Both the position numbers and the translations under genes were made by a program. The notes beneath the pieces were generated by a model, which ran no database searches, was not told the DNA's origin, and saw only the letters and a list, made by a program, of their open reading frames with translations. A stretch of DNA of 64,000 nucleotides from contig JAZDFD010000001.1 in assembly GCA_043808155.1 (NCBI GenBank), positions 5,501 through 69,500 on the forward strand, given 5' to 3'. Each line of letters starts with the position of its first letter. The stretch's first letter is position 1. This document shows, piece by piece, positions 1 through 64,000 of the stretch. This DNA is from Candidatus Iainarchaeum sp. (lineage in GTDB: Archaea > Iainarchaeota > Iainarchaeia > Iainarchaeales > JAZDFD01).

Positions 1-2
1 AT

Positions 3-275
3 ATGTTAAAACAAATACAAAAATTGGAACACTCCCCAACTCTTAATACTGTTTTAATGGTTGAAAATACTCTTAAAAATTTAGACGACAGTATTGTGAC
101 AATTGCTGAACTTAAAAGAAAACTCCCTAAACAAATCAACCACAATATTTTGAAAATCATCCTTGAATATTTAGAAGATAGCAATAAAATCGCAGTCAGT
201 ATTAAAGGAATAACATGGATTCACAACAGAAATCCTGTTTTAAGAAAAGCAATTTCGCAGGGTCTTGAATTATGA
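3..275 (+). CDS. Small protein, putative antitoxin partner of the downstream RelE-like gene (paralog of 55741..56025)
   Basis: Its stop overlaps the start of a RelE-like ORF by 4 nt. A clear paralog of similar length (~90 aa) lies in the same arrangement at 55741..56025. Confidence 0.4.
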   Translation: MLKQIQKLEHSPTLNTVLMVENTLKNLDDSIVTIAELKRKLPKQINHNILKIILEYLEDSNKIAVSIKGITWIHNRNPVLRKAISQGLEL

Positions 276-625
276 AAACAGTACGAGTAATTCTTTCTCC
301 CGAAGCGGAAGAGGTTTACAAATATCTTAACAGCGAGGCGGTTAACTCCAAAACAGAAAGAACGATTCTCAATGCAGTAAATAAAAAAGTTGAGCTGATT
401 AAAGCAAATCCGCATTATGGAAATCCCATAGCCAAAAGATTGATTCCAAAAAAATATAAAGAAAAATATGATATTAACAACCTGTTCAGAATTGAACTGC
501 CAAATGCATGGAGGATGCTTTATTCCCTAACAGAAGGGGAAACAAAAATAGAAATCATTGCTTTTGTTCTTGATTTGATAGACCATAAAAGATACAATAA
601 AAAATTTGGCTATAAAAAGAAATGA
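272..625 (+). CDS. RelE/ParE-superfamily toxin-like protein
   Basis: C-terminal pattern ...WRMLYSL...IEIIAFVLDLIDHKRY resembles RelE-fold toxins. It is paralogous to the frameshifted copy at 56018..56360. Confidence 0.5.
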   Translation: MKTVRVILSPEAEEVYKYLNSEAVNSKTERTILNAVNKKVELIKANPHYGNPIAKRLIPKKYKEKYDINNLFRIELPNAWRMLYSLTEGETKIEIIAFVLDLIDHKRYNKKFGYKKK

Positions 626-639
626 TTTTGAGGAGCTAA

Positions 640-1827
640 TTGTTTTTAAAGTTTACAAACATTAGTGATACTATGACTACGAATGTGACTTATGAGTATG
701 CAAATGCTAAAGAGAAATACGATAATGCAAAAACTCCTGAGGAAAAAATGCTGGCACTGCAGGAAATGCAGAGAACCGCACCCGCACACAAAGGCGGAGA
801 AAAACTAAGAAAAGAAATCTCAAAAAAAATGCTGGCACTGAAAAAGCAAATGATAAAAAACAGGGAACAGCAAAAAAAAGCAGGCTCATCTTCTTCCGGA
901 ATGAATGTAAAAAAAGACGGCATAGGGCAGGTTATTTTAGCAGGTTTTGCAAACACAGGAAAAAGCACATTACTCAATAAACTTGCGAAAACAGATGTTG
1001 AAGTTGCGCCTTATCCTTTCACAACAACAAAACCCGAAGTGGGAATGGCACCATACAAAGGTGCAGGACTTCAGGTTGTTGACCTTCCGGCATTAATGAA
1101 AGGCTCGAGTGAAGGAAAAGCCTCCGGAACACAATTGCTTTCAATAATAAGAAATTCAGATGAAGTTGTTTTTGTGCTTAAGGGAAGTAACGCACTCCGC
1201 GAATTCAAAACACTCATGAAGGAAGTCGAAAATGTCAATATGAAATTCAATCAGGAACGACCAAAAATCAAAATTGAAAGGTCTAATTTTAAAGGGGTTA
1301 CAATTTCAGGAAAACAATTCCTGAAAGTTAAGGAAGATGCATTAATTGGTTTTTTGAAAAGCATTGGTTTTCACCATGCATCTGTTGTTTTGTCAGAAGA
1401 CACTACTCTGGAAAAAGTTGCACAATCCATGAATGATACATTAGTTTACAAAAAAGGATTTTTCATCATAAACACTTTTTTTGGTGTACCCTCCCCAAGA
1501 GATATTCAGAAAATAAAGAAAGTTGCAGATGTTATTGAAGTAAATTCACTTGATGAGGAAGAAATTGAAAAAATAAAAGACATGATGTTTGAGAGACTGA
1601 ATAAAATTCTTATTTACACAAAAAAACCAGGCGGAAAAGTGGAAATGGAACACCCGCTTATTTTAGACATCGGAAGTAAAGTAGAAGACGTGCCAGAACA
1701 TCTTCACAAAGATTTTGCAAAAAATCTAAAATTCGTTAAAGTATGGGGCTCTGCAAAATATGACGGACAAAGAGTTTCAAAAGATTATGAATTAAAGAAT
1801 TTAGATATTATTGAAATTTATTCCTGA
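640..1827 (+). CDS. DRG/Obg-family GTPase with C-terminal TGS domain
   Basis: G1 motif GFANTGKST, followed by PYPFTTTKPEVG and a VDLPAL switch region. The C-terminal TGS-like segment ends ...NLDIIEIY. The true start may be M at 673. Confidence 0.8.
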   Translation: MFLKFTNISDTMTTNVTYEYANAKEKYDNAKTPEEKMLALQEMQRTAPAHKGGEKLRKEISKKMLALKKQMIKNREQQKKAGSSSSGMNVKKDGIGQVILAGFANTGKSTLLNKLAKTDVEVAPYPFTTTKPEVGMAPYKGAGLQVVDLPALMKGSSEGKASGTQLLSIIRNSDEVVFVLKGSNALREFKTLMKEVENVNMKFNQERPKIKIERSNFKGVTISGKQFLKVKEDALIGFLKSIGFHHASVVLSEDTTLEKVAQSMNDTLVYKKGFFIINTFFGVPSPRDIQKIKKVADVIEVNSLDEEEIEKIKDMMFERLNKILIYTKKPGGKVEMEHPLILDIGSKVEDVPEHLHKDFAKNLKFVKVWGSAKYDGQRVSKDYELKNLDIIEIYS

Positions 1828-2669
1828 GAATCAGAATCTGAAGCAACTGATTTTTTATTAGAAAAATGCAGGAATACAAAGATAGCTAAAAGCGCAAGTA
1901 ATCCGCCTGCGATATACAATACAAAACTTCTGTCTTCAACAATTAAATTAAAATTTTTTTGGAATCTGTGTTTTTTACCTTCTAAATCATAGGAAAATTC
2001 AAGCATCACACTGTTGTCTCTCTGTGTTTTTGGTTCTACACTGAATTCCAGGAAAGCATCTATTTGTTTGTCTTCAGGCGTTATCTGGGCAACTGAAAAA
2101 TTATCTGACCGCTGAGAAAGACCTGTCTGAAGTTTTAAATTAGCAGAAAAATTATCAATATTTTTTTCAGATGTGTTTTTTATTGAAAATATTAGTTTGT
2201 TATAGCTTCCGGGGTCTGTTTGAGGGGTTTCAAGCTGAGCCATAACGTCAATCGGATTTTCAATCACATTTAAATAAGTTGTACTGGATTTTGAATATTC
2301 TTCCAGACCATAGTAAACTGAAATATTATAATTTTGGGGAAGTGCGTTTCCGTTTGGTTTTAATGTGAATTCTAAAACTTTCTGTTCGCCTGCTTTTAAA
2401 TCAATGAGAAAATACTTTTCTTTTTCTTCTTCAAAATCGAAAATTAATACAATGCCGTCCTGAGGCATGACCTTGAGTTTCAGTTCTTCATAATCAGAAG
2501 CAGAAGAATTGAAAATAGTTATTTTGTAATGTGCAATTTCTTCAGGATACAGGGAAATCACTTCTTCAGCAGAAATTGGTGCTAAATCAACTAAAAGCTG
2601 GGCATTTGCAGAGGAAATTAAACTAATCAAAATCAGGAATACTGCTAAGTTAATACTTCTGCCAGCCAT
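1818..2669 (-). CDS. Secreted or membrane-anchored hypothetical protein (N-terminal signal peptide, C-terminal TM)
   Basis: N-terminal hydrophobic stretch ends ...SSANAQ and there is a C-terminal TM helix. It overlaps the next gene by 20 nt, suggesting an operon. Confidence 0.4.
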   Translation of the reverse strand: MAGRSINLAVFLILISLISSANAQLLVDLAPISAEEVISLYPEEIAHYKITIFNSSASDYEELKLKVMPQDGIVLIFDFEEEKEKYFLIDLKAGEQKVLEFTLKPNGNALPQNYNISVYYGLEEYSKSSTTYLNVIENPIDVMAQLETPQTDPGSYNKLIFSIKNTSEKNIDNFSANLKLQTGLSQRSDNFSVAQITPEDKQIDAFLEFSVEPKTQRDNSVMLEFSYDLEGKKHRFQKNFNLIVEDRSFVLYIAGGLLALLAIFVFLHFSNKKSVASDSDSQE

Positions 2670-4035
2670 CTAACTCAACTTCGTCTCTTTCATCAGTCTT
2701 TTCATCCAAACGCATTAAAGAAGCAAATTTGCCCCTGTTTCTTATAACATATATTACTGCAATAATTATTAATAATCCTGCACCAACATAAAATAACAGT
2801 GTGGTGTCGACTTCATCATCTTCTTTTACACCCGCCTTGTAAATTAAAATCACAGACTCTTTTATGTCGGGAATTATACTTTCTGAAAGATCGTATTTTT
2901 TCGTTCCGAGATATGAGTTCAGTGTGTTCCATCGTGTTTCAAGTTCAATAACTTTTACATCTTCTGCCCATAAATAACGGTTATATTCGTGAAGAATTGT
3001 TTCTACTCCCTGACTTAAACTTGTGAATCCTGTTTCTTCACTTAATTCAGTATCAACACCGTAAACAGAATTGTACACATTATTTTTCTTAATTCTTGTT
3101 CCTAAGTTTCCCTGATAAACTTCGGTTTTTGAAACTGCAGTGTTGTAAATTTCATTTATTTTTTCGTCTCTTTGTGTAGCGTTGATTGCAAGCACATTAA
3201 TTCTTGAAAAACGCGATGGTACTGCGGAAACTGAAGTAATAAATTTTCTCGTGGACAGGGGAATTTGGGTTAATTGTGATACATCAAGATGGAAAGAACG
3301 CAGGTCATCTTCATATTCTTTCCTGCTTGTATCTAAGTTCTCAAGAGTATCAAATGCATCTTCAATTTCTGCAATTAAATCAACAGTTGCATTCGTGTCA
3401 GGATTATTAAAATAATCTAATTTTGATTCGACAACAGAAGTTATTTCATTTGAAAGCGTGTTTGAAGTTGCAACCATCAATGTTAATTTTGAAATTAAAG
3501 AATCAACATCAATCTGCAGACTTTGATATTCTGCAAGTTCTGTTTTAACACTTGAAAGATCTATTTTTTCAGTAGATAATTCATTTGCTGTGTCTGACAT
3601 AAATTTTGAATTTGCACTTGTAAAAAGCCAGGCATCTGAATCCCATGAATAATCTTCATCAAGTTTTGTGAATTCTCTGAGGAAATAAGCTGTTTTGAAA
3701 AGATTTCTCTGGGTAATAGATTGCACAGGTATGTCTAAAGATGCAACTGACAAGGGAATGAAATCAACTAATGCATTGTTTGAAGTTACTGAAACAACCC
3801 AGTATGATTTTTTATCGTTTTTTATCTGAACTTCAGGGGAAATTATTGCTTTTTCCACACTGTCCAGATAATATTCTCCGGTAACATGATTTATTGCATC
3901 CTGAGATGAAAAATCTGCATAAACAGGAATGGCGAAAATCACCAGAATCAACACAAAGAATATTCTTTTAATCATTCTAATAGAGTAATCTTTTATTATA
4001 TTAAAATATATAGGTGAAATAATGAAAGCAAACAT
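2650..4035 (-). CDS. Surface/envelope hypothetical protein (signal peptide and C-terminal TM anchor)
   Basis: N-terminal TM/signal, a long Ser/Thr/Asn-rich ectodomain, and a C-terminal TM followed by a basic tail. Confidence 0.4.
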   Translation of the reverse strand: MFAFIISPIYFNIIKDYSIRMIKRIFFVLILVIFAIPVYADFSSQDAINHVTGEYYLDSVEKAIISPEVQIKNDKKSYWVVSVTSNNALVDFIPLSVASLDIPVQSITQRNLFKTAYFLREFTKLDEDYSWDSDAWLFTSANSKFMSDTANELSTEKIDLSSVKTELAEYQSLQIDVDSLISKLTLMVATSNTLSNEITSVVESKLDYFNNPDTNATVDLIAEIEDAFDTLENLDTSRKEYEDDLRSFHLDVSQLTQIPLSTRKFITSVSAVPSRFSRINVLAINATQRDEKINEIYNTAVSKTEVYQGNLGTRIKKNNVYNSVYGVDTELSEETGFTSLSQGVETILHEYNRYLWAEDVKVIELETRWNTLNSYLGTKKYDLSESIIPDIKESVILIYKAGVKEDDEVDTTLLFYVGAGLLIIIAVIYVIRNRGKFASLMRLDEKTDERDEVELDGWQKY

Positions 4036-4705
4036 TGTAATGATTGAGCCTGAATACCCGGGAAATATAGGGCTTATATGCAGGGTAATGAAAAACTTCG
4101 GATTTTCAGAGCTAATTCTTGTGAATCCCCAAATTGACCATCTGTCAGGGGAAGCTTACGCGCGTGCAATGCATGCTTCAGATGTTCTGAAAAAAGCCAA
4201 AATAGTTAGTTCTTTGGAAGAGGCAATTTCAAAAAGTGAATACGCAGTGGCAACAACTGCAAAAATAACTAAAGGACACAAGTTATTCAGAACTCCTTTA
4301 ACAGCAAAAGAATTTGCAGATAAATTTTTAGAAGGTAATGCAAAAGTTGCAATTGTTTTGGGACGAGATTCTACAGGACTTACAAACTCAGAAATCAGAG
4401 CCTGCGATTTTGTTGTTCACATTCCCGCATCAAGACAATACTCTACACTTAATATTTCACATTCTGCAGCAGTTATTCTTTATGAGTTATTTCAGAAAAC
4501 AAGCAAGCGTGAATTTAAAACTGCAGACACTAAAAGCAGAAAATTACTTATTGATAAATTTGAGAAATTCATCAGAAACCAAAGTCACATCAAAAACAGA
4601 AAAAATCTGATGATCGCCTTTAAAGGCCTTGTTTCTCGTGCAATGATAACAGATAAGGAAGCTTCTTCTCTTATGAGTGCTTTTGATGATAAGAGCAACA
4701 AATAA
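4022..4705 (+). CDS. SPOUT-class tRNA/rRNA 2'-O-methyltransferase (TrmJ/TrmH-like)
   Basis: N-terminal IEPEYPGNIGLICRVMKNFG with LILV.P, plus the SPOUT motif NISHSAAVILYE. Confidence 0.7.
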   Translation: MKANIVMIEPEYPGNIGLICRVMKNFGFSELILVNPQIDHLSGEAYARAMHASDVLKKAKIVSSLEEAISKSEYAVATTAKITKGHKLFRTPLTAKEFADKFLEGNAKVAIVLGRDSTGLTNSEIRACDFVVHIPASRQYSTLNISHSAAVILYELFQKTSKREFKTADTKSRKLLIDKFEKFIRNQSHIKNRKNLMIAFKGLVSRAMITDKEASSLMSAFDDKSNK

Positions 4706-4808
4706 AAACATAAGCGCAACCCTTACATATGTGCAAACCCATCGCGAGCTAAAGCGAGCGTATGGGTTATAGCTCAAGGATATCGCCTTGGCGAGCTAAA
4801 GCGAGCTA

Positions 4809-4869
4809 GTGTCAGTGCAACTGACACGCGGACTCGCCGGCCGTTCGGCGAGCTCGAGGATATCGCCTT
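4809..4869 (+). repeat. tRNA 5' leader module: hairpin gtgtcagtgcaactgacac plus GC-rich hairpin box actcgccggccgttcggcgag-ctcgaggatatcgcctt, abutting tRNA-Trp
   Basis: The 38 nt at 4832..4869 are identical to the reverse complement of 9675..9712, which abuts tRNA-Pro(TGG). ctcgccg/cggcgag forms a perfect 7-bp stem. Confidence 0.6.
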
Positions 4870-5111
4870 GGGGTCATAGTGTAACCTGGTATCACCACAG
4901 GCTCCAGAATTTTTATTTTTGGAGGCGGAGGGCATGTATTGTGCCCAATGACGAATAACAGGTAGGATGAGTCTGCTTTTGCAGGCAGTGACAAAAAATG
5001 TGAGTGCTTAAAGCACGAACAAGTGTCAGTGAAACTGACACGAATTCGCACGCGGAATTTGCCGCGTAGTGGAGTTACCTGTTAATCTGGGTTCAAATCC
5101 CGGTGACCCCA
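4870..5111 (+). tRNA. tRNA-Trp (anticodon CCA) with a ~169-nt intron at the canonical 37/38 position (about 4908..5076)
   Basis: Manual fold. Acceptor GGGGTCA pairs with TGACCCC, anticodon stem ACAGG pairs with CCTGT, anticodon loop is CTCCAGA, T-arm is CTGGG-TTCAAAT-CCCGG, discriminator A. Intron 3' TGGAG can pair with anticodon-loop CTCCA in a BHB-like arrangement. Confidence 0.8.
4908..5076 (+). ncRNA. tRNA-Trp intron with box C/D sRNA-like motifs
   Basis: C-box-like AATGACGA at 4947 is followed by ATAACAGGT, which is complementary to 3'-exon nucleotides 38-45. GATGAG lies at 4967 and CTGA at 5025. An internal copy of the hairpin plus GC-box module lies at 5014..5076. Confidence 0.4.
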
Positions 5112-5201
5112 CATTTCTTTTTTAGAATATTAATGAGGTATTGAGCGAAATCCGCCAATGGGACATAGAGTGTGCAAAGAACTTTAAGTTAATTGTAATA
5201 T

Positions 5202-6161
5202 GTGTTAGTTATGAACAAAAAATTTACAATTGGTATTCCTGCACATAATGAAGAAGAATCAATTGAAAGAACATTAAATAGTTTACTGAAAAGTAAAGTT
5301 CCCGCAGGTTACGAAAGAGAGATTATTGTTTGTGCGCATAATTGTCATGATAAAACAGCTGAAATAGTAAAACAGATTGCGAAAAAAGATAAAGAGGTAA
5401 AATTAATTGAACTCAGAACAACAGGAAAAAAAGAGGGGCGATTCAATCCATTAAATGAAATTAGGCGTGTCAGTAATTCAGAGATTATTATTTTTTGTGA
5501 CGCCGATGTGATAGTTGATAGCAGAGCCATAGGCAGACTTGTTTTAGATTTTGAAAAAATGCCACATATATTAGCAGCTTCAGGCGTATCGCGACCCACA
5601 GAAAGCAGAATTTTCATAAAACAAAAAGATCCAGCTAATATAATTACGTCTTTGAGAAAAAAACAAATACGAGAACCTGCTTTGCATGGTAGATTGTATG
5701 GAATAAGAACAAAATTAGTTCCGATATTTCCGCCATTAATGTTAGATGACCTTTTTATGTCTGCATGGGTAGGTAAAAACAGAATGCACATCGACCCAGA
5801 CGTAAAAGTATATTCCCGAAGCCCTCAAACAGTTGAAGACTATTATAAAAGACAGGTTTTGATGTACATAGCTGAACAAGAAATACTGGAAAATGCAGAA
5901 CGTTATGCTAAAGAGTACAGAGGAACTAAATCTGCGAGTTTGGATGATTTTATTAAATATGTGGAAGGTGTTGCTAAAAGCTACGAATTTGATCCTAAAA
6001 AAGTCCACAAGCCTCTGACTCAGGAAGAAACGTCTTTTGTTGAAGTTTATAAAATGCTGAGGGAAACAGCGAAAATGCATTCTCAGTGGGAACGTGACCC
6101 TCAGTGGGTTAAGACTCACAGTGCCAAATTGAAAAAAATAAATCCCAGTCACAGAAAATAA
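5202..6161 (+). CDS. Family 2 glycosyltransferase
   Basis: N-terminal IGIPAHNEEESI and CDADV (DxD) motifs typical of GT-A fold GT2. Confidence 0.75.
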   Translation: MLVMNKKFTIGIPAHNEEESIERTLNSLLKSKVPAGYEREIIVCAHNCHDKTAEIVKQIAKKDKEVKLIELRTTGKKEGRFNPLNEIRRVSNSEIIIFCDADVIVDSRAIGRLVLDFEKMPHILAASGVSRPTESRIFIKQKDPANIITSLRKKQIREPALHGRLYGIRTKLVPIFPPLMLDDLFMSAWVGKNRMHIDPDVKVYSRSPQTVEDYYKRQVLMYIAEQEILENAERYAKEYRGTKSASLDDFIKYVEGVAKSYEFDPKKVHKPLTQEETSFVEVYKMLRETAKMHSQWERDPQWVKTHSAKLKKINPSHRK

Positions 6162-6202
6162 ACTGAGAAATCCTTAAATAGTCCTGATTCTTTATTTATA
6201 CC

Positions 6203-6763
6203 ATGGCTATTAAGCAGAGAAATATGCTCTCGGAAGCAAGAAATGCTTTTTCAAAAAGTGATGTTTTCAAACTTCGTGAACTGAGCAATGAAGCCGTGAG
6301 GAACGCCTCACTGAATAATGATAAATTTATGGCAGAAATTGCAATTCTGGCTTATGCACTGCACAAACTTTCATCAAAAGAACACATTACAAAAAGCAGA
6401 CAATGGGAAACTATAAAAAAGAATATTCTGCGTTCAATGAGCAAAACAATTTCACTAATGGAATCTGAAAATTTAAAGGAATTCAAACAAAGTCTTAAAG
6501 AAGTAGTTGAGAGCGTAAGTGATGCAGATACTCATTTGGGCTATTTTTCACAGACACTTTACAGTAAAGCGCGGATAAAAGTTGCATCAACAGCTTATTC
6601 CTTAGGCATGTCTTTAAGTCAGGCAGTTGATTTAACAGATGCAGACAAAAGCAGATTACTTTCATATATTGGTGGCACGAGAATTTCAGACGAAGAAGTT
6701 GTCCACTTGGGAATTGCGGAAAGACTTGAAAAATTAAAGAAAGAACTGAGTGATAAGAAATGA
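6203..6763 (+). CDS. Hypothetical protein
   Basis: ORF with a 4-nt overlap to the downstream PIN-like gene. No recognisable motif. Confidence 0.35.
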   Translation: MAIKQRNMLSEARNAFSKSDVFKLRELSNEAVRNASLNNDKFMAEIAILAYALHKLSSKEHITKSRQWETIKKNILRSMSKTISLMESENLKEFKQSLKEVVESVSDADTHLGYFSQTLYSKARIKVASTAYSLGMSLSQAVDLTDADKSRLLSYIGGTRISDEEVVHLGIAERLEKLKKELSDKK

Positions 6764-7428
6764 AATTTATTGTTGATGCAAGTACACTTATTTCAATTTC
6801 TCAAACCTGTTTGATAAAAACTCTTGAAAATTTAAGACAACTGAGTTGTGAATTCGTAATTACCAAAAGCGTGGAATATGAAGCAGTAACACACCCTATG
6901 CAAATAAAACGTTTTGAACTAAATGCTGAAAGAATAAAAAAATCAATTGATGACGGATGGATTGAAATTTTAGAACCGATTGCGGAAACTGAGGAAATTG
7001 AAAAAAAAATTGAGTTTCTTGCAAATAATTCTTTTTTCTACAAACAAAAACCAATAAAAATAATTCACAGAGGAGAAATTGAAACTCTTGCATTGCTTAA
7101 GACTAGACAAGCAGATGCACTTGTTATTGATGAAAGAACTGCAAGAATGCTTATTGAAAATCCCGAGGCAATGAGAAAAACCATTCAAAGAAGAAAAGGT
7201 CTGATTATCAATAAAAATGAGAAAAATATTTCTGAATTAAAATCAATGTTTGAAGATGTAAGCATTTTGAGATCAACTGAATTAGTTGCGTTTGCATTTG
7301 AAAATGGTCTGCTTAAAGATGAAATTGGGGATACTAAACAGTCACTTGAGGCTGCACTCTACGCAGTGAAATACGCAGGCTGTGCTGTTTCGGGTTTTGA
7401 AATTGAACAGTTTCTGAAGGGAAAATAA
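6760..7428 (+). CDS. PIN-domain protein (PIN_5-like; possible HARP-type nuclease)
   Basis: N-terminal MKFIVDASTLISI (acidic D in strand 1) and a later ADALVIDERTARML segment match the PIN acidic-residue pattern. Confidence 0.45.
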   Translation: MKFIVDASTLISISQTCLIKTLENLRQLSCEFVITKSVEYEAVTHPMQIKRFELNAERIKKSIDDGWIEILEPIAETEEIEKKIEFLANNSFFYKQKPIKIIHRGEIETLALLKTRQADALVIDERTARMLIENPEAMRKTIQRRKGLIINKNEKNISELKSMFEDVSILRSTELVAFAFENGLLKDEIGDTKQSLEAALYAVKYAGCAVSGFEIEQFLKGK

Positions 7429-7889
7429 TGAAAATTCTAAAAGCAGAAAAAGAAGATGTGAATGATATTTTCCCATTGCTTACAAAAGAATTTTCATATG
7501 TGAAAGTGGATTATGCAATTTTACTTAAGAGACTTGATGATGAAAATATTTTCATTTACAAAATAACTGAAAATTCGAAATTTGCAGGATTTATTGATAT
7601 GCAGATTTTGGAGAAAGGGATTGCCAGAATTAATGGGCTTGCGATTGTAGATGACGCACGCGGAAAACATTTGGGAAAAACACTTCTTGAATTTGGAATT
7701 GATTTTTTAAAAAAGAGGGGGATTGAAAGCATAAAACTCCTTGTGAAAGAAAATAATGAAACTGCAAGAAAACTTTACAAAGACGCAGGTTTTTCGTTTA
7801 TAGGTTTGCACCACGAGAACATCGAGGGTGCAGTAATTGAAGAAATGGAACTGAATTTAAGTAAAGAAAAACCAAAAGGCGTTAGTTAA
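7428..7889 (+). CDS. GNAT family N-acetyltransferase
   Basis: Acetyl-CoA-binding motif region INGLAIVDDARGKHLGKTLL...RGIESIKLLV. Confidence 0.75.
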   Translation: MKILKAEKEDVNDIFPLLTKEFSYVKVDYAILLKRLDDENIFIYKITENSKFAGFIDMQILEKGIARINGLAIVDDARGKHLGKTLLEFGIDFLKKRGIESIKLLVKENNETARKLYKDAGFSFIGLHHENIEGAVIEEMELNLSKEKPKGVS

Positions 7890-7897
7890 TCAGTTAA

Positions 7898-9352
7898 TTA
7901 GTAACTCTTTGCAAAGTATGCTTTTTCTTTTGCAGGTTTTCCGCATTTGATGCATTTTCCTTCATTACACTTTTGGCTGAAAGGAATGCATCTTGAGGTT
8001 GCAGTTGTTTCATCTTTTATTGTTTCTTCGCATTGTTCATTCATGCAGAAATATGCAAGCACAAATTTCTTGTCTTTTATTGCCTGTGTGAATTTGTCCC
8101 ATGAAGTCACTTCAGCAGTATTTTCATCTAAAAATTTCTTTGCTTTTTTGAAAAGATCTTTTTGCATTGTTTCAAGTTCTTTTTCAATTTCTTTTTCAAG
8201 ATCTGAGATTTTCACAAATTTCTTTTTGCCTGTGTCTCTTCTCACAATAACTGCCTGCTTTTTTTCCAAATCCTTTGGTCCGATTTCAACGCGTATTGGG
8301 ATTCCTTTCAGTTCCCATTCATTGAATTTCCAGCCCGCACTATGAGTTTCTCTGTTGTCAAAAATAGGATTGAATTTTTTCAGTTTTTTTGAAATTTTTT
8401 CTGTTTCTTTCAGAACTTTGTCTTTTGTTTTTTCGAAAATAATCGGAACAATTACAATTTTGTTGTAAGCGAGTTTTGGGGGGAGTATTAGTCCTTTGTC
8501 ATCCGAATGCGACATCACAGTTGCACCAATTAATCTTGTTGAGAAACCCCATGAACTTTGCCAGGGTAATTGTTCAGTGCTGTCTTCACCTATGAATTTT
8601 ATTCCGAAAGCTTTTGCAAAGCCCTGACCTAAATTGTGTGATGTTCCCATTTGCAGTGCTTTTCCGTCAGGCATTAGCGCTTCTAATGTCAGAGTGTAAT
8701 ATGCACCAGGAAATGTTTCATATTTTGATTTCATTCCTCCCAGCACAGGAATTGCAAGAAGTTCTTCGCATAATTTTTTGTATTCGCCAAGGAACATTTT
8801 CACTTCTGTGTCGCATTCTTCTTTTGTTGCATAGACACAATGCCCTTCCTGCCATAAAAATTCTCTTGTGCGTAAAAATAATTTAGTTTGTTTTACTTCC
8901 CATCTCAGAACATTACACCATTGGTTAATTCTCAAAGGGAGGTCTCTGTGTGAACGAATCCATTTTGAATAGGCATCATACATTATTGTTTCAGAAGTTG
9001 GCCGGATTGCAACTCTTTCTTCAGTGTCATCTTTAGATTCAATCCATGCTAATTCAGGTGCAAAACCTTCGGCATGTTCTGCTTCTTTTTTGAAGAAACT
9101 TTCAGGAATTAGTAAAGGAAAGTAACCATTCATTACTCCGTGTTCTTTAATTCGTGCATTGAAAAAATCCTGAATGCTTTCCCACATTGCATAGGCACGG
9201 GGACGTATAATCATGAAGCCACGCACTGGACCATAATCTGCAAGTTCTGCTTTCAGAACTATTTGATTGTACCATTCAGAAAAATCTTCTTCTTTTTTAA
9301 CAGTCAAACCAAGCTGCTGTTCTTCTTCTTTTTTTGCACACATTTTAATCAC
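7898..9352 (-). CDS. proS: Prolyl-tRNA synthetase (archaeal/eukaryotic type)
   Basis: Class II aaRS motifs with archaeal ProRS hallmarks (IRPTSETIMY, RINQWCNVLRWE) and a C-terminal zinc-binding Cys cluster. Confidence 0.9.
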   Translation of the reverse strand: MIKMCAKKEEEQQLGLTVKKEEDFSEWYNQIVLKAELADYGPVRGFMIIRPRAYAMWESIQDFFNARIKEHGVMNGYFPLLIPESFFKKEAEHAEGFAPELAWIESKDDTEERVAIRPTSETIMYDAYSKWIRSHRDLPLRINQWCNVLRWEVKQTKLFLRTREFLWQEGHCVYATKEECDTEVKMFLGEYKKLCEELLAIPVLGGMKSKYETFPGAYYTLTLEALMPDGKALQMGTSHNLGQGFAKAFGIKFIGEDSTEQLPWQSSWGFSTRLIGATVMSHSDDKGLILPPKLAYNKIVIVPIIFEKTKDKVLKETEKISKKLKKFNPIFDNRETHSAGWKFNEWELKGIPIRVEIGPKDLEKKQAVIVRRDTGKKKFVKISDLEKEIEKELETMQKDLFKKAKKFLDENTAEVTSWDKFTQAIKDKKFVLAYFCMNEQCEETIKDETTATSRCIPFSQKCNEGKCIKCGKPAKEKAYFAKSY

Positions 9353-9376
9353 TTACATAATGGTTTTTGAATTTTT

Positions 9377-9441
9377 AATATTACCGCACTATCGCACAGC
9401 AATAGTGCACATACAGATCTCCACCAGATCTCTCCGGTGTG
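9377..9441 (+). repeat. Composite two-hairpin repeat, copy 1 (aatattaccg - hairpin - cacatac - palindromic agatctccaccagatct)
   Basis: Flanks are conserved with the copies at 9532, 12434, 22653, 22737, 35257 and 40525. The stem is cactat/atagtg. It abuts the tRNA-Pro(GGG) 3' end. Confidence 0.55.
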
Positions 9442-9516
9442 TGGGAGCGCCCGGATTTGAACCGGGGTCGCAAGACCCCCAGCCTTGAATGCTAGACCAG
9501 ACTACACTACGCCCCC
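9442..9516 (-). tRNA. tRNA-Pro (anticodon GGG)
   Basis: Manual fold of the reverse complement. Acceptor GGGGGCG pairs with CGCTCCC, anticodon stem CAAGG pairs with TCTTG, loop CTGGGGG, T-arm CCCGG-TTCAAAT-CCGGG. Confidence 0.85.
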
Positions 9517-9531
9517 TACAAAAAAATTTGA

Positions 9532-9599
9532 CATATTACTGCAGGTTCGAATGAAATGAGAATCTGCACATATTCGTACCCGCCGGACGTGACGGCGAA
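9532..9599 (+). repeat. Composite two-hairpin repeat, copy 2 (catattactg - hairpin caggttc..gaatctg - cacatat - GC box cccgccggacgtgacggcg)
   Basis: Lies between the two tRNA-Pro genes. The stem mismatch is G-U compatible only on the + strand. Confidence 0.55.
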
Positions 9600-9674
9600 T
9601 GGGACCACCCGGATTTGAACCGGAGTCACAAGCTCCCAAAGCTTGAATGCTAGACCAGACTACACCATGGCCCC
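9600..9674 (-). tRNA. tRNA-Pro (anticodon TGG)
   Basis: Acceptor GGGGCCA pairs with TGGTCCC, anticodon stem CAAGC pairs with GCTTG, loop TTTGGGA, T-arm TCCGG-TTCAAAT-CCGGG, discriminator A. Confidence 0.85.
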
Positions 9675-9735
9675 AAGGCGATATCCTCGAGCTCGCCGAA
9701 CGGCCGGCGAGTGCAGGCACCACTTTCAGTGGCGC
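9675..9735 (-). repeat. tRNA 5' leader module upstream of tRNA-Pro(TGG): GC-rich hairpin box plus hairpin
   Basis: The reverse complement of 9675..9712 equals 4832..4869, the tRNA-Trp leader, over 38/38 nt. It is preceded by hairpin gcgccactgaaagtggtgc. Confidence 0.6.
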
Positions 9736-9912
9736 TAGCTCACTACGTTCGCTAAGGCTTAAACCTTCGACATTAAACTCAAGAATTGCTGAAAAAGATT
9801 TGGTTTGATAAGTATTAAAAATAGAACTTTTAATCCAGTGGAACCAATCCCCTTCTTTTCATGTGAATCAAATTAATTAAGTGAGGAAGAATTTAAATAG
9901 TTTTTCATTGTA

Positions 9913-10530
9913 CTATTTTCTTCTGGATTTTTTGACGGGTTTTCTGAACTTTTTTTCTTCTTTTTGTTTTCTGATCTTTCTAATGAGCGTTTCTTGCAAT
10001 CTGCCAGTTGTGTGAACAAAATTCAAAAGTTTAATACCTCTGTTCTTGAGGTTTATTTTGACTTGTTGATGCTTCAGCTTTAATTCTTCATCAATGACTC
10101 TTAATGTTGTTGGAACACACCACTGTTCAAAACTCCCAAAGCCGATAACTTCAACTTTTTTAGGATTAAAATTATATTTACCTACAACTTTTTTTATGCG
10201 ACCCTGCAAATGAGTTGGAAATGGTTCAGTAAAAACTTCACAATTTTTAACTTTGGCTCTTAAAAGTTTCTCAAACTCATCTTCCATTATGTGTGCTTTG
10301 TTTTTTCTGACGTAAATAAAAAGAGTGTTAGTAGCACTGTGCATTTCTAATGATTTTTTGTAGGCTTCAAAAAATCTCCTGTAGGGGTATTCACTAATTC
10401 TCTTAATTTCTTCAGGAGTTAGTCCTTCATAATACCTGTCAGTGTAATCCTCGGGATTAAATTCTTCGCTCATTAAAAGAAATGGAGGGTGTACAAAAGC
10501 GACTATTTTGTCAATTCTTTCTTTTCCCAT
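9913..10530 (-). CDS. Hypothetical protein with Lys/Arg-rich C-terminal tail
   Basis: ORF only. The basic tail KIRKQKEEKKFRKPVKKSRRK suggests nucleic-acid binding. Confidence 0.35.
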   Translation of the reverse strand: MGKERIDKIVAFVHPPFLLMSEEFNPEDYTDRYYEGLTPEEIKRISEYPYRRFFEAYKKSLEMHSATNTLFIYVRKNKAHIMEDEFEKLLRAKVKNCEVFTEPFPTHLQGRIKKVVGKYNFNPKKVEVIGFGSFEQWCVPTTLRVIDEELKLKHQQVKINLKNRGIKLLNFVHTTGRLQETLIRKIRKQKEEKKFRKPVKKSRRK

Positions 10531-10577
10531 ATATAAACATTGTTTTTTGTCATTAAAATAGCTTTTTATCGTTTTTT

Positions 10578-12428
10578 GTGCTTTTAGTATGCATGCAATT
10601 CAGAAAAGTAGCAGAGTATTTTGAGAAAATTGAGAAAGTTTCTTCGCGTTTGGAGATGACTGATTTAGTGAGTGAATTACTCTCGAAAGCTTCAAAATCA
10701 GATATTGCTAATGTGATTTATTTAAGCCAGGGGAAACTTGGTCCTGATTTTTTAAGTTTGGAACCAGGGCTGGGGGAAAAACTTGTTATTGAAGCAATTA
10801 CTAAATTTTCAGGTTATGAGAAAATTGAAATTGAAAAGAAATTTAAAAAACAGGGTGATCTGGGTTTAGTTGCATTTGAACTTGCGGAAAAGAAAAAACA
10901 GCAGAGTTTATTTTCAGAAGAATTAAGTGTTGAAAAAGTTTTCAGGAATTTTGAGAAGATTGCAAATGCAGAAGGCGCTGGGAGTCAGGAATCTAAAATC
11001 AGATTGCTTTCCGAGCTTTTGAATTCTGGATCTGCATTGGAAGCTAAATTTTTAGTTCGGGTTCCGTTGGGAACATTAAGATTAGGAATTGGTGATCCTA
11101 CATTGATGGATGCACTTGCACTGAATTATATTGATGAATTTAAAACAGGAAATAAAAAAGTAGTTTCTGAAATTGAAAAAGAAGTTAAAATAAAAAAAGA
11201 AAAAGAACGGGCAGAGGAAATTTCAAGAAAAATAAAAATGAAAATCCGTGAAGGAATTGAAGCAAAGTATAATGTAATGCCTGATTTAGGAGAAATTGCA
11301 GAAAATCTGAAAGCAAATGGTTTGGCGGGTTTGAAAAAAATAAAAATTAAAATTGGGGTGCCCATAAGACCAACACTGGCGGAAAGACTGCCTAGTGCAG
11401 ATGAAATTCTTAAAAAAATTGGCAAGTGTGCAGTTGAACACAAATATGACGGATTTAGATTTCAGGTTCACAAGAAAAATAATGAAGTTACAATTTTCTC
11501 ACGGAAGCAGGAAAATATGACACACATGTTTCCAGAAATTGTTGAAGGTGTGAGAAAACAAATTTCTGCAAAGGAAGCAATTATTGAGGGCGAAGCACTT
11601 GCATTTGATGAAGAAAAGAAAAGATATTACCCCTTTCAGGTTACAATTCAGAGAAAAAGAAAATATGATATTGACCAGAAAGCAGTTGAATTGCCACTGG
11701 AACTTTTTGTTTTTGATGTGATGTATGTTGATGGAAAAGAAACCATGAGCAAGAAATTTTCTGAAAGAAGAAAAATACTTGAAAAATTGATTAAGAAAGG
11801 GCCAGTAATAAAACCAACTGAAAGTATTATTTCAGAATCAGTTGGAGAAATTGAAACATTCTTTGAAAATGCGATTGCGAAAGGATTGGAAGGAATAATT
11901 GCGAAGGATTTGAATGCACCTTATATTGCAGGTGCGCGAAAGTATGCATGGATTAAGCTGAAGAAATCATATTCTGACAAAATGACGGATTCAGTTGATG
12001 TTGTTATAATTGGTTATGACAAAGGCAAGGGGCAGAGAACTAAATTTGGTTTGGGAAATTTGCTGACAGCATCATATGATGAGGAAAGCGATATGTTTAA
12101 TTCGGTTGCAAGAATTGGAACAGGAATTACTGAAGAAAGATTAAAAGAATTAGAAGAAATGCTAAGCAAAACTAAGGTTTCTTCAAAACCAGCGCGTGTA
12201 AATTCCGAAATTAAGCCAGATGTGTGGGTTGAACCAAAATATGTTATTGAAGTTATTGCAGATGAAGTTACGCAAAGCCCCCTGCATATGTGTGCGTTTG
12301 ATAAAAAAGAAAAAACAGGTCTCGCACTGAGATTTCCCAGAATGGTTTCATTTAGAGTTGATAAATCACCTGAAGAAGCAACAACGGATTTTGAAATTAT
12401 GAAAATGTACAAACAGCAAACGAAGTAA
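10578..12428 (+). CDS. lig: ATP-dependent DNA ligase
   Basis: Adenylation motif EHKYDGFRFQVHK (KxDG), an OB-fold region and a conserved N-terminal DNA-binding domain. The probable start is M at 10593. Confidence 0.9.
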   Translation: MLLVCMQFRKVAEYFEKIEKVSSRLEMTDLVSELLSKASKSDIANVIYLSQGKLGPDFLSLEPGLGEKLVIEAITKFSGYEKIEIEKKFKKQGDLGLVAFELAEKKKQQSLFSEELSVEKVFRNFEKIANAEGAGSQESKIRLLSELLNSGSALEAKFLVRVPLGTLRLGIGDPTLMDALALNYIDEFKTGNKKVVSEIEKEVKIKKEKERAEEISRKIKMKIREGIEAKYNVMPDLGEIAENLKANGLAGLKKIKIKIGVPIRPTLAERLPSADEILKKIGKCAVEHKYDGFRFQVHKKNNEVTIFSRKQENMTHMFPEIVEGVRKQISAKEAIIEGEALAFDEEKKRYYPFQVTIQRKRKYDIDQKAVELPLELFVFDVMYVDGKETMSKKFSERRKILEKLIKKGPVIKPTESIISESVGEIETFFENAIAKGLEGIIAKDLNAPYIAGARKYAWIKLKKSYSDKMTDSVDVVIIGYDKGKGQRTKFGLGNLLTASYDEESDMFNSVARIGTGITEERLKELEEMLSKTKVSSKPARVNSEIKPDVWVEPKYVIEVIADEVTQSPLHMCAFDKKEKTGLALRFPRMVSFRVDKSPEEATTDFEIMKMYKQQTK

Positions 12429-12433
12429 AAAAT

Positions 12434-12508
12434 AATTATTACCGTGGCATTGAGCAAAACGAAATGCCACACATAAATCGGAGCACCCGTACGAAATCGG
12501 GTAGGTGG
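12434..12508 (+). repeat. Composite two-hairpin repeat, copy 3 (aattattaccg - hairpin tggcatt..aatgcca - cacataa - hairpin cccgtacgaaatcggg)
   Basis: Sits between the lig stop and the alaX start. Same flank and hairpin architecture as the other copies. Confidence 0.5.
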
Positions 12509-12512
12509 TATT

Positions 12513-13220
12513 ATGACTGAGTTATTGTATCTGAGTGATTCTTATCTGAAAAAATTTGAAGCACAAGTTGTTAGTGTAACTGATGGAAAATTTGTGGTTT
12601 TGGATAAATGCGCATTTTATCCGGAAAGCGGAGGGCAACCTTCAGATACGGGTTATCTGGAAAAAGATGGAAATAAAATGAATGTAATTTTTGCAAAGAA
12701 AATGGGTGAGAATATTTCACTTCAGGTTGAAGATTGCAATTTGAAAGAAGGTGACAAGGTAAAGTGTGCAATTGACTGGGATAGAAGATACAGATTTATG
12801 AGAATGCACACTGCAGCACATATTTTGAGTGCAATAATTTTCAAAGAGCTTGGCTGTTTGATTACAGGAAACCAATTAGGAGAAGAAAAAAGCAGAATGG
12901 ATTTTAATGTTGAAGATTTTGACAGAGAGTTATTAATTTCATTTGAAAAAAAAGCAAATGAAATTATAAAAAGAAATTTAGAGGTTGAAGTGTCTTATAT
13001 GTCCGCAGAAGAGGCATTCAAAAATGAACAATTATTCCGGCTTAAGGATGTTCTTCCTAAAAATCTGAAAGAGCTCCGCATTGTAAAAATCGGGGATTTT
13101 GATATTCAGGCTGACGGTGGAACCCATGTGAAGAACACGTCTGAAATTGGGTCTGTTAAAATCACTAAAATTGGAAATAAAGGCACAAACAACAGAAGGA
13201 TTTATTTTATACTGGAATAG
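12513..13220 (+). CDS. alaX: Alanyl-tRNA editing protein AlaX-M (Ser/Gly-tRNA(Ala) deacylase)
   Basis: Zinc-binding editing motifs MHTAAHIL and DGGTHV, as in the AlaRS editing domain. Confidence 0.8.
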   Translation: MTELLYLSDSYLKKFEAQVVSVTDGKFVVLDKCAFYPESGGQPSDTGYLEKDGNKMNVIFAKKMGENISLQVEDCNLKEGDKVKCAIDWDRRYRFMRMHTAAHILSAIIFKELGCLITGNQLGEEKSRMDFNVEDFDRELLISFEKKANEIIKRNLEVEVSYMSAEEAFKNEQLFRLKDVLPKNLKELRIVKIGDFDIQADGGTHVKNTSEIGSVKITKIGNKGTNNRRIYFILE

Positions 13221-13271
13221 TGCTGGTTTTACTCAGCTTAGATTTAAATATTTCATTTGTGTTATTAGAAC

Positions 13272-14756
13272 ATGGATTCAGTGATGAGACTACTTGTTGT
13301 TGCAATTGCTGCTGCTGCTCTTATTGCAGTAATCTATCTGATGTTTGTTGTTCCTGCAGACGACCCAGGACAGCTTATAAAAAAACAGCTTGAAACTGCA
13401 CAGGTTGAGCTTGGTAAAATTCAGCAGATTCAGATACTGGAATATACTGAAAATTATGCTATGCAGGGTGAGCTTTTTGATGACCGTGGAAGGTCAGTTG
13501 CATTTGAATGCAATAATGAAAATCTTTGCTGCATAAAAGGTGAAAAATGCGGAGAAATTGAATGGGATGAAAGATTGATTGCATTCAAGAAAAAGCGGCC
13601 TGTAGAAACAATTTCAAGATGTTTTTTAGAAGAAGGTATTTTTGTTTGCAGAGTTTATTTTGGTAAAGGGCCAGCACAAGTTGAAATTACAGAAGTTGTT
13701 ACAGAAGACACTTTAGATTTGAGTCAGAGAACTGCATTTCCTGTTTCTGTGAAAATTAAAAATTCAGGAAATTCAATTATGACCTATGGTTCAATTGAAA
13801 TGAAACTTTATCAATGGCAGACACAGTTTGAAAACTCAAAACTTATTTTTATTACACAAGAATCACAGCCTCTTACAGTAATGAACCCTGGTAATGAATT
13901 CACAAGAGACTTTACTTTTAATCCAGAAACAAGCGGAGAATATGAAATTCATATAAGAGCAGAGGGGGAAAACGCAGGTTTCTGGGAGAAAACAATTGAA
14001 TTTAATGTGACTGGAATTCCAGCAAGCGACTGCTCAACAATTGATGATGAAGGCGAAATTGTTTGTGATCCGCAAACAAATAAAATAAAGGAAAAATACT
14101 ATTGCGATAAATGCGAGTTTGGATTTGAATGTGAAAAGTTATGGGAAGCCCAAACTGGTTTAACTTTAGAAACGGGTGACAAAAGTTTTACTTATTACTT
14201 AACTAATGATGATTGCCCAGATCCTAATGCAGAACCAGATTTTATTATTCCCAGCGGATCTGCGGGACAGTTAGCGTGGCCTACTCCGGGGATTACGAGA
14301 GTCGGGTCTTGTTTTGGTAATCGTATGCTGTCGGGCAGACCTGACTGGCATGACGGAATTGACATAAGTGCACCTTCAGGAACTCCTGTTTTTACAATGG
14401 CACCAGGCATAGTTTTCAGGATTGGCACAGGTTATAATGCAGGCTTTGGAAATTCAATTGTAATTAAACACAGTGACACGCTTTTCACAGCATATAATCA
14501 TTTGAGAGACGGGGGAATATTAGTTTCACCAGGTGAAACAGTTGTTGCGGGTCAGCAAATTGGAGTAAGCGGAAACACAGGCCTTTCAACAGGAGCGCAC
14601 TTAGACATTAAAGTTTACACTTCAGCGGATAAAGTTTGGCGCGGGGATACGGGGGTTAATCCTTTGTGTTATTTCCCCGCAAGTATCACTTCGGGTCTTG
14701 ATTTGGCTGGAGCCAGCTGTCAGACCCATAGTCCTTATGACGGCTGTAGCTCATAA
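13272..14756 (+). CDS. Membrane-anchored M23 family metallopeptidase (LytM-like)
   Basis: N-terminal TM. C-terminal HDGIDI ... GNTGLSTGAHLD motifs match the M23 HxxxD and HxH zinc sites. Confidence 0.8.
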   Translation: MDSVMRLLVVAIAAAALIAVIYLMFVVPADDPGQLIKKQLETAQVELGKIQQIQILEYTENYAMQGELFDDRGRSVAFECNNENLCCIKGEKCGEIEWDERLIAFKKKRPVETISRCFLEEGIFVCRVYFGKGPAQVEITEVVTEDTLDLSQRTAFPVSVKIKNSGNSIMTYGSIEMKLYQWQTQFENSKLIFITQESQPLTVMNPGNEFTRDFTFNPETSGEYEIHIRAEGENAGFWEKTIEFNVTGIPASDCSTIDDEGEIVCDPQTNKIKEKYYCDKCEFGFECEKLWEAQTGLTLETGDKSFTYYLTNDDCPDPNAEPDFIIPSGSAGQLAWPTPGITRVGSCFGNRMLSGRPDWHDGIDISAPSGTPVFTMAPGIVFRIGTGYNAGFGNSIVIKHSDTLFTAYNHLRDGGILVSPGETVVAGQQIGVSGNTGLSTGAHLDIKVYTSADKVWRGDTGVNPLCYFPASITSGLDLAGASCQTHSPYDGCSS

Positions 14757-14792
14757 GCAGGCATGTTTTAAATATAAATCAAAATATAGTAT

Positions 14793-16139
14793 ATGGGATT
14801 GAAAATGAGCAATGAAAAATTCATGAAAAAACACGCTCTCAAAACAGGGGACATTATTGAAATTAAAACAAAAAATCAGATTCATGAGGGGACGGTTATT
14901 CCCTCAAAAGAAAGTGACTTTATTACTCTGAAACTTAAAAGCGGGTATAATATTTCTGTGAAAATGTCAGATATTTCAAATGTTAAAAAAACAGGTTCAC
15001 AGAAAGTTGGTAAAGGAGAAGCTGTGAAAGTTCAGCAGGATAAATCTCTTCCCAAGATAAGTATTCTTCACACTGGGGGCACAATTGCTGGGCGCGTGGA
15101 TTATAAAACAGGTGCAATACTTTCTGCATTTGAACCTGAAGATTTATTAGGAATGTTTCCTGAGCTTGCAAAAATTGGTTTTTTCCAAACTAAATTAGTT
15201 GGTAATATTCTTTCAGGAAATTTACGATTTAAAAATATTTCAAAAATTGCAAAAGCAGTTGAGAATGAAATTAAAACCCAGAAAAATATTAAGGGAATTA
15301 TAGTTTCACATGGGACAGACACACTAGGATATAGTGCAGCTGCTTTGAGTTTTATGCTTGAAAATTTAAACATTCCTGTAATTTTTGCTGCTGCACAAAG
15401 GTCAAGTGATAGAGGGAGTTCAGATGCAGCAATGAATTTAATTTGTGCTGCAAAGTTTATTGCAGATTCTGAGTTCAAAGGCGTCGGGATTTGCATGCAC
15501 AAAGGAATTTCAGATGACGAATGTTTAATTTTGCCTGCAACTAAATCAAGGAAATTGCACACCTCAAGAAGAGATGCATTCAAAGCAGTTAATTCACTTC
15601 CAATTGCGAGCGTGAATTATAAAGAAAAGAAAATTAAAATTATTGATAAAAATTCATTTGTGAAATTACAGGGCAAGTTTGCAGTTAAATCAAAAATGGA
15701 AGAAAAAGTTGGGATTTTGAAATCGCATCCTAATTTGATGCCGGAACAGATTGATTTTTTCAGAAAAAATAAATACAAGGGACTTGTTATTGAAGGAACC
15801 GGCATGGGTCATATTCCTGTTGGCGGGGATGGAAAAGAAAATGAACTTAATAAAAAAAATCTTGAAGCAGTTAAAAAACTCGTGAACTCAGGATGTGTTG
15901 TTGTTATGACATCACAATGTATTTTCGGAAGAATTAATATGCATGTGTATAGTTATGGTGTTGATTTAATGGGTGCAGGTGTGATTTCTGGTCATGACAT
16001 GTTACCTGAAACTGCATTTGTAAAACTTTCATGGTTGCTGGGGAATTATTCTGTGAAAAAAGTACCTGAATTGATGGAAGACAATTTGAGAAATGAATTA
16101 ATTGAAAGAACACAGGAAAATGAATTTGATTTGGAGTGA
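14793..16139 (+). CDS. gatD: Glutamyl-tRNA(Gln) amidotransferase subunit D
   Basis: Asparaginase-like motif ILHTGGTIAG and an archaeal GatD N-terminal domain. Confidence 0.85.
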   Translation: MGLKMSNEKFMKKHALKTGDIIEIKTKNQIHEGTVIPSKESDFITLKLKSGYNISVKMSDISNVKKTGSQKVGKGEAVKVQQDKSLPKISILHTGGTIAGRVDYKTGAILSAFEPEDLLGMFPELAKIGFFQTKLVGNILSGNLRFKNISKIAKAVENEIKTQKNIKGIIVSHGTDTLGYSAAALSFMLENLNIPVIFAAAQRSSDRGSSDAAMNLICAAKFIADSEFKGVGICMHKGISDDECLILPATKSRKLHTSRRDAFKAVNSLPIASVNYKEKKIKIIDKNSFVKLQGKFAVKSKMEEKVGILKSHPNLMPEQIDFFRKNKYKGLVIEGTGMGHIPVGGDGKENELNKKNLEAVKKLVNSGCVVVMTSQCIFGRINMHVYSYGVDLMGAGVISGHDMLPETAFVKLSWLLGNYSVKKVPELMEDNLRNELIERTQENEFDLE

Positions 16140-16512
16140 GAAAATGTTTGAAATTAGTGAAATTATCGGAATGGTTGGATTAGGGATTTTGCTTTTGGCA
16201 TTTGCACTTAATCATGGCAAACATAAAAAACGATTTAGTTTCACATACAATGGTCTGAATCTTATTGGTTCATTAATGCTTGTTTATTACGCATACACAA
16301 TTAATGCAATTGTTTTCATAATTCTGAATATCACATGGGCATTTATTGCACTCTATTTTATAGTTAAGAAAATCAAAAATCGCGGAAGGATGACAGTTTG
16401 GGAAGGATTTACAGGCGAAGGTGGTTTGAAGTCTGATTTGAGAAAGGACGTTAGAAATCAGGGAATTTTTGATTTTAATGATAAGGATAAATACAGTCCC
16501 TGGTTTAAGTAA
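16102..16512 (+). CDS. Small membrane protein (2-3 TM), hypothetical
   Basis: Hydrophobic helices. Overlaps the gatD end. Confidence 0.35.
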   Translation: MKEHRKMNLIWSEKMFEISEIIGMVGLGILLLAFALNHGKHKKRFSFTYNGLNLIGSLMLVYYAYTINAIVFIILNITWAFIALYFIVKKIKNRGRMTVWEGFTGEGGLKSDLRKDVRNQGIFDFNDKDKYSPWFK

Positions 16513-16558
16513 TTTTGAACCAAAACATTTAAATGGGACAAATGTCCCAATATAAACT

Positions 16559-16756
16559 ATGTCTGCTGATTCCCAAAAAGTGAAAACCATAAAAGCACTC
16601 CTCAACAAAAATCCTCATGGTTTGTGGGTGCGTGAAATTGCTAGAAAAACAAAACTTAGCAAAAGCACAGTAAGCAGATATCTCTACAAATATATGAAAG
16701 ATGATATTGAAGAAGAATGGCTTGGCAGAAATAAAGTTGTAAGGCTGGTGCGATAA
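16559..16756 (+). CDS. Small winged-helix DNA-binding protein
   Basis: HTH-like segment LWVREIARKTKLSKSTVSRYLYK in a 65-aa protein ending immediately before gatE. Confidence 0.45.
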   Translation: MSADSQKVKTIKALLNKNPHGLWVREIARKTKLSKSTVSRYLYKYMKDDIEEEWLGRNKVVRLVR

Positions 16757-18649
16757 ATGGATTACGAAAAAATAGGTTTGAAATGCGGATTGGAAATTCA
16801 CCAACAGCTGGATACTGGAAAACTATTTTGCAGATGTCCTTCAAAATTGAGAGAAGACAAACCTGATTTTAAAGCTGAAAGAAAAATAAGAGCAATTGGT
16901 TCTGAATTGGGAAAGTATGATAAAGCAGCAGTTGACGCCCACTCAAGAAATTACAAATACATTTACGAAGGTTATCAGGATTCAACTTGTTTAGTTGAAT
17001 TAGATGAGGAACCACCTCACTCCGTCAATAAAGATGCATTAGAAACTGTTCTGAAAATTGCACTAATGGTTGATGCAAAAATTTTAGATACCTTATTTGT
17101 AATGAGGAAAGCAGTTGTTGATGGTTCAAACACATCAGGTTTTCAGAGAACAGCATTAGTTTCATTAGAAGGCAAGCTTGACATTGGGGAAAAGAAAATC
17201 GGAGTTTGGAGTATCGCGTTGGAAGAAGATGCTGCAAGAATTATTTCCCGCAATGATGAAAATAAAGAGATTATTTACAGATTGGACAGATTAGGAATTC
17301 CCCTTATTGAATTAGCAACAGCACCAGATATGAAAACACCAGAAGAAGTGAAGAGTGTAGCACTAAAAATTGGTGAGCTTCTGAGAAGAACCTGCAAAGT
17401 GAAAAGAGGTCTTGGAACAATAAGACAGGATTTGAATATTTCTATTAAAGAAGGTGCAAGAATTGAAATTAAAGGTGTGCAGGAACTCGAATTGATTGAT
17501 GAATACGTGAAACGTGAAGTTCGGAGACAGCAAGCACTTTTGGAAATTAAAAATGAATTACTTTCACGTAAAATTTCTGAAAAAGATTTCAAAAATGAAA
17601 TTATTGATTTTACAAAAGTATTTGAAAACACTTCTGCAAAAATGATTTCAAATGCGATTAGCAATGGAAAGCTTGTGAAGGGCATGAAACTTAATGGATT
17701 TTCTGGCTTAGTTGGAAAAGAAGTTCAGGAAGGAAGACGTCTTGGTACGGAATTCGCAAATTATGCAAAAGCGCGTTCTGGTTTGAAGGGTGTTTTCCAT
17801 TCAGATGAAGAACTTTTAAAATACGGAATTTCCGAAAATGAAATGTCAAATGTCCGAAAAAAACTTTCGGTTTCTGAAAAAGATGCATTTGTACTTGTTT
17901 TCGGAACAGAAGATGAATGCAATAAAGCTTTAACTGCGGTTCGGGAACGTGCAAGTTATTGCATTAGCGGAGTACCCGAAGAAACACGAAATGCACTGGC
18001 CGAAGGAAACACAGAATACAGCAGACCACTAGCAGGTGCAGCAAGAATGTATCCTGAAACAGATATTGAAGTTAAAGTAATTGATGCAAAGTATTTGAAT
18101 TCTTTGAAAAGCGCTCTTCCCTTAACAGTTTCAGAGCGTGAAATGCTTTACAAAAAATATGGTTTGAGTAAAAACCTCATTGAGGGAATGAAATTAGACA
18201 ACTGGGCCTGCTTTTTTGAAAATAAAGTGAAAGAAAGTTACAGCGCAACAAGAATTGCCATTCTCCTTCTTGAAGATTTTACAAAATTGAAGCGTGAAGG
18301 AATTGAAACAGAAAACATTTCAGAAAAAATGATTTCAGAATTTTTGAAATCAGAAAAGAATGGAAAATTTACAAAAGAAGTTTCTTTGGATGTTTTAAAA
18401 AAATGGGCTTCTTCTCCTGAAAAATCAATTGATGAAATTATTTCAGCGCTGGAAATTAAAAAAGCAGATAAAAATGAATTAGAAGAGATAATTGAAAAAA
18501 TTATTGCAAAAAATGAAGCACTTGTTAAAGAACAGGGTGAACGTGCAATTGGCGCTTTGATGGGTGATGCTATGAAAGAACTTAAAGGGAAAATCTCTGG
18601 AAAAGAAATTTCAGAAATGCTTAGAAAGAAGATTAGGGAGCGCGTTTAA
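16757..18649 (+). CDS. gatE: Glutamyl-tRNA(Gln) amidotransferase subunit E
   Basis: N-terminal GLKCGLEIHQQLDTGKLFCRCPS, and length and domain order typical of archaeal GatE. Confidence 0.9.
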   Translation: MDYEKIGLKCGLEIHQQLDTGKLFCRCPSKLREDKPDFKAERKIRAIGSELGKYDKAAVDAHSRNYKYIYEGYQDSTCLVELDEEPPHSVNKDALETVLKIALMVDAKILDTLFVMRKAVVDGSNTSGFQRTALVSLEGKLDIGEKKIGVWSIALEEDAARIISRNDENKEIIYRLDRLGIPLIELATAPDMKTPEEVKSVALKIGELLRRTCKVKRGLGTIRQDLNISIKEGARIEIKGVQELELIDEYVKREVRRQQALLEIKNELLSRKISEKDFKNEIIDFTKVFENTSAKMISNAISNGKLVKGMKLNGFSGLVGKEVQEGRRLGTEFANYAKARSGLKGVFHSDEELLKYGISENEMSNVRKKLSVSEKDAFVLVFGTEDECNKALTAVRERASYCISGVPEETRNALAEGNTEYSRPLAGAARMYPETDIEVKVIDAKYLNSLKSALPLTVSEREMLYKKYGLSKNLIEGMKLDNWACFFENKVKESYSATRIAILLLEDFTKLKREGIETENISEKMISEFLKSEKNGKFTKEVSLDVLKKWASSPEKSIDEIISALEIKKADKNELEEIIEKIIAKNEALVKEQGERAIGALMGDAMKELKGKISGKEISEMLRKKIRERV

Positions 18650-19663
18650 ATGTATTTTGAAAAAATTTCTGAACTTGACAAAGGAAACATGATTCAGATT
18701 TTAGATTCATTTCCTGAACAATGCAGAAAAGCTCTTGACATTGCAGATGATTTTGAAATTCCGCGTGAAATACTTGAAAGAGAGTATGATAAAATCTTAG
18801 TTTTTGGAATGGGCGGTTCGGGAATTGCAGGTTATGTGCTCAGGGATTTTTTGCTCAGTAAATGCAAAATTCCGGTTTTTGTTGTTCAGGGTTATGATAT
18901 TCCAAAATTCATAAATGAAAACACTTTGTGCTTTGCACTAAGTTATTCCGGAAATACTGAAGAAACTCTTTCCTGCTTTGGGAAAGCAGAGTTAGTTGAT
19001 GCAAAAATAATTTCAATTACGTCTGGGGGCTTGCTGAGTCAAAAATCAAAAAATAAAATATTAATTCCCAAAGGAATTCCTCCCAGAACAGGTTTGGGTT
19101 ATTTGCTTATTCCGATGATTGTTGTGCTTAATAAGACGGGCATTGCAAAAGGAGCATTAGAAGAAACAGAAGAAATGATTTCTAGCTTGGAGAAAGAACT
19201 TAAAGGAATCAAATTGAATGCACAAAAAAATACAGATAAATTATTTGGTAAAATTCCTGTTATTTACGGAACTGAAGGATTTGATTCAGTTTCACTTAGA
19301 TTCAGAACTCAAATTAATGAAAATGCCAAAACTTTCTCTCATAATAATGTGTTCCCTGAATTAAATCATAATGAATCAGTCGGCTATAAGCCTCAGGAAA
19401 AGAATTTAGTGTTTGTTCTTCTGCGTGACTCTGAAGAGAATCCGCAGGTTAGGAAAAGAATTGAAGTAACTAAAAAAATGCTGAGCTCGCACAGTTCTGT
19501 TCTTGAAATTAAATCATCTGGAAAAGGAAAACTTGCAAGAATGTTTTCATTAATTCTGGCGGGGGATTACACATCATATTATCTGGGACTTCTGAACAAT
19601 GTTGACCCCATGCCTGTTGAAAATATTGAATTTTTGAAAAAAGAAATTAAGGAAAAGAATTAA
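18650..19663 (+). CDS. SIS-domain bifunctional phosphoglucose/phosphomannose isomerase family
   Basis: SIS motif VFGMGGSGIAG. Its start overlaps the gatE stop codon. Confidence 0.7.
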   Translation: MYFEKISELDKGNMIQILDSFPEQCRKALDIADDFEIPREILEREYDKILVFGMGGSGIAGYVLRDFLLSKCKIPVFVVQGYDIPKFINENTLCFALSYSGNTEETLSCFGKAELVDAKIISITSGGLLSQKSKNKILIPKGIPPRTGLGYLLIPMIVVLNKTGIAKGALEETEEMISSLEKELKGIKLNAQKNTDKLFGKIPVIYGTEGFDSVSLRFRTQINENAKTFSHNNVFPELNHNESVGYKPQEKNLVFVLLRDSEENPQVRKRIEVTKKMLSSHSSVLEIKSSGKGKLARMFSLILAGDYTSYYLGLLNNVDPMPVENIEFLKKEIKEKN

Positions 19664-19688
19664 ATATAACCTTCAAGTTATTATTAAC

Positions 19689-19856
19689 ATGCCTACTCCA
19701 AAAAGAAGAAGCTTTTTAAAAACGCAGATTCGAAAAAGGAAAATAAAAAGCCAAAAAGCACGTGGAATTGTTAAAAAGCGTCCAACAAAACCACCAATGC
19801 CCCCTATTCGTGATAAATCCCAAGGCGGCAGCAATGTTATAGAAGGGTGGACCTAA
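19689..19856 (+). CDS. Unannotated small basic protein (55 aa)
   Basis: ATG at 19689 gives MPTPKRRSFLKTQIRKRKIK... ending at TAA 19854-19856. It is not in the ORF track because it is under 60 aa. Confidence 0.3.
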   Translation: MPTPKRRSFLKTQIRKRKIKSQKARGIVKKRPTKPPMPPIRDKSQGGSNVIEGWT

Positions 19857-19989
19857 GTACACGTTATTCATTCCTAAAAGCCGTTTCGATAAATCAAATT
19901 AGTTATGAGATTTTGTATAAAATCAAAACATTCCTTTAGCAAATTTTTCAGGGTGTGAATACCAGAGTATACACTATGACTACAAAACA

Positions 19990-20970
19990 TTACTCTACTT
20001 TAATTTTTATTCTCTTCCCAATTACAGGAATGAGTTTCTTTAATTCAACGTCTAAATCTTTATTTATTTTAAATTCATTAGCCGGTACATTTGGAAGTTT
20101 TCCGTTAACTTCGTATATATAATAACCTTTCGCACCATCAACTGCCGTTATGAATGCACCATCGGGATTTTCTTCAATTTTCAGACCTGGCACTTTTTTC
20201 AATGCTTTAAGTAATGTTGTAGTCTTAGGAACTTTTACTATTAACGATTTTTCAAATAAACTCCATACTTTTTTTATTTTTTCTAGTGCCTCTTGTTTAA
20301 TTGCCAAAACATGAGTATTACCTATCTTCTTCCTCTCAATCAAACCAACATCTTCAAGAATTTTAACATTTTTTGGAGTTTGTAATATTATGAAATCACT
20401 TTTTTTAAGAATCTCTTTTTTGTCAGTAAAAATTAAACCTCTTTTTTCCCACTCAGGCTTTCTTGTTTTGCTGTTATAAAGAACCTTCATCTTAAAACCC
20501 AAAGATGTGTTTGCAAGTAATTTTCCAACAGCTCCAAGACCAATAATACCTATTGTTTTGCCACTAAGTTCAGCAGGATAGTCTTTCCATTGATATTTTC
20601 CAAATCCCCTAACTAAATTTAGGAGCTGAAATAAGATATATTCTACAACTCCCTCATCACCATAATCAACAATATTAGACACAACAATGTTTCTGTTACT
20701 GCATTCTTCCAAATCTATGTAGTCGGAATTTGTTCCGCAAAGACAAATAAATTGTAAGTTCTTGCACGCAGAAAGTACGCCTTTAGTGATTGGCGTTCGC
20801 CAGCTTAGTAAAACGCAATCTGCATCAGCTATTCTTTCTTTTATTTCATTGTTGTCTTTTGGATCTGAATCAAAAATCTTGACCTGATTTTCCGAATATT
20901 TTTTAAGTTCAGTCATTGAACTGTCAGTAATATTTATGTCATCCAAAACAACGATCTGTTTAAACTTCAT
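19990..20970 (-). CDS. D-isomer-specific 2-hydroxyacid dehydrogenase family protein
   Basis: NAD-binding GIIGLGAVGKLLA within a Rossmann core, plus a ~100-aa C-terminal extension. Confidence 0.65.
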   Translation of the reverse strand: MKFKQIVVLDDINITDSSMTELKKYSENQVKIFDSDPKDNNEIKERIADADCVLLSWRTPITKGVLSACKNLQFICLCGTNSDYIDLEECSNRNIVVSNIVDYGDEGVVEYILFQLLNLVRGFGKYQWKDYPAELSGKTIGIIGLGAVGKLLANTSLGFKMKVLYNSKTRKPEWEKRGLIFTDKKEILKKSDFIILQTPKNVKILEDVGLIERKKIGNTHVLAIKQEALEKIKKVWSLFEKSLIVKVPKTTTLLKALKKVPGLKIEENPDGAFITAVDGAKGYYIYEVNGKLPNVPANEFKINKDLDVELKKLIPVIGKRIKIKVE

Positions 20971-21073
20971 ATTAATATGATACTTGTATAGCTTTTTATT
21001 AATGTTACTGCCTTCTATGCATCAGACTGATTAATTCTTCCGATTAAACAGATTGAATTTAAGAATTAGATAA

Positions 21074-21259
21074 TTAAATCATTTTTTTGCTAACTTTCTT
21101 TGCTTGGCGAAGGCATTTTTTGTGCCAAAATTGGCCAGCCCATTTCTTGTCAGTTCCTGTGCCACCGCACAGTGCACATTCTTCATTGAATCTGCCTTCT
21201 GGTTCAGGTTCTTCTTCTGGCTCTTCCTTTTTTCCCCTAAACCTATCCAAAAGACCCAT
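21074..21259 (-). CDS. Small zinc-ribbon-like hypothetical protein
   Basis: CALCGG...HKKC cysteine pattern with an acidic N-terminal region. Confidence 0.3.
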   Translation of the reverse strand: MGLLDRFRGKKEEPEEEPEPEGRFNEECALCGGTGTDKKWAGQFWHKKCLRQAKKVSKKMI

Positions 21260-21265
21260 ATAAAA

Positions 21266-21955
21266 TCACTCATCAACAATTGCTTTGTAAACCATTTCCG
21301 CATTTCTTAAATCTTTAAAGAGATAATCTGGGTTGTGTTCTTTAAGTTCTTCTTTAGAATATGAACCTGTTACAACTGCAATTGTTTTTGCATTGTATGG
21401 TTTTCCTGAATCAATGTCGTGGATTGAATCTCCAACAATTACAAGATCCTTATCTTTGAAATGAATTAAATATTTTTCATCTGCTTTTATTAATGCTTTT
21501 TCAACTATTTTTTCACGGGTTTTTGCTTCATCGCCGTATGCAAAAATTTTAAAGTAATCATAAAGTTTTGCAGATCTTAAAATTTTTTCGCCAGCTAGTT
21601 TTGAATTTCCTGTCACAACTCCCAAAACATGTTCTGAATTGTTTATTTTTTCAAGTAAAGTGAAAACACCAGGTAAAACATATTCTGAAGAATCTTCAGG
21701 AAGATTTCGTGAGAAATGATTCACATAGGACAGCAGTGCTTCTTCCTGTTTTGATTCAATATTCATTTCCCCGACATCATGCATTAAAGCAACTTCTCTT
21801 ACAACTTCCTGAAATCTCAAACCATCATATTTGATGTCTTCTAATTTCCCGGGAATATTGAAAACCTCCAGAAACATAGCAGCATAAGCTTTTGAATGGA
21901 ATTTCAGCACTTTTATCAGTGTCTGGTCAATATCAAATAATATCAGCTTTCTCAT
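21266..21955 (-). CDS. HAD-superfamily hydrolase
   Basis: Motif I LFDIDQTL (DxDxT) and motif III GDSIHDIDSG. Confidence 0.75.
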   Translation of the reverse strand: MRKLILFDIDQTLIKVLKFHSKAYAAMFLEVFNIPGKLEDIKYDGLRFQEVVREVALMHDVGEMNIESKQEEALLSYVNHFSRNLPEDSSEYVLPGVFTLLEKINNSEHVLGVVTGNSKLAGEKILRSAKLYDYFKIFAYGDEAKTREKIVEKALIKADEKYLIHFKDKDLVIVGDSIHDIDSGKPYNAKTIAVVTGSYSKEELKEHNPDYLFKDLRNAEMVYKAIVDE

Positions 21956-22080
21956 AAAATCGTATTATAATAGGTATTCAGAGCATTTAAAGCTTACTCA
22001 GGACATGACTAAAATCACGACAATTAACTGATTTCAGTTAAAGGGTTATGTTTATAAAGCTCTGAAGCCGGAATATATAC

Positions 22081-22440
22081 ATGCTGATAGAAGCGCTTAC
22101 ACATTTAGTTGCATTGGACCTAGACTGGTTTATCTCATTAGTAATGGGAAATTTGCACTTTGTTTTTGCATTATTTGCAGTAATCTACATGTTCTTTGAA
22201 GGTAAGAATTTAATTAAAGGTTTTTTTTTGATTGTTTTCATTCTTTGGACTCTTTCTGAATTTGAAAAAGTTACAAATATTGCAGTTTTTGTAGGTGGAT
22301 TTCTTACAATTTATTATTTGACAAAAATTGCATTATTAGCAATAACCGAAGACAGCACTTTCTTGAATAAATATTTTGTTCCAATTAGTACAATACAGGC
22401 ATATGTTGTGTTATTATTTTACAATTGGTTTTTGATGTGA
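22081..22440 (+). CDS. Hypothetical membrane protein
   Basis: Three predicted TM helices. Confidence 0.35.
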   Translation: MLIEALTHLVALDLDWFISLVMGNLHFVFALFAVIYMFFEGKNLIKGFFLIVFILWTLSEFEKVTNIAVFVGGFLTIYYLTKIALLAITEDSTFLNKYFVPISTIQAYVVLLFYNWFLM

Positions 22441-22444
22441 TAAA

Positions 22445-22630
22445 ATGAGTTTCCTTTCAAGATTAACAAAAATTTGTGCGTTCGTACTTTTCGCTTACAC
22501 ATTTCTTTGGTTTTATGAATTAGTTACAGGAGATGTGCTTGTGTCTACTTTGATTTACACACCAATGGGTTTCTTTGTAATATTTGCTCTGGTCACGGGT
22601 GAAGCTTATTTCAATAATATTGGACTCTAA
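22445..22630 (+). CDS. Small hypothetical membrane protein
   Basis: Two hydrophobic helices, adjacent to the previous membrane ORF. Confidence 0.3.
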   Translation: MSFLSRLTKICAFVLFAYTFLWFYELVTGDVLVSTLIYTPMGFFVIFALVTGEAYFNNIGL

Positions 22631-22652
22631 GAATAAGCTAATTTTCAAAAAA

Positions 22653-22715
22653 AATATTACTGTCTTATCGGAGATAGGACACATATGCTCACGCAAGGGA
22701 CTCCGTCCCTTTGCA
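22653..22715 (+). repeat. Composite two-hairpin repeat, copy 4a (aatattactg - hairpin tcttatc..gatagga - cacatatg - GC hairpin gcaagggac..gtccctttgc)
   Basis: Same architecture as the other copies. The stem mismatch is a U-G pair on the + strand. Confidence 0.5.
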
Positions 22716-22736
22716 AACCCTGAAACTTTTTAATAG

Positions 22737-22804
22737 AATATTACTGCGGGGTTGAAAACCCCGCATATATGTTCACAATCGGAACGCCGATTAGCCCCGA
22801 GGAG
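22737..22804 (+). repeat. Composite two-hairpin repeat, copy 4b (aatattactg - hairpin cggggttgaaaaccccg - catatatg - hairpin atcggaacgccgat), ending in a 13-nt fragment of the tRNA-Gln 3' end (tagccccgaggag)
   Basis: The 13-nt tail at 22792..22804 is identical to 22871..22883 inside tRNA-Gln. The hairpin is near-identical to one inside the tRNA-Arg intron. Confidence 0.55.
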
Positions 22805-22870
22805 TTCCACACATAGGGGCAACTACGTTTCCCCCTATTACCCCCTTCCTTTAATTATTAATAAAAAAGA

Positions 22871-22943
22871 TAGCCCCGAGGAGATTCGAACTCCTGTCAC
22901 CGGGTCCAAAGCCCAGCATCCTTGGCCACTAGACTACGGGGCT
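22871..22943 (-). tRNA. tRNA-Gln (anticodon TTG)
   Basis: Acceptor AGCCCCG pairs with CGGGGCT, anticodon stem CTGGG pairs with CCCGG, loop CTTTGGA, T-arm AGGAG-TTCGAAT-CTCCT. Confidence 0.85.
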
Positions 22944-22969
22944 AGTTTAAAGGAACTTAATAATTAGCT

Positions 22970-24181
22970 TTAGATTACGTATTTAAAGCTTTCTGGACTG
23001 AAAATATTGAACTTAGTTTTGTATTTTTTGATTTTGTTTAAGTTATGTTTTTGAGGGAGGGTAGCGCAGTTGGTAGCGCACGCGACTGATAATCGCGCGG
23101 TCATGGGTTCGAATCCCATTCTTCCCACTATTTTACGTAGAAGTTCATTTTTCTCCACACCGCAGTATTTTTTGCTCTTTTTTGAAATTTTCACACCATC
23201 AACAAAACCACCTAATTTCCAAAAATTTCTTATTGACTTTGAATCATAAATTCTAACACCACAAGCACCTGACCACGAACTTTTGCGCTTTCCAATTTTT
23301 CCATTGAGTCCATATTTCTTAAAAATAGTCTGCCATTGTTTGCACAAATTTGCATTATAGCATCCTAAATTCAATTCTGACTTCTTAGTTTTTGGATAGC
23401 TAATGCAACCATCAGTTGTAAAAGCAAAGCGAATGCACCAACTAAGTGTCTTCTCATCACATTTGTTTAGAAAATCTAGAGTTGGTTGTGGTTCATTTAA
23501 ATATTCGTTAACAGTTTGTCGATGTGCAGGAGATGTTTTGTAATTTGGGCTTAGTTTAAACAATTTCCGAGATAGAGTTGCATCTGTAAGTTTCAGATTA
23601 AACACTCCTTTTTTAGATTTATTAATTGCAGGCACATATCTACTAAGTCTAAGTAAAAGGCTGTTCATAAAATCCCTCAATATCGGATCTTTTGTAGAAT
23701 AAGCTATTCTATTTCTATCCCCACATGCTGAAAGAGAACCATCTGTCATCAGACAAGTTGCAAGAATGCACATTAGATTAACACAATCTTTTTCAAGCAA
23801 AGTTAGTAACTTATTATCAATTTTAATATTAAAGTCACTTTGAAGATTCTTTCTGCTTATGTGCGTTCTTATATATTTAGTATATTCATAAATATTTTCT
23901 ATTTGAGCTATTCTTGCTGAACCGCCTTTTCTTGCACTCCAATTCATAGGTAATTTCTTCCCAATATAGTTCTCAAATTCTTTCAATTCGGGTTGTAAAA
24001 TACATATTTTCTGAAAAACTGAAAAAGTCATGTTGCATTTTTCTTTTAACCAGTCTTTTAATGTCCATCTGCCGAGTTCTAACAATTCCGAGAGTTCTCT
24101 TTGTGGAAGATTTTGTTTCTTGTAAAAAGCCAATAAAAATTCTCGCTGTTTTCCTTTTTTAAATTTCAGCCTAAAGTTCAT
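22970..24181 (-). CDS. Free-standing double-motif LAGLIDADG-family homing endonuclease-like protein; the 3' end of the ORF reads through the antisense of tRNA-Ile
   Basis: Two LAGLIDADG-like motifs ILATCLMTDGSL and IRFAFTTDGCIS lie about 109 aa apart, each with Asp before Gly. An N-terminal HTH-like region is present. The last ~50 codons are the antisense of tRNA-Ile at 23055..23127, so the true C-terminus is uncertain. Confidence 0.5.
   Translation of the reverse strand: MNFRLKFKKGKQREFLLAFYKKQNLPQRELSELLELGRWTLKDWLKEKCNMTFSVFQKICILQPELKEFENYIGKKLPMNWSARKGGSARIAQIENIYEYTKYIRTHISRKNLQSDFNIKIDNKLLTLLEKDCVNLMCILATCLMTDGSLSACGDRNRIAYSTKDPILRDFMNSLLLRLSRYVPAINKSKKGVFNLKLTDATLSRKLFKLSPNYKTSPAHRQTVNEYLNEPQPTLDFLNKCDEKTLSWCIRFAFTTDGCISYPKTKKSELNLGCYNANLCKQWQTIFKKYGLNGKIGKRKSSWSGACGVRIYDSKSIRNFWKLGGFVDGVKISKKSKKYCGVEKNELLRKIVGRMGFEPMTARLSVACATNCATLPQKHNLNKIKKYKTKFNIFSPESFKYVI
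23055..23127 (+). tRNA. tRNA-Ile (anticodon GAT)
   Basis: Acceptor GGGAGGG pairs with TCTTCCC, D-arm GCGC-AGTTGGTA-GCGC, anticodon stem CGCGA pairs with TCGCG, loop CTGATAA, T-arm ATGGG-TTCGAAT-CCCAT. Confidence 0.85.
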
Positions 24182-24292
24182 ATATTCAAAAGAAAAAGTT
24201 CATTTAAAAACAAACTTGGAGGTACATTTCCGATGAAATCCCTCCTTTCCCATTTCTTTTTCTTTTAAAATATATCTGAACGTAATAGTGAT

Positions 24293-25015
24293 ATGGTTGT
24301 TCCTAAAAAAATAAAAACACAACGAAGAAGCTTACTTCCTCAATTAGGAAATATGAGAATTTCTAAATCTGAAGCGGGAAGAAGACCTGAAAAAGCACAA
24401 TTGGATGCACGTAGGAAAGAAGAGTATTTAGAACATGATAGATACGGGGTTGAAGATGAAAGAACAAAAAAAGGTTGGCCTGCATTTCGTTCTGAATTAT
24501 GGAAAGTTGAAAAAAATTTACAAACAAATATCGTAGAGTATGTTCAAGAAAGAATTTCTAAATTTAGTGAAAAAACCCCTTTCAAAGTTATGGATTTGGG
24601 TTGTGGGGCAGGCGTAGCATTAAAAGAATTGAAAGGGCGACATCGAAAAAAAATAAAAACAACAGGTGTTGTTTTAAGAAAAACATCCGGGGAAACCTAT
24701 GGTGGTGTTGACCGTTTAATTGAAGGGGATATTAACCAAATAAATCCACGTGAAAAATACGATTTAATATTTTCAAATGCAGGCGCTACATTTTATACAC
24801 GACTTAAAACCACTGCATTTGAACGTGTGATTAGTTGGTTAAAACCAGACGGACGAGCAATACTTGAAATGGGCCACATGTCTGAAGATACACTAAATGA
24901 ATTGAAAACACTTCTTATGCAGAATGGAATCAAAAATTATGAACTTCGAAAAGACACTGCAGTAGGTGGAATTATTCTTGATTTTATTAAACCAGTACCC
25001 AAACTCCCAAAATAA
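24293..25015 (+). CDS. Class I SAM-dependent methyltransferase
   Basis: Motif I VMDLGCGAGVA after a basic N-terminal extension. Confidence 0.65.
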   Translation: MVVPKKIKTQRRSLLPQLGNMRISKSEAGRRPEKAQLDARRKEEYLEHDRYGVEDERTKKGWPAFRSELWKVEKNLQTNIVEYVQERISKFSEKTPFKVMDLGCGAGVALKELKGRHRKKIKTTGVVLRKTSGETYGGVDRLIEGDINQINPREKYDLIFSNAGATFYTRLKTTAFERVISWLKPDGRAILEMGHMSEDTLNELKTLLMQNGIKNYELRKDTAVGGIILDFIKPVPKLPK

Positions 25016-25061
25016 TTCTTCTTTAGCAACTAATTAATATAACTTAAAACATTATTTCAGC

Positions 25062-25979
25062 ATGGAAACTCTGGTTATTGCTCTTGGCGGAAATGCACTC
25101 ATTAAACATCACCAAATTGGAAATTATAAACAGCAACTTGAGAATGTTAAGGAAACTTCAAAACAGATTGCAAAGCTGATTAAGAAAGGTTATTGCGTTA
25201 TTTTGACTCATGGAAATGGCCCCCAGGTTGGGAACCTGCAGATTCAGATGATAGCTGCGTCTGAAAAAGTTCCTGCAATGCCACTTGATGTGGATGTTGC
25301 AATGACGCAGGCGCAGATTGGTTACATGCTTCAGCAGAGTTTAAGGAATGAAATTCCTGCTGAGAAAGTTGCAACAATTGTTACTGAAATTGTTGTTGAT
25401 AAAAATGATTCTGCTTTCAGAAAACCAACAAAACCAATTGGACCTTATTACAAAAGCAAAAGCGAACTGAAAAAAGCAAAAATAAAAAATTTCATTTATG
25501 TGAAAGGGAAAGGCTACAGAAAAATTGTTGCATCTCCAAAACCAAAAAAAATAATTCAGTTAGAGAGTGTGAAGAAACTCTCTGAAAAGAAACGGGTTGT
25601 GATTTGCTGCGGCGGGGGGGGGATTCCTGTTGTGAAAAAAGGAAATGATTTTTTTGGCGTTGAGGCAGTAATTGATAAGGACAGAACTGCTTCATTGCTT
25701 GCAAAGGAACTGAAAGCGAAAACACTTGTGATTTTAACTGATGTTGAATTTGTTTATCTGAATTTTGGAAAAAAGAATCAGAAAAAATTAAGGAATGTGA
25801 AATTAAAAGAAATGAAAAACTATCTGAAGGAAGGGCATTTTTCAGAAGGTTCAATGAAACCAAAAATAGAATCTGCAATTGAATTTATTGAAAACAGCGG
25901 GAAGGAAGTAATAATAACTTCTTTGAACAAACTGCTTTCAGCAAGGAATGGTAAAACAGGTACGCGCGTGATAAAATGA
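25062..25979 (+). CDS. arcC: Carbamate kinase
   Basis: Amino-acid-kinase fold with LVIALGGNAL and VILTHGNGPQVG. There is a 4-nt overlap with the downstream carbamoyltransferase. Confidence 0.85.
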   Translation: METLVIALGGNALIKHHQIGNYKQQLENVKETSKQIAKLIKKGYCVILTHGNGPQVGNLQIQMIAASEKVPAMPLDVDVAMTQAQIGYMLQQSLRNEIPAEKVATIVTEIVVDKNDSAFRKPTKPIGPYYKSKSELKKAKIKNFIYVKGKGYRKIVASPKPKKIIQLESVKKLSEKKRVVICCGGGGIPVVKKGNDFFGVEAVIDKDRTASLLAKELKAKTLVILTDVEFVYLNFGKKNQKKLRNVKLKEMKNYLKEGHFSEGSMKPKIESAIEFIENSGKEVIITSLNKLLSARNGKTGTRVIK

Positions 25980-26917
25980 ACACATTAAAAGGACGGGATT
26001 TTTTAACACTGCAGGATTTTTCTAAAAAGGAAATTGCGAAAATGTTAGACAGAGCAGAAAATCTAAAATCAAGATATGCACGCGGCGGAGGCGCTAAAAA
26101 ACTCCTGAAGGGAAAAACACTTGCAATGCTTTTTATGAAACCCTCAACTCGAACACGGGTTTCATTTGAAACAGGAATGTATCAGCTGGGAGGGCATGCA
26201 ATTTTTTTGAATAAAGACCATACGCAAATTGGAAGGGGCGAGAGTGTTAAGGACACGGCGCTGGTGCTTTCACGATATGTTGATGGCGTAATGGCAAGAG
26301 TTTATGAGCACGAGTATTTGAAAGAGTTTGCAAAATGGTCTAGCGTCCCTGTGATTAATGGGCTTAGCAATTTTTTACACCCCTGTCAGGCTTTAAGTGA
26401 TCTTTTTACAATACAGGAAACTGTTGGAAAATTAAAGGGAGTTAATGTTTCCTATGTCGGAGAAGCAAATAATGTGTCAAATTCATTAATGATTGGCTGT
26501 TCAAAAATGAGTGTTGATTTTACAATTTATTCTCCAAAGCAATTTCCTGTGAATGAAACAATTTTGAAATATGCAAGAAAAAATGCGGAAGAATCTGGCG
26601 CTGAAATTTTAGTAAAAACAAAAATAGATGCAACGCTTGAAAACTCAAAATTCATTTATACTGATACATGGGAATCAATGCACCAAAGATTTGATAAAAA
26701 AGAACTTGAAAGAATAATGGCACCATTCCAAGTTAATGAATGCATGATGAAGACTCTGAAAAAAAGAAGAAAAATGTTTTATTTCATGCACGATCTCCCT
26801 GCACACAGAGGACATGAAATTACTTCAGAAGTAATGGATTCAAAATATTCAATAATTTTCAGACAGGCCGAAAACAGACTGCATGCACAGAAAGCATTAA
26901 TGAGTTTAATTCTTTAA
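25976..26917 (+). CDS. argF: Ornithine carbamoyltransferase family protein
   Basis: Carbamoyl-phosphate motif STRTRVSFE and ornithine-site DTWESM. The usual HCLP motif reads HDLP here. Confidence 0.8.
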   Translation: MNTLKGRDFLTLQDFSKKEIAKMLDRAENLKSRYARGGGAKKLLKGKTLAMLFMKPSTRTRVSFETGMYQLGGHAIFLNKDHTQIGRGESVKDTALVLSRYVDGVMARVYEHEYLKEFAKWSSVPVINGLSNFLHPCQALSDLFTIQETVGKLKGVNVSYVGEANNVSNSLMIGCSKMSVDFTIYSPKQFPVNETILKYARKNAEESGAEILVKTKIDATLENSKFIYTDTWESMHQRFDKKELERIMAPFQVNECMMKTLKKRRKMFYFMHDLPAHRGHEITSEVMDSKYSIIFRQAENRLHAQKALMSLIL

Positions 26918-27313
26918 TCACTGACCAGTGATTTTAATATAAAAATTTCTTAATCTCGGACCATCGAATTCACAAAAGAAAATGCTCTGCCAGGTTCCCA
27001 AAATTAGATTTGATTCGTGAATGGGAATTGTTACAGAGTTTCCAATAAGTGAAGATTTGATATGCGCATCTGAGTTTCCTTCTGAATGTAAATAATTTTC
27101 ATCTTTAGGAATTAGCATTTCAAGTTTTCTGCTTATGTCAAGAACAACAGCAGGATCTGCACCTTCATTAATTGTAATGCCTGCAGTTGTGTGCGGTATG
27201 TAAACTGTGCAAAAACCATTTTTAACATCTGATTCGGAAATTGCTCTCTGCACATCTTTTGTAACATCTATAAAATCTGTTCTTTCACGCGTGCTTAATG
27301 TTATTTTTTTCAT
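26918..27313 (-). CDS. YjbQ/UPF0047 family protein
   Basis: Conserved C-terminal LGTWQSIFFCEFDGPR pattern. Confidence 0.7.
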   Translation of the reverse strand: MKKITLSTRERTDFIDVTKDVQRAISESDVKNGFCTVYIPHTTAGITINEGADPAVVLDISRKLEMLIPKDENYLHSEGNSDAHIKSSLIGNSVTIPIHESNLILGTWQSIFFCEFDGPRLRNFYIKITGQ

Positions 27314-27346
27314 ATAGTCACATGCCTGTTCAATTCACAAATAAAT

Positions 27347-28639
27347 TCAAGGATATAATCTGTTCATTGTTCTTGGATAAGGAATTACATCTTTTATGTG
27401 TTCTAATTTGCATAACCATGTTGTTAATCTTTCAATACCCAAACCAAAACCTGAGTGTTGTATTCCGCCGAATCGTCTCAAATCAACATACCATTGATAT
27501 GGTTTTGGATCAATATTCTGAGATTTCATTCTGCTTAAAATTTCATCCATATTCCAGCATCTTTCACCTGAACCAATTATTTCACCATATCCTTCAGGTG
27601 CTAGAATATCATTACATAAAAGATACTTTGGATTTTCAGGATCAGGTCTGTGATAAAATGGTTTTAGTTTTGCAGGATAATGAGTTACGATAATCGGTGT
27701 TTTGAAATCTTTAGTAATTTCACGCTCTTCTTTTTCTCCTAAATCTGACCCGTGTTTTAACTTTGGAAATTTCTTTTGAGCTTCTTTCAGAATCTCATCA
27801 TAAGTATATCTTGGCCATTTCTTAGTTATGGTGGGTTCTAAATCCTTTGGGTTTCTGCCTAATGCTTTGAGCTCTTTTTCATTATTTTCAATAACTTTTT
27901 TTGCCATGAATTTAACCATCATCTCCTCAAAATCAAGCAGTTCAGATAGCCCCATCCATGCAAATTCACCCTCTGCATGCCAGAATTCTGTCACGTGACG
28001 GCGCGTTCTGCTTTTTTCTGCTCTGAAGGACGGAGCGATAGTATAAACATCTCCATGGGAGAAAATAAAGGTTTCAAGATAGAATTGGGAACTCTGAGTA
28101 AGATATGCTTTTTTGCCGAAATATGGCACTTCAAAGAGTGTTGAACCACCCTCCACAGCACCAGTGACAAACATCGGACCCTGAACTTCAAGTACATTTC
28201 TTTCTTTCATAAACTCCCTGAAAGCCTCAAGAACTGTTGCTTTTACTTTCAAAGCATCAGTCATTTTTGAGGAGCGCATCCAGAGATGTCTTACATCTAA
28301 AATAAATGCTTCACTTAAATCTCTCTGGATTGGAAATTCATCTGCTAAAGAAATTATTTCAATATCATCTGCAACTAATTCAAAACCATTTGGCGCTCGT
28401 TTATCTTCTTTCAAAGTTCCTGAAAGTGAAACACTGGATTCAATTGTTGATTCTTCTGCTTTTTCCCAGATTTCATTTTTTAAATCAGGTTTTGCAAAAA
28501 CACATTGCATTTCATTTGTTGTATCTCGGAGAAGAATGAAAATTTTCTCTCCAAACGCACGTTTTCTTTTAACCCATCCACGTAATTTGAACTTTCCTTT
28601 TTTCTTTTTTAAAGCTTGGTTGATTGTTGTAAATTCCAT
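27347..28639 (-). CDS. asnS: Asparaginyl-tRNA synthetase
   Basis: Class IIb motifs: YLTQSSQFYLE, FRAEKSRTRRHVTEFWHAE (AsnRS-type) and GFGLGIERL. Confidence 0.8.
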   Translation of the reverse strand: MEFTTINQALKKKKGKFKLRGWVKRKRAFGEKIFILLRDTTNEMQCVFAKPDLKNEIWEKAEESTIESSVSLSGTLKEDKRAPNGFELVADDIEIISLADEFPIQRDLSEAFILDVRHLWMRSSKMTDALKVKATVLEAFREFMKERNVLEVQGPMFVTGAVEGGSTLFEVPYFGKKAYLTQSSQFYLETFIFSHGDVYTIAPSFRAEKSRTRRHVTEFWHAEGEFAWMGLSELLDFEEMMVKFMAKKVIENNEKELKALGRNPKDLEPTITKKWPRYTYDEILKEAQKKFPKLKHGSDLGEKEEREITKDFKTPIIVTHYPAKLKPFYHRPDPENPKYLLCNDILAPEGYGEIIGSGERCWNMDEILSRMKSQNIDPKPYQWYVDLRRFGGIQHSGFGLGIERLTTWLCKLEHIKDVIPYPRTMNRLYP

Positions 28640-28647
28640 AATCTCAC

Positions 28648-29964
28648 TTAAGGTAAAATTCTTTCAGTATCTCTTGGGAAGAGAACAACCTCTCTTATGT
28701 TTTCAATATTAAGTAATGTTTTTGTTATTCTTTCAATTCCAATTGCAAAACCGCCGTGCGGTGGAACACCATATTTGAAAAATTTAGTAAACCATTCTAA
28801 ACTTTTTTCTGACATTCCTGATGCATGCAACTGTGAAATGATTTTATCGTATCTGTGTTCACGCTGACCCCCAGAACTTAATTCAGTGCCTCTGAAATTT
28901 AAGTCTACGCTTCTTGCGTAATCTGGTTCATCATCAACACGCATTACATAAAATGGTTTTATTGCAGAGGGGAATCTGTTGAAGAAATAAAATTCTGATT
29001 TGTGTTTTTTCTGCACATATTCCCAGAAAATATTATTTGCTTCTGCATCTAAGTCTTCGCCTCTTTTAATTTTGCATCCTTCTTTTTCTAAAATATTGTA
29101 AATTTCAGGAAATCTGAATTCAGGAAATGGTTTTGTGGGAACGTTTACTTTCACACCAAGTAATTCTAATTCTGCTTTGCAGTCTTTGTTTACTTTTGTC
29201 ATTGCAGAAATAATCAAATCTTCCTGAAGTCTTATTGTGTCAGTTTCATCATTGAGGAACGCCATTTCTGCGGCAACAACTCTGTGTTCTGAGAGATGCT
29301 GAGTTGTGTGTGATTTTTCAGCTCTCCAGCATGGGCCAATATCAAATACTTTTTCAATTCCTGATGCAATTGATAATTGTCTGTGCAACTGCGGGTCCTG
29401 TCTTAAGAATACTTTTTTATCATTGTGATAATTTACTGAAAAAACTTCTGAACCAGATTCAGAAGGTGCACCCATTAAACAGGGAGTGAATACTTGTGTG
29501 AAATCTTGTTTTAGGAGTTCGTCTCTCATTCCTTCAAGAAGTTTTGATTCAATCTTTATTATTGCCTGGTTTTCAGGAGTTCGTAAATCAATACATCTCC
29601 AGTCTAATCTGCTGGGCAATTCTGACTTTATTTTTCCGCTGATGTCAAGAGGTACGGGTGTTTCAGCACGTGCTAGTAATTCAACTTTTGAGGGGATTAA
29701 TTCAACTCCGTTTGGGGCTTGTTTTTCTGCTTTCAATTCTCCAGTGATTATTACTACGCTTTCTTTTGTCAGATTGTTCAATTCTGAGAAAAGTTCTTCA
29801 GATACATTTGCTTTGTGAGCAGTGACTTGTACATAACCAGTTTTGTCCCTTATTTTCACAAACTTCAGTTTCCCAAAATCACGGATTTCAAAGACCCATC
29901 CCGCGATAGTTGCCTTTTTTCCGGCTAATTTCTTGTTTAATTCGTTTGCGTATAGTCTTTTCAC
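28648..29964 (-). CDS. aspS: Aspartyl-tRNA synthetase (archaeal type)
   Basis: N-terminal OB-fold region AGWVFEIRDFGKLKFVKIRD, plus CWRAEKSHTTQHLSEH and C-terminal GGFAIGIERI...VLFPRD. Confidence 0.8.
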   Translation of the reverse strand: MKRLYANELNKKLAGKKATIAGWVFEIRDFGKLKFVKIRDKTGYVQVTAHKANVSEELFSELNNLTKESVVIITGELKAEKQAPNGVELIPSKVELLARAETPVPLDISGKIKSELPSRLDWRCIDLRTPENQAIIKIESKLLEGMRDELLKQDFTQVFTPCLMGAPSESGSEVFSVNYHNDKKVFLRQDPQLHRQLSIASGIEKVFDIGPCWRAEKSHTTQHLSEHRVVAAEMAFLNDETDTIRLQEDLIISAMTKVNKDCKAELELLGVKVNVPTKPFPEFRFPEIYNILEKEGCKIKRGEDLDAEANNIFWEYVQKKHKSEFYFFNRFPSAIKPFYVMRVDDEPDYARSVDLNFRGTELSSGGQREHRYDKIISQLHASGMSEKSLEWFTKFFKYGVPPHGGFAIGIERITKTLLNIENIREVVLFPRDTERILP

Positions 29965-30021
29965 GAAAATTCCCCTTTATTATATATACAAGAGGTTTTT
30001 ATAAAGTGTTTTGGGGATTTT

Positions 30022-31017
30022 TCAGAATTCCCCAATTGTTTTCTGCCCTGCGTCTACAAGGGCGCGTGCAGGGATTTTGAGTCTTCTCTGTACGTAAGCA
30101 GCAAATTCTTTGTCATAGCCGTGCATTGTAAGAACTAATTTTGGGTTTGATTCCTTTACATATTGCATAAGTTGACTGAAATCAGCATGATCTGAAAGAG
30201 AAAATAATTTGTCATATGAACTTCCCCTCTGCCAGCCAGTTGCGAATGCAGTGAAAATCTTTTTTCCTGTGGAATAGGAAAGTGACTGCGCAAGACCTTT
30301 CTTCACAAGTGAGGGGGGAATGATGATCACATTGCTTTCTTTAAGGTTGTGATTTAATTTTATGTAATCACCCAAATGTACGCTGTGGTTTTCATAAATT
30401 TTATTTATTTCAAAAACCGAATCATGAACTAAGGGTGCGATTCCTGCATATTCATTACAAACTGCAGTTAATTCCTGTGCTTTTCCAATCGAATAACCTG
30501 CGAGAAGAACAAGCCCCTGCTTTGCGTTTTGTTTTATCCATGTTCCCATTTCATTATAGGTTTCTTCCCGCTCAGGAAATTCAAAACAGGGAATTCCAAA
30601 AGTACATTCAATAACTAAAATATCAGAATCTAAAACCTCTCCGCGTTTCATGAAAAGTGAGTCCTGAAGTTTGAAATCAGAGGTGATTACAATTCGTTCT
30701 GATTTTTTATTGTTCTCAACCAGAATTTGCGATGAGCCTAAAATATGACCTGAGTTATGCATACTCAGGGAGCAGCCATTTATTGGGATTTTTTCACCAA
30801 AATCAGCTGTCTGGCAGTTCTCAATTGGACCATAACGCGCTTCAACTAAATCTTTAGTTGCGTGTGACATTAAATATTTTGATTTTTTGTTTAAAGCTAC
30901 ATGGTCAGAATGCGCATGGGTAATGAATGCGTTTTTTGCCTTTGTTCTTGCGGAAGTATCTACTGCAAGCTCAGAATCCCTGCCAATGTTAATACCTCTG
31001 TCGTGAAAAATCTCCAT
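30022..31017 (-). CDS. Beta-CASP family MBL-fold nuclease (short form)
   Basis: HxHxDH as THAHSDH, with downstream beta-CASP motifs DFK, SDHAD and TMHG. Confidence 0.65.
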   Translation of the reverse strand: MEIFHDRGINIGRDSELAVDTSARTKAKNAFITHAHSDHVALNKKSKYLMSHATKDLVEARYGPIENCQTADFGEKIPINGCSLSMHNSGHILGSSQILVENNKKSERIVITSDFKLQDSLFMKRGEVLDSDILVIECTFGIPCFEFPEREETYNEMGTWIKQNAKQGLVLLAGYSIGKAQELTAVCNEYAGIAPLVHDSVFEINKIYENHSVHLGDYIKLNHNLKESNVIIIPPSLVKKGLAQSLSYSTGKKIFTAFATGWQRGSSYDKLFSLSDHADFSQLMQYVKESNPKLVLTMHGYDKEFAAYVQRRLKIPARALVDAGQKTIGEF

Positions 31018-31140
31018 CTAAACCACTAAAAAAATTAAAGCATTAATAATAAAACATTCAGAAATAAAAACCCAACGTCAGGAATATAAAGAACCTTGTG
31101 TTAATATTAGTGAAATCCTGGGAAGAGGCTTTGATTCCAA

Positions 31141-32259
31141 ATGTCAAACATAAATAACACATTTAACAAATTAATAAATTCTATTGATGACATAGACAAG
31201 GAACTACTTAAAACCCGCTGGAAAGACATGACAAGAAATCTTTTCGTTAACACTCTGGAAAATAGTGTTACGTCTCTTAAAGAAAGCCAAGCACTACTAA
31301 AAGAGCTTAATTCTCAGCTTAGTTCTTTGGATACAGATGCACCTTCACTTGCAGTGATACTTAATGAGTTTGAAAAAACAATTATTGTTTTAGAGAAGAA
31401 TTTGAAATTAGAGAAAGGGAAAACGCACTCAGGAGATTCAGTTGTTAATATTACTTCAATTTCAGAAGTTCCTGAATTATATGCTTCATTAGAGCACAAA
31501 ATACTTGAACTTCTTCTGAAAACGCGCTATGTTTTGGAAGATGTGGATTTGTTTTTGAGAAAGGAACAAATCACACCTGTGGATGAAAAAGCAGGTGCAA
31601 AAAACCTTGTTGAAATTCTCAGAAAACGTGATGAGGAAATGCGTGAATTAAAAGACAATCTTGAGAAACTGAAAAAGAAAAGTTTCTTTGGCTACATTCA
31701 TGAGGAAAGCCCTGCAGATATTGAAAAGGAGGTTCATGAACTTGCAAAAAAACTAGAAATAAACCTTGAACAGATGAAAAATAATTATTCATCTTATGGC
31801 GACAGGCTTGAAAGCATGGCACATAATTTTTCACTTCTGAAAGAAAAAATAAAAGCTGTTGAAGAAATGTTTGATCAGTTTTCAGAAAAAAGTGAAGAAC
31901 TTACACGCATTCTGAAAAAGGAAAGAGATTATGCTAAAAAAATTGTTTTAGAAGCAGATGGTGAAACCGGCAGAGTAAGAAGAAGTTATACACAAGAACT
32001 CCTGGGTATGCAGAAGGAAAAAGTCAAAGTACGTGAAGATTCAGAACTGAAATACAGAAAACAGATTGATGAAATAAAAAAGGACATTTCTGAAAAAGAC
32101 AAAATGCTTAAAGAATTTACAGACATGCTTTCCAGAAGAGAGCACAAAATAGATGAACTTGAAGAAAGGAATAAAGAATTGAGGCTTTTACTGAAAGCTG
32201 GAGAAACCCATGCAAAAGCCAAAAAGACGTTCAAACAGAAAGCAAAACACAAAGAATAA
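31141..32259 (+). CDS. Coiled-coil hypothetical protein
   Basis: Highly charged E/K/L-rich heptad-like sequence throughout. Confidence 0.4.
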   Translation: MSNINNTFNKLINSIDDIDKELLKTRWKDMTRNLFVNTLENSVTSLKESQALLKELNSQLSSLDTDAPSLAVILNEFEKTIIVLEKNLKLEKGKTHSGDSVVNITSISEVPELYASLEHKILELLLKTRYVLEDVDLFLRKEQITPVDEKAGAKNLVEILRKRDEEMRELKDNLEKLKKKSFFGYIHEESPADIEKEVHELAKKLEINLEQMKNNYSSYGDRLESMAHNFSLLKEKIKAVEEMFDQFSEKSEELTRILKKERDYAKKIVLEADGETGRVRRSYTQELLGMQKEKVKVREDSELKYRKQIDEIKKDISEKDKMLKEFTDMLSRREHKIDELEERNKELRLLLKAGETHAKAKKTFKQKAKHKE

Positions 32260-32279
32260 ATTACACAAAGTTCTAATTA

Positions 32280-33785
32280 TTGCGTGATTTTATGGGATTT
32301 GATGATTCACGATTTGATATGTATGATAATGTAGGTTCCAGAAATGAAGATTATGATGCAGAACCTAGCCAGATAGATGCTGTGAAGCAGTATTTGCCAA
32401 AAATTGTCATTGCTATTGTTGTTCTTGCAGTTGCATATTTTGCCTATGATTATTTTATTGGAAGCGTGACTGAAGTTAGTTTTGATATTGAAAATACAGA
32501 AGGCAACAAAATAAACAGCACAATTTTAGTTTATGATTCTCAGAATAATGAAGCATATAACAGTTCTTCAGGTAATAAAGCAAATTTGAGATTTGGAGAT
32601 TACACTTACGAAGTTACTGCAAACGGTTATAAACAAGAGATGGGTGATTTCACAATAAGTGCAAATAATAAATCTGTTAAAATTGAAATAGAAAAAGATA
32701 TGGATATTGAATTTGGTGCTGTTTCCTTTGCAGGGGGTTTGAGTCTTACAAGTCCTTTGCAGGGAACTGTTGAACTCAAAAATAATGATTCTGAAACTCA
32801 TGCAGTTGAGCTTGTTTTTGAAGGTGATTTTGATGAATATGATGTTATCATATTTCCTTCAACTGCATCTGTCCCTGGAAACGGGAACTCCATAGTTAAT
32901 GTTACTGCAACTCCAAAAGAAGGGACTGAAATTAAAAAAAGCAGTGGTGATTCTAAAAAAGGAACTATAAGAGTCAAATATTTAAACAGTGAGAAAGCTA
33001 TACACGAAGTTAATTTCAAACTTTATAAAGAAACTGAGATTGATACTCCTTCTAAAGTTACACTTAGTGTGAAATATAATGATTCAGACAATAAAAATGT
33101 GAAAATAGAAAATGATAATGATTTTGAAATAAAGAATGTTAAACTCGAACTTGATATTTTAGGTTCAACAATTAATGACACAGATGACATTTTAAGCTGG
33201 ATTTCATTTCCTTATGGTTCGGAAATAGATTCAATCCCTGCAAAAGGAGAACATGAATTTAAAATTCAGATTGATACACCACTTGATGCAAAAAAAGAAG
33301 ACATTGAAGCACAGATACGCGTAACATCAGCCTCAACAGATGAAACAATTACAATTGAACTCAGTATTAAAATTACTGATGAAGCTGAAACCGCACTTGA
33401 AGTTTCAATCAGTTCAAGCGCGCAAAATATTGAAATTGAATGGGACATAGAATCAGAGAAATTTGAAAAAGTTGAAAAATACAATCTTGAAATTGATAAC
33501 AAAGGCGACGTAACTATTTCAGAGATTCAGATTTCTGTTAAAAACAATGCAGAATGCATTACTTCCTGGTTAAGTATTTTATCACCTGCTGTTGGCACTC
33601 TCACTGCAGGCGATGATACTGAAGTTCCAATCACAATTTCTGCACCAAACGCAGTTTATGGGAAAGAAGCAAATTCTATTTCATGTGAGTTTGAAATTTC
33701 ATATGATGACCCCTTTGGTGGACCGCGTATAAAACAGGCGGTTCCCCAAAACATCCAAATAACTGCAAACTGGGAGGATGTGTAA
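32280..33785 (+). CDS. Membrane-anchored surface protein, hypothetical
   Basis: Single N-terminal TM (IVIAIVVLAVAYFAY) followed by a ~440-aa beta-rich ectodomain. Confidence 0.4.
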   Translation: MRDFMGFDDSRFDMYDNVGSRNEDYDAEPSQIDAVKQYLPKIVIAIVVLAVAYFAYDYFIGSVTEVSFDIENTEGNKINSTILVYDSQNNEAYNSSSGNKANLRFGDYTYEVTANGYKQEMGDFTISANNKSVKIEIEKDMDIEFGAVSFAGGLSLTSPLQGTVELKNNDSETHAVELVFEGDFDEYDVIIFPSTASVPGNGNSIVNVTATPKEGTEIKKSSGDSKKGTIRVKYLNSEKAIHEVNFKLYKETEIDTPSKVTLSVKYNDSDNKNVKIENDNDFEIKNVKLELDILGSTINDTDDILSWISFPYGSEIDSIPAKGEHEFKIQIDTPLDAKKEDIEAQIRVTSASTDETITIELSIKITDEAETALEVSISSSAQNIEIEWDIESEKFEKVEKYNLEIDNKGDVTISEIQISVKNNAECITSWLSILSPAVGTLTAGDDTEVPITISAPNAVYGKEANSISCEFEISYDDPFGGPRIKQAVPQNIQITANWEDV

Positions 33786-33788
33786 ATA

Positions 33789-34235
33789 ATGACTATGACA
33801 CATTCAGATTTGTTTGGCAAGAAAATAGTTATTAGGAGTTTTTTTGTTACGCCCTTGATTTTTTTATTTATTGTTTTAGTAATGAGTTCTAATCCCAGCT
33901 TTGGAAATATAAGCGACATACAAAAAGCTGTGCTCCCATTTATTGCAATAACGTTTGCATTAGTGGGAATTATATCTAATGTTTTTGCTAGATTTACACT
34001 TGAGCAACAATTAAAAAATACAGAACAGGATTTTCCAATACTACTAATAATGATGACTTTTTCAGAAATACCAGTAATTTTAGGTTTGATTCTTACAATA
34101 CTGCTTGAAGAAATAATATACTTCTTTGGATTTTTTGTTTTAACATATTTACTAATGTTATGGAATTTCGGTCTTGTAAAAAACTGGGAACAGAAGATGC
34201 AAGAAGACCAAGACCAAACGGGGATGTATGCATAG
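33789..34235 (+). CDS. Hypothetical integral membrane protein
   Basis: Four predicted TM helices. Confidence 0.35.
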   Translation: MTMTHSDLFGKKIVIRSFFVTPLIFLFIVLVMSSNPSFGNISDIQKAVLPFIAITFALVGIISNVFARFTLEQQLKNTEQDFPILLIMMTFSEIPVILGLILTILLEEIIYFFGFFVLTYLLMLWNFGLVKNWEQKMQEDQDQTGMYA

Positions 34236-34387
34236 CCCCTGGGGATATTCACACACAGGGGACTCCATTCGCGATAATCCAACCAAACTTTACGAGAATA
34301 GTGAGATCACAACAACTTATCTGATGAGTAAAATAAACAAGTCTGCAAAGGAAATCCTTATATATCATTTGTATACCTATTTGATGT

Positions 34388-34654
34388 ATGAGCAATAAAA
34401 TGATTAATTTGAGATTGGGCAATCGTCTTATCCAAGAGATTGACAAAGCAGTAAAAGAAGAGCTTTACGAGAACAGAACTGAATTTATAAGAGCAATTTT
34501 AAGGGAAAAACTCAAAGAACGAAAAACAGAGAAATTAATCCAGAATTTGAAGAAAAGACAGGGCGAGGGAAAGCGATTGGGGATCAAAGACCCTTCAGAA
34601 GAAGAGTTCAGAAAAATCAGGGAAAATACATGGGATAAATTACATGAATCATAA
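34388..34654 (+). CDS. Ribbon-helix-helix (CopG-like) DNA-binding protein
   Basis: N-terminal MINLRLGNRLIQEIDKAV...NRTEFIRAILRE matches the RHH beta-strand plus helix pattern. Confidence 0.55.
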   Translation: MSNKMINLRLGNRLIQEIDKAVKEELYENRTEFIRAILREKLKERKTEKLIQNLKKRQGEGKRLGIKDPSEEEFRKIRENTWDKLHES

Positions 34655-35077
34655 TTCTTCAGGAAGAAAAGATTTTGTAATGTGATTGAGTTTCTCAAAA
34701 TGCTTATCTCTAGAAACGACAATTGCACCATAATCTCTTGCAAGTACTGCGCACAAAGAATCTGTTTTAGGAATGTTGAATTTCTTGGAAATTTTCCTAG
34801 CTTCTTCAACTTGCGTATCAGAAGAATCAATAAATTCAATTTTCTTCGCATTCAGCAATTCTTTAAACACGGTATTTTGCAGATGTGATTCATTACAATT
34901 CAATATGTTTTTAATTTCAAAAACAACGTCCTTTGGAATAATCAGAAAATATTTACAACTTACTGCGTTATTGAAAAACTGAAATGCGAATTCGCCAAGC
35001 GGTTTAATTGAATCTTTTCTATCAAAATAATAATCAAGAAAAATATTTGAATCCACAAAGACTCTCTCAGCAACCAT
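34649..35077 (-). CDS. PIN-domain (VapC-like) nuclease
   Basis: VFVDSNIFLDY at the N-terminus and AIVVSRDKHF near the C-terminus give the PIN acidic tetrad pattern. The gene is convergent with, and overlaps by 6 nt, the RHH gene. Confidence 0.65.
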   Translation of the reverse strand: MVAERVFVDSNIFLDYYFDRKDSIKPLGEFAFQFFNNAVSCKYFLIIPKDVVFEIKNILNCNESHLQNTVFKELLNAKKIEFIDSSDTQVEEARKISKKFNIPKTDSLCAVLARDYGAIVVSRDKHFEKLNHITKSFLPEEL

Positions 35078-35144
35078 AAAAAAATATTTGTTTTTACATT
35101 TAAAAATAGATTAGCAAGAGCTCATTTCCGGTGAACTTAAAAAA

Positions 35145-35216
35145 AGCCCCTGGGGAGATTCGAACTCCCGATCCCTTGTTTACGAAACAAGTGCTTTACC
35201 ACTAAGCCACAGAGGC
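35145..35216 (-). tRNA. tRNA-Thr (anticodon CGT)
   Basis: Acceptor GCCTCTG pairs with CAGGGGC, D-arm GCTT..AAGC, anticodon stem CTTGT pairs with ACAAG, loop TTCGTAA, T-arm GGGAG-TTCGAAT-CTCCC. Confidence 0.8.
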
Positions 35217-35256
35217 GCGCTTGATGACGATAATATCTTTGTCAATAAAAATAATT

Positions 35257-35325
35257 ATATATTACCGTGGGATTGAACAAAGTGAAATCCCACATATATT
35301 CGCACTCGCCGGGCGCGACGGCGAA
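35257..35325 (+). repeat. Composite two-hairpin repeat, copy 5 (atatattaccg - hairpin tgggatt..aatccca - catatat - GC box cactcgccgggcgcgacggcg)
   Basis: About 40 nt from the tRNA-Thr 5' end and abutting the glyS stop. Same architecture as the other copies. Confidence 0.55.
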
Positions 35326-36825
35326 TTAAAGCGTTTTGTATTCTGCTTTTCCAATTTTTAATTTCCAGAGAGTTTCAGGGAGTTCCTGAATTTTGATTCT
35401 TTTCTGTTCCATTGAGTCACGCTCACGTAAGGTAACAGTTCCTTTCTCTAAAGTATCATAATCTAAAGTAATTGCATAGGGAGTTCCAATTTCATCAGCA
35501 CGCGCGTATCTTTTGCCTATGCTCCCTTTGTCATCGAAGAAAGCATCAAACTCAAAGTCAGAGAGTTCTTTGTAAAGGCTTTCTGCTTTTTCTTTTAACC
35601 CGTCTTTTTTCACTAATGGGAAAACAGCAACAAAGAAAGGTGCAACTCTTGCAGGGAGTTTCAAATATGTTCTTTCTTCAGGTCCTCGCTTTTCTTTTCT
35701 GAAGCCATGGTCTAAAACAACATATAATGTTCTGTCAATTCCTGCTGAAAGTTCAAAAACATGCGGGATGAATTTTTTTCCGTCTTCATTTACTGAAAGA
35801 TCTTTTTTGCTTTCTTTTGAATGGGATTTTAAATCATAATCTGTTCTGTAATTGCATGCCATTAATTCAATCCAACCCAAATCAGTTTCAACTTCAAAAT
35901 CCCAGGTTTCTTTTGCATAAAATGCTCTTGCTTCTTTTGCCAGTTCTCTGAAACGCATTGCTTTTACTGGGATGCCATATTTTTCAAACAACTGCTGAAC
36001 CCTTGTAATATAATAAGCAACTAATTTTCCTGAAACAATTTTTTTAGAAACTGCGTCTTTGCAGGAGATTGGATTCATTTTTTTCCCGATAAGCATTAAA
36101 TTGATTTTGTAATTTTCAACGTCATCAAAATTTTCAACTTCATTTATTTTATCAGGATTGAAGAAAATCTCTGCTTCGAATTGTCCGATTTCACGTTCTC
36201 TGATTAAACTCTGCCTTGGAGATATTTCATTTCTGAATGAAGTTCCTGCCTGTGCAATCCCAAAAGGCAAATTCAGGCGCATTGTTTTGTAAAGTCTGCT
36301 AAAATCCAAAAAAATACTCTGGCAGGTTTCAGGTCTCAAATAACATGGGTTTTGTCCTGTTGCACCAATTTCAGTTTTCATCATCATATTGAAGCGTTTG
36401 ACTTTTCCTAATACGCCTTTGCATTTTGTACATTTGATATTGTTCTTTTCAATAAGTTCTGTGAACTTTTCATCAGCCATGCTTTCAGGGAGCGATTCTT
36501 TTGTTTTTTCTTCAATCAGTTTATCTGCTCTGAAGTGTGAATGGCATTTTAAGCACTGAACAATAGGGTCATCGAAATTCTCTAAATGACCCGAAGCTTT
36601 GAAAACTGCTTCAGGCATAATCTGAGCTCCGTAAATTTCAAGCATATTTTCTTTCTGCACTAATTCTTTTCTCCAGAGTTCAATTATTTTTCGTCTCAGA
36701 GATTCTCCTACTGGTCCGAAGTCCCAAAAACCAGAAGGTGCATTTGGATAAATGTCTGCTGACGGATAGAAAATTGATCTCCTCAAAGCTAAATTTACGA
36801 TTTCTTCTTGTGGCATTGTTCTCAC
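35326..36825 (-). CDS. glyS: Glycyl-tRNA synthetase (archaeal/eukaryotic dimeric type)
   Basis: N-terminal RRSIFYPSADIYPNAPSGFWDFGPVG, class II motifs and a C-terminal anticodon-binding domain. Confidence 0.9.
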   Translation of the reverse strand: MRTMPQEEIVNLALRRSIFYPSADIYPNAPSGFWDFGPVGESLRRKIIELWRKELVQKENMLEIYGAQIMPEAVFKASGHLENFDDPIVQCLKCHSHFRADKLIEEKTKESLPESMADEKFTELIEKNNIKCTKCKGVLGKVKRFNMMMKTEIGATGQNPCYLRPETCQSIFLDFSRLYKTMRLNLPFGIAQAGTSFRNEISPRQSLIREREIGQFEAEIFFNPDKINEVENFDDVENYKINLMLIGKKMNPISCKDAVSKKIVSGKLVAYYITRVQQLFEKYGIPVKAMRFRELAKEARAFYAKETWDFEVETDLGWIELMACNYRTDYDLKSHSKESKKDLSVNEDGKKFIPHVFELSAGIDRTLYVVLDHGFRKEKRGPEERTYLKLPARVAPFFVAVFPLVKKDGLKEKAESLYKELSDFEFDAFFDDKGSIGKRYARADEIGTPYAITLDYDTLEKGTVTLRERDSMEQKRIKIQELPETLWKLKIGKAEYKTL

Positions 36826-37408
36826 TTCTAAATATCAACTCAAAAAGAATTTATAAATATGTTTATGCCAAATTTTTTTCAAAAAAATACTTTTAAATAC
36901 TAGTTAGGACTTTCTTTAAATTAAGATATAGTAGAGTGCAATGATGGCTTGCATAGTTTAGCATTTCTGATTATGTCAAAAACTAGGGGGGTTTGACCCA
37001 TGGTGAAGAAAAAACCTGCTGCAAAAAAAGTAAAGAAGAAAGCAGTAAAGAAAAAGAAGAAATAAGCATGTATGATTATACATTTGATAATAGGGGCATT
37101 TTTGCCTCTCTCTTATTTTTTTGAAATCAGGAAATTATTCAAATAATCTGTTTTTAAATATTAGTGTTTTTCGAGGACAGGGGTTCATTTTTATGCTTTT
37201 TGACACGCGAGTATCTTGCTCAAAAATATATGTTTTGGGGGGACTTGAAATGAAATGCTTTTTAGAAAATGATCTCTACATGTCGGATGATGATGAAGAA
37301 TACAGCGATGAAGAAGATTATTAAGATGCAGATGAATGATTGCTCTGAAAATCTTTGCCCTATTTCTTTTTTTATTTTTTATTATTTTAGCAGTTTATTG
37401 TTTGCGGG

Positions 37409-37948
37409 TTAGGCATTCTTTAAATAGACGACTAAATTCCTTGTCAGAGTTTTAACTGAAGAAACATGTCGGGACATTTCTTTGTTTAATTGTGGGTCCA
37501 AAAATGGACTTATAATTAAAATTGAAAATGAAACTGAAACTATGTGCAGTAAAGTGAATGGAATCTGCATTATCAAAGTCACAATAAATGGCTGATTAAA
37601 CATAAATGAACTCATTATCGGGCCAGTTATAAAATCAAATATTAATACTGCAACTGCTCCCGAGCCAAGAAATAATTTCATAGTAGATTCTTTGTTTTTA
37701 AGGAAAAAATGGAAAAGCATTATTACTGCAGAATATGTGAGGCTTGTTACCAACGTCCACAACCCCAAATGACCTGTAATTATATCAAAAGAAAACATTA
37801 CTGCAAACGCAAACAACGCACCTTTCCACCATGGTTCGTTTTTTGCAGCAGGAAGTGCAAATCCCATTATCGGATCTGAATTAGGGAAAATTCTGAAAAA
37901 TCTGTAAAAATTTGTTAAAATCGCACCAAATAAATATTTGAATTTCAT
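37409..37948 (-). CDS. Hypothetical integral membrane protein (possible small-molecule transporter S-component-like)
   Basis: Five or six TM helices in 179 aa. Confidence 0.35.
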   Translation of the reverse strand: MKFKYLFGAILTNFYRFFRIFPNSDPIMGFALPAAKNEPWWKGALFAFAVMFSFDIITGHLGLWTLVTSLTYSAVIMLFHFFLKNKESTMKLFLGSGAVAVLIFDFITGPIMSSFMFNQPFIVTLIMQIPFTLLHIVSVSFSILIISPFLDPQLNKEMSRHVSSVKTLTRNLVVYLKNA

Positions 37949-38006
37949 TTAATCACACCACATATATATCTGAAAAGACTTTATAAAAGTGTCTTTAATA
38001 TAATAT

Positions 38007-39038
38007 ATGGATATTATGCCAACAACAAACTTGGAAAGACTCCGAAAACAGCTTATTTCTAAGGCTAAAAAACAGATATCGGAAAAGTATTCAGGAGATG
38101 ACATTCACATAATCAGAGCAGTGAATGTTCTTGAAGACCTTGATTTTATTTTTAATTTACTGAGTGAACATGCACGTGAATGGTATTCAGTGCATTTCCC
38201 TGAACTTAATTCACTTGTGAAAGATAATGAAACCTATCTGAAAATGATAAATGATTTGGGAACACGAGAAAATTTTACAGAATCAAAAATTGAACAGTAT
38301 GCAAAAGAAAAAAATATTTCAAAAATTGCAGAAAAAGCAAAATCCGGAATGGGTTCTGAAATCGGAGAAAAAGAAATGGGAGAAATTAATTCATTAGTGA
38401 AAAATGCACTTTCTCTGAAAAAGGAAAGAAATGCACTTTCTGCATTTATCGAAAAAGAGACTGCTACTTTAATGCCGAACTTTTCAGAACTTGCAGGTCC
38501 GATTTTAAGTGCAAAACTTCTTAATGAAGCAGGAAGTTTCAAAAAACTTGCAATGATGCCAAGTTCCACAATGCAATTATTGGGAGCGGAGAAAGCACTT
38601 TTCAGACATATTAAATCAGGTGCACGCCCTCCAAAATACGGACACTTATTTCAGCATCCTCTTGTAAAACAAATGACACCCTGGCAGAAGGGTGCTACTG
38701 CAAGAACTATTGCAGGAAAATTAAGTATGGCAATTAAGGAAGATTATTTTGGAGATAAGAAAATTGCAGAGGATTTGAAAAAAGATCTTGAAGTAAGACT
38801 TAAGGAAATTTCAGAAACTCACAAGAAAAAAGAACCAAAAGAAGGCTCCAGAACAGATTCACAAACATATTCAAAGCCAAGAAGCTATTCAGATAACTCA
38901 GGACCCCGACCATATTCAAAACCAAAACAATATTCAAAACCAAGAACATATTCAAATAAATCAGGTGCTAAACCATTCAAAACTCAGGGAAATAAATTTC
39001 GTAAACCATTCAAAAAGAAAAATACATTCGGAGCATAG
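38007..39038 (+). CDS. Nop5/Nop56/58 box C/D snoRNP protein with unusual low-complexity C-terminal tail
   Basis: NOP domain GAEKALFRHIKSGARPPKYGHLFQHP. The C-terminal tail has repeated YSKP(R/K)xYS units. Confidence 0.85.
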   Translation: MDIMPTTNLERLRKQLISKAKKQISEKYSGDDIHIIRAVNVLEDLDFIFNLLSEHAREWYSVHFPELNSLVKDNETYLKMINDLGTRENFTESKIEQYAKEKNISKIAEKAKSGMGSEIGEKEMGEINSLVKNALSLKKERNALSAFIEKETATLMPNFSELAGPILSAKLLNEAGSFKKLAMMPSSTMQLLGAEKALFRHIKSGARPPKYGHLFQHPLVKQMTPWQKGATARTIAGKLSMAIKEDYFGDKKIAEDLKKDLEVRLKEISETHKKKEPKEGSRTDSQTYSKPRSYSDNSGPRPYSKPKQYSKPRTYSNKSGAKPFKTQGNKFRKPFKKKNTFGA

Positions 39039-39046
39039 GTGTTTTT

Positions 39047-39709
39047 TTGAAGGAGATTTTCCCTGGAATTTATCTTATCAATGGGAAGTTGGCTACTTTA
39101 AACTCAGTTCCCGGAAATAAAGTTTATGGTGAACAGTTAGTTTCAGTTAAAGATCAGGAATTTCGTATTTGGGACCCCTACAGATCAAAATTAGCAGCTG
39201 CGATTAAAAAAAATCTAAAAACTGTCCCTTTGAAAAAAGATTTCAAAGTTTTATATTTGGGGAGTGCAGAAGGTACAACTGTTTCTCATGTTGCTGAGAG
39301 TGTTGGTGATAAAGGGCTGGTTTTTGGTGTTGAGTTTAGTGAAAGAACTATGAGGAAATTTATTGACATCTGTGAATCGCGTTCAAATATAATTCCGATT
39401 TTAGCAGATGCTAACAAACCAGACTCATATTCGGAATATTTAGAAGGTCAGGGCATTGATTTGCTTTATCAGGATATTGCACAGAAAAATCAGGCAGAAA
39501 TTTTCAATAAAAATGCAAAAATGTTTCTGAAAAAAGGCTCTTTTGGAATGATTGCAATCAAAGCGCGTTCCATAAGCCAGAAAAAAAATATAAAAGAAAT
39601 ATTTGACACAGAGATTGCTGAAATTGAAAAAGAATTTAAAATAATTGAAAGTGTTCCTTTAGCTCCATTTGAGAAAGAACATTTATTTGTTGTTTGCCAA
39701 AAAAAGTAA
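39047..39709 (+). CDS. flpA: Fibrillarin-like rRNA/tRNA 2'-O-methyltransferase
   Basis: VLYLGSAEGTTVSHVAE SAM motif. Adjacent to Nop5, as in most archaea. Confidence 0.9.
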   Translation: MKEIFPGIYLINGKLATLNSVPGNKVYGEQLVSVKDQEFRIWDPYRSKLAAAIKKNLKTVPLKKDFKVLYLGSAEGTTVSHVAESVGDKGLVFGVEFSERTMRKFIDICESRSNIIPILADANKPDSYSEYLEGQGIDLLYQDIAQKNQAEIFNKNAKMFLKKGSFGMIAIKARSISQKKNIKEIFDTEIAEIEKEFKIIESVPLAPFEKEHLFVVCQKK

Positions 39710-39731
39710 GATTTTTAAATTAGTGATTATA

Positions 39732-40298
39732 ATGATTTCAGAAGTTAGAAGAAAATTTATTCACATTGGAATTGGCTCTGTCTTTGTACTGATGGTTTTC
39801 TTTTTAGGAACTATTAATTCATTAATGATTTTATTTCCAATTTATATTATTGGTCTAATTAGTTCATTTTTGATTTTAAAGGGAGTTAGAATTCCATTTG
39901 CTCATGCCTTACTTGATGATGTGCAAAGAACAGATGAAAAGCATCTCCCGGGAAAAGGAGCGCTTTATTTTTTCCTTGGTGCAAATTTAGTTTTAGCTTT
40001 ATTTTGGTGGAATCAGTTATTTGTTTTAGCAGCTCTTTGTACTGTTGTTTTCGGAGATGGTTTTGCAACAATGGTTGGAATTAAGTTTGGTAAACACACA
40101 TTAATTAGCGGAAAAAGTGTTGAAGGAACTCTTGCATGCATTATTGCGTGTGTAATTTTTCTTCATGTTTTATTTCCGTTCAGTATTTACAGAATTGGAT
40201 TTACTGCATTTGTTGCAACTGCAGTTGAACTTCTTCCATTAAATGACAATTTAGGGATGCCATTAGCAACAGCAGCAACATTATTATTGTTAATTTAA
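39732..40298 (+). CDS. CTP-transferase-family membrane protein (CDP-archaeol synthase / dolichol kinase-like)
   Basis: Multi-TM protein with EVRRKFIHIGIG near the N-terminus. The start was taken at M 39732 rather than the ORF-track 39669, which overlaps flpA. Confidence 0.45.
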   Translation: MISEVRRKFIHIGIGSVFVLMVFFLGTINSLMILFPIYIIGLISSFLILKGVRIPFAHALLDDVQRTDEKHLPGKGALYFFLGANLVLALFWWNQLFVLAALCTVVFGDGFATMVGIKFGKHTLISGKSVEGTLACIIACVIFLHVLFPFSIYRIGFTAFVATAVELLPLNDNLGMPLATAATLLLLI

Positions 40299-40317
40299 GA
40301 TAAAGTATGTGATGTCA

Positions 40318-40360
40318 GTGCCACTTTAGTGGCACCCGTACTAGCCGGACGTGACGGCGT
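40318..40360 (+). repeat. tRNA 5' leader module upstream of tRNA-Arg: hairpin gtgccactttagtggcac plus GC box ccgtactagccggacgtgacggcgtg
   Basis: Directly abuts the tRNA-Arg 5' end. An orphan near-identical copy lies at 40763..40804. Confidence 0.55.
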
Positions 40361-40501
40361 GGGCCTGTGGCGCAACGGATAGCGCAGCTGCCTCCTAACG
40401 GACAGATCCGTTAACGATCTGTATGTGCGGGGTTTTCAACCCCGCGATAATAATACGTGGGAGCGAGCAGAAGGTTGAGAGTTCGATTCTCTCCGGGCCC
40501 G
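40361..40501 (+). tRNA. tRNA-Arg (anticodon CCT) with ~68-nt intron at 37/38 (about 40398..40465)
   Basis: Acceptor GGGCCTG pairs with CGGGCCC, D-arm GCGC-AACGGATA-GCGC, anticodon stem GCTGC pairs with GCAGA, loop CTCCTA(A), T-arm GAGAG-TTCGATT-CTCTC. Intron 3' GGAG pairs with loop CTCC in a BHB-like arrangement. The intron contains hairpin gcggggttttcaaccccgc. Confidence 0.8.
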
Positions 40502-40524
40502 ATATTCATTTTTTGTAATTTTAG

Positions 40525-40607
40525 AAATATTACTGCACTGTTGTGCAAAACAATAGTGCACATATCGCACTAGCCGGGCGTTCGGCTTTCGATTCTCTCC
40601 GGGCCCG
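40525..40607 (+). repeat. Composite two-hairpin repeat, copy 6 (aaatattactg - hairpin cactgttg..caatagtg - cacatat - GC box ctagccgggcgttcggc) fused to a 20-nt duplicate of the tRNA-Arg 3' end
   Basis: 40588..40607 (ttcgattctctccgggcccg) is identical to 40482..40501. It is followed by palindromic gcctttttaaaaaaaggc. Confidence 0.6.
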
Positions 40608-40762
40608 CCTTTTTAAAAAAAGGCAGGTTGCAACTTAAACCAATGAGGTTTAAGTGCACACTGAAACCAAAGTTTCAGTTGTGCCAAAAAGGCAAATCCT
40701 TTGGGATTTGCACATCTATTTTTTCAAAACAACTTTTATTAACAACCGAGCCCAAGCGAGAT

Positions 40763-40804
40763 GTGCCACTGCAAGTGGCACTCGTACTAGCCGGACGTGA
40801 CGGC
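40763..40804 (+). repeat. Orphan tRNA-leader-type module: hairpin gtgccactgcaagtggcac plus GC box tcgtactagccggacgtgacggc, with no tRNA following
   Basis: Near-identical to 40318..40359. It lies downstream of three further perfect 8-9 bp hairpins in 40600..40740. Confidence 0.5.
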
Positions 40805-40875
40805 TTAAGCAAATAACGTCCTGGCAATGTACGATTGACGTAAACCTTAAAAACTAGTTTTTACATATAAATTGT

Positions 40876-41586
40876 ATGGATAAACTGCCCTCAACTATTG
40901 CAGGTGAGATCTGCCTTTCAAAAGAACCAGGAAGTTCAATGAAAAAATGGCGAGAGATCTTTGGAATTTCTCAGACTGAATTAGCGGAATTTTTAAAAGT
41001 TTCATCTTCAACAATTTCAGATTATGAAGGGGGAAGAAGAAAAAGTCCTGGTATTAATGTTGTCAGCAGATTTGTTGAAGCATTAATCAGAATGGATAAA
41101 AACAAAGGTGGTCCGATAATAAAACAGTTAGAAAAAGATTTCAAACCAAAAGAAGATGCATTTGATACACATGAATTTTATGCTGCAATGCCGTCAGATA
41201 AATTCATAAAAAAATTAGAAGCAACTTGTGTTGCAAATCCTTCAAAATTAAAAAATTCACAAATTTACGGTTATACAATTGTTGATTCATTAAAAGTAAT
41301 TTTAGATGTTCCTGTTCATGAGTATATGCAGATTTATGGTAAGACTCCTGAGCGTGCACTGATTTTCAAACACGTGGAAAATGGAAGAAGCCCTTTAATC
41401 GCAGTAAAAATTGGACGCTTTTCTACGGAAATGAAACCTGCAATGGTAATACTGCACGGGGATTTGAAACCTTCAAAAGTTGACCCCATTGCAATAAAAA
41501 TTGCAGAATCAGAAAAAATCCCATTATTAGTTACCAGCAAACCAATAGGTGAAATAGTAGGGGTTTTTGAAAAATATGAAAGTTAA
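40876..41586 (+). CDS. HTH-type (XRE-like) transcriptional regulator with C-terminal domain
   Basis: HTH segment WREIFGISQTELAEFLKVSSSTISDYEGGRR. Confidence 0.55.
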   Translation: MDKLPSTIAGEICLSKEPGSSMKKWREIFGISQTELAEFLKVSSSTISDYEGGRRKSPGINVVSRFVEALIRMDKNKGGPIIKQLEKDFKPKEDAFDTHEFYAAMPSDKFIKKLEATCVANPSKLKNSQIYGYTIVDSLKVILDVPVHEYMQIYGKTPERALIFKHVENGRSPLIAVKIGRFSTEMKPAMVILHGDLKPSKVDPIAIKIAESEKIPLLVTSKPIGEIVGVFEKYES

Positions 41587-41591
41587 GCTGA

Positions 41592-42302
41592 TTAAATTCG
41601 AATACAGAAAGTAAATCTTTTTTTATCTTTTCCAAATTTGTCTCTACCTGTGGTTTTGTATGATACTGTTTGATCTGATTTGTATTTTGAGGCAAGGATT
41701 GATGAAATTTTTCTTGCTGCTTTTTTAGAGCCTATAAAAAAATCCAGCCCGTTTTTTGCTTCTTTTATAGCAATTGCTTCTGAAAGTGGATCTCTCTTTT
41801 TTTCAAAAAATAAAAGCTGCTGTATTTCTTTTTTTATTTTTTCGTTTTTAATTGCAGTTGGTTTTTCATCTTTAAATCTTATCTGGAGGATTGCTTCATG
41901 ATAATATGATTGAACACGCATGCATGGATCGCACATAACTTCTTTTGGGACTAAATGTGTTTCCTTTTCAATTGTGACTTCCTGATTCTGAACAAGACCT
42001 GTTAATACAACTGTTGCAATTGTTGTGTTGTCATCCATTGGTTCTAAATCAATTGAGATTCTTTCAGAACCCATTTCTTTTGTTTTGATATTTGATTTTA
42101 CAAGATTTTCAATTAGTTCTGGTGTCTGCTCCTGCCATTTACCTCTGTAACGGATTTTGTTGCATACTTTGCAGTGTTCAATTTCTATTTTTTCAGGAAT
42201 CTGAACAAGGTCGTGATCTTTCAAATAACAATCTGTACAGAAACTGCCAATAAAATGACCTTTGTTTGTTCCACATTTTGGACACATTCTTTCAAGAGGC
42301 AT
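41592..42302 (-). CDS. Nmd3-family protein (archaeal ribosomal large-subunit export/maturation factor homolog)
   Basis: N-terminal Cys4 clusters CPKCG...CTDC...CKVCNKIRYRGKW, characteristic of the Nmd3 N-terminal domain. Confidence 0.6.
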   Translation of the reverse strand: MPLERMCPKCGTNKGHFIGSFCTDCYLKDHDLVQIPEKIEIEHCKVCNKIRYRGKWQEQTPELIENLVKSNIKTKEMGSERISIDLEPMDDNTTIATVVLTGLVQNQEVTIEKETHLVPKEVMCDPCMRVQSYYHEAILQIRFKDEKPTAIKNEKIKKEIQQLLFFEKKRDPLSEAIAIKEAKNGLDFFIGSKKAARKISSILASKYKSDQTVSYKTTGRDKFGKDKKRFTFCIRI

Positions 42303-43106
42303 TTAAATCACTTTTCCCTTAGAACTGACTTTTTGAATCTCCATATATATTACAGGATTAAGAACGATTATGTATGTTGCTATCAAAGCAGTTAAAAATC
42401 TTGAAACTATGAATAAAAACAGAAATTCTGGTTTATCTGCGACTGCTGCAAGAACAAATGAAACAAAAGAAAGCAGAAGCTGGAAAATAGACGCTTTTGA
42501 TATGTCTTTAAAATTTGATTTTGAAAGTGAAAAACTCTTTCCCAAAGTTCCAAAAACCCCTTTCTTTTCCAGCATTGAAACAGGATAAATCAGATAGAAC
42601 ATTATTGTTGTAATAAGCTCTGCAATAATCAGAAGAATTCCGGATAAAATAATTCCGACAATATCATTTGAAACTAATGAAAACGCCATCCACAAAATAA
42701 AAGGCATGCTTACTAACATGAAAATAAATAATGCAGTAAAAATTGACGGAATTACTATCAAGGATCTTGAAAAAGCAGATTTCACTGCATCAGTAAATGA
42801 AATTTTCTTTTTTTTATAAAAATCATCAACCATTTTCGGATACATTGAATTTATGAATGTGTCAAGAAGCAATACAAACAATGAAAAAATAAATAAAGTC
42901 GACACAACAGGCAACATTTCTGCAGCATAAACTGCAGCTTGGCTTTGGTTTTCCGTAAATATAAACTCAGTTAATGAAACCAGTATGTCCATTGTAAGAA
43001 GCATCATTACGCCATAAACTGCAGCAATTAAAAATTTAGGCAGAAATAATTTCGGCTTCTTTTTCAGAAGATTGAAAGAATTTACAAGAGCATCAATAAA
43101 ATGCAT
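42303..43106 (-). CDS. Hypothetical integral membrane protein
   Basis: Six or seven TM helices. Confidence 0.4.
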   Translation of the reverse strand: MHFIDALVNSFNLLKKKPKLFLPKFLIAAVYGVMMLLTMDILVSLTEFIFTENQSQAAVYAAEMLPVVSTLFIFSLFVLLLDTFINSMYPKMVDDFYKKKKISFTDAVKSAFSRSLIVIPSIFTALFIFMLVSMPFILWMAFSLVSNDIVGIILSGILLIIAELITTIMFYLIYPVSMLEKKGVFGTLGKSFSLSKSNFKDISKASIFQLLLSFVSFVLAAVADKPEFLFLFIVSRFLTALIATYIIVLNPVIYMEIQKVSSKGKVI

Positions 43107-43111
43107 AATAA

Positions 43112-44383
43112 TCAGATTTCTAATGTTTTACCTAATTCAGGCATATGTGATGTAATTCCTGTGTCTTGTTCAATTTTATCTTTGAAAACAGCCATTGTAT
43201 CTTTATCGCCGTGAACAAGAATTATTTTTTCAGGAGACCATTTTTTTATTGTTTTAAGCATATCAGTTTGTGATGCATGAGCTGAAAAATCAAACTTTCT
43301 TAACTGTGCATTTACTTTGTAAATATTATCATCAATTGTGATTTTACCAGTATCCATCAATAGTCTTCCGGGAGTTCCTTCAACCTGATAACCTGTGAGA
43401 AGTAACTTATTCTTGGGGTTATCTGCTAAATATTTTAGATAATGTAACATAGGCCCTCCTTGGAGCATGCCTGCTGAGGACACAATGACACATGGTTCCT
43501 TCAATGCTTTTTTTCTTTTAAATGGTTTATCAACCCAGATGACTTTTTCTAATGCTTTTCTCAGAGTGGCTTCGTCTTTTAAATAAGTTGAGTGTTCTAA
43601 AAAGATTCTGGACGCTTTTTGCCCCATCCCGTCAAAATAAATTGGCACATCAATTTTGTACTCATAAAGAATATCAATAATTTCCTGGCATCTGCTTACT
43701 GCAAAAGCAGGAATCATAACCCAGCCTCCATTTTCAAGTCCTTCCTTTATTTCTTCAATAAATGTTTTTTCAACTAATTCACGCGGAGGGTGATCTCTGT
43801 CACCATAAGTTGATTCAATTATCAGAGTATCAACTTCGCCAACATCTAAATCAGCTGCATTAAAAAGTCGTGTTTCAATTGGCTGGAAATCGCCAGTGTA
43901 AAGAATGCTTTTTTCTTTGATTGTTAATTTAGATAATGCAGAACCGGGGATATGTCCTGCATCAAAAAGTTCCAAATTTGCATTTTCAGTAATATTGAGA
44001 TTTCTTCTGTACATAATTGGCATAATAAATCGGTCAGCTTTTTTTACTGCATCTTTAGTAAATAAGGGTCTTTCTTTTTCATGTTCTGCAATTTTTATAG
44101 TGTCATACCATAAAAGTCTTGAAATGTCAAGTGTTGGTGGTGTCATATATGTAATAAAATTAGAATCTAAGAAAAGTTCAGGTAAAGCACCAGAATGGTC
44201 AAGGTGAGCATGACTTATGATTACAGCATCTAAATTTGTACCTATATCAAGAGGATACTCTGGTTTTTCGTTTGTTAATTTTATTCCTCTGTCAAAAAGG
44301 AATTTCTCACCAGTATCAATCAAAAAAGAGCTTCTTCCAACTTCTCTGCAGGCTCCAAGACCCTTAAATGTTATTTTTCTCAT
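43112..44383 (-). CDS. Beta-CASP ribonuclease (aCPSF2 / RNase J-like)
   Basis: MBL motif ISHAHLDHSGALP, beta-CASP His/Asp motifs, ~420 aa. Confidence 0.75.
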   Translation of the reverse strand: MRKITFKGLGACREVGRSSFLIDTGEKFLFDRGIKLTNEKPEYPLDIGTNLDAVIISHAHLDHSGALPELFLDSNFITYMTPPTLDISRLLWYDTIKIAEHEKERPLFTKDAVKKADRFIMPIMYRRNLNITENANLELFDAGHIPGSALSKLTIKEKSILYTGDFQPIETRLFNAADLDVGEVDTLIIESTYGDRDHPPRELVEKTFIEEIKEGLENGGWVMIPAFAVSRCQEIIDILYEYKIDVPIYFDGMGQKASRIFLEHSTYLKDEATLRKALEKVIWVDKPFKRKKALKEPCVIVSSAGMLQGGPMLHYLKYLADNPKNKLLLTGYQVEGTPGRLLMDTGKITIDDNIYKVNAQLRKFDFSAHASQTDMLKTIKKWSPEKIILVHGDKDTMAVFKDKIEQDTGITSHMPELGKTLEI

Positions 44384-44465
44384 TAAAAATCACTATTTTA
44401 TGAATTAAACTCAAACAACTTAATAAATGTGCTTGAAAAATAGACGGTTAGAGGAATTAAGCAAA

Positions 44466-44705
44466 TTATTCCCCGTCATCTGCACCGTCATCTGAAGTTT
44501 CAGCATGTGTTTGTACGGCTTTATTAAGATCTTTAACAAGAACATCAGCATCAATACCGTGTGCAATTGCACCCTGTTCTAAATTTTCAAATCTTGCAGC
44601 TGCACAGCCAACGCAATGTAAACCATGCCTCATAAAAACTTCTACTGTTTCTGGAAATTTTGAAACAATGTCCATAATTGACATTTCTTTTGTTATTACA
44701 CCCAT
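44466..44705 (-). CDS. DUF1858-like redox disulfide protein (hybrid-cluster-protein-associated type)
   Basis: VEVFMRHGLHCVGCAAARFENLEQGAIAHGID pattern. Confidence 0.5.
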   Translation of the reverse strand: MGVITKEMSIMDIVSKFPETVEVFMRHGLHCVGCAAARFENLEQGAIAHGIDADVLVKDLNKAVQTHAETSDDGADDGE

Positions 44706-44719
44706 CTTTTCACCATCCC

Positions 44720-44902
44720 CTATTTTACAACAATTGCTTTTGCAGGACAGCTCACTTCACATGCTCTGCACTGAATGCATTCATCTGGTTTTTTTACAAC
44801 TGATTTAGCGCCTTCTTTTTCAAAAACACCGACTGGACAAACATCTATACATGTTCCGCAACCAGTACATTTAGTAGAATCTATATATGGTCTTTCTGCC
44901 AC
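44720..44902 (-). CDS. 2x[4Fe-4S] ferredoxin
   Basis: Two CxxCxxCxxxCP motifs. Confidence 0.75.
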   Translation of the reverse strand: MAERPYIDSTKCTGCGTCIDVCPVGVFEKEGAKSVVKKPDECIQCRACEVSCPAKAIVVK

Positions 44903-45004
44903 AGAATCTCACCTCACAATAGAATATAATCTTTAAAGAGGGAGGTTTTAAAAGTTAACTAATCGTGATTTTTGGCTTATTTTGCCTAATAATACTCCTT
45001 CCCT

Positions 45005-46033
45005 CTAACGCCATTGTACCGGCAGTTTAGGCGGGTTTTTCAGGAGTTCCACGAGAACTTCAATTGCATCCTCAATATCCTGAGTATGTGCAATACTTAT
45101 TGTTGAATGGAGGTTTCTTATTGCTACACTTAGAGTTGCAGTTGGCACTCCTCCGCGTGTCATTGAAATATTCATTGCGTCTGTTGTTCCGAAATTACTT
45201 ACTTCTAGCTGAAGAGGGATATCTCTTTTCTTTGCTGCTGCTTTTAACATTTCAACAACTTTTTTATTTGAAATCATTCGTTCATCTTTTATTGAAATAC
45301 ATGGTCCTTTTCCAATTTCTTTTGTTATGTAATCTGCACTTGAACAGTCATTTGCATTTGTTGCATCAACTGCGACTGCCCAGTTGGGATTTATTTCATA
45401 TGCAGAAGCTTTAGCTCCAAAAAGCCCCACTTCTTCCTGTGCAGTAAAAACATAATATACTTCATTCTTAACTTTTTTAACGCGCTTTGCCAATTCAATA
45501 AGAACGTAACATCCAATTCTGTCATCAAGTGCTTTTCCGCAGATTATATTTTGGTTCCCCAAATAGGATGGTTTTTCATCAGGAGACATGTAATTTCCTG
45601 GTTCAATACCTAATTTTATAAGCTGTGTCTGAGTAAGTCCTGTGTCAACAAACAAATCACTTATAATTGGAAGATTCTCAATTTCATGGCTGTCGTTTAA
45701 TTCCTTGGTTGTGATTACTCCCAAAATTGTTCCTTTGTTTGTAGGGATTCTGACTTTTTGGCCGACTAAAAGCAGAGGTTCTATTCCTCCGACAGTTGAA
45801 AATCTCATTTTCCCGTTTTTCATTATGTCTTTTACCATTAAACCTATTTCATCCATGTGTGCTGCAAGCATTATTCTGGGTTTTGTTCCTCTCTGTTTTG
45901 CAACAAGATTACCTAGTTTGTCAATTTTTACTTCATCAACATATTTTTTTATTTCTTTTTCAATTATTGTGCGTACTTCATCTTCATCCCCACTTACACC
46001 GTGAGCATCCATTAATTTCATCAAAAGTTCCAT
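45005..46033 (-). CDS. M42 family (TET/FrvX-like) aminopeptidase
   Basis: N-terminal LMDAHGVSGDEDEVR and metal-binding AAHMDEIG. Confidence 0.8.
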   Translation of the reverse strand: MELLMKLMDAHGVSGDEDEVRTIIEKEIKKYVDEVKIDKLGNLVAKQRGTKPRIMLAAHMDEIGLMVKDIMKNGKMRFSTVGGIEPLLLVGQKVRIPTNKGTILGVITTKELNDSHEIENLPIISDLFVDTGLTQTQLIKLGIEPGNYMSPDEKPSYLGNQNIICGKALDDRIGCYVLIELAKRVKKVKNEVYYVFTAQEEVGLFGAKASAYEINPNWAVAVDATNANDCSSADYITKEIGKGPCISIKDERMISNKKVVEMLKAAAKKRDIPLQLEVSNFGTTDAMNISMTRGGVPTATLSVAIRNLHSTISIAHTQDIEDAIEVLVELLKNPPKLPVQWR

Positions 46034-46073
46034 TTTATCACCCGATTCAAAATAATATGTGTTTCTCCTTTAT

Positions 46074-47366
46074 TTAGTTTTTGGAAAGGAGGGATTTTTC
46101 AAAGATTTTCAAACCTCTATCCGCCTGTTCTTTTGTGATTATCAAGGGCGGGGCAAATCTTATTACGCTTTCACCCGCTGGAAGAAGCAAAAGACCGTTG
46201 TCATATGCCCTGCACAGAATTCTGCTTCTTTCTTCTTTGTCTGTTTTTTTGCTTTTTTTGTCTTTTACAATCTCCACTCCGATCATTAATCCTAATCCGC
46301 GTACATCTCCAATACACTCGTGTTCTTCTTTCAGTTCATTTAATTCTTTAATCATATATTTTCCTATTTTTTCAGCATTCTTTCCGAGTTTTTTCTTCGT
46401 CATGTAATTTAGTGTTGCAAGTCCACCTGCGCATGCAAGAAGGTTTCCTCCGAATGTGTTTGCATGTGAGCCTGGTTTCCAGTTCATTACTTTTCTGTTT
46501 GCAATTGTAACTCCTAAAGGTACGCCCCCGCCAACTGCTTTGCTCAAAGCAACTATGTCTGCAGTTACATTGAAATGTTCCATTGCTAAAAATTTTCCTG
46601 TTCTGAAAGCTCCGCTTTGCACTTCGTCGGAGCATAAAAGTGTGTTATATTCATTGCAAAGTTTTCTCAGTCCCTGAATGAATTTCTTTGGAGGTACAAT
46701 ATACCCTCCTTCCCCCTGCACTGGCTCAACAAAAACTGAAGCAAGATTATTTTTCACTGAACGCATTTTCTTTTCCATTGCTTCCAAACATTCATATGAA
46801 CAATCACCAAAAGCTTTTCCAAATTTACATCTGTAACAGTATGCAAAAGGGGTATGCTTAACAGGAAGAAATGGCGCAAATCTTTCTCTCTGCACTTTTT
46901 GTGAATTTGTCATTGACAATGAACCCATAGTTCTACCATGAAATGCTTTTTCAAATGCAATTGTCCATTTTTTATTTGTGTGCCATCTTGCACATTTGTA
47001 AGCTGCTTCAACCGCTTCAGTTCCTGAATTGGACAGAAAACCTGTGTTGTATTTTTTTGAAGTTAGTGTAAAAAGAGTTTCAAGAAATGTCACTGGAAGT
47101 TCAGCATAAAAATCTGCGAATCCTACGTGCATTCCCTTTGTGATTTGTTTTTTCACTGCACTAAGCACTTCGGGATTTGCATGCCCAACATTTGAAACAG
47201 CAATGCTTGCACAAAAATCTAAATATTTGTTATTATCCGCATCCCAGATATACATGCCTTTTGCATGGTCAAAAACCATTTCGTATTCACGCGTAAGGGA
47301 GGGGCTTGTAACTTTCTTATCACGTGCCCTTATTTGCTTTGATTTTGCATTTCTCTTCGATTTCAT
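46074..47366 (-). CDS. Class III PLP-dependent aminotransferase (acetylornithine/ornithine/GABA aminotransferase family)
   Basis: CSDEVQSGAFRTGKFLAMEHF and a PLP-lysine region (LSKAVGGG). Confidence 0.8.
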   Translation of the reverse strand: MKSKRNAKSKQIRARDKKVTSPSLTREYEMVFDHAKGMYIWDADNNKYLDFCASIAVSNVGHANPEVLSAVKKQITKGMHVGFADFYAELPVTFLETLFTLTSKKYNTGFLSNSGTEAVEAAYKCARWHTNKKWTIAFEKAFHGRTMGSLSMTNSQKVQRERFAPFLPVKHTPFAYCYRCKFGKAFGDCSYECLEAMEKKMRSVKNNLASVFVEPVQGEGGYIVPPKKFIQGLRKLCNEYNTLLCSDEVQSGAFRTGKFLAMEHFNVTADIVALSKAVGGGVPLGVTIANRKVMNWKPGSHANTFGGNLLACAGGLATLNYMTKKKLGKNAEKIGKYMIKELNELKEEHECIGDVRGLGLMIGVEIVKDKKSKKTDKEERSRILCRAYDNGLLLLPAGESVIRFAPPLIITKEQADRGLKIFEKSLLSKN

Positions 47367-47391
47367 CGCAAGTATTAGGTATTTGAGTTAT

Positions 47392-47910
47392 TTATTTCTT
47401 TCCGTATTTATTTTTTGAGTTAATTCCTGATTTCATTCTAACAATATTTGTTGTTTCATCAAACTCTAAAAGAATTGGGCATTTACCTAAAATATCTGGA
47501 ACACTATGGCGAATATTCTGCCACTGTTCAGTGCCTCTTCCAGCAATTTCAATAATTAAAGAATCTGCTTTTTTTACTAATTTATTAGTGCGTTCTTGCA
47601 ATTCACTAATAAATTTGCGCGTACTTAACTGACGTTTTATATCACTTGGGTGATAATGAGAGTGTAACTGTTTTGTGGCATAGATTGAGCCATACAACAA
47701 ATTGTTGAATATTTGAGTATGTAAATCAGATGGCGAATATAAATATTTATTTTGGAACGCATTAACAGTTACATGCCGATGTATGTCTTGTGCTGTGGCG
47801 CCTTCCTTCTCTAAAACCGGATGTCTAATACAGGCATCAATGATTTTAGTATGATCAAATGGTTTACGTTGTACGGGTTTTTTTACAGGCATTATAGGAT
47901 AAAGATGCAT
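47392..47910 (-). CDS. Hypothetical protein
   Basis: ORF only. Its composition looks somewhat less AT-biased than neighbouring genes. Confidence 0.3.
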   Translation of the reverse strand: MHLYPIMPVKKPVQRKPFDHTKIIDACIRHPVLEKEGATAQDIHRHVTVNAFQNKYLYSPSDLHTQIFNNLLYGSIYATKQLHSHYHPSDIKRQLSTRKFISELQERTNKLVKKADSLIIEIAGRGTEQWQNIRHSVPDILGKCPILLEFDETTNIVRMKSGINSKNKYGKK

Positions 47911-47972
47911 CTTATTTTTATGCCTTTTCTAAATAACCAATGAGATTATATATTTGATGAATTTAAATTATA

Positions 47973-48482
47973 ATGATGAAAATGCTTAAAGAATTCAAAA
48001 ACAAAAAACCGAAAATACACGCAAGTGCTTTTGTTGCAGAAAATGCTTCAGTTATTGGAAATGTTGAAATTTCCGAAAATTCAAGCATATGGTTTGGCGC
48101 AGTTGTTCGGGGGGATTTAAATTCCATTAAAATTGGTGCCAGAACTAATGTTCAGGACAATGCTGTTCTTCACGTGAGTGAACAAAACTCTCTCGAAATT
48201 GGTGACGATGTTACAATCGGTCATTCTGCAATTGTGCACGGCTGTAAAATTGGAAATAATTGTCTTATTGGAATGGGTGCAGTAATTTTAAGCGGCGCAG
48301 TGATTGGAGACAATTGTGTTGTTGGTGCTGGTTCTGTTGTTACTGAAAACTATGAAGTTCCTTCAGGAAGCGTTGTTTTGGGTGTACCCGGAAAAGTAAA
48401 AAGAAAGATTTCTGAAGTGATGCTTGACGACATTAAAAGAAATGTTTCTGAGTATGTTGAATTAAAAGAAAAATATAAATGA
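47973..48482 (+). CDS. Gamma-class carbonic anhydrase family / hexapeptide-repeat protein
   Basis: Left-handed beta-helix hexapeptide repeats with the PaaY/CaiE/YrdA-like N-terminus FVAENASVIGNVEI. Confidence 0.8.
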   Translation: MMKMLKEFKNKKPKIHASAFVAENASVIGNVEISENSSIWFGAVVRGDLNSIKIGARTNVQDNAVLHVSEQNSLEIGDDVTIGHSAIVHGCKIGNNCLIGMGAVILSGAVIGDNCVVGAGSVVTENYEVPSGSVVLGVPGKVKRKISEVMLDDIKRNVSEYVELKEKYK

Positions 48483-48544
48483 ACAAAGGAAATTAAAAGA
48501 AAAAGAAGAATCAGAAAATGAAAAAAGAAAACATTATAAAAGAA

Positions 48545-49786
48545 TCAGAGCTGCATTTTTTCTTTTACTGCTTCAGCAACTCTTCCTATTGCTAAAATGT
48601 ATGCTGCCTGTCTTGTGGTACATCGGTATTTTTCTCTTATCTTAAAAATGTCTTCGAATGATTTTTCCATAATTTCCTTAAGTTTTGAATTTACTTCTTT
48701 CAGTTCCCAATATTTGTCGTCCATATTTTGTTTCCATTCGAAATAAGAGACAGTAACTCCGCCTGCGTTTGTTAAAATGTCTGGAACTATGAGAACATTC
48801 TTTTTTCTGAGGATTTTATCTGCGTCAGGAGTTGTTGGTCCGTTTGCAAGTTCCATAATCAGCTTTGCTTTTATGTTATTTGCATTTTCTTTTGTGATTT
48901 GGTTTTCGAGTGCTGCAGGAACTAAAATATCAACATCTAACTCCAAAAGTTCGGAGTTTGAAATGTCTTTGCAACCTGCAAATCCTTTTACTGAACCGGT
49001 TTTTGTTTTATGTTCAAAAACTTTTGTTGGCTCTAAACCTTTTTCACAGTAAATCCCGCCTTTGGAATCAGAAACTGCAACAACTTGAAAACCCATTTCA
49101 GTAATTAATTCTGCAAAAACATGTCCTGCATTTCCATAACCCTGAATTGCAACTGTCTTTCTTTTTGAATTAACTTTTGAAACTGCTGCATCAAGAATGA
49201 ATGCGGCTCCTTGTGCTGTTGCCTTGTCTCTTCCTTTGGAACCACCCTGTTCAACAGGTTTTCCGGTAATTACGCCTAGTGATTTTGGATCGTGAGTTAT
49301 TTTTTCGTATTCATCACGCATCCAGTTCATTATTTTTGCATTTGTGTAAACATCTGGTGCAGGAACATCTTTCATCGGACCCACGATGTCTGCAACTTTT
49401 CGCATGTATTCTCTGCTTAAGTTTTCTAATTCAGTTTCAGAAAGTTCTTTAGGATTTACAATTACTCCGCCTTTTCCCCCGCCCAATGGAAGGTCTGTTA
49501 CTGCGCATTTGAAAGTCATCCACATTGAAAGTGCCTTAACTTCATCAAGTGAAACATTCGGGTGATATCTTATTCCGCCTTTAGCTGGGCCTCTTGCATG
49601 CGAATGCTGACAGCGGAAACCTTTGAAGATTTTTATTTCACCAGTGTCCATCTTCACAGGCAAATAAACTGTAAGAACTCTTTCAGGTTCTCTGAGAATT
49701 TTTGCAATGTTTGAATCAAGCTTCATTAATTCAGCTGCTTCATCAAACTGCTTCTGTGCGCTTTCAAAAGGATTTACATTAGACAT
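48545..49786 (-). CDS. gdhA: Glutamate dehydrogenase
   Basis: KGGIRYHP catalytic Lys motif and an NAD(P)-binding Rossmann region. Confidence 0.9.
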   Translation of the reverse strand: MSNVNPFESAQKQFDEAAELMKLDSNIAKILREPERVLTVYLPVKMDTGEIKIFKGFRCQHSHARGPAKGGIRYHPNVSLDEVKALSMWMTFKCAVTDLPLGGGKGGVIVNPKELSETELENLSREYMRKVADIVGPMKDVPAPDVYTNAKIMNWMRDEYEKITHDPKSLGVITGKPVEQGGSKGRDKATAQGAAFILDAAVSKVNSKRKTVAIQGYGNAGHVFAELITEMGFQVVAVSDSKGGIYCEKGLEPTKVFEHKTKTGSVKGFAGCKDISNSELLELDVDILVPAALENQITKENANNIKAKLIMELANGPTTPDADKILRKKNVLIVPDILTNAGGVTVSYFEWKQNMDDKYWELKEVNSKLKEIMEKSFEDIFKIREKYRCTTRQAAYILAIGRVAEAVKEKMQL

Positions 49787-49938
49787 TTAATCACTCCTCA
49801 CAATTACTGCAACTTTTTGCAGGTCACCAATTATTATGGAATACATGCAGAGGAATAAATAGGTTTCGTTTGTGTTAAGATGATATACATAATTAATGAA
49901 TCAGAATAATAAAATAAAGAATTAGAAATGAAGATTAT

Positions 49939-50133
49939 TTACTCTTCAGTTACCATAATGCATGAAACAGGACAACTGCTTTCTGCTTCTTTGTTGCAAC
50001 CAACATCATCTAATTTTGTCTTTTTGGGAGCAGATTTACCATCGCTTTTTATTTCCCAATTTTCTTCACAAACTGCTGCGCATGCACCGCAACCAATGCA
50101 GGCATCTCTGTCGTGTTTTATAATAAAAGCCAA
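49939..50133 (-). CDS. 4Fe-4S ferredoxin
   Basis: CIGCGACAAVC and a second Cys cluster, CPVSC. Confidence 0.7.
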   Translation of the reverse strand: MAFIIKHDRDACIGCGACAAVCEENWEIKSDGKSAPKKTKLDDVGCNKEAESSCPVSCIMVTEE

Positions 50134-50174
50134 TATTACACCTCGTGAAAATATATTTTAATTCACTTAAAAAA

Positions 50175-50414
50175 TTATAATCCAAGAGCTTCATCAATTG
50201 CGTCTCTGTTAAAACCAACAATTATTTTGCCATCAATGTCTAAAACTGGTACTCCGCTTTGTCCTGACTTTGACATCATTTCCTTTGCTTTTTCGTGGTC
50301 CTGTGAAACATCAATATCTTCGAATTCCACACCTTTTTCTTTCAGATAGTCCTTTACCATATGACAGTAGGGACAGGTTTGTGTTGAATAAACAATTACA
50401 TTTGCCATTTGCAT
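50175..50414 (-). CDS. Glutaredoxin-like protein
   Basis: CPYC active site in a thioredoxin fold (VIVYSTQTCPYCHMVK). Confidence 0.75.
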   Translation of the reverse strand: MQMANVIVYSTQTCPYCHMVKDYLKEKGVEFEDIDVSQDHEKAKEMMSKSGQSGVPVLDIDGKIIVGFNRDAIDEALGL

Positions 50415-50485
50415 ACCCCCCTATACTGTCTATTTTGGGGAAGTGTTAAAAAGGTTTTGCGAAAATGAATTAATAGTGATTTTTT

Positions 50486-51241
50486 ATGAGTAATAAGAAG
50501 AAGAAAACCAAAGAAAATAATGATAGTATCTCTGAAGAAATAAAAGAAACAGAATTGCGGGAAGCATCTGAAGACATTTCAGAAGTATATCAGAAAAAAT
50601 CTGAAGATGACGCCTCAAAAGAAAATAAAGCAACTGAAACAGACGAAACACAAGTAGCAGAAAAAGAAACAACTGAAATTCCAAAAAGCAGAATTTCACA
50701 GAAAACAATTATGGCTCTTGGAGTTGTAGTTATTTTTGCAGTTGTCGGAATAATTTTTTTCTTTTCAATTGAATTACCGCCAACAGGTCAGATTGTAATG
50801 ACTGGTCTTGACAATGTGGATGCCGGAGAAATAACAACTTTTTCAGCATATGAAATGGACACATGCACTGATAACGGAAAACCAACTGTGATTCAGTTTT
50901 CAATTTCAACTTGCCCACATTGTGTATGGGCAGAAGATGCATTCAAGGCGGCAGTAAAACCATATGTTGCAGAAGGAAAAATCTCAGCTTATCTTTGGAA
51001 TTTAGATACTGGTGACAATCTCTTAACAGAAATAATTGAAACCAAAGATGAAATTCCAAGAAAACATCTGCAGATTTTCTCACACTTTGATACTCAGCAA
51101 CAGGTTCCGTTCTTTGTAATTGGCTGCAGATATTACAGATTGGGAACAGCCTATGAAATAGAAAACAACAAAGAAAAAGAAGTTGCAGAGATGAAAGCAG
51201 TTATTGAACAAATGTTAAAAGAGTTTGAAGAAGGGAAATAA
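50486..51241 (+). CDS. Membrane-anchored thioredoxin-fold protein with DsbA-type CPHC active site
   Basis: Acidic N-terminus, a single TM, then FSISTCPHCVWAE. Confidence 0.55.
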   Translation: MSNKKKKTKENNDSISEEIKETELREASEDISEVYQKKSEDDASKENKATETDETQVAEKETTEIPKSRISQKTIMALGVVVIFAVVGIIFFFSIELPPTGQIVMTGLDNVDAGEITTFSAYEMDTCTDNGKPTVIQFSISTCPHCVWAEDAFKAAVKPYVAEGKISAYLWNLDTGDNLLTEIIETKDEIPRKHLQIFSHFDTQQQVPFFVIGCRYYRLGTAYEIENNKEKEVAEMKAVIEQMLKEFEEGK

Positions 51242-51320
51242 ACTTCTTCTAATTTCTATTTTTTATAATTCTGTTTTTGTCTGTTATTTTTATTATCCTG
51301 TTTTGACCTGTTATTTTTTA

Positions 51321-51743
51321 TTATCCTATTTTTATCAGTTCGCAATTTTCATCTAATTCTATAAAATATTCTGCGTTGTTTTCTCTGAATGCTGAACATT
51401 GATTTTCCGGAAGATTATCAATTTCTGTTCGCGGGTTGTGTGCAATGTCACATACGTAATTTGGCATCTCCTGAATAGGATTTCCAATGCATGGACCGGC
51501 GCTTAAATCTCCGCCATCTGAAATTTTAAGTTCACACAAATCCCTGCACATTTTTACTGCAGCATCCTGTGTTGAAAGTTTTTCCACTGTAGGATAATTG
51601 AAAAAATCAGTAAACAGCAACAGTGAAAATAAAATAAGCACAGCAGCAATAATGAGAACAATTATCGATTTTTTCATACTACAAATAGAGCCGAAAACAA
51701 TAAAAAAAGAAAAAGAGAAAATCCCTTTCGGGATTTTAACCAC
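51321..51743 (-). CDS. Small secreted Cys-rich protein
   Basis: N-terminal TM or signal peptide and eight Cys in the mature part. Confidence 0.35.
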   Translation of the reverse strand: MVKIPKGIFSFSFFIVFGSICSMKKSIIVLIIAAVLILFSLLLFTDFFNYPTVEKLSTQDAAVKMCRDLCELKISDGGDLSAGPCIGNPIQEMPNYVCDIAHNPRTEIDNLPENQCSAFRENNAEYFIELDENCELIKIG

Positions 51744-51752
51744 AGATTTTAA

Positions 51753-52829
51753 TTAACCGCAAGTTGCGTCTGTTCCTGTGCCTTCTTCATATCCAAAGCC
51801 AGCGGATGGCGATACAGAAGATAATTCAAGAGTGCATTCTTCTGGCTGTTCATTGAATGCTCCGCAGATTGTTTGCAGTAAACTTGCAGAAGTTCTTGCA
51901 CTGTTTACAGTTGTTCCATTAACAACTAAAGTCGGGCTTCCACCAACACCATACTCGGTATTCTTTTCTGCATCAATTCCAAATAAAGGATATTTTCCGC
52001 TCAGGTATTTTGTTGTGTCAAGATAATTTGCAGTTATTTGGAATTCATTATCTGCGTCTAAAACACATGTTTCCATTGCTGCAGTGTCTATTTCTGCTTC
52101 TGCTAAACAGGTGTCAGTCTCTCCTGCTTTAAGGAAACATTTCAGGTATGGCAAATATTTGTCATTTTGTTCTTCTTCAATACAGTACTGTTTTAATTCT
52201 TCCTGCATTTCAGTAAGACCGTGCATTGTATAGTAGACAAATCTCATTTCGAAATCTATTTTGTCACCAAGTGTTTCCACAACTGGAATTAGTCCTTTTT
52301 CCATTTGTGTTCCGTATGGGCAATGTGACATAACAAATAATTCGACTGTGGGTTTATCAGATTTCTGTAATTCGACTACTGGTTCTGGTTCAGATGCTGG
52401 CTGTTCCAAAGCAACAGCAGTATCTAAAACACTTCCCAAAAGAATTCTGTCTCCGGTTTCGGTTACATAAACAGTTCCTGGTTGTGTTTGTCCATCCAAA
52501 GTTACATCAATAGTTACTGCATAAAGACTGTCTCCAGCGGATTCAATATTGGTTACTGTTGCAGTTGCACCATCGGGGATTAAATTTGTATTTACATAAT
52601 CCAAAACTTTTGTGCTAAGCGTTCCTGTGTTCATACTTGTATTAACTGTATTATCCCCAATTACAACTTCTGCAGTTGAATGGGGAAACCAAACTGAGCC
52701 CATAACAAGCCCTGCTGCAAGAACTAAAACTGCGCCGATAATTGCAAACTCAAGCTTTATGTGTTTCGGCACTTCAAAGGATGAAGGCTTTTCCGAAACT
52801 TTCTTTTCTTTTGTTTCTTTTTCTGTCAT
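51753..52829 (-). CDS. Membrane-anchored thioredoxin-fold thiol-disulfide oxidoreductase-like protein
   Basis: N-terminal TM. CxxC as VMSHCPYGTQ, plus additional Cys pairs in the C-terminal region. Confidence 0.5.
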   Translation of the reverse strand: MTEKETKEKKVSEKPSSFEVPKHIKLEFAIIGAVLVLAAGLVMGSVWFPHSTAEVVIGDNTVNTSMNTGTLSTKVLDYVNTNLIPDGATATVTNIESAGDSLYAVTIDVTLDGQTQPGTVYVTETGDRILLGSVLDTAVALEQPASEPEPVVELQKSDKPTVELFVMSHCPYGTQMEKGLIPVVETLGDKIDFEMRFVYYTMHGLTEMQEELKQYCIEEEQNDKYLPYLKCFLKAGETDTCLAEAEIDTAAMETCVLDADNEFQITANYLDTTKYLSGKYPLFGIDAEKNTEYGVGGSPTLVVNGTTVNSARTSASLLQTICGAFNEQPEECTLELSSVSPSAGFGYEEGTGTDATCG

Positions 52830-52862
52830 CGTATACCCTCCTCAATTAAGATGATTATAATT

Positions 52863-53384
52863 TTATAATTTATACACATAATTCTTAAGAGAATTGTTTA
52901 TAAAATTCCCTGTTGAGTGATTTGCTTCACAATTCTGGTCTGTGCATTCACAGGCACCAGTGCAACCCACGCCCTCAACATAATCGCATGTTGTGCCGTC
53001 ACTGCATATTTCAAGACTGCATTGTTCCTCTGTTAAAATATCTTCATAAATGCAGTATTCACTTGAATTTTCTCCGTTGCAGTTTCCGTAAGTTACGTAA
53101 TTGTAAACACCCCATATTCCAAAAATTAAACTTAAAATTAAACTCAGAGTTAGTGCCCATGAAATTAATTCAAAGTGTTTGTGCACAAATTTTCCTGCTG
53201 CAGGACTTCTTTTAAGCAATCCTGTTGAGATTTTCATTTTCATTTTTTGATCAAAAGCACTTTCACATTTTCTCAGAGTTACTCTTCTAAAAACGCAGTC
53301 AAATGCTTCCTTTGCGAGTTCTCTGTGGGAAGCTGAAAATATTCCCAAAACTGCAAAAACGAATAATGCAACAAAACAAATCAT
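52863..53384 (-). CDS. Membrane protein with Cys-rich C-terminal domain
   Basis: Two TM helices, a CVFRRVTLRKC loop, and a C-terminal tail with more than 12 Cys. Confidence 0.35.
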   Translation of the reverse strand: MICFVALFVFAVLGIFSASHRELAKEAFDCVFRRVTLRKCESAFDQKMKMKISTGLLKRSPAAGKFVHKHFELISWALTLSLILSLIFGIWGVYNYVTYGNCNGENSSEYCIYEDILTEEQCSLEICSDGTTCDYVEGVGCTGACECTDQNCEANHSTGNFINNSLKNYVYKL

Positions 53385-53482
53385 AATATCACTAATTTTT
53401 AATTAAGTATTCATTAATTCATTAATGAAGCTAATTTAAATCTTACTCATTGATTAGGGGAAATACTGTTTCTTAAAAGAAG

Positions 53483-53965
53483 CTAGTTTTTAGGATTTTG
53501 TTCTAGGGTTTTTTGAATTTTATTGTGGACTCCCGTCCATTCAACAATAAGTTCATCAATTACCTGTCTTGCTGCTATTGCTCTGTGATCAGCATGCACA
53601 TTCACAATCACCCCAGACGTGCTCAGGGGAACTCCGGGAAGAGGAGACATTGGTCGTATGTGCGAAGTTTGATCAAATTCTTTCTTTTTTTCCTCCAGCT
53701 GTAAAAGGAGTTTGTCTATTTGCTCAACGAAATGCTCACCATTTTTTTGTATCATGGGGTCTGCTTCCTTGCAAAAATAAATAAGGTCATCTACAGACAC
53801 CTTGTTACCTGTCTTTGTAGGAATAGTTCCAAAATCCTTTCTGATTGTATCTCGTACTTCTGCATGAATTTTTTGAGATTCTGTTAGTCTTAGCGGTCTT
53901 TGTCTTTTCGGTTCTGGTGAAGATTTTCTTTTGAAAGGATTTCTAAATGTGAATCTTTTAAACAT
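53483..53965 (-). CDS. Hypothetical protein
   Basis: ORF only, with a basic N-terminus. Confidence 0.3.
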   Translation of the reverse strand: MFKRFTFRNPFKRKSSPEPKRQRPLRLTESQKIHAEVRDTIRKDFGTIPTKTGNKVSVDDLIYFCKEADPMIQKNGEHFVEQIDKLLLQLEEKKKEFDQTSHIRPMSPLPGVPLSTSGVIVNVHADHRAIAARQVIDELIVEWTGVHNKIQKTLEQNPKN

Positions 53966-54004
53966 CTAATTATTTATATGCTACAAAAGATTTTAATCTG
54001 AGTT

Positions 54005-54673
54005 GTGACCTTCAGAAAGTTTAATATACAAAAAATGCCTAATACTGAGATGCCAGTATTAGATGTTTTTGAATCCCAAAATTTACTTAAAAAATACGGA
54101 ATTCCTGTTGTTAAAAGTGATTTGTGTAAAAATGAAGCTTCTTTGACTTCTGCTTTGAAAACAACTAGATTTCCTTTAGCAATGAAGGTTGTTTCCTCTG
54201 CCATATCGCATAAAACAGAGGCTCAGGGCGTAAAATTAGGGGTTTCCTCAGCCTTAGAAGCTAAAAAAGCCTTTAATCAGCTCAAAAAACTCAGGGGATT
54301 TGAGGGCGCTCTGGTTCAGGAAATGCTTTCTGGTACTGAGATTATTATTGGTGGAAAACGCGACGCTACTTTTGGACCAACTGTGCTCTTTGGTTTGGGC
54401 GGTATTTTCGTTGAGGTTATGAAGGATGTTTCCCTGCGCGTTTGCCCTATTAGTTCCCGTGATGCTGCTGAAATGATTTCTGAAATTAAGGGTTATAAAT
54501 TACTCACTGGTTTCCGCGGTTCTGAACCTGTGAAACTTTCTGCAATTAATGATTGTTTACTGAAGACTTCCAAAATGATGCTTCAGGAGGAACAAATCAA
54601 AGAACTTGATATTAACCCCTTATTTGCTGATTCTAAAGGTGTGAAAGCAGTGGATGCGCGTGTAGTAATTTAA
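54005..54673 (+). CDS. ATP-grasp protein resembling the beta subunit of ADP-forming acetyl-CoA synthetase (orphan; no alpha subunit nearby)
   Basis: LLKKYGIPVVKS...FPLAMKVVS...HKTEAQGVKLGV pattern of the ACD beta ATP-grasp fold. The likely start is M at about 54035-54050. Confidence 0.55.
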   Translation: MTFRKFNIQKMPNTEMPVLDVFESQNLLKKYGIPVVKSDLCKNEASLTSALKTTRFPLAMKVVSSAISHKTEAQGVKLGVSSALEAKKAFNQLKKLRGFEGALVQEMLSGTEIIIGGKRDATFGPTVLFGLGGIFVEVMKDVSLRVCPISSRDAAEMISEIKGYKLLTGFRGSEPVKLSAINDCLLKTSKMMLQEEQIKELDINPLFADSKGVKAVDARVVI

Positions 54674-54782
54674 TGATTTACGAACATGCAAGAACCATTT
54701 ATTGTTCTTTTAGAATTTGAAAAAGTTGGAACCTCAACAAAATTATTTGAAGCTAAATGTTATGCGAATTGATAAAATGTTC

Positions 54783-54848
54783 AGGCAATGATGAGATTAA
54801 CACCTCTCTGAAATGGCGGATGATGTACTCCCCCTTCAGACTGTTATT
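54783..54848 (+). ncRNA. Candidate box C/D sRNA
   Basis: C box AATGATGA at 54787, 13-nt spacer, CTGA at 54808, GATGATGT at 54818, 12-nt spacer, then a degenerate D box CAGA at about 54837. It lies in a 300-nt intergenic region. Confidence 0.35.
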
Positions 54849-54969
54849 ACTCATACTTTTTTAAACATTTTTGAGTAATAAAACCTACAAGCTAAGTATC
54901 ATTACTTTTTCACTATAAAACACAAAGCTTAAATAATGCTTAGCACATAAGTATTGTAGTGATTTTATA

Positions 54970-55251
54970 GTGGAGATTTTTTGGACAAAACATGCGCTGG
55001 AAAGGTTTATGGAAAGAGCCTTGCTTTATGGTTTGGAAAGAATAGAAGTTGAGGAAATAATCAAAAAACAACTAGTAAGAATTAGAAAAGGTTTTGACAA
55101 AAAGTACAAAAAGGACTGCTTTGAAACCATTGGGGTGGTTGCGAACAAATTTTTCACTGTCCAAAAAGCGGAAGACAAAAAGAGCATAATTGTGATAACA
55201 CTGTGGGAATCAAACAAAAAGGAGGTTGAATTATGGTTATCAAAAAAATAA
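54970..55251 (+). CDS. Small toxin-like protein (DUF4258-like)
   Basis: N-terminal WTKHALERFMER...I pattern. Overlaps the downstream antitoxin-like gene by 19 nt. Confidence 0.4.
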   Translation: MEIFWTKHALERFMERALLYGLERIEVEEIIKKQLVRIRKGFDKKYKKDCFETIGVVANKFFTVQKAEDKKSIIVITLWESNKKEVELWLSKK

Positions 55252-55568
55252 TAAAGTGTCCGGTATGCGAAGGCGAAGCAACTCTTTCAAATGAAAGCAT
55301 AGAATTATTTAAGGGATTGATTAAGTTAAAGAACAACCCAATATACAAATGTAGCTCATGCAAAGAAAAGTTCGCAACAGGGAAAATAGTTGACAAGAGT
55401 CTGCAGGAAGCAAGAAAAGAATTCAGTTTTGCACGGAAATTGATTTCAACAGGCGGAAGCCTTGCAATAACCATCCCGCCAGACCTGGCAAGATTCTATA
55501 AGCTGAAAAAAGGAGAAACCATCGATTTGGTGCCTGCAGGAGAACATCTACTGAAAGTAAAACTTTAA
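55233..55568 (+). CDS. Zinc-ribbon plus AbrB/SpoVT-like antitoxin-type DNA-binding protein
   Basis: CPVCEG...CSSC zinc ribbon followed by the swapped-hairpin motif GGSLAITIPPDLARFYKLKKGETIDL. Confidence 0.5.
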   Translation: MVIKKIIKCPVCEGEATLSNESIELFKGLIKLKNNPIYKCSSCKEKFATGKIVDKSLQEARKEFSFARKLISTGGSLAITIPPDLARFYKLKKGETIDLVPAGEHLLKVKL

Positions 55569-55740
55569 GGTTTTCTTTTTAAACTATAAATTTAATCAGT
55601 TAACACTATACCTTACAATAGGCAATGATGATGTGAAAACCAATTTGAGCAGATAAAACAGGCTATTATTGAGGGTAAGAAAGAGCTGATTTTACAGTAA
55701 ATTTGCGATATATTTAAATACTTTAATCATATAAACTTAT

Positions 55741-56025
55741 ATGATAACTATGGATTCGAGAACAACTGTTTTGCATTACCCGAGGCTGGATACTGTGCTA
55801 ATGATAGAGGATGCCATAAAGAACGCAAAAGATTATCCTAAAAGAACAGAGCTTTGGAAAAAACTGCCAAAGAAAGTAATGTACCAAACCTACAAAATAG
55901 TGGTTGACTATCTGATTGATTCAAGAAAAGTAATGCTTACCAAAGACGACAAGCTTGTCTGGATTTTCGCAGACAACGAAAAACTCAAAAAACTAATCGA
56001 AGAGAGCGTGCCAGCAAATGCGTGA
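55741..56025 (+). CDS. Small protein, putative antitoxin (paralog of 3..275)
   Basis: Same length and conserved TVLM(I/V)E(D/N) pattern as the ORF at 3..275. Its stop overlaps the RelE-like gene. Confidence 0.4.
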   Translation: MITMDSRTTVLHYPRLDTVLMIEDAIKNAKDYPKRTELWKKLPKKVMYQTYKIVVDYLIDSRKVMLTKDDKLVWIFADNEKLKKLIEESVPANA

Positions 56026-56360
56026 AATAAAGTATTCGGCAGAGTTTAACAAAGACTATGTAAAACTAAGGAAAAGAGCAGACAATGGAAACTCTGAAGC
56101 ACAATACCTGCTTGACTTAATCAGCAAGGCAACTGCCAAGCTTGCTGAAAATCCTGAGGCAGGCAAAAAAAATTCCAAGAAAACTCTGGCCAAAAGAATA
56201 TGTGCAAAAATACGGAGTGAATAATTTATGGAAATACAACCTTGACTCAAACTGGCGACTCATTTACACAGTGACAGGCAACCAAGTGGACTTGTTCCTA
56301 ATCTACTTGGAATATATGGATCACAAAAAATACAACAGAAAATTCGGCTACAAAGGTTAA
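56018..56360 (+). pseudogene. RelE/ParE-like toxin gene (paralog of 272..625) disrupted by a +1 frameshift in an A8 homopolymer
   Basis: The N-terminal half is in one frame (56018..56224) and the C-terminal half in another (56142..56360). Removing one A from the A8 run at about 56163-56170 restores ...ENPEAGKKIPRKLWPKEY..., colinear with the copy at 272..625. Confidence 0.55.
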
Positions 56361-56525
56361 GTGCAATTTAACATCAAGATTAGCATTTCATTAATTTTCA
56401 TGTTACAACAAAATTACCAAATCAGTAACATTCGTGTAGCAATCGCTATTTATAAAAAACTTTTTCTCTTTATAAAGAATTGAGTGGAATTGCTTCCCTT
56501 TTAGAAACGCTTTTAAACAGACCAA

Positions 56526-56966
56526 TTGTATAAACTTATGATGAACAAAAAATTATGTTATGGAATCTTAGCAGCCTGTGTTTTAGCTATTGTGATGATT
56601 GGCCTATTTATGTTGAACCCTCTTTTGGATGTAGAAGACGATCCATTTGGTGTGCCGCCAAAAGGAACTTCGCCTAATTGTGGTCCTGAAGATAGATACA
56701 AATTTGATGTAGCGATTAATTCAAAAAATGATTTCATAAACTTCATAAAAAACAATGAAATAAATCAATGGGTAAGATTAGATAATTTTAGAGATGAACA
56801 AGAAGGTAACATCAATTGGGATGACGTTTTAACTGCGATTAAAATTGAAAAAGTTGTTAGTAGAACTGTTTATGTTCTTGACTATAATCCGCAATTTTGT
56901 TCAGGATTTACTTTAAAAATGACTAATGATGGCCACATTTCCGTGTATGGTTGTTGTGGGATATAA
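56526..56966 (+). CDS. Secreted or membrane-anchored hypothetical protein
   Basis: N-terminal TM or signal peptide, with six Cys in the mature region. Confidence 0.35.
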   Translation: MYKLMMNKKLCYGILAACVLAIVMIGLFMLNPLLDVEDDPFGVPPKGTSPNCGPEDRYKFDVAINSKNDFINFIKNNEINQWVRLDNFRDEQEGNINWDDVLTAIKIEKVVSRTVYVLDYNPQFCSGFTLKMTNDGHISVYGCCGI

Positions 56967-57358
56967 AAAATCATTAAAAATATAGCACACATTGTGACTT
57001 TTTCAAGCAAATTTTTTCTTTAATCCACAATTAATTCGTATGAAAGCCCTGCTAACCGGAAGCTTTGACCATATTCTTTTAGTAGTAGCAACGCCCCCCC
57101 CTCCCATATTTCAGGCGACGATGATGTTATTGCCCTAATTGCAATAGGCATAACTTAAAAATATTCAAAAATCAACTTTTTAGTTGATTTTTTTTCAACC
57201 GCAGGTATATTAACACTCGAGACAGGGATATAACTGACAAACCCGAACTTGTTCGCCGGTGAGTCCCGATGCACTCCTTCGGGAGTGCATCACCCGTCTA
57301 AAAAAAGACAAAGAGAGTTGGTCGCAGGGAAATTTTCAGGAGCTCCTTTTTTTCTGCG

Positions 57359-58210
57359 CTATTTGAAATAAGTCATGAATTTTTTCCTTAAAACTTCGGC
57401 CATTTGTTGGTTTTTTGTGATTTTTACCATTATGTCTACTTTTCGTGATGCAAATTTTTTTCTTGTGAACTCTGAAAACAAATCGGTTAGATTAGAATTT
57501 TTTTGATAGAATTGATCGATTACTTTCTTTGATTCTTCTGAATATTCAAAGACAAGTATGGAATCACCATGAACAATAATCTCATTGTCAAATTCATCAA
57601 AGTTCACACCTAGTTTTACTCCACCCCATCCATTTTTTAAGAATTCTTTTGATGCCCATTTATCAAAAGGGAAATTATATCGCGTAACCATATACGAAAG
57701 TGGATTTTTTTTTATTACACTTCTCAGAATTAACATGTCACCGAACTTAAAATTTAAAGGCCACCAAACATGCCTTGTAATTCCAAGTGGTCCAGAGGGT
57801 GTCGAACCAATAAAAACTTGTTTTGCCAATAAATCTGCAATTGTTATAACAACATTCGAATAATCGTCAAATCTCCATTCAATTGATCCTTCGAAATTTG
57901 GATCTAGCGTATATTTTTTCTGTGAATTTGAATAAACATTCTCAATTCTGTCAATAAATCGTCTCTGGTTTGAAATCCATAATTTATGTAATTGGTAGGT
58001 TTTACCCTCTTTTAATATGACATTCATAGCTTCAAGTTCGGTTAATTTTTTATGCACGGCTTGGTAAGAAATGTCTTTGTCACATCTCTTAATAATTAAA
58101 TTGTAAATTTCTTTAGCACTTAATGGCCATTTTTCAGAAAGCACAAAAATAATTGCTTCCTCAGTAGAAGCTTTCTTTGGATTCATTTTTAAAATTTCAA
58201 AATATGACAT
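57359..58210 (-). CDS. wHTH-domain protein, member A of a tandem paralog triplet
   Basis: N-terminal winged-helix-like WPLSAKEIY...SYQAVHKKLTELE and shared downstream motifs (HVWWPL, FDKW, C-terminal YFK). The start was taken at MSYFEIL. Confidence 0.5.
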   Translation of the reverse strand: MSYFEILKMNPKKASTEEAIIFVLSEKWPLSAKEIYNLIIKRCDKDISYQAVHKKLTELEAMNVILKEGKTYQLHKLWISNQRRFIDRIENVYSNSQKKYTLDPNFEGSIEWRFDDYSNVVITIADLLAKQVFIGSTPSGPLGITRHVWWPLNFKFGDMLILRSVIKKNPLSYMVTRYNFPFDKWASKEFLKNGWGGVKLGVNFDEFDNEIIVHGDSILVFEYSEESKKVIDQFYQKNSNLTDLFSEFTRKKFASRKVDIMVKITKNQQMAEVLRKKFMTYFK

Positions 58211-58211
58211 T

Positions 58212-59069
58212 TTATTTCTCCTTGAAATAAGGCAAAACTTGTTGCCTAACAATACCTGCTAACTCAGGATCTTTGATTAATTCAACTTTGATGCTTGCTT
58301 TTCGATTTCTAAAATTATCTAATGCATAATATTTGAACAAAGAACTTAGATTATGAATTTTAGAATATATTTCATCCATAAATTTTTTGGTTTCTTCTGA
58401 AAAAGTGACTTTTGTAATTGTGTCACCGAAAGCACCAATGTCGGACTTAGAACAATCCAATTCCGAAATACCGCATTTGCTCTTAAAGCCCGCTCTACAA
58501 TATTGGTCGGAAATCCATTTATCAAAAGGCGTGTCTTGTTTGAATATAGAATATATGCCGCCAGGATGCACTTGGACCATGCGTACTAATAATTGAAAAT
58601 CCATGAAATTAAATTTTAAAAGCCACCAACCATGATCAAAAGTCCCAACACCCATTTCCGGCCCATTACCAATCAGTATTTTTTTAGTATAAAGTGAACC
58701 CATTGTTGTTGAAAATAAACTTAAATCATTAAACTTCATAGTTACAGTTCCTTCAAAATCAGGACTAACATCGTATTTGCCTTCTGACTCCGCGTATTTG
58801 TTATTTAGACTTTCAAAAAATTCTTTTCTATTAAAAAGCCATGTTTTACTAAGAGAATAATCTTTTCCATTTTTTTCAACAATGTTTTCATCTTCCAATT
58901 CATTCAACGCTTTGTGGATAGCTTGGTATGAAACATTCAGCCCGTAAGTTTTCAAAACTCGAGAATATATTTCCTTAGCAGAAAGCGGCCATTCATTTCC
59001 TAAAATTAGAATGGCGTTGTCTTTTGTTGAGGACGGTTTTGAATAAAGAGGTGAATTTAACGAATTCAT
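58212..59069 (-). CDS. wHTH-domain protein, member B of the tandem paralog triplet
   Basis: Colinear with members A and C (WPLSAKEIY, SYQAIHKALNELE, HGWWLL, FDKW, PYFKEK). Confidence 0.5.
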   Translation of the reverse strand: MNSLNSPLYSKPSSTKDNAILILGNEWPLSAKEIYSRVLKTYGLNVSYQAIHKALNELEDENIVEKNGKDYSLSKTWLFNRKEFFESLNNKYAESEGKYDVSPDFEGTVTMKFNDLSLFSTTMGSLYTKKILIGNGPEMGVGTFDHGWWLLKFNFMDFQLLVRMVQVHPGGIYSIFKQDTPFDKWISDQYCRAGFKSKCGISELDCSKSDIGAFGDTITKVTFSEETKKFMDEIYSKIHNLSSLFKYYALDNFRNRKASIKVELIKDPELAGIVRQQVLPYFKEK

Positions 59070-59902
59070 TTTTTCGTCTCCTTGAAATACTCCAAAGTTT
59101 CTTGCCTTAACTGTTCGGCTAAATGTTTGTCTCTAATAACATGGATTGTTATTCTTGCAGGTTTCATAAAAACTTTTTCAAATAATTCACCAGTGTCAAG
59201 TTCAGAAATGTCTTTAACACTTGAAAATATTGTGTCTAATTCTTTTTTTATGTGCAAAGGATAAAACACCTGAATAACATGATCGCCAATTATTGCTAAA
59301 TCAATGGTATTTGCAACATCAACGCCCATTTTTTCATTTGCACCTCTTTTTGTAAAATAATCAACACACCACTTGTCTACAACTGTAGACCCACGAGTTA
59401 AATCATATAATTCAGTTTCATCACAAACTTTTTTCAGATTTTGATATTTGTCATTATTCAAAAACAATGGAATCCATGCATGATTCCAATGCAAACACAA
59501 AACAGGTTTTTCTTTTGGTTCCCCAACTATTTTTGTTACAACTTCTAAAAGCATCATGTCAGTTTCATACAATGAATTTGTGATTATTGTTTTTGGTTCC
59601 AAAAACTCTGAAGAGTTATATTTTTTTCGGAGAATGCCCTTAGCAAAAGATTCAATTTCATCCGCCCATTGATAATTTAATGCATATTCGCCATTGGCTT
59701 TCAATAATACGTTTTGACTTTCTAGTTCACTTAAAGCCTTATAAACCGCCTGAGATGTTAAAGTACCATTAAACTGTTTAGAAAGCCGTGATTTGATATC
59801 TTTGGCTGAAAGTTGGGATTCATCACTAAGGATACTTATTATGTAATCTTTAGTCCCTTTCCCCTGTGAGCCTAAATGGGGCACGACTAGATTTATTGTC
59901 AT
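59066..59902 (-). CDS. wHTH-domain protein, member C of the tandem paralog triplet
   Basis: LSAKDIKSRL...SQAVYKALSELE, HWNHAWIPL, VDKW, C-terminal EYFKETKK. It overlaps member B by 4 nt. Confidence 0.5.
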   Translation of the reverse strand: MTINLVVPHLGSQGKGTKDYIISILSDESQLSAKDIKSRLSKQFNGTLTSQAVYKALSELESQNVLLKANGEYALNYQWADEIESFAKGILRKKYNSSEFLEPKTIITNSLYETDMMLLEVVTKIVGEPKEKPVLCLHWNHAWIPLFLNNDKYQNLKKVCDETELYDLTRGSTVVDKWCVDYFTKRGANEKMGVDVANTIDLAIIGDHVIQVFYPLHIKKELDTIFSSVKDISELDTGELFEKVFMKPARITIHVIRDKHLAEQLRQETLEYFKETKK

Positions 59903-59971
59903 AGTATTAGAATATGTGGTGAATAATTCTTAAAAAGCAAGTATTTGATTAGAAATTTCAAAAATATTAAC

Positions 59972-61246
59972 TTATTTGCCAAAACTGGCTAAACCAATTG
60001 TTTCATTAAGGCATTTAAGAAGATTCTCTTCAGGAACGTATATCTCGCTTGCACAACAGTAAACGCCTAAAAATGGGGAGTTGCCAAGTGCCTCTCTTAA
60101 ATACTGCCTCTCCACATCTATTTTTTCCATCATTGCCATAACTCTTGGCACTGGACTGAATATAATAGTAAAATCGGGAGTTATTTCTTCTGCTACAGTT
60201 ACTGCAATATCTTTAGCAGCTTTTAATATGTCCTCTCCTTTTCCCCGGCAGAGGTAAAGTGTTTTTTCTTCTACGTTTCTGGCAAAAAGAATCGCATCTC
60301 CGATAACACACAGGGGTGTGACCAGCCAGTAATTTCCCTTATCGTCCTTTTCTGCAGGAATTTCATATATTGTCATAAGCACGGGGTTTGTTTTCCATTG
60401 ATTTTCGAGTTCGGCAGGAATTCCATAAACCTCTTTTAAGCCCTCCCATGCGGGTTTGCCATTTATTTCAAAGGCAAGGCTACCACTCGCTTTTGTTATT
60501 TCCATTTTTTTTCCGGTTGGTTTTAGCCCATGCTTGTACAATGTCCTACTTTTGACATTTGAAGAGATAAGCAAGAACACAACTGAATCACTATACACAT
60601 TGTTGTTTAAAAACTGAAAATTTCTTGTACCCTTAAAATCGTCAAATGCCCCACCACCAAAGATTGGAATTTTACCCTTACTTTCATCAACCATTCCTTG
60701 CAGCACCTCTTCATATTTGGCAGGTCCTGTGCCCTTCATTGCCATAAACTTTGAAAGTGCGGGAAACATGGCTTTGCTTATGCCCATTTTCATCATGCTT
60801 TTCATTCCTGGAATGTCAGGAAACTTCATACCAGAAGGGAATGCAATCCCGTATTTATCTTTATATTTGCTATCTTTTAGTTGCTCTATAGCCATCTTGA
60901 CTGCTTGTCTTCCTGCATTTACAGGGTTGGTTCTTGAACCACCACCGACACCAACTCCAACATCCAAGTCGCCGAAAATGCACATTACCCCAACCCCCCT
61001 AGCATAAACTCTTTCAGGGGTTAACACTGCTGCTCCAGTACATCCCACCACAGGGGCATCAATAATTTTCTTGATTTCCGTCAGCATCTTCTTCAGGTTT
61101 TTTTCATAATGAATAGTAGAAAAAACAATTGCTACTTTTGGGTTTTGTTCATTTCCAAGACTTTTTGTTGCTGCTTCTCTACCAGCCTCAACTGCATCTA
61201 AGTTATCAGACGTTCCCACAATTGCATTAAGTTTGAAGTTGGCCAT
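59972..61246 (-). CDS. FIST-domain sensor protein
   Basis: FIST N-terminal pattern (VAIVFSTIHY ... APVVGCTGAAVL) and a FIST-C-like second half, about 420 aa. Confidence 0.65.
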   Translation of the reverse strand: MANFKLNAIVGTSDNLDAVEAGREAATKSLGNEQNPKVAIVFSTIHYEKNLKKMLTEIKKIIDAPVVGCTGAAVLTPERVYARGVGVMCIFGDLDVGVGVGGGSRTNPVNAGRQAVKMAIEQLKDSKYKDKYGIAFPSGMKFPDIPGMKSMMKMGISKAMFPALSKFMAMKGTGPAKYEEVLQGMVDESKGKIPIFGGGAFDDFKGTRNFQFLNNNVYSDSVVFLLISSNVKSRTLYKHGLKPTGKKMEITKASGSLAFEINGKPAWEGLKEVYGIPAELENQWKTNPVLMTIYEIPAEKDDKGNYWLVTPLCVIGDAILFARNVEEKTLYLCRGKGEDILKAAKDIAVTVAEEITPDFTIIFSPVPRVMAMMEKIDVERQYLREALGNSPFLGVYCCASEIYVPEENLLKCLNETIGLASFGK

Positions 61247-61469
61247 AATGAGTCACCTAGACAGTTTATAAAAGCAATTCATATAATGCACTGAACTACT
61301 ATATTAACATTTCACCTGCAATGTCTATTTTTCATTTGTCAGCTAAAAACTAGTTTCTGCCCAACGCTTTGGAGGCATACATAATTTTTGGATAAAAAAG
61401 AGAATAACAAATATTAAAAAGATTGATTGAGTAAGAAATAGATTATATAACCAAAAAGAATGATAAGAA

Positions 61470-62807
61470 ATGTTGGATGTTGAAAACATAAGAAGGCATT
61501 TTCCAGCAATACAATCTGGCAGAATAGCAACAAATAATGCTTCAACTACCCAAATACCAGACAAACTGCTTAGCTTACAAAAGGAAATAGCGTTAACATA
61601 CGAAAACGTACACAGAGGACATTCTTCAGCATCAATTAAAACCACTAGCTTATTTGAAAACGCCTATAAAGTAATAGCTAACTTTATTGGAGCGGAATCC
61701 TGGAGAAATGTAGTAATCTGTAGGGGTGCCACAGAAGCAATAAACAAAGTCATGTATTCCCTGATGACCGAATTTAAAGATGGCGACAATTTAGTTACAA
61801 CTTACCTTGAGCATAACTCTAATTATGTTCCATGGTACGGCTTAACAAAAGAAATATTACCGCGATTCGGTATCAATGTCGAATGCAGGCTCGCTAAATT
61901 TGACAAGGAAAGCGGAGAGCTAGATCTCGAACACATGGCTGAACTTGTAGATAAAAGAACAAAAATTGTGTGTTGTACTGGTGCATCAAACTTTCTTGGA
62001 ACAAAACCACCTATAAACAAAATAAGAAAAATTGCCAATGATAGTGGATACAAACAGCCGAATGGAATAAACCGTTCATATATGCTAATAGACGGTGCAC
62101 AGCTGGTGCCAAATACTTATTTGGACGTTGTAAAAGAAGACATAGACTTTCTAGCTTGGTCTTTTCATAAAATGCTTGCGCCTTTTGGTATCGGGGCGTT
62201 GTACGCCAAAAAGGAAATCTTGGAAAGCATGAGGTGCTTTCAATACGGAGGGGATATGATCGCTGATGGGCAAGTAAGCCCAGAACACGTTGGCTACAAT
62301 GAACTGCCATGGAAATTCACAGCTGGTACTCCGAACATACTGGGCACCATAGTTGCTGGCGAAGCCACAGAATTCTTGGTTGATGTAGTACTTGGCAGAG
62401 TGGGAGAGAAAAAATATGGAGACATTACTCACCCTACTACAAAAAGAAGTGATATTAAAAAGGTCATGTACGCTGTAGAGCATCACGAACAAAAACTTAC
62501 TCAATACCTTATCGATAAACTAACAGCTATTCCTGAAATTACACTTTACGGTCCGAAAAATGCGGAGAGAAAAACACCCTGCATATCTTTTAATGCAGAA
62601 GGCAAAACAGCATTCCAAATAGCAGAGGAATTGAATAAGAGAAATATTGAATCAAGAGCCGGATGCCACTGTGCAACTTTAGCGCATTTTTTTTATGAGC
62701 TCGACCCGCCTGCAAGCTGTAGAATAAGTCCCTACATATATAACACAATGAACGAAATGAAGTATGTTGTGGATGCAATAGAAGATATAGTGCGCACGCC
62801 TAGCTGA
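61470..62807 (+). CDS. Class V aminotransferase-fold PLP enzyme (cysteine desulfurase SufS/CsdA-like)
   Basis: PLP-lysine motif SFHKMLAPFGIGALY and a C-terminal active-site Cys region (RAGCHCA). Confidence 0.8.
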   Translation: MLDVENIRRHFPAIQSGRIATNNASTTQIPDKLLSLQKEIALTYENVHRGHSSASIKTTSLFENAYKVIANFIGAESWRNVVICRGATEAINKVMYSLMTEFKDGDNLVTTYLEHNSNYVPWYGLTKEILPRFGINVECRLAKFDKESGELDLEHMAELVDKRTKIVCCTGASNFLGTKPPINKIRKIANDSGYKQPNGINRSYMLIDGAQLVPNTYLDVVKEDIDFLAWSFHKMLAPFGIGALYAKKEILESMRCFQYGGDMIADGQVSPEHVGYNELPWKFTAGTPNILGTIVAGEATEFLVDVVLGRVGEKKYGDITHPTTKRSDIKKVMYAVEHHEQKLTQYLIDKLTAIPEITLYGPKNAERKTPCISFNAEGKTAFQIAEELNKRNIESRAGCHCATLAHFFYELDPPASCRISPYIYNTMNEMKYVVDAIEDIVRTPS

Positions 62808-63162
62808 TGATTTTTTTTATTTTCCTTTTTGTATTTTCTATTTCTAAATTTAGTAAACCTCTGTTTGCAAGTTCGGGGATTACTACAATCAAACTATTAT
62901 TTCGGCTTATCGGCTCTGTAATTACTACATACTTACCTATCTCGAAAGTAGCCCTAGTATTCCCATAATCATAAAATTGGTCAATCAAATCAAATAATCG
63001 GTCAGTTGTCTTTACTAGAAGAACCCATAAATCAACATTTTTCACTTTAATCTTAGAAGGGACAATTCCTTCCAACCCTTTCTTAGCGACCATGCAAGCT
63101 AATACATCATCTAGTTTAAGTAAATCATTTAATACTTTAAGTATTTCTTCTCTTTTTGTCAC
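62800..63162 (-). CDS. Roadblock/LC7 (MglB-like) domain protein
   Basis: About 120 aa with GLEGIVPSK...TRATFEIGKYVVIT, typical of Roadblock/LC7. Confidence 0.65.
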   Translation of the reverse strand: MTKREEILKVLNDLLKLDDVLACMVAKKGLEGIVPSKIKVKNVDLWVLLVKTTDRLFDLIDQFYDYGNTRATFEIGKYVVITEPISRNNSLIVVIPELANRGLLNLEIENTKRKIKKIIS

Positions 63163-63219
63163 TCAAAATACCGCCAGTTAACAATTTTTAATTATTAATT
63201 TATAAATTAAGTTATAAAA

Positions 63220-63984
63220 TTATAAGTCAATTTCCTTTTCCTTAATTTCAATTCCTTTTGTAGTCATGTCATAGGCAAGAGAACCTTTTTCATGATCGCT
63301 ATAACGCATTTTTCTTATCCTCAAAATTCTAAATGCTGATGCCCCTGCACTCATATAATTCAAAACAATAACCCCATCAGCAATAAACTCAGTAGTCTGA
63401 TCTGCACTCAAGTAATGTGATTCCTCTGGCAATTCAGAAGTAAGCAAAACAGTAGCCCGGAATAATTTTAATTTCCCGATTAATCTGTAGAGCATTGCTT
63501 TGGATAATGTTTTTTCGGTGTTGGGAAATGGGGAAACTGTGTCTGCTACTTGGATTAGAGAGAATGCAGAGTTGCCTTTCATTCCCGAAATTAGAAGTGA
63601 ATCTGTTAATGTTGTTAATGAATCAATAACCATTCTTGATGGTTCAAAGGAAGTGTAAGCATCATAAATTCTTTGTAATGCATTTTCTGCTTTTGTTACT
63701 TCAATATATTCAATTCTGAGAAGATTTTTTCTGATAAGGTCTTCCAAATCCCAGCCATATGCTGAGGCTTGTTTGTTAAGTTCTTCTTCGGATTGTTCTG
63801 TGCTGACGTAAAGGCCTCGTTCTCCGAACATTTTTGCTCCGTTGTAGAGGTACTGCATGCCAAGTGTACTTTTTCCTGTACCTGCTCCCCCTGAAACTAA
63901 AACAAGGTTGCCTTGAGGAATGCCCCCATTAAGTGCTTTGTCAAGTCCTTCAATTCCTGTTTTTACACGTTCAATGTCTGTCAT
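63220..63984 (-). CDS. KaiC-like (RecA-superfamily) ATPase
   Basis: Walker A LVSGGAGTGKSTLGMQY and the KaiC/RadA-like single-domain architecture. Confidence 0.8.
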   Translation of the reverse strand: MTDIERVKTGIEGLDKALNGGIPQGNLVLVSGGAGTGKSTLGMQYLYNGAKMFGERGLYVSTEQSEEELNKQASAYGWDLEDLIRKNLLRIEYIEVTKAENALQRIYDAYTSFEPSRMVIDSLTTLTDSLLISGMKGNSAFSLIQVADTVSPFPNTEKTLSKAMLYRLIGKLKLFRATVLLTSELPEESHYLSADQTTEFIADGVIVLNYMSAGASAFRILRIRKMRYSDHEKGSLAYDMTTKGIEIKEKEIDL

Positions 63985-64000
63985 TCTACCGTCACCCCTC

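What the first reader, a model, noticed from the sequence alone, without database searches (positions are those of the whole stretch)
22737..24181. Free-standing LAGLIDADG endonuclease between tRNA-Gln and tRNA-Ile, with a duplicated tRNA-Gln 3' fragment
A 403-codon ORF carries two LAGLIDADG-like motifs, LATCLMTDGS and FAFTTDGC, about 109 aa apart, plus an N-terminal HTH-like extension. This is the layout of a monomeric double-motif homing endonuclease. It is not inside an intron or intein. It sits between tRNA-Gln and tRNA-Ile, and its reading frame continues through the antisense of the entire tRNA-Ile gene. A 13-nt copy of the tRNA-Gln 3' end lies 70 nt beyond the tRNA, fused to repeat copy 4b. 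The endonuclease, the tRNA fragment duplications and the repeats together suggest a small mobile or recently mobilised region targeting tRNA loci.
Basis: partly seen in the sequence, partly recalled or inferred. Interest (0 to 1): 0.6.

Follow-up and report, generated by a model that had tools for sequence, protein, structure and literature searches.

The report
Homing endonuclease cassette at tRNA-Ile gene
A selfish DNA-cutting-enzyme gene (LAGLIDADG type) appears to have inserted into the end of the isoleucine tRNA gene of a tiny DPANN archaeon; its relatives sit at the same tRNA gene in dozens of other archaeal genomes, which points to a family of mobile genes that target tRNA genes and that I could not find described.

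Summary
ORF 22970..24181(-) encodes an N-terminal HTH domain plus a two-motif LAGLIDADG core. It passes Pfam's LAGLIDADG_3 cut-off, models with pLDDT 86, and matches I-Tsp061I and I-DmoI by fold. An acidic residue is kept at both motifs in 44 of 44 relatives, and dN/dS is about 0.2. The conserved protein ends exactly at the 3' end of tRNA-Ile(GAT); the last 51 codons are unconserved read-through.

New evidence:
- In about 50 loci from Iainarchaeota, Micrarchaeota and Woesearchaeota, the homolog's 3' end abuts tRNA-Ile(GAT). One clade is convergent and one is co-directional. Sister clades abut tRNA-Ile(UAU) or tRNA-Lys(CUU).
- Relative L094 has tRNA-Ile directly followed by the same methyltransferase, with no endonuclease gene.
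- The window keeps a displaced old tRNA-Ile 3' end (24230-24252) upstream of the endonuclease promoter. Comparable tRNA fragments flank the gene in other lineages.
- The linked tRNA-Ile is far more diverged than the neighbouring tRNA-Gln (73% against 97% between the window and L012).

Best reading: a free-standing homing-endonuclease cassette targeted to a tRNA gene, which restores that gene after insertion. The insertion is old, not recent. Cleavage activity and the target site are inferred, not shown. The tRNA-Gln fragment is real, but its link to the endonuclease is unproven.

The parts
23129..24181 (-). Conserved core of the HTH-LAGLIDADG endonuclease gene (codons 1-351)
   Evidence: Pfam LAGLIDADG_3 above its cut-off. 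Twenty-nine homologs align up to about aa 350. AF2 pLDDT 86 with Foldseek hits to I-Tsp061I, I-DmoI, PI-PfuI, bI3 maturase and WhiA. dN/dS 0.21 against L012.
22970..23128 (-). Unconserved 51-codon read-through tail, running antisense through tRNA-Ile and into the Ile-Gln spacer
   Evidence: pLDDT is below 50 for aa 363-403. Homolog tails differ in length and in reading frame through the tRNA: P0001 reads the tRNA in another frame, and P0010 stops after 9 aa.
23942..24181 (-). N-terminal helix-turn-helix-like domain (about aa 1-80)
   Evidence: Weak HTH_3 and HTH_28 hits. HTH families are precomputed on homologs P0013, P0021 and P0029. Five confident helices in the model.
23738..23767 (-). LAGLIDADG motif 1 (LATCLMTDGS, with D147)
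   Evidence: T146, D147 and G148 are nearly invariant. This position is D or E in 44 of 44 full-length relatives.
23405..23428 (-). LAGLIDADG motif 2 (FAFTTDGC, with D257)
   Evidence: D257 and G258 are nearly invariant. This position is D or E in 44 of 44 relatives.
23055..23128 (+). Intact tRNA-Ile(GAT), convergent with the endonuclease gene and abutting the end of its conserved core
   Evidence: ARAGORN and Rfam, 70.7 bits. The same adjacency is seen in about 50 related loci. It is only 73% identical to the L012 copy, while tRNA-Gln is 97%.
24230..24252 (+). Displaced remnant of an older tRNA-Ile 3' end (T-loop to discriminator base), followed by that tRNA's original downstream flank
   Evidence: Window 24237-24287 aligns to the tRNA-Ile 3' end plus flank of empty-site locus L094 (positions 67-116). 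The score is 55, against a maximum of 30 in 1000 shuffles. The same remnant is present in L012.
24202..24235 (-). Endonuclease promoter region: TATA-like box (24202-24211) and the conserved CA(T/C)CGGAAA motif (24225-24235)
   Evidence: A TATA-like box lies 25-50 nt upstream of the conserved Arg codon of the RLKF motif near the start, and a CACCGG(A/C)A-type motif lies 56-76 nt upstream of it, in most convergent-clade loci. Function is inferred.
22869..22944 (-). tRNA-Gln(TTG), divergent neighbour of tRNA-Ile
   Evidence: It follows tRNA-Ile in many related loci, either 100-300 nt away or about 1.5 kb away.
22792..22804 (-). 13-nt exact copy of the tRNA-Gln 3' end (CTCCTCGGGGCTA)
   Evidence: It is conserved in L012. 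Analogous partial copies occur behind tRNA-Gln in L001, L031 and L064. Its relation to the endonuclease is unproven.
22653..22810 (-). Two tandem hairpin-element units of the form hairpin 1 - GTGARCATATRTG - hairpin 2 - CAGTAATATT
   Evidence: The pattern occurs twice here against 0 expected. L012 has one unit, and the window has an extra 84 nt bounded by CAGTAATATT repeats. Related elements lie behind both tRNA-Pro genes and inside a tRNA intron.

Best explanation
The ORF is the gene of a free-standing, monomeric HTH-LAGLIDADG homing endonuclease. It forms a compact cassette of about 1.1 kb (own promoter, gene, and a replacement tRNA end) inserted into the T-loop / 3' end region of the chromosomal tRNA-Ile(GAT) gene of a Diapherotrites (Iainarchaeota) archaeon.

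Shown:
- The protein is a LAGLIDADG enzyme by sequence and by fold. It keeps both acidic motif residues and is under purifying selection.
- A relative has the same tRNA-Ile-to-methyltransferase junction without the gene.
- The window keeps the displaced old tRNA 3' end on the far side of the gene.
- The family is tied to specific tRNA genes, clade by clade.

Inferred:
- The enzyme cuts a tRNA-Ile allele that lacks the cassette, in or near the T-loop.
- Repair copies the cassette from a carrier genome.
- Because the cassette supplies a new tRNA end, or in some lineages a whole tRNA, the essential tRNA stays functional and the old end is left as a decaying fragment.

The window's copy is an old insertion, shared with L012, but it still looks functional. 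The 51-codon tail across the antisense tRNA is an accident of the junction: that frame of the tRNA has no stop codon.
For: Family and fold:
- Pfam LAGLIDADG_3 above its cut-off.
- AF2 model at pLDDT 86; the top Foldseek hits are all LAGLIDADG enzymes.
- D or E at both motifs in 44 of 44 relatives.
- dN/dS 0.17-0.26 in four close pairs.

Linkage to tRNA:
- tRNA-Ile(GAT) lies within about 100 nt of the conserved C-terminal motif in at least 43 loci by a strict 7-mer test. About 1% is expected by chance.
- The loci come from Iainarchaeota, Micrarchaeota and Woesearchaeota MAGs.
- In the NJ tree the convergent-Ile loci form one clade. The co-directional-Ile loci form one adjacent cluster, and the Ile(UAU) and Lys(CUU) loci form separate clades.

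Empty site:
- L094 has tRNA-Ile, a 38-nt spacer, then a methyltransferase 67% identical to the window's, with the carbamate kinase at 89%.
- L094 positions 67-116 align to window 24237-24287, score 55 against a shuffle maximum of 30.

Footprints elsewhere:
- 3' tRNA remnants lie 55-87 nt upstream of the start in the window, L012, L014 and L033.
- 5' tRNA fragments lie 41-67 nt upstream of the start in six co-directional loci.
- In L065, both a 5' and a 3' remnant flank [endonuclease gene + complete tRNA].

Hypervariable linked tRNA:
- tRNA-Ile is 73% identical and tRNA-Gln 97% identical between the window and L012.
- tRNA-Gln is the more conserved of the two in 74 of 78 locus pairs.

Decay:
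- Two of the relatives are disrupted, L021 and L033, as expected in a homing-endonuclease life cycle.
Against: - No cleavage assay exists, and the target site is only inferred from where the remnants end.
- How the restored tRNA-Ile escapes cutting is unexplained. It has no intron in the window.
- Only one empty site was found, and its contig ends 5 nt upstream of the tRNA.
- No near-identical copies were seen in different genomic contexts.
- There are no hits in viral contigs, phage records or plasmid records.
- Purifying selection, clade-specific arrangement and partial synteny would also fit long vertical inheritance of a domesticated gene. The synteny consists of tRNA-Gln next door in many lineages and a weak 119-aa homolog near L007.
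- Remnants reach significance in only a subset of loci.
- tRNA-Ile may be intrinsically more variable than tRNA-Gln, and the 78 pairs are not independent.
Confidence: 0.72

Rival explanations
1. It is a domesticated LAGLIDADG DNA-binding protein in the manner of WhiA. On this view it is a resident host gene, for example a regulator acting at the tRNA-Ile/tRNA-Gln locus through its HTH and the conserved CACCGG motif. It would be inherited vertically, and the tRNA fragments would be relics of one ancient insertion.
For: - dN/dS is about 0.2 and most copies are intact.
- The arrangement is clade-specific.
- tRNA-Gln is a conserved neighbour.
- A conserved motif sits upstream of the gene's own promoter.
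- No copy was found on viruses or plasmids.
- WhiA is among the fold hits.
Against: - Both catalytic-position acidic residues are kept in 44 of 44 relatives. From my own knowledge, WhiA has lost them.
- The gene is absent from relative L094 at the same junction.
- Remnants differ in kind between lineages (5' fragments against 3' fragments, and different tRNAs). This needs several independent insertions.
- The best NCBIfam WhiA score is 14.8 against a cut-off of 44.1.
Confidence: 0.15
2. It is a leftover of a larger integrase-driven element (plasmid or virus) that integrated into the tRNA-Ile 3' end. The LAGLIDADG gene would be a surviving passenger, and the direct tRNA repeats would be attL/attR.
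For: - From my own knowledge, direct repeats of a tRNA 3' end around an insert are the classic integrase footprint.
- tRNA genes are known archaeal integration sites (discussed in PMC3293823).
Against: - The insert between the tRNA and its remnant is only about 1.1 kb and holds nothing but the endonuclease gene and its promoter.
- The same minimal unit recurs in many lineages, with the remnant at a fixed 41-87 nt from the start codon.
- No integrase gene is called next to it in the loci inspected.
- The tRNA partner tracks the endonuclease phylogeny.
Confidence: 0.08
3. It is an RNA-acting protein: a maturase-like LAGLIDADG factor that helps process or splice the adjacent pre-tRNA rather than cutting DNA.
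For: - The bI3 maturase and the bifunctional I-AniI are top fold hits.
- Many linked tRNA-Ile genes carry unusual introns.
Against: - The window's tRNA-Ile, and most convergent-clade copies, have no intron.
- From my own knowledge, archaeal bulge-helix-bulge (BHB) introns are cut by the EndA enzyme without maturases.
- This reading does not explain the empty site or the remnants.
Confidence: 0.04

Closest known systems
Archaeal intron- and intein-encoded LAGLIDADG homing endonucleases (I-DmoI, I-Tsp061I, PI-PfuI)
   Same: Monomeric two-domain LAGLIDADG fold. TM-score normalised to the target is 0.60-0.73 to I-Tsp061I and I-DmoI. Acidic residues sit at the ends of both motif helices. The host is archaeal.
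   Different: This gene is not inside an rRNA intron or an intein. It is free-standing with its own promoter and has an extra N-terminal HTH domain of about 120 aa. It is associated with a tRNA gene, not with rRNA or a protein-coding gene. Sequence identity to the solved structures is only 12-18%.
Phage T4/T6 SegB, a free-standing GIY-YIG homing endonuclease in the tRNA gene cluster (PMC13096335; Brok-Volchanskaya 2008, cited there)
   Same: Both are free-standing endonuclease genes sitting among tRNA genes. SegB cuts inside tRNA genes at RAWTSGAAC, which is the T-loop sequence read on the antisense strand. The remnants here also break at or near the T-loop. SegB promotes inheritance of the linked tRNA region.
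   Different: Different nuclease family (GIY-YIG against LAGLIDADG). SegB is in phage genomes, this gene in cellular ones. SegB is linked to many tRNA isotypes, whereas each clade here is tied to one tRNA. No displaced tRNA fragments are described for SegB in the text I read.
Intronless and collaborative homing (T4 SegF; cyanophage F-CphI with the psbA intron; reviewed in PMC2988022, PMC6083498)
   Same: An endonuclease gene lies next to, not inside, the gene it targets. In collaborative homing a nearby intron breaks the recognition site. In the co-directional clade here, the endonuclease-linked tRNA often carries a D-loop intron that the displaced old fragment lacks.
   Different: Here the introns are archaeal bulge-helix-bulge (BHB) type, not group I. 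The cassette also duplicates part of the target. That the intron gives immunity is speculation.
Caldiarchaeum subterraneum tRNA-Thr(GGU) locus: a 5' tRNA fragment, a 1.87-kb insertion with an 813-bp ORF, and a tRNA that gained an intron (PMC3293823)
   Same: The architecture matches the co-directional clade almost exactly: an old 5' tRNA fragment, an insert encoding one DNA-binding-type protein, then a tRNA whose new 5' part carries an extra intron.
   Different: That ORF's family was not identified. It was called a recombinase by a machine-learning predictor, and I could not obtain its sequence to test it. The tRNA and the phylum differ, and only one locus was described rather than a family.
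WhiA (bacterial LAGLIDADG-derived transcription factor)
   Same: A LAGLIDADG scaffold combined with an HTH domain, and it is a fold hit.
   Different: In WhiA the HTH is C-terminal and the catalytic residues are lost (my own knowledge). Here the HTH is N-terminal and the acidic residues are kept. NCBIfam WhiA scores 14.8 against a cut-off of 44.1.

Membership tests
LAGLIDADG homing endonuclease (monomeric, two-motif) | Profile match to a LAGLIDADG family above the curated threshold | tested here: met
   PF14528 scores 33.9 bits against a cut-off of 22.5, in two stretches. Most homologs carry PF14528.
LAGLIDADG homing endonuclease (monomeric, two-motif) | Two alpha-beta-beta-alpha-beta-beta-alpha domains forming a pseudo-dimer | tested here: met
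   AF2 pLDDT 86 with secondary-structure order H-E-E-H-E-E-H twice. Among 101 Foldseek matches at E<=0.001, all 50 listed are LAGLIDADG proteins.
LAGLIDADG homing endonuclease (monomeric, two-motif) | Conserved acidic residue at the end of each LAGLIDADG helix (metal binding) | tested here: met
   D147 and D257 are present. These positions are D or E in 44 of 44 relatives.
LAGLIDADG homing endonuclease (monomeric, two-motif) | Site-specific double-strand DNA cleavage with 4-nt 3' overhangs | not testable with these tools
   Needs purified protein and substrate DNA.
Homing (mobile) endonuclease gene | Presence/absence polymorphism at a defined site between related genomes | tested here: met
   L094 lacks the gene at the same tRNA-Ile-to-methyltransferase junction. 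This is a single example, at a contig end.
Homing (mobile) endonuclease gene | Target is a conserved sequence, and the insertion sits at or in the target | tested here: inconclusive
   The gene always abuts a specific tRNA gene and is flanked by tRNA fragments. The recognition site itself is unknown.
Homing (mobile) endonuclease gene | Evidence of horizontal spread (phylogeny incongruent with the host, or identical copies in different contexts) | tested here: inconclusive
   The family occurs in three DPANN phyla and the linked tRNA-Ile is hypervariable. No host tree was available, no near-identical copies in different contexts were seen, and there are no hits on viruses or plasmids.
Intron- or intein-encoded endonuclease | ORF lies inside a self-splicing or BHB intron, or in frame within a host protein | tested here: not met
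   The ORF lies outside the tRNA, on the opposite strand, with its own TATA-like box. In co-directional loci the upstream tRNA fragment is decaying and mismatches the acceptor stem, so it is not a 5' exon.
WhiA-type domesticated LAGLIDADG regulator | Match to the WhiA profile, loss of catalytic residues, C-terminal HTH | tested here: not met
   TIGR00647 scores 14.8 against a cut-off of 44.1. The acidic residues are kept. The HTH is N-terminal.
Integrase-driven tRNA-integrating element | Tyrosine or serine recombinase gene within the segment bounded by the tRNA repeats | tested here: not met
   The 1.1-kb segment 23129-24229 holds only the LAGLIDADG ORF.
Integrase-driven tRNA-integrating element | Direct repeat of the tRNA 3' part at both ends of the insert | tested here: met
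   The intact tRNA-Ile ends at 23128 and the remnant lies at 24230-24252.

The most novel reading that the evidence does not exclude
These cassettes may be a general, still active cause of 'disrupted' tRNA genes in archaea. On this reading a LAGLIDADG endonuclease breaks a tRNA gene and repairs the damage by bringing its own tRNA end or whole tRNA. In the co-directional clade that replacement carries a new non-canonical (D-loop) intron which the displaced old fragment lacks. If so, homing endonucleases would create stray tRNA fragments, drive fast turnover of tRNA alleles, and seed new tRNA introns and perhaps split tRNAs. The intron could serve as the cassette's protection against its own enzyme, an archaeal counterpart of collaborative homing.
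Probability: 0.3. Interest if true: 0.85.

Novelty: new variant of a known kind. Interest (0 to 1): 0.7.

Why it matters
Homing endonucleases are known from introns, inteins and phage genomes. I found no description of a cellular, free-standing LAGLIDADG family tied clade by clade to particular tRNA genes; my searches were five full-text queries.

If the inference holds, three things follow:
- It adds tRNA genes to the target range of LAGLIDADG enzymes, giving new natural meganuclease specificities with an added HTH module.
- It gives a concrete, testable mechanism for an old question in archaeal tRNA biology: how tRNA fragments, non-canonical introns and split genes arise (PMC3293823 proposed a mobile element but could not name the enzyme).
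- It explains why an essential tRNA gene can evolve much faster than its neighbour.

It also has a practical use. ORF callers extend these genes through antisense tRNA sequence and through conserved upstream DNA, so tails such as GFEPxT and heads such as MNxGNxPL in database proteins are artefacts of the junctions.

Tried and rejected
Searches that gave nothing useful:
- Sequence search of the PDB found nothing; only the fold search worked.
- NCBIfam gave only a sub-threshold WhiA hit.
- Viral contigs, phage records and plasmid records had no homolog.
- Rfam, even at permissive E-values, names nothing in the tRNA-Gln downstream element.
- A cluster look-up of ten core-only relatives gave no taxonomy.
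- The supplements of PMC3293823 hold no sequence of the Caldiarchaeum ORF, so I could not test it for LAGLIDADG.

Searching for further empty sites:
- Through the 119-aa neighbour, L092 and L093 diverge after the 61-aa gene and their contigs end before any tRNA.
- Through more distant methyltransferase homologs, L095-L098 have unrelated contexts.

Ideas considered and dropped:
- 'The gene lands next to many different tRNAs.' Wrong for the main clades: the varied C-terminal tails are the same tRNA-Ile read in different frames.
- 'The endonuclease sits in a giant D-loop intron of tRNA-Ile' in co-directional loci. Rejected because the upstream 5' fragments are decaying and pair worse with the acceptor 3' strand than the copy after the gene does.
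- A 5' remnant upstream of the intact tRNA in convergent loci. Not found, except possibly in L047 and L048.
- A palindromic GGGCCC acceptor stem as a shared half-site for both orientations. Dropped because the window's tRNA-Ile has a GGGAGGG acceptor.
Full report
**1. The observation**

The window carries a 403-codon ORF at 22970..24181 on the minus strand. tRNA-Gln(TTG) lies at 22869-22944(-) and tRNA-Ile(GAT) at 23055-23128(+). An intron-containing tRNA at 40361-40501 marks the organism as an archaeon. Exact-match database entries name the source as a Candidatus Diapherotrites (Iainarchaeota) MAG contig of 94 kb.

The protein passes Pfam's curated cut-off for LAGLIDADG_3 (33.9 bits against 22.5, two stretches). 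It also has weak HTH_3 and HTH_28 hits at its N-terminus.

An AlphaFold2 model built on 30 sequences has mean pLDDT 86 and shows the helix-strand-strand-helix-strand-strand-helix pattern twice. D147 and D257 each sit at the end of a long helix. Foldseek against the PDB returns 101 matches at E<=0.001, and all 50 listed are LAGLIDADG proteins: I-Tsp061I, I-DmoI, PI-PfuI, bI3 maturase, I-AniI, I-SceI and WhiA.

The 13-nt copy of the tRNA-Gln 3' end is exact: 22792-22804 equals 22871-22883. About 5e-7 such matches are expected by chance in 300 nt.

One correction is needed. The gene body does not lie between the tRNAs. It lies beyond tRNA-Ile, and only its tail crosses that tRNA.

**2. The tail is read-through**

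Twenty-nine homologs of 32-72% identity align only up to about residue 350, ending ...EKNxLL.... Codon 352 is the first to overlap tRNA-Ile.

Residues 363-403 model with pLDDT below 50. In homologs the tails differ in length and frame. Many look like antisense tRNA translated in one frame or another (GGFEPPTARLSV..., IRTRDRTIISR..., NRTPNRSIISR...).

The conserved protein therefore ends exactly at the tRNA's 3' end. The extra 51 codons exist only because that frame of the antisense tRNA has no stop codon.

**3. A conserved link to one tRNA**

Those tails prompted a look at genomic context. I fetched 91 loci with homologs from genomes and metagenomes. The named ones are Iainarchaeota, Micrarchaeota and Woesearchaeota MAGs.
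- In most loci whose homolog is at least about 39% identical, a tRNA-Ile(GAT) gene lies right at the gene's 3' end.
- A strict test for the anticodon-loop 7-mer within about 100 nt of the conserved C-terminal motif is positive in at least 43 loci. About 1% would be expected by chance.
- Loci that fail this test mostly have intron-split tRNA-Ile genes.

The arrangement comes in two forms. In the convergent form, as in the window, the two genes meet 3' end to 3' end. In the co-directional form the endonuclease gene runs into the tRNA's 5' end.

In a neighbour-joining tree the convergent loci form one clade and the co-directional loci one adjacent cluster. Further out lie a pair of loci next to tRNA-Ile(UAU) and a clade next to tRNA-Lys(CUU). 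More distant relatives have no tRNA partner. Each lineage of the protein thus has its own tRNA and its own orientation. This is the pattern expected when a homing endonuclease family diversifies in target specificity.

tRNA-Gln(TTG) often follows tRNA-Ile, sometimes with an unrelated gene inserted between them (a serpin in L010, a DAO-family oxidase in L007).

**4. Empty site and footprint**

I searched for relatives through the flanking methyltransferase (24293-25015). Locus L094 has a methyltransferase 67% identical to the window's. The start of its carbamate kinase is 89% identical. In L094, tRNA-Ile(GAT) is followed after 38 nt directly by the methyltransferase, with no endonuclease gene.

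The window still contains the matching sequence.
- Between the endonuclease start codon and the methyltransferase lies CCGATGAAATCCCTCCTTTCCCA (24230-24252), followed by TTTCTTTTTCTTTTAAAATATATCTGA...
- This aligns to the T-loop-to-3'-end of L094's tRNA-Ile plus its downstream flank. L094 positions 67-116 align to window 24237-24287 with a score of 55, against a maximum of 30 in 1000 shuffles.

So the roughly 1.1 kb from 23129 to 24229 holds only the endonuclease gene and its TATA-like box. It is bracketed by an intact tRNA-Ile 3' end and a displaced older one. The remnant's last nine bases (CCTTTCCCA) match L094's tRNA, not the window's present tRNA-Ile (TTCTTCCCA).

L012, the closest relative (protein 72% identical), carries the same remnant. 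The insertion therefore predates their split. With dS of about 0.75, it is not recent.

**5. Footprints in other lineages**

I compared the 250 nt upstream of each homolog with a panel of tRNA-Ile ends and scored the matches against shuffles.

Convergent loci:
- Significant 3'-end remnants lie 55-87 nt upstream of the start codon in the window, L012, L014 and L033.
- Weaker remnants occur in L025, L040, L007 and L010.

Co-directional loci:
- The mirror image appears: the first 17-22 nt of a tRNA-Ile (acceptor 5' strand to D-loop), 41-67 nt upstream of the start.
- This is seen in L016, L024, L026/27, L028, L050 and L052.
- These fragments are decaying. In L050 the fragment mismatches the acceptor 3' strand, while the copy after the gene pairs perfectly. 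They are leftovers, not exons.

L065: both a 5' and a 3' fragment of an old tRNA flank a unit made of the endonuclease gene plus a complete, different tRNA.

Right after the remnants come conserved sequences. Convergent loci have a CACCGG(A/C)A motif about 25 nt upstream of a TATA-like box. Co-directional loci have ...ATTTATxCGTTAA..TTAAATA. Several database proteins carry N-terminal extensions (MNxGNxPL...) that are simply this DNA translated.

**6. Is the gene functional?**

- An acidic residue occupies both motif positions in 44 of 44 full-length relatives.
- dN/dS is 0.21 between the window and L012, and 0.17-0.26 in three other close pairs.
- Two relatives, L021 and L033, are disrupted.
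- The window holds no paralog.

**7. The linked tRNA evolves unusually fast**

Between the window and L012, sequence identities are:

| Segment | Identity |
|---|---|
| tRNA-Gln | 97% |
| tRNA-Gln-proximal spacer | 89% |
| tRNA-Ile | 73% |
| 55 nt upstream of tRNA-Ile | 62% |
| Endonuclease gene | 79% |
| Neighbouring 119-aa gene | 91% |

Across 78 pairs drawn from 13 loci that have both tRNAs, tRNA-Gln is the more conserved in 74. Mean identity is 85% against 72%. The pairs are not independent, and tRNA-Ile might be intrinsically more variable. Still, the contrast fits either repeated replacement of the tRNA together with the cassette or selection for alleles that escape cutting.

**8. Mechanism**

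Shown: everything in sections 1-7.

Inferred:
- The enzyme cuts tRNA-Ile alleles that lack the cassette. In the convergent clade the cut would be near the T-loop, where the remnants begin. In the co-directional clade it would be near the D-loop.
- The break is repaired from a carrier genome, copying promoter, gene and a replacement tRNA end.
- The essential tRNA is thereby restored, and the old end is pushed aside to decay.

Unexplained: how the restored tRNA avoids being cut. In many co-directional loci the restored tRNA carries a D-loop intron that the old fragment lacks. This could break the recognition site, but the intron is not universal and the window's tRNA has none.

**9. The tRNA-Gln fragment and the repeats**

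The 13-nt tRNA-Gln copy is conserved in L012. Similar partial copies ending at the T-loop follow tRNA-Gln in L001, L031 and L064. They look like a second footprint of the same kind with the insert reduced to 44-87 nt, but nothing ties them to this endonuclease.

The copy forms one stem of a hairpin element with the pattern hairpin - GTGARCATATRTG - hairpin - CAGTAATATT.
- The window has two tandem units.
- L012 has one. The window's extra 84 nt are bounded by CAGTAATATT repeats.
- Related elements follow both tRNA-Pro genes.
- One element shares an identical 20-nt hairpin with the intron of the tRNA at 40361-40501. An inverted one follows that tRNA.

This is a family of elements found behind tRNA genes and of unknown function. 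It is not part of the endonuclease cassette.

**10. Comparison with what is known**

- Structurally the protein belongs with archaeal LAGLIDADG enzymes. Unlike them it is free-standing, has an added HTH, and is tied to a tRNA gene rather than to an rRNA intron or an intein.
- Functionally the nearest analogue is phage SegB. It is a free-standing GIY-YIG enzyme in tRNA clusters that cuts tRNA genes at the T-loop motif RAWTSGAAC (PMC13096335).
- The combination of an adjacent endonuclease with an intron in the target recalls collaborative homing (PMC6083498, PMC2988022).
- The co-directional architecture closely matches the single Caldiarchaeum tRNA-Thr locus described in PMC3293823. There an old 5' fragment, a 1.87-kb insert with one unidentified ORF, and a tRNA with a newly gained intron were attributed to a mobile element.
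- Five full-text searches found no description of this family.
- The profile finds 861 cluster representatives at E<=0.001 and 108 at E<=1e-30, so the wider family is not small.

**11. Verdict**

The finding is real. Its core reading, a free-standing LAGLIDADG endonuclease that belongs to a tRNA-targeting mobile unit, is well supported by comparative evidence. I rate it a new variant of a known kind, with interest of about 0.7.

Noticed in passing
window 22653-22810(-); 9377-9440(-); 9532-9598(-); 40420-40454(+); 40526-40565 (inverted): A family of small elements of the form hairpin - (G)TATGTG/CATATRTG - hairpin of variable sequence - CRGTAATATT. They sit just behind tRNA-Gln (two units) and behind both tRNA-Pro genes. 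One lies inside the intron of the tRNA at 40361-40501 and has a 20-nt hairpin identical to 22746-22765. An inverted copy lies behind that tRNA. The stems differ between copies while the flanks are conserved. CAGTAATATT-like 10-mers occur 24 times against 7.5 expected. There is no Rfam match and the function is unknown.
   Followed up: partly
window 22661-22744 versus L012: The window has an extra 84-nt hairpin-element unit that L012 lacks. It is bounded by direct CAGTAATATT repeats, so it arose either by tandem duplication or by insertion with a 10-bp target duplication.
   Followed up: partly
L001 7417-7480; L031 1871-1935; L064 829-930; window 22792-22868: Partial copies of the tRNA-Gln 3' end, breaking at the T-loop, lie 44-87 nt behind tRNA-Gln in several unrelated lineages. 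In L031 and L064 the segment also begins with a tRNA-Gln-like 5' end, giving a mini or degenerate tRNA-like unit.
   Followed up: partly
window 40340-40351 and 40569-40580: Direct repeats ACTAGCCGGACG and ACTAGCCGGGCG flank the intron-containing tRNA at 40361-40501. This could be another insertion footprint.
   Followed up: no
L016, L019, L020, L024, L026-L029, L049, L050 (just after the endonuclease gene): tRNA-Ile(GAT) genes in the co-directional clade carry non-canonical D-loop introns, and often a second intron in or next to the anticodon loop. One subgroup has a conserved intron end GGGCTAAA that can pair with the exon sequence TAGC. ARAGORN miscalls several of these genes, or misses them.
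   Followed up: partly
L065 about 4950-6250: An old tRNA is split into a 5' fragment (GGGCCCATAGCTCAAT, about 45 nt upstream of the endonuclease start) and a 3' fragment (T-arm plus CATGGGCCC, 10 nt after the new tRNA). These enclose the endonuclease gene and a complete tRNA with a different acceptor stem.
   Followed up: partly
L042, L053; L055, L059-L061, L063: Sister clades of the protein sit directly upstream of tRNA-Ile(UAU), which has two introns, and of tRNA-Lys(CUU). This suggests shifts of target within the family.
   Followed up: partly
L021 1937-3059; L033 2228-3373: Two homologs are interrupted: the ORF stops after 86 aa in L021 and after 250 aa in L033, while the similarity continues. 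They are probably pseudogenes or sequencing errors. L033 has a very clear tRNA remnant.
   Followed up: no
L010 7346-8581; L007 7416-8573; L018, L044, L048: The spacer between tRNA-Ile and tRNA-Gln varies from about 100 nt to about 1.5 kb. In some lineages it holds an unrelated gene (a serpin, a DAO-family oxidase), so the spacer is a hot spot for insertions.
   Followed up: no
window 22081-22630; L092 3318-4363; L093 946-1895: The 119-aa and 61-aa membrane-protein genes next to the locus are followed in relatives L092 and L093 by a paralog of the 119-aa gene rather than by the tRNAs. Gene order beyond this point therefore differs between close relatives.
   Followed up: partly

Follow-up and report, generated by a model that had tools for sequence, protein, structure and literature searches.

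Bacterial REP/REPIN elements and integron attC sites are structure-defined palindromic repeats, and an endonuclease gene beside its target, decayed remnants and allele replacement are typical of homing cassettes. Genomic islands in tRNA genes are bounded by a regenerated tRNA gene and a displaced fragment (PMC4383910). This geometry is the product of integrases that act at tRNA genes (PMC4383910), archaeal tyrosine recombinases included (PMC8371274), and mycobacteriophage Ms6 has its attB within a tRNA T-loop (PMC1762012). Transposition of tRNA introns in the Thermoproteales was described in 2010, and the summary of that work in PMC4090602 gives the mechanism as unknown. The tRNA-Thr locus of Caldiarchaeum subterraneum is the site of a 1.8-kb element that includes a recombinase gene, together with a 5' tRNA fragment (Sugahara et al. 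2012, PMC3293823). DPANN archaea have split tRNA genes and splicing endonucleases with broad specificity (PMC3218864, PMC3239211).

The tRNA-Arg(CCT) locus described here bears on how archaeal tRNA genes gain introns and become fragmented. It lies in an archaeal sequence of low GC content (~35%), and the whole stretch of 64,000 nucleotides that was analysed is called the window. The fibrillarin encoded there has 100% identity to a protein from a metagenome-assembled genome of a 'Candidatus Diapherotrites archaeon' (Diapherotrites being Iainarchaeota). Relatives' loci are designated by L numbers. The features of the locus are read as scars that insertion or recombination at the DNA level has left in a tRNA hot spot, with a probability of roughly 55%. 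The gene would sit in a recombination hot spot that carries two separate footprints of one resident two-hairpin repeat family.

The family pattern is an AT-rich stretch, ATATTAYYG, a first hairpin (H1), CACATAY and then, past a few bases with CAC as their end, a second hairpin (H2). ATATTACYG occurs 10 times in the window against 0.54 expected, and the common unit starts at six of these sites; a seventh unit, A8 (12436), has a variant start. There are seven copies of this A type besides the tRNA-Arg intron, and most adjoin tRNA genes. The B form is without the AT-rich flanks. Every H1 and H2 folds as a hairpin despite differing stem sequences. A5 comes after the stop codon of the GlyRS gene, and A8 has the DNA ligase gene on one side and the AlaX gene on the other. 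Members beside other tRNA genes are as follows.

Positions 4806 to 4869, plus strand: leader unit B1, directly before tRNA-Trp(CCA).
Positions 4870 to 5112, plus strand: tRNA-Trp(CCA) with a 169-nt intron (ARAGORN, introns allowed).
Positions 9378 to 9598, plus strand: units A1 (9378-9441) and A2 (9533-9598), beside tRNA-Pro(GGG) and tRNA-Pro(UGG).
Positions 22738 to 22804, plus strand: unit A4, whose H1 is that of the tRNA-Arg intron, with TAGCCCCGAGGAG (22792-22804) behind it.

Rfam searches at the gathering and E<=1 thresholds returned nothing but tRNAs in the window. No A-unit members were detected in about 1 Mb of relatives' loci, either by strict and one-mismatch regular expressions with a hairpin filter or by an nhmmer profile, and a fibrillarin-based scan of genome contigs recovered only ~50% identical DPANN, Asgard and methanogen loci without repeat units. 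Several known element classes were considered for the unit and rejected. A MITE or IS-derived element was set aside on widely varying stems, the lack of terminal inverted repeats or target duplications by eye, and the lack of a transposase. Readings as a C/D-box or H/ACA RNA, an IS200/IS605 element, a casposon or an LTR primer-binding site were dropped on the sequence: box motifs, a pseudouridylation pocket and terminal inverted repeats are missing, the hairpins are wrongly spaced, and the tRNA copy is in the sense and not the antisense orientation.

The tRNA-Arg locus is organized as follows.

Positions 40318 to 40360, plus strand: B-type unit B3, consisting of H1 (GTGCCACTTTAGTGGCAC), CCGT and H2 (ACTAGCCGGACGTGACGGC).
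Positions 40361 to 40501, plus strand: tRNA-Arg(CCT), Rfam tRNA model, 47.6 bits.
Positions 40361 to 40397, plus strand: 5' exon, tRNA positions 1-37, with the anticodon at 40394-40396 (Rfam, ARAGORN).
Positions 40398 to 40465, plus strand: intron of 68 nt at the canonical 37/38 site (ARAGORN, fold).
Positions 40400 to 40453, minus strand: inverted A-type unit that fills the intron and reads, on the minus strand, TATTATTATCG, H1 (CGGGGTTGAAAACCCCG), CACATAC and H2 (AGATCGTTAACGGATCT).
Positions 40427 to 40445, plus strand: intron hairpin GCGGGGTTTTCAACCCCGC, exact reverse complement of 22746-22764 (H1 of unit A4).
Positions 40466 to 40501, plus strand: 3' exon; its terminal 20 nt (40482-40501) form the left copy of a direct repeat.
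Positions 40509 to 40514, plus strand: T6 run 8 nt past the gene, a candidate terminator.
Positions 40527 to 40587, plus strand: A-type unit A6, forward, consisting of ATATTACTG, H1 (CACTGTTGTGCAAAACAATAGTG), CACATATCGC, H2 (ACTAGCCGGGCGTTCGGC) and TT; profile E=3.4e-10.
Positions 40588 to 40607, plus strand: right copy of the direct repeat, identical to tRNA-Arg positions 54-73.
Positions 40625 to 40725, plus strand: cluster of short hairpins that ends in GCACATCTATTTTTT (sequence inspection).
Positions 40762 to 40805, plus strand: B4, an orphan unit of the B type that shares 97% identity with B3 across 31 nt.

The default ARAGORN run overlooks intron-containing tRNA genes, tRNA-Arg among them, and the introns-allowed setting recovers them. 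With this setting tRNA-Arg has the anticodon cct and a 68-nt intron reported at position 39. The insert lies within the anticodon loop, between positions 37 and 38 (ARAGORN; Rfam tRNA model), and the joined exons form a standard cloverleaf in which the acceptor, D and T arms pair (Rfam, ARAGORN, fold). The Rfam match over 40361-40501 and the ARAGORN result thus uphold the 68-nt intron of the original prediction. B3 is probably the 5' leader of tRNA-Arg, and the T6 run at 40509-40514 is, judged by its sequence, the likely archaeal terminator of the transcript.

The intron belongs to the repeat family. Its hairpin at 40427-40445 matches the A4 hairpin at 19 of 19 positions in inverted orientation, where shuffled sequences give an expectation of 0. 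The inverted match to A4 extends to 31 nt at 90%, and that to A1 covers 42 nt at 74%; the region of A1 past H1 matches the intron as well (CACATACAGATC). The reverse-complemented intron aligns lengthwise with six intergenic units, its H1 being identical to that of A4 and its H2 resembling that of A1. An nhmmer profile of the seven intergenic units, built with the intron left out, returned the intron as the top non-training match (E=0.0088, minus strand). These results identify the whole tRNA-Arg intron as an inverted member of the two-hairpin family. A near-identical hairpin had been predicted at 22747; the match is real, but it is an exact reverse complement and starts at 22746. The predicted sequence exchange between introns and repeat units stands in a stronger form than was claimed, because an inverted repeat unit accounts for the entire intron and the tRNA-Trp intron also holds a B-like unit (about 5023-5068), with the same H1 as its own leader B1.

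A bulge-helix-bulge can be drawn by hand at the exon-intron junctions. C32-C35 pair with GGAG (40460-40463), the 3' bulge is CGA (40464-40466) and the 5' bulge is UAA; the outer helix is only 2-3 bp and the unconstrained minimum-energy fold shifts the register. Splicing through this motif is therefore presented as a prediction. The intron unit would be harmless because the intron ends and exon can form a bulge-helix-bulge for the splicing endonuclease. Since the intron is a repeat unit that appears spliceable, its content would have been gained or replaced by insertion of a unit at the DNA level. In this first footprint a unit would have inserted into, or replaced, the intron at 37/38 in inverted orientation, forming essentially all of its 68 nt.

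The second footprint is the duplicated 3' end. The 20-mer TTCGATTCTCTCCGGGCCCG has exactly two sites in the window even when 3 mismatches are allowed, 40482-40501 and 40588-40607, and it had 0 matches in 100 shuffles. It comprises the T-loop (7 nt), the 3' strand of the T-stem (5), the 3' strand of the acceptor stem (7) and the discriminator (1). The exact duplicate was correctly predicted, but the gap between the two copies is 86 nt instead of the 80 nt given; this 86-nt segment contains no ORF. The frequency of such copies was surveyed in about 1.07 Mb of Diapherotrites sequence, which contains 71 tRNA genes. Only three of these, tRNA-Arg and tRNA-Thr of the window and tRNA-Arg of L043, have their final 20 nt repeated in the same sense outside a tRNA gene with <=3 mismatches. 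Matches to tRNA 3' ends are therefore not common by chance, which was one of the objections that the original prediction had anticipated.

The right copy is followed by CC and a T5/A7 palindromic hairpin that resembles a terminator (40607-40624). Its flank (G-CC-TTTTTA...) is closer to the tRNA flank of L020, the closest relative (G-TTTTTA...), than is the flank of the left copy, a comparison that weakly supports the right copy as the ancestral 3' end. A 106-nt insertion or replacement at the T-loop could have supplied fresh positions 54-73, a T-rich stretch and a forward unit, with the original tRNA 3' end and its terminator pushed 86 nt downstream as a dead fragment. By analogy, a regenerated target and a displaced fragment would correspond to the geometry of site-specific integration into tRNA genes. 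The hairpin cluster at 40625-40725 looks like degenerate unit material by inspection and had no Rfam match.

The original prediction also raised a split or fragmented tRNA history, and on the present evidence this is highly improbable. The downstream 20-mer would be a separately expressed 3' piece that joins a distant 5' piece, an idea favored by the leader-like hairpin before the fragment and by the split genes and broad-specificity endonucleases of DPANN archaea. The tRNA-Arg(CCT) gene is intact 86 nt upstream, and neither an orphan 5' fragment nor a truncated tRNA match occurs in the window. What precedes the 3' fragment has the same sense as the tRNA leader and is not the complement of any trailer, and no complement of the fragment's own leader was noticed. 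We know of no split tRNA with a break at position 53/54.

The locus was compared across relatives that share the gene order fibrillarin, membrane protein, tRNA-Arg(CCT), HTH gene and NMD3. Length and content are strongly polymorphic, so the objection that related genomes might show an invariant arrangement fails. L015-L018 have no intron in tRNA-Arg(CCT), and that of L019 is short; the introns which other relatives carry at this site measure about 15-170 nt and are unrelated, and the tRNA-Arg of L039 has two. Intron content is labile within the clade. The closest relative, L020 (~90%; HTH protein 91% identical), has the same 3' exon and a different intron end (GGAAA versus GGGAGCGA in the window). 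In L020 an HD-domain ORF stands in place of A6, the duplicate and B4, and the duplicate is absent. Homology to L020 returns from about 40806-40809 (CAAATAACG), which makes B4 the right edge of the window-specific segment. L015-L019 lack both a unit and a duplicate after tRNA-Arg, and the ORFs that follow the gene differ among L016, L019, L020 and L039. Close relatives thus differ at both the intron and the 3'-end duplication. In L075, L085 and L088 the gene is preceded by displaced 5' fragments that come from another tRNA-Arg allele.

Similar 3'-end copies occur at other tRNA genes. For tRNA-Gln (22869-22944, minus strand) a same-sense copy of the final 13 nt lies at 22792-22804, 57-66 nt downstream; overall the copy matches at 16 of 22 positions, a level reached in 0 of 200 background chunks, and units flank it. 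A longer version is found at tRNA-Thr.

Positions 34234 to 34253, minus strand: same-sense copy of tRNA-Thr(CGT) positions 54-73, 17/20.
Positions 35145 to 35216, minus strand: tRNA-Thr(CGT), with its 3'-end copy 892 nt downstream.

The segment between the tRNA-Thr copies holds PIN (34649-35077) and RHH (34388-34654) genes that are absent from relatives. In L043, a Diapherotrites genome of another genus whose HTH protein is 69% identical to that of the window, an exact 20-nt copy lies 79 nt downstream of its own tRNA-Arg with the same boundaries, T54 to the discriminator. This copy follows hairpins, is preceded by GGC-TT as in the window, and matches L043's own, different T-stem. L039, with 95% nucleotide identity to L043 in the adjacent gene, is without L043's spacer and duplicate. 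The spacers of the window and L043 share this architecture (hairpins, GGC-TT, T54 onward) and give no significant sequence alignment; because they cannot be aligned, the two duplicates look like independent events of one kind. Weaker, degenerate 3'-end copies were found in L088 and L057 (14/22 each), L029 and L096.

The recurrence of this architecture also bears on whether A6 and its 20-nt tail form a small-RNA gene, in which an AT-rich promoter would drive a transcript of about 50 nt (H2 plus the tRNA-Arg 3' end) up to a T5 stop, and the product would imitate the tRNA 3' end or act as its decoy, as a tRF-3 encoded in the genome might. There is a TATA-like ATATTAC upstream, a T5 run stands right past the tail plus CC, neither copy has decayed (20/20), and L043 combines hairpins, GGC-TT and an exact 54-73 tail drawn from its own T-stem. 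We consider such a gene improbable. It is missing from the nearest relatives of both the window genome and L043, the tail in L043 has no T-run behind it, predicted folds are not conserved and no Rfam family matches; the degenerate versions at tRNA-Gln, tRNA-Thr, L088 and L057 resemble decaying scars.

The window also contains a tandem pair, tRNA-Pro(UGG) and tRNA-Pro(GGG), with one A-type unit between them and 3' ends that are 19/22 identical. This pair could serve as a precedent for a tandem tRNA-Arg duplication whose second copy has lost positions 1-53. Random decay would not be expected to leave 20/20 and erase the other 53 nt, nor to stop at an identical T54 boundary in two genera, and there is no likeness outside the 20-mer. 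The chance that the duplicate is such a remnant is accordingly small, under one in ten in our judgment.

Stem and loop variation points to a role for the hairpins themselves. H2 upstream of tRNA-Arg is GCCG/CGGC in the window and GGCG/CGCC in L013, a compensatory change in a relative (fibrillarin 89% identical) that has a B3-type leader; L015 retains an H2-only version. An 11-nt loop, GAGCAAAACGA, is common to H1 of A8 and a hairpin downstream of the L043 tRNA-Arg. The two align over 25 nt, their stems differ by two double substitutions, and the score was reached in 0 of 500 shuffles. An H1 loop consensus, GARYRAARYGA, occurs over covarying stems in A2, A5, A8, L014 and L043. Compensatory changes and a conserved loop across genera therefore indicate that the hairpins are under structural selection and are not mere junk.

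Such selection is compatible with units that act as punctuation of tRNA transcription (leader, trailer, terminator or promoter, possibly protein-binding), whose likeness would come from a shared function and from gene conversion instead of mobility; local gene conversion among modules would have produced the intron copy and the duplicate as by-products. Placement agrees with this proposal. B3 ends about 0-2 nt before G1 of tRNA-Arg, and B1 and B2 precede G1 of tRNA-Trp and tRNA-Pro(UGG) with an extra small hairpin, H3 (17 nt), between H2 and G1. A1 and A2, on the tRNA strand, begin directly past the discriminators of tRNA-Pro(GGG) and tRNA-Pro(UGG), and both tRNA-Pro(GGG) and the ProRS start have the AT-rich end at the distance expected of a TATA box. 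Against it, the units are not consistently oriented to neighboring genes (A6 and A8 are forward, the others reverse), tRNA-Ile, tRNA-Thr and tRNA-Gln have plain promoters, and most relatives have no units. It also leaves unexplained the exact copy of positions 54-73 and its absence from L020 and L039. On balance we regard transcriptional punctuation as an unlikely explanation, albeit one to be taken seriously.

Recombination at the tRNA gene is the preferred reading, and its agent may have been a tyrosine integrase that acts at the T-loop or double-strand-break repair after cleavage by a tRNA-targeting homing endonuclease. Six relatives' loci have a LAGLIDADG gene at tRNA-Arg and three further loci have remnants (L057, L078, L097). 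A double-LAGLIDADG gene adjoins the 5' end of tRNA-Arg on the same strand, with the end of the gene there, in L039, L040 and L061/L063; in L083 and L085 it lies on the opposite strand and ends at the tRNA-Arg 3' end. The profile of this tRNA-Arg-linked family matches the intein endonucleases 7qss and 1dq3 (fold match). In the window, tRNA-Ile has another LAGLIDADG ORF (23130-24181) that extends into its 3' end, and hhalign between this ORF and the tRNA-Arg-linked family was not significant. The vicinity of the window's tRNA-Arg has no endonuclease gene or remnant.

Pfam searches detected no integrase, transposase or recombinase in ~60 of 75 candidate window ORFs; about 14 were without any match, and the ~15 left out of the scan are mostly short. 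Viral contigs were searched for an attP or circular form, and the 40482-40501 20-mer had no exact match. They likewise had no Arg, L043, Thr or Gln 3' cores and no A-unit pattern, and the few matches obtained are unrelated coding sequence or phage tRNA genes. The predicted signature of integration, excision or recombination is therefore borne out in kind, by the boundaries from T-loop to 3' end, the absence from L020 and the cargo-bearing version at tRNA-Thr, but not in its details. The scanned ORFs encode no recombinase, neither an attP nor an excision product was found, and the insert is an 86-nt segment occupied by a resident unit.

Several points weigh against recombination. No integrase, transposase or homing endonuclease lies beside the window's tRNA-Arg, and the remaining units have no flanking duplications. 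The inserts at tRNA-Arg (86 nt), tRNA-Gln (66 nt) and L043 (79 nt) are too small for free circular elements, and one hairpin unit per small insert is unexpected from random decay of larger islands. The architecture common to the window and L043 in the absence of sequence likeness could reflect a selected function instead. The tiny unit-sized inserts and the L043 architecture are the main difficulties, and they keep the functional readings alive.

A tentative extension, for which we would give perhaps one chance in four, is that the units are a class of mobile DNA defined by structure and spread by a recombinase or by endonuclease-triggered repair. Conserved ATATTAC and CACATAT flanks around variable, covarying stems would be the mark of this class, and the landing site would decide the outcome: a spliceable intron in the anticodon loop, or a regenerated end with a displaced fragment in the T-loop. 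The family would then be the first source to which the gain of archaeal tRNA introns can be traced.

The locus shares with tRNA-integrated islands and proviruses a same-sense direct repeat from T-loop to 3' end, an intact gene with a displaced fragment, presence or absence between relatives and, at tRNA-Thr, accessory cargo (PIN, RHH). It differs from them in that the scanned ORFs include no integrase gene, the viral contigs contain no attP-bearing element, and three of the four inserts are 66-86 nt long and made of a resident hairpin repeat. The resemblance to intron transposition in the Thermoproteales, as far as the available summary describes it, lies in intron sequence shared with other loci of the genome, which implies gain at the DNA level, and in the need for a bulge-helix-bulge. 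On the same account the two cases differ, since the present intron has its kin not in other introns but in intergenic units, found in both orientations at the leaders and trailers of tRNAs, the lineage is DPANN and only the canonical intron site is involved. With the tRNA-Thr locus of Caldiarchaeum (PMC3293823) it shares the coincidence, in one place, of intron gain and a scattered tRNA fragment; here the insert is 86 nt and has no recombinase gene, and the fragment is from the 3' end. Split and permuted tRNA genes of Nanoarchaeum, Caldivirga and Staphylothermus (PMC3218864) also have a free-standing fragment behind a GC-rich structured leader, whereas at tRNA-Arg the complete gene is present and the break is at the T-loop and not at 37/38.

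Among structure-defined repeats, REP/REPIN elements and attC sites are like the units in their short conserved flanks (here ATATTAC and CACATAT), variable paired hairpin, intergenic location and occurrence in both orientations. No RAYT or IntI-like gene was seen here, and the units are archaeal, associate with tRNA genes and are also present within introns. The relatives' tRNA-Arg loci resemble those of free-standing LAGLIDADG homing endonucleases, with a gene that adjoins the tRNA in either orientation, remnants and allele replacement; the window's tRNA-Arg has none, and the relatives' endonucleases are known by sequence and fold match.

Three features differ from these precedents: the intron is related to hairpin units that lie between genes, in the leaders and trailers of tRNAs; this family is also found where the 3' end of that very gene has been freshly duplicated; and the lineage is a DPANN one with endonuclease genes that adjoin tRNA genes. 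The donor family of the intron can be named because an intergenic repeat is copied there in full. The locus offers a concrete, testable DPANN system for DNA-level intron gain and tRNA-gene rearrangement, and it points to the LAGLIDADG endonuclease genes that adjoin tRNA genes in this phylum as candidate agents.

In many Diapherotrites genomes, tRNA-Arg(CCT) is adjoined by a family of double-LAGLIDADG proteins of ~320-350 aa whose fold match is to intein endonucleases. The genes occur in both orientations, and other Diapherotrites genomes carry decayed remnants.

Double-LAGLIDADG genes and remnants at tRNA-Arg loci of Diapherotrites relatives (L-numbers; coordinates within each locus)
L039:14-478, gene
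L040:~8130-9088, gene
L061:~5930-6859, gene
L063:715-1170, gene
L083:139-~1090, gene
L085:2622-~3650, gene
L057:8981-9088, remnant
L078:5655-5732, remnant
L097:5990-6106, remnant

The window has a LAGLIDADG ORF at a different tRNA gene.

23055-23128, plus strand, tRNA-Ile
23130-24181, minus strand, LAGLIDADG_3 ORF of ~350 aa (domain E=3.9e-8)

The two are convergent, and the ORF reads through tRNA-Ile in antisense, with GFEPMT... as its C-terminus. The ORF may encode a free-standing homing endonuclease that has a tRNA gene as its target.

In L075, L085 and L088, the DNA directly upstream of the current tRNA-Arg gene contains displaced 5' fragments (~13-27 nt) from another allele of this gene, and such a fragment is also located upstream in L043 (9048-9062). 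These fragments suggest allele replacement. In the tRNA-Arg(CCT) genes at L039:474-594 and L081:1829-1937, the anticodon stem region contains a non-canonical intron, and the L039 gene has a canonical intron as well.

In the window, a ~890-bp segment with PIN and RHH genes follows tRNA-Thr(CGT), and a copy of the tRNA from T-loop to 3' end (17/20) marks its boundary.

34234-35216, segment including tRNA-Thr(CGT) and the bounding copy
34388-34654, RHH gene
34649-35077, PIN gene

Both genes are absent from relatives, and the segment has the appearance of a small toxin-antitoxin islet that integrated here.

The tRNA-Trp(CCA) gene (4870-5112) has a 169-nt intron that holds a B-like two-hairpin unit, the repeat form without AT-rich flanks, along with C/D-box-like motifs (AATGACGA, GATGAG and TGAC, the last possibly D-like). 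Upstream is a long leader with multiple hairpins, within which 21 nt are duplicated (4771-4791 and 4851-4871). The motif GGCAATTGACGAAAC(N)CTTTTAAAG is conserved upstream of the 236-aa HTH gene, at 40835-40860 in the window and also in all relatives, and is likely that gene's operator or promoter. Three intergenic tandem repeats of 27-28 nt each (TTTTTATNATYCTGTTTTT...) occupy 51260-51341; the adjoining ORFs have no Pfam match.

A-type units, the two-hairpin repeats with AT-rich flanks, separate ProRS and the two tRNA-Pro genes, which follow one another in head-to-tail order, all on the minus strand (7898-9740). One unit lies between each, its AT-rich end as far from the next gene as a TATA box would be. 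The loop of several second hairpins is GACGTGA, and five first-hairpin loops share the 11-nt consensus GARYRAARYGA.

First-hairpin loops with GARYRAARYGA
A2, window 9550-9562
A5, window 35276-35286
A8, window 12453-12463
L014:~3795
L043:9193-9203

The layout of these loops (stem, GA, 7 nt, GA, stem) resembles a K-loop, and L7Ae may bind them. The left flank conserved in A1, A3, A4, A6 and A8 fits NANTATTAC. In A1 (window 9376-9384) it reads TAATATTAC, the same nonanucleotide at which the HUH Rep proteins of CRESS-DNA viruses make their nick. The match is probably a coincidence; unlike the viral nonanucleotide, the A1 sequence lies beside the hairpin, outside the loop.

Follow-up and report, generated by a model that had tools for sequence, protein, structure and literature searches.

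Gene regulation is almost unknown in the DPANN archaea, whose genomes are tiny, come mostly from uncultured organisms and contain few recognisable regulators. The window analysed here, a stretch of 64,000 nt from Candidatus Iainarchaeum sp. (contig JAZDFD010000001.1, positions 5,501 to 69,500), carries three consecutive minus-strand genes that encode related proteins of similar size next to a gene for a FIST-domain protein, and it raises the question of what such a tandem set of divergent paralogs does. A first-pass annotation, made from the letters alone, had proposed a regulatory or possibly defence-type module. The reading preferred here, held with somewhat more confidence than doubt, is that the triplet is an array of DPANN regulators built like TrmB, with one shared operator and diversified signal domains, that serves as the output of KaiC-like modules.

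A coupled array from a large DPANN family

The three open reading frames proposed in the first pass are all present: paralog A, the first gene of the array (59066..59902, minus strand, 278 aa), paralog B (58212..59069, minus strand, 285 aa), and paralog C, the last gene (57359..58210, minus strand, 283 aa from its ATG). For gene C, a longer TTG-initiated frame extends to 58252, and the NCBI annotation (P0017) gives a 275-aa version; protein B is identical to the NCBI entry 'hypothetical protein V1672_00405' of Candidatus Diapherotrites. The genes abut or overlap as had been described: the TGA stop of A and the ATG of B share ATGA, a 4-nt overlap, and a single base separates the TAA stop of B from the ATG of C. 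A GGAG Shine-Dalgarno-like motif lies 8 nt 5' of the B start (59078..59081) and another 7 nt 5' of the C start (58218..58221), both embedded in the codons for the conserved C-terminal YFKE of the preceding gene. Translational coupling of this kind, with 4-nt overlaps and a Shine-Dalgarno motif within the last codons of the preceding gene, would fix the proportions in which the paralogs are made.

Identity between the paralogs varies with the alignment and amounts to 30-33% for A and B, 24-26% for A and C, and 35-36% for B and C; the measured range of 24-36% bears out the by-eye estimate of about 25-35%. Each protein matches the family HMM at E 1e-91 to 1e-116 (A, 2.5e-91; C, 5e-112), so homology is far above chance. 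The motifs WPLSAKEIY, SYQA[VI]HK, H.WW.L, FDKW and YFK are common to the triplet as had been noticed, with the correction that the first two are degenerate in A.

A, B and C are members of a large, so far unnamed regulator family that is restricted to DPANN. At 50% identity clustering, about 2,380 clusters fall in the family at a threshold of E<=1e-3, and the stricter E<=1e-30 leaves 566. The 79 non-redundant loci collected here, with 182 family members, all come from DPANN (Iainarchaeia, Micrarchaeota, Aenigmatarchaeota, Woese-, Pace- and Nanoarchaeia), and some bins hold at least 8-9 copies per genome. These loci include 38 arrays of 2-8 copies, and 42 of the 78 array junctions are exactly -4 nt; the triplet, initially singled out as a special three-gene system, is one case of a family-wide arrangement. 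For 92 of 109 arrayed members, the closest relative lies in another species' locus (that of A, at 51% identity, is L009 8289-9110), and neighbouring copies within arrays have a mean identity of 31%. Because of these two observations, the paralog lineages are considered ancient and maintained within arrays, in keeping with the old paralog expansion that had been suspected.

The family has no match in Pfam, NCBIfam or PDB sequences, and HMM libraries assign it to no described family. Public database entries for it carry no informative name, a few being called 'transcriptional repressor' or 'Fe2+ or Zn2+ uptake regulation protein'. The latter label is a misannotation: PF01475 (Fur) matches only the winged helix-turn-helix (wHTH) domain, below the Pfam cutoff, in 11 of 18 members (window proteins reach at best 17 bits versus a cutoff of 23.1), and neither its size nor its fold relates the C-terminal domain to the metal-binding dimerisation domain of Fur. 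The searchable literature contains no mention of the family. The opposite expectation, that the proteins would belong to a well-characterised regulator family with single copies in ordinary contexts, held in part: the predicted fold resembles TrmB, and a single copy in L006 adjoins NrdR and ribonucleotide reductase, but sequence searches assign the proteins to no such family. Although Pfam, NCBIfam and routine annotation all miss it, the family may rank among the main sets of DPANN transcription regulators.

Predicted fold and candidate operator

The N-terminal winged helix anticipated from the shared motifs gives only sub-threshold Pfam matches (FUR, HTH_12, HTH_45) and is clear in the AlphaFold model of B (pLDDT 84 at full length), where it occupies residues 15-73. 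In the model, a 21-residue helix (75-95) directly follows the wing; it would probably form a dimerising coiled coil. The remainder (about 100-285), which the first-pass reader had not recognised and to which no HMM library or PDB sequence gives an assignment, is predicted to be a single alpha/beta domain of ~190 aa with no barrel (C-domain alone: pLDDT 89, pTM 0.86). The top full-length Foldseek match was TrmB (3qph_A; E 8.8e-5, probability 1.00, 285 columns), at a TM-score of only 0.31 and an rmsd of 8.8; TrmB was not among the top 50 matches of the C-domain alone. For that domain, the best match was PPK1 (2o8r; E 5.9e-4, TM 0.47, 193 columns), a moderate match by one method only, and other matches were TDP1, vaccinia F13 and SauUSI, all of which are phospholipase D (PLD)-type folds. 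The effector domain of TrmB is also placed in the Pfam PLD clan.

No RecA or KaiC structure appeared among the fold matches of the C-domain. The proposal that it is an inactivated, MEDS-like KaiC domain was rejected, as hhalign of the family's C-domain profile against 44 neighbouring KaiC-like proteins gave a probability of 0.3%. The HxK(x)4D (HKD) catalytic motif of PLD enzymes is absent: conserved His146 lies within RHxWWPL, where position +2 lacks Lys and position +7 lacks Asp, and the corresponding His, followed by W rather than K, is present in only 75% of members. A fairly conserved Asp is also found, and pocket-like residues are partly conserved among C-domains whose mean pairwise identity is 21%. 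The signal domain would thus be a phospholipase-D-like fold of ~190 aa without its catalytic motif. In PLD-type enzymes, the conserved His is a phospho-acceptor.

At the other end of the protein, the recognition helix [ST]YQxxHK is retained in 136 of 140 members, at a conservation of 92-100% across the family; paralog A deviates (TSQAVYK) and is the sole member of the 140 to lack both Tyr48 and His52. It is unusual for a transcription-factor family to combine numerous ancient paralogs with a single, invariant DNA-reading helix.

A palindrome, ATCAACC-N4-GGTTGAT, is found at many promoters of the family, and the regions upstream of module genes show an enrichment of its k-mers (p about 1e-7). 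With <=2 mismatches, 54 sites occur in 1.23 Mb of loci versus about 3.6 in shuffles (15-fold), and 46 of these are intergenic. About 17 sites lie upstream of family genes and 4 more inside over-extended family ORF calls; extended upstream windows give 25 site-gene pairs. In several DPANN phyla the palindrome directly abuts a TTTTAA box located 25-35 nt before the start codon, and at many family promoters it covers the TATA-like element at the expected BRE position. It is also present upstream of metabolic-type genes (radical SAM, HAD, FAD oxidoreductase). We infer that the family binds this palindrome, dimers reading it through the near-invariant helix. At the family's own promoters the 3' half-site touches or overlaps the TATA-like box, so a bound dimer would cover the BRE/TATA position and thereby regulate its own genes, repression being the simplest mode. 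Since the DNA-reading helix is constant and the C-domains have diverged, an array would bring several inputs to one operator, through several regulators that may also form heterodimers; how a single operator integrates several inputs is the question that the array pattern raises.

In the window, the only copy of the palindrome with 2 mismatches, ATCAACTTTTTAGTTGAT, lies at 57171..57188. A single such site in the window alone is not above chance; what makes it significant is that it lies 170 nt from the array and has conserved flanks. Together with an additional half-site, TTCAACC, and a TATA-like GGTATATTAA (57194..57213, plus strand), it forms a promoter module, and the 57194..57213 part is near-invariant in the window, L009, L001, L010, L085 and L086. 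This module is followed by a candidate structured small RNA of ~120 nt (57233..57353, plus strand), convergent with gene C, with a hairpin at 57268..57291 capped by a UUCG loop and a run of seven T at 57347..57353. The candidate is kept at the equivalent place in L009, L085 and L086, convergent with the array end, and shows compensatory changes in three hairpin pairs. A covariance model retrieves only the copies in the window and these three loci; there is no Rfam match, and the region contains no ORF of >=60 aa. As read from the sequence, the spacer between the FIST gene and A (59903..59971, minus strand) holds a TATA-like TTTTTAAG and only a degenerate half-site (TAATCAAAT), with no palindrome at <=3 mismatches.

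Neighbouring genes and rival readings

The FIST-domain protein (59972..61246, minus strand, 424 aa) had been placed correctly, 69 nt upstream of A; PF08495 (E 2.2e-30, 106 bits) and PF10442 (E 8.4e-9, 36 bits) both match above their cutoffs. FIST homologs occur in 18 of the 79 family loci, often <320 nt from a family gene. Beyond the region covered by the first-pass annotation are two more informative partners. One is a KaiC-like ATPase of the RecA superfamily (63220..63984, minus strand, 254 aa; PF06745, E 8.5e-56) with an intact Walker A motif, GGAGTGKS; the other is a conserved 120-aa protein, w120 (62800..63162, minus strand), with no match in Pfam or PDB sequences and with 12 homologs at 39-61% identity, each adjoining a KaiC-like gene. 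Between the FIST and w120 genes lies a class V aminotransferase or cysteine-desulfurase-like gene (61470..62807, plus strand; PF00266, E 4.4e-85), a peripheral gene that holds the same position in L022 and L036 and is possibly associated with the module.

Of the 79 family loci, 41 contain a KaiC-like gene, which in 22 cases lies no more than 165 nt from a family gene; among the 46 well-flanked loci, 27 contain one. Two module types recur, KaiC with V4R and KaiC with w120 and FIST; in the latter, w120 always follows the KaiC-like gene. The family wHTH is fused to FIST in L082 and to V4R in L054, and whole family proteins are fused to a HAD phosphatase or to a methyltransferase. The KaiC-like ATPase, w120, V4R and FIST proteins would accordingly be linked to the family regulators in signalling, perhaps physically: the probable sources of input are the adjoining KaiC-like ATPase, together with its adaptor (w120 or V4R), and the FIST sensor, and the family would supply such KaiC-like signalling modules with their DNA-binding output. 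A more elaborate form of this proposal is offered tentatively, as possible rather than probable. In it, the KaiC-like ATPase with V4R, w120 and FIST controls paralog arrays that act at one operator through different PLD-like receivers and mixed dimers, and the conserved His is modified and then reset by the fused HAD phosphatases.

The family could instead consist of stand-alone regulators of the TrmB style, in which each C-domain binds a different metabolite and the KaiC, FIST and V4R genes are mere targets or neighbours. This is unlikely, although several observations fit it, namely the TrmB-like architecture and palindromic operator, the highly divergent C-domains with their partly conserved pocket-like residues, the palindromes that precede radical SAM, HAD and FAD oxidoreductase genes, and the 16 of 46 well-flanked loci that have no KaiC, V4R or FIST gene. 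However, the adjacency to KaiC-like genes is very tight, the replacement of the C-domain by FIST or V4R in fusions points to one shared signalling context, and the family lacks the barrel subdomain in which TrmB binds sugars.

An abundant nucleoid-associated role, with low sequence specificity and with arrays that supply dosage and variant subunits, has a precedent in TrmBL2, which is listed as a chromosomal protein in a review of TrmB (PMC4158304). The very large, multi-copy family, the invariant DNA-contacting helix among paralogs, the size of ~280 aa and the missing sugar-binding barrel all resemble what such proteins would show (for the last two, TrmBL2; PMC4158304), but we regard this role as quite improbable, given that a specific palindrome is strongly over-represented and precisely placed at family promoters and that both the association with sensor and ATPase genes and the fusions to sensor domains suit regulators that respond to signals.

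Finally, an active PLD-like phosphotransferase or nuclease aimed by the wHTH, possibly in a defence or mobile-element system, would agree with the matches to the SauUSI nuclease and to the phosphotransfer enzymes PPK1 and TDP1, with the fairly conserved His and Asp and with toxin-antitoxin-like genes downstream in the window, but is highly improbable, because HxK(x)4D is missing, the His precedes W and is lacking in 25% of members, the toxin-antitoxin-like genes are an insertion absent from the close relative L086 and not conserved at other family loci, PADLOC gave noise-level matches to the wHTH only (best, Csa3, E 0.009), and tblastn of 50,697 phage and 72,556 plasmid records found no family homologs. 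The suggested defence function, and with it the co-occurrence with mobile elements that was to be looked for, was thus not borne out.

Comparison with known systems

The preferred reading, a regulator array that answers to KaiC-like modules, takes the TrmB family (TrmB, TrmBL1/Tgr, TrmBL2; 3qph) as its structural model. Both have a Tyr in the recognition helix and, as predicted for the family, a wHTH, a long helix and an alpha/beta effector-type domain in that order, as well as a palindromic operator at or near BRE/TATA (TATCAC-N5-GTGATA for TrmB versus ATCAACC-N4-GGTTGAT for the family, where binding is predicted). For TrmB, this architecture and palindromic operators at BRE/TATA have been described, and TrmB-like proteins are known to autoregulate (PMC4158304). 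Unlike TrmB, however, the family lacks the second, beta-barrel subdomain, occurs only in DPANN, has its ancient paralogs in coupled arrays of up to 8, and is associated with genes for KaiC-like, V4R and FIST proteins, not with sugar transporters. Sequence similarity to TrmB is not detectable: the family profile misses TrmB among PDB sequences, PF01978 (TrmB-type wHTH) matches 1 of 18 members at E 0.046, below its cutoff, and PF11495 (TrmB effector-binding domain) matches 0 of 18. The PLD superfamily (PPK1 C-terminal domains, TDP1, F13 and the SauUSI nuclease domain) provides the best fold matches to the C-domain and differs from it by the HxK(x)4D signature.

The analysis provides a definition of the family, its predicted fold, a candidate operator with its promoter geometry, and the conserved partner genes. 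KaiC-like ATPases have been proposed in general terms to organise archaeal signalling (Makarova, Galperin and Koonin 2017, mBio, as relayed in PMC5847659 and PMC10983859), and in that relayed form the proposal has so far been without defined outputs. The loci described here share with those hubs a single-domain KaiC-like ATPase beside predicted inputs (FIST, V4R) and a DNA-binding output, and they offer a concrete candidate for that output. If the more elaborate, tentative proposal is true, DPANN archaea would have in these modules a signalling system specific to their lineage and comparable to two-component signalling, built around KaiC-like ATPases, with a defined DNA target and, in the lineage of the window, a small RNA controlled by the same operator.

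Gene triplet, family and paralog arrays

The window (G+C approximately 34%) derives from a metagenome-assembled genome of Candidatus Diapherotrites (DPANN), and ORF calling bore out the three consecutive minus-strand winged-helix (wHTH) genes reported in the first-pass annotation, here called A (59066..59902, 278 aa), B (58212..59069, 285 aa) and C (57359..58210, 283 aa). The abutting or overlapping stops and starts described there were also recovered: the A stop and the B start share an ATGA overlap, and a single base separates the TAA stop of B from the ATG of C. GGAG is located 7-8 nt 5' of the B and C starts, inside the codons with which the preceding gene encodes its conserved C-terminal '...YFKE'. 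Likewise, the gene upstream of A (59972..61246) does encode a FIST protein, and both of its FIST domains exceed Pfam cutoffs. Identity is 24-33% for A-B and A-C and 35-36% for B-C, the value varying with the alignment; the motifs that the proteins were said to share are present in the paralogs, except that the N-terminal ones are degenerate in A. NCBI lists a protein with exactly the sequence of B as 'hypothetical protein V1672_00405', on a 94-kb contig.

Individual searches with A, B and C and with 18 members against Pfam, NCBIfam and PADLOC yielded no family placement, the only matches being sub-threshold winged-helix matches (FUR, HTH_12, HTH_45) to residues ~15-75 of A, B and C; profiles of 3, 100 and 70 members gave no family match among all PDB sequences. 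A family name is absent from databases and the searchable literature, and members are publicly labelled 'hypothetical protein', generic 'transcriptional regulator' or Fur. The Fur label was ruled out as a misannotation, since the match covers the wHTH only. A word-indexed search returned only 16 relatives; an exhaustive profile search, clustered at 50% identity, returned 2,380 clusters at E<=1e-3, 1,831 at E<=1e-10 and 566 at E<=1e-30; the proteins are almost all 265-290 aa long. Among species-representative genomes, members occur only in DPANN lineages (Iainarchaeum/Diapherotrites, Micrarchaeota, Aenigmatarchaeota, Woese-, Pace- and Nanoarchaeia). A small number of short family contigs sit in bins labelled as other lineages, and these we take to be mis-binned. 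A profile of the C-domain only, searched against 5.8 billion proteins, returned family-length proteins and no other architecture.

ORFs were called in all fetched loci and scored with the family HMM, which gave 182 family genes in 79 non-redundant loci. These include 38 same-strand arrays of at least two copies (18 pairs, 10 triplets, 4 of four, 4 of five, 1 of six and 1 of eight), and the exact 4-nt overlap recurs at 42 of 78 array junctions. Of 109 arrayed genes, 92 have their nearest relative in the locus of another species, and neighbouring copies average 31% identity; these sequence relationships indicate that the array duplications are ancient. A five-gene array in locus L009 holds orthologs of A (51%) and B (48%) in the same relative order. 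Arrays are common across loci, and the triplet is therefore a single case of a pattern seen throughout the family and not a special three-component system. Coupled translation would hold the paralogs at set ratios, a sensible arrangement if mixed dimers are formed, and we infer that the paralogs heterodimerise.

Recognition helix, shared palindrome and candidate small RNA

Conservation of the recognition helix was measured over 100 members that are pairwise less than 50% identical. In this helix, S/T-Y-Q-A-V/I-H-K, residues Tyr48, Gln49, Ala50, His52 and Lys53 are conserved at 92-100%; Trp77 is conserved at 99%, and pairwise identity of the C-domain averages 21%. The pattern [ST]YQxxHK is kept in 136 of 140 full-length members. 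Such conservation is unusual in a paralog-rich regulator family, and the near-invariant helix predicts a common DNA target. The helix of A (residues 47-53) reads TSQAVYK, making A the sole member among the 140 without both Tyr48 and His52; the DNA specificity of A may have been lost or altered. Its L009 ortholog, B and C all carry the canonical helix.

A k-mer test of 130 upstream regions (family, KaiC-like and FIST genes) against 580 others from the same loci revealed two enriched k-mer families. The first, AAATCAACC/GGTTGATTT (p ~1e-7), resolves to the palindrome ATCAACC-N4-GGTTGAT. A count over 1.23 Mb of loci gave 7 palindromes with no mismatch (0 in shuffled controls), 23 with one mismatch (0.2) and 24 with two (3.4), and 46 of these 54 copies are intergenic. 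Approximately 17 were called upstream of family genes, 4 more lie inside over-extended family ORF calls, and extended upstream windows gave 25 palindrome-gene pairs. The 3' half-site abuts a TTTTAA-type TATA-like box, with the start codon ~25-35 nt further, and in many promoters it is fused with the TATA element (ATCAACCAAAAGGTTTAAAA). Palindromes were found in loci of Iainarchaeia, Pace-/Nanoarchaeia and Aenigmatarchaeota, a spread that matches the invariance of the helix across phyla.

Other genes adjoining palindromes include those for radical-SAM proteins, a HAD hydrolase, a FAD oxidoreductase and, in four loci, a small TrmB-type wHTH protein. This ~130-aa protein has the palindrome in its promoter and exceeds the PF01978 cutoff in L013 (8595..8978), with further copies in L012 (2901..3296), L010 (19272..19685) and L014 (16459..16947); the palindrome binder could alternatively be this protein.

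The second k-mer family, TACATAA/CTACATAAC (p ~2e-9), precedes 27 of 130 module genes versus 22 of 580 others in the form (C)TACATAA(C), mostly in divergent spacers between KaiC-like and family genes (for example in L033, L080, L011, L039 and L050). The copy in the window, cATACATAAt near 61377, lies in the divergent FIST/aminotransferase spacer, 131 nt upstream of FIST.

The only palindrome in the window, ATCAACTTTTTAGTTGAT (57171..57188), is located 170 nt past the end of C and is by itself not above chance for 64 kb; the spacer upstream of the array (59903..59971) holds a degenerate half-site only. Together with TTCAACC and GGTATATTAA, the palindrome forms a promoter-like module (57171..57213) that recurs with hardly a change in L009, L001, L010 and two metagenomic contigs (L085 and L086). 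The same module drives ~105-aa wHTH-only relatives of the family in L001 (4172..4486, minus strand) and L010 (13931..14257, plus strand); what follows it in the window, L009, L085 and L086 is a ~120-nt non-coding stretch rich in G+C. In all four loci this stretch (57233..57353, plus strand, in the window) is convergent with the last family gene and faces its 3' end. The homologs of the stretch are located at 11832..11700 (minus) in L009, 608..745 (plus) in L085 and 833..690 (minus) in L086. It contains a central 10-bp UUCG-capped hairpin and ends in a T7 run, and the pairing is kept despite sequence change, with compensatory changes, seen in three homologs, at three pairs among just four sequences. 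There was no family match in Rfam, and a covariance model run over all loci recovered only its four source sequences. We consider the stretch to be a candidate small RNA that is specific to this lineage and lies under the family operator.

A block of small genes (54970..56966) separates an ATP-grasp gene (54005..54673) from the promoter of the candidate small RNA and comprises a DUF4258-like gene (54970..55251), a MazE/AbrB-like gene (55233..55568), a ParE-like gene (56142..56360) and a 146-aa ORF (56526..56966). In the close relative L086 (690..1558) the block is absent and the ATP-grasp homolog directly adjoins the promoter, which suggests that the block is a toxin-antitoxin islet acquired by insertion. 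Elsewhere in the window, a 141-nt Rfam tRNA match (40361..40501, plus strand) that has no ARAGORN call is possibly an intron-containing tRNA gene.

KaiC-like neighbourhoods, partners and fusions

Genes for a single-domain KaiC-like ATPase (PF06745) and for its partners recur beside the family. Of 79 loci, 41 hold a KaiC-like gene, as do 27 of the 46 loci with 3 kb or more of flank on each side; in 22 of the 41 the KaiC-like gene lies at most 165 nt from a family gene, often divergently transcribed, and this proximity far exceeds random placement within +/-10 kb. Two types of module were observed. In the first, the KaiC-like gene is accompanied by a protein with the adaptor/sensor domain V4R; in the second it is accompanied by w120, a 120-aa protein in the window, and FIST, sometimes with a class V aminotransferase between them. 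The window carries a complete module of the second type, consisting of the KaiC-like gene (63220..63984), w120 (62800..63162), the aminotransferase (61470..62807, between w120 and FIST) and FIST, followed by A-B-C. Several such loci have an extra family gene divergent from the KaiC-like gene, and the corresponding spot falls past the last base of the window. The window protein w120 and its 11 homologs are 120-130 aa long and well conserved (39-61% identity), and in FIST-type modules the gene always comes next after the KaiC-like gene. Searches of w120 against Pfam and PDB sequences gave no match; its pattern is possibly Roadblock/LC7-like.

Furthermore, the family wHTH is joined in one protein to V4R in L054 and to FIST in L082, and because of these fusions sensor domains can take the place of the family C-domain. 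Full-length family proteins also carry C-terminal additions: a HAD phosphatase (PF12710) in several independent ~515-aa cases (P0115, P0126, P0127, P0130, P0200 and L049 8493..10049), and a SAM-dependent methyltransferase in a 566-aa protein (L077 9959..11659). These fusions support a functional link.

Predicted fold, proposed role and relation to TrmB

The AlphaFold2 model of B, built on an 18-sequence alignment, is confident (pLDDT 84) and comprises a winged helix (15-73), a 21-residue helix (75-95) and an alpha/beta domain; the C-domain modelled alone scores higher (pLDDT 89, pTM 0.86). The best Foldseek match of the full-length model in the PDB is Pyrococcus furiosus TrmB (3qph, E 8.8e-5), in an alignment that spans all 285 residues at a TM of only 0.31. 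The isolated C-domain matches polyphosphate kinase PPK1 (E 5.9e-4, TM 0.47) and, more weakly, TDP1, vaccinia F13 and the SauUSI nuclease domain, all of the phospholipase D (PLD) fold class, and TrmB is not within its top 50 matches. Pfam places the TrmB effector domain in the PLD clan, and if it belongs there the two sets of matches would be consistent. The predicted fold may be TrmB-like, as judged by Foldseek only. The most conserved C-domain residues are His146 (75%), Asp183 (84%), Gly194, Asp210 and Gly215-Asp216; His146 and Asp183-Lys184-Trp185 are kept in A, B and C. At the sequence level, an inactivated-KaiC (MEDS-like) C-domain and kinship with the neighbouring V4R, FIST or w120 were both rejected (hhalign probabilities of 0.1-3.2%).

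The best-supported reading is that the family consists of TrmB-like DNA-binding regulators that are the output of KaiC-like modules. Dimers would form through the long helix and would read one shared palindrome overlapping the BRE/TATA position. We infer that the family itself binds the palindrome, rather than, for example, the small TrmB-type protein, and binding would repress. The diversified C-domains would receive signals, with KaiC, FIST or V4R presumably acting upstream of the family and not as its targets, and KaiC-like ATPase modules that have FIST, V4R or w120 partners would use the family as their output layer. Such an output layer fits the general proposal, cited in PMC5847659 and PMC10983859, that KaiC-like ATPases are hubs of archaeal signalling.

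Among the rival explanations, the proteins could be stand-alone metabolite sensors, against which stand the recurrent KaiC-like neighbours and the fusions, or chromatin proteins of the TrmBL2 kind, against which stands the promoter position of the palindrome. An active PLD-type enzyme would accord with the fold class of the C-domain, but the HxK(x)4D catalytic motif was not found there. The defence-type module suggested in the first-pass annotation found no support, as PADLOC gave only sub-threshold wHTH matches, tblastn against 50,697 phage and 72,556 plasmid records gave none, and the toxin-antitoxin-like genes (~54970..56360) are an insertion relative to L086; on these searches a defence or mobile-element role was rejected.

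TrmB starts with a wHTH in which a Tyr contacts DNA, followed by a coiled-coil helix and then by an effector domain; the first subdomain of the latter is a sheet of eight strands with flanking helices (PMC4158304). In the predicted model the family has the corresponding order of wHTH, long helix and alpha/beta domain, yet no sequence-based test placed it within TrmB, and it is without the sugar-binding barrel that TrmB adds after the first subdomain (PMC4158304). The family palindrome also resembles TrmB-family operators, such as TATCAC-N5-GTGATA, in style and position (PMC4158304). Taken together, by architecture the family is of a known kind, a TrmB-type one-component wHTH regulator in a KaiC-like signalling neighbourhood, and it is distinctive in its restriction to DPANN, its arrays of ancient paralogs, its invariant recognition helix and its conserved operator.
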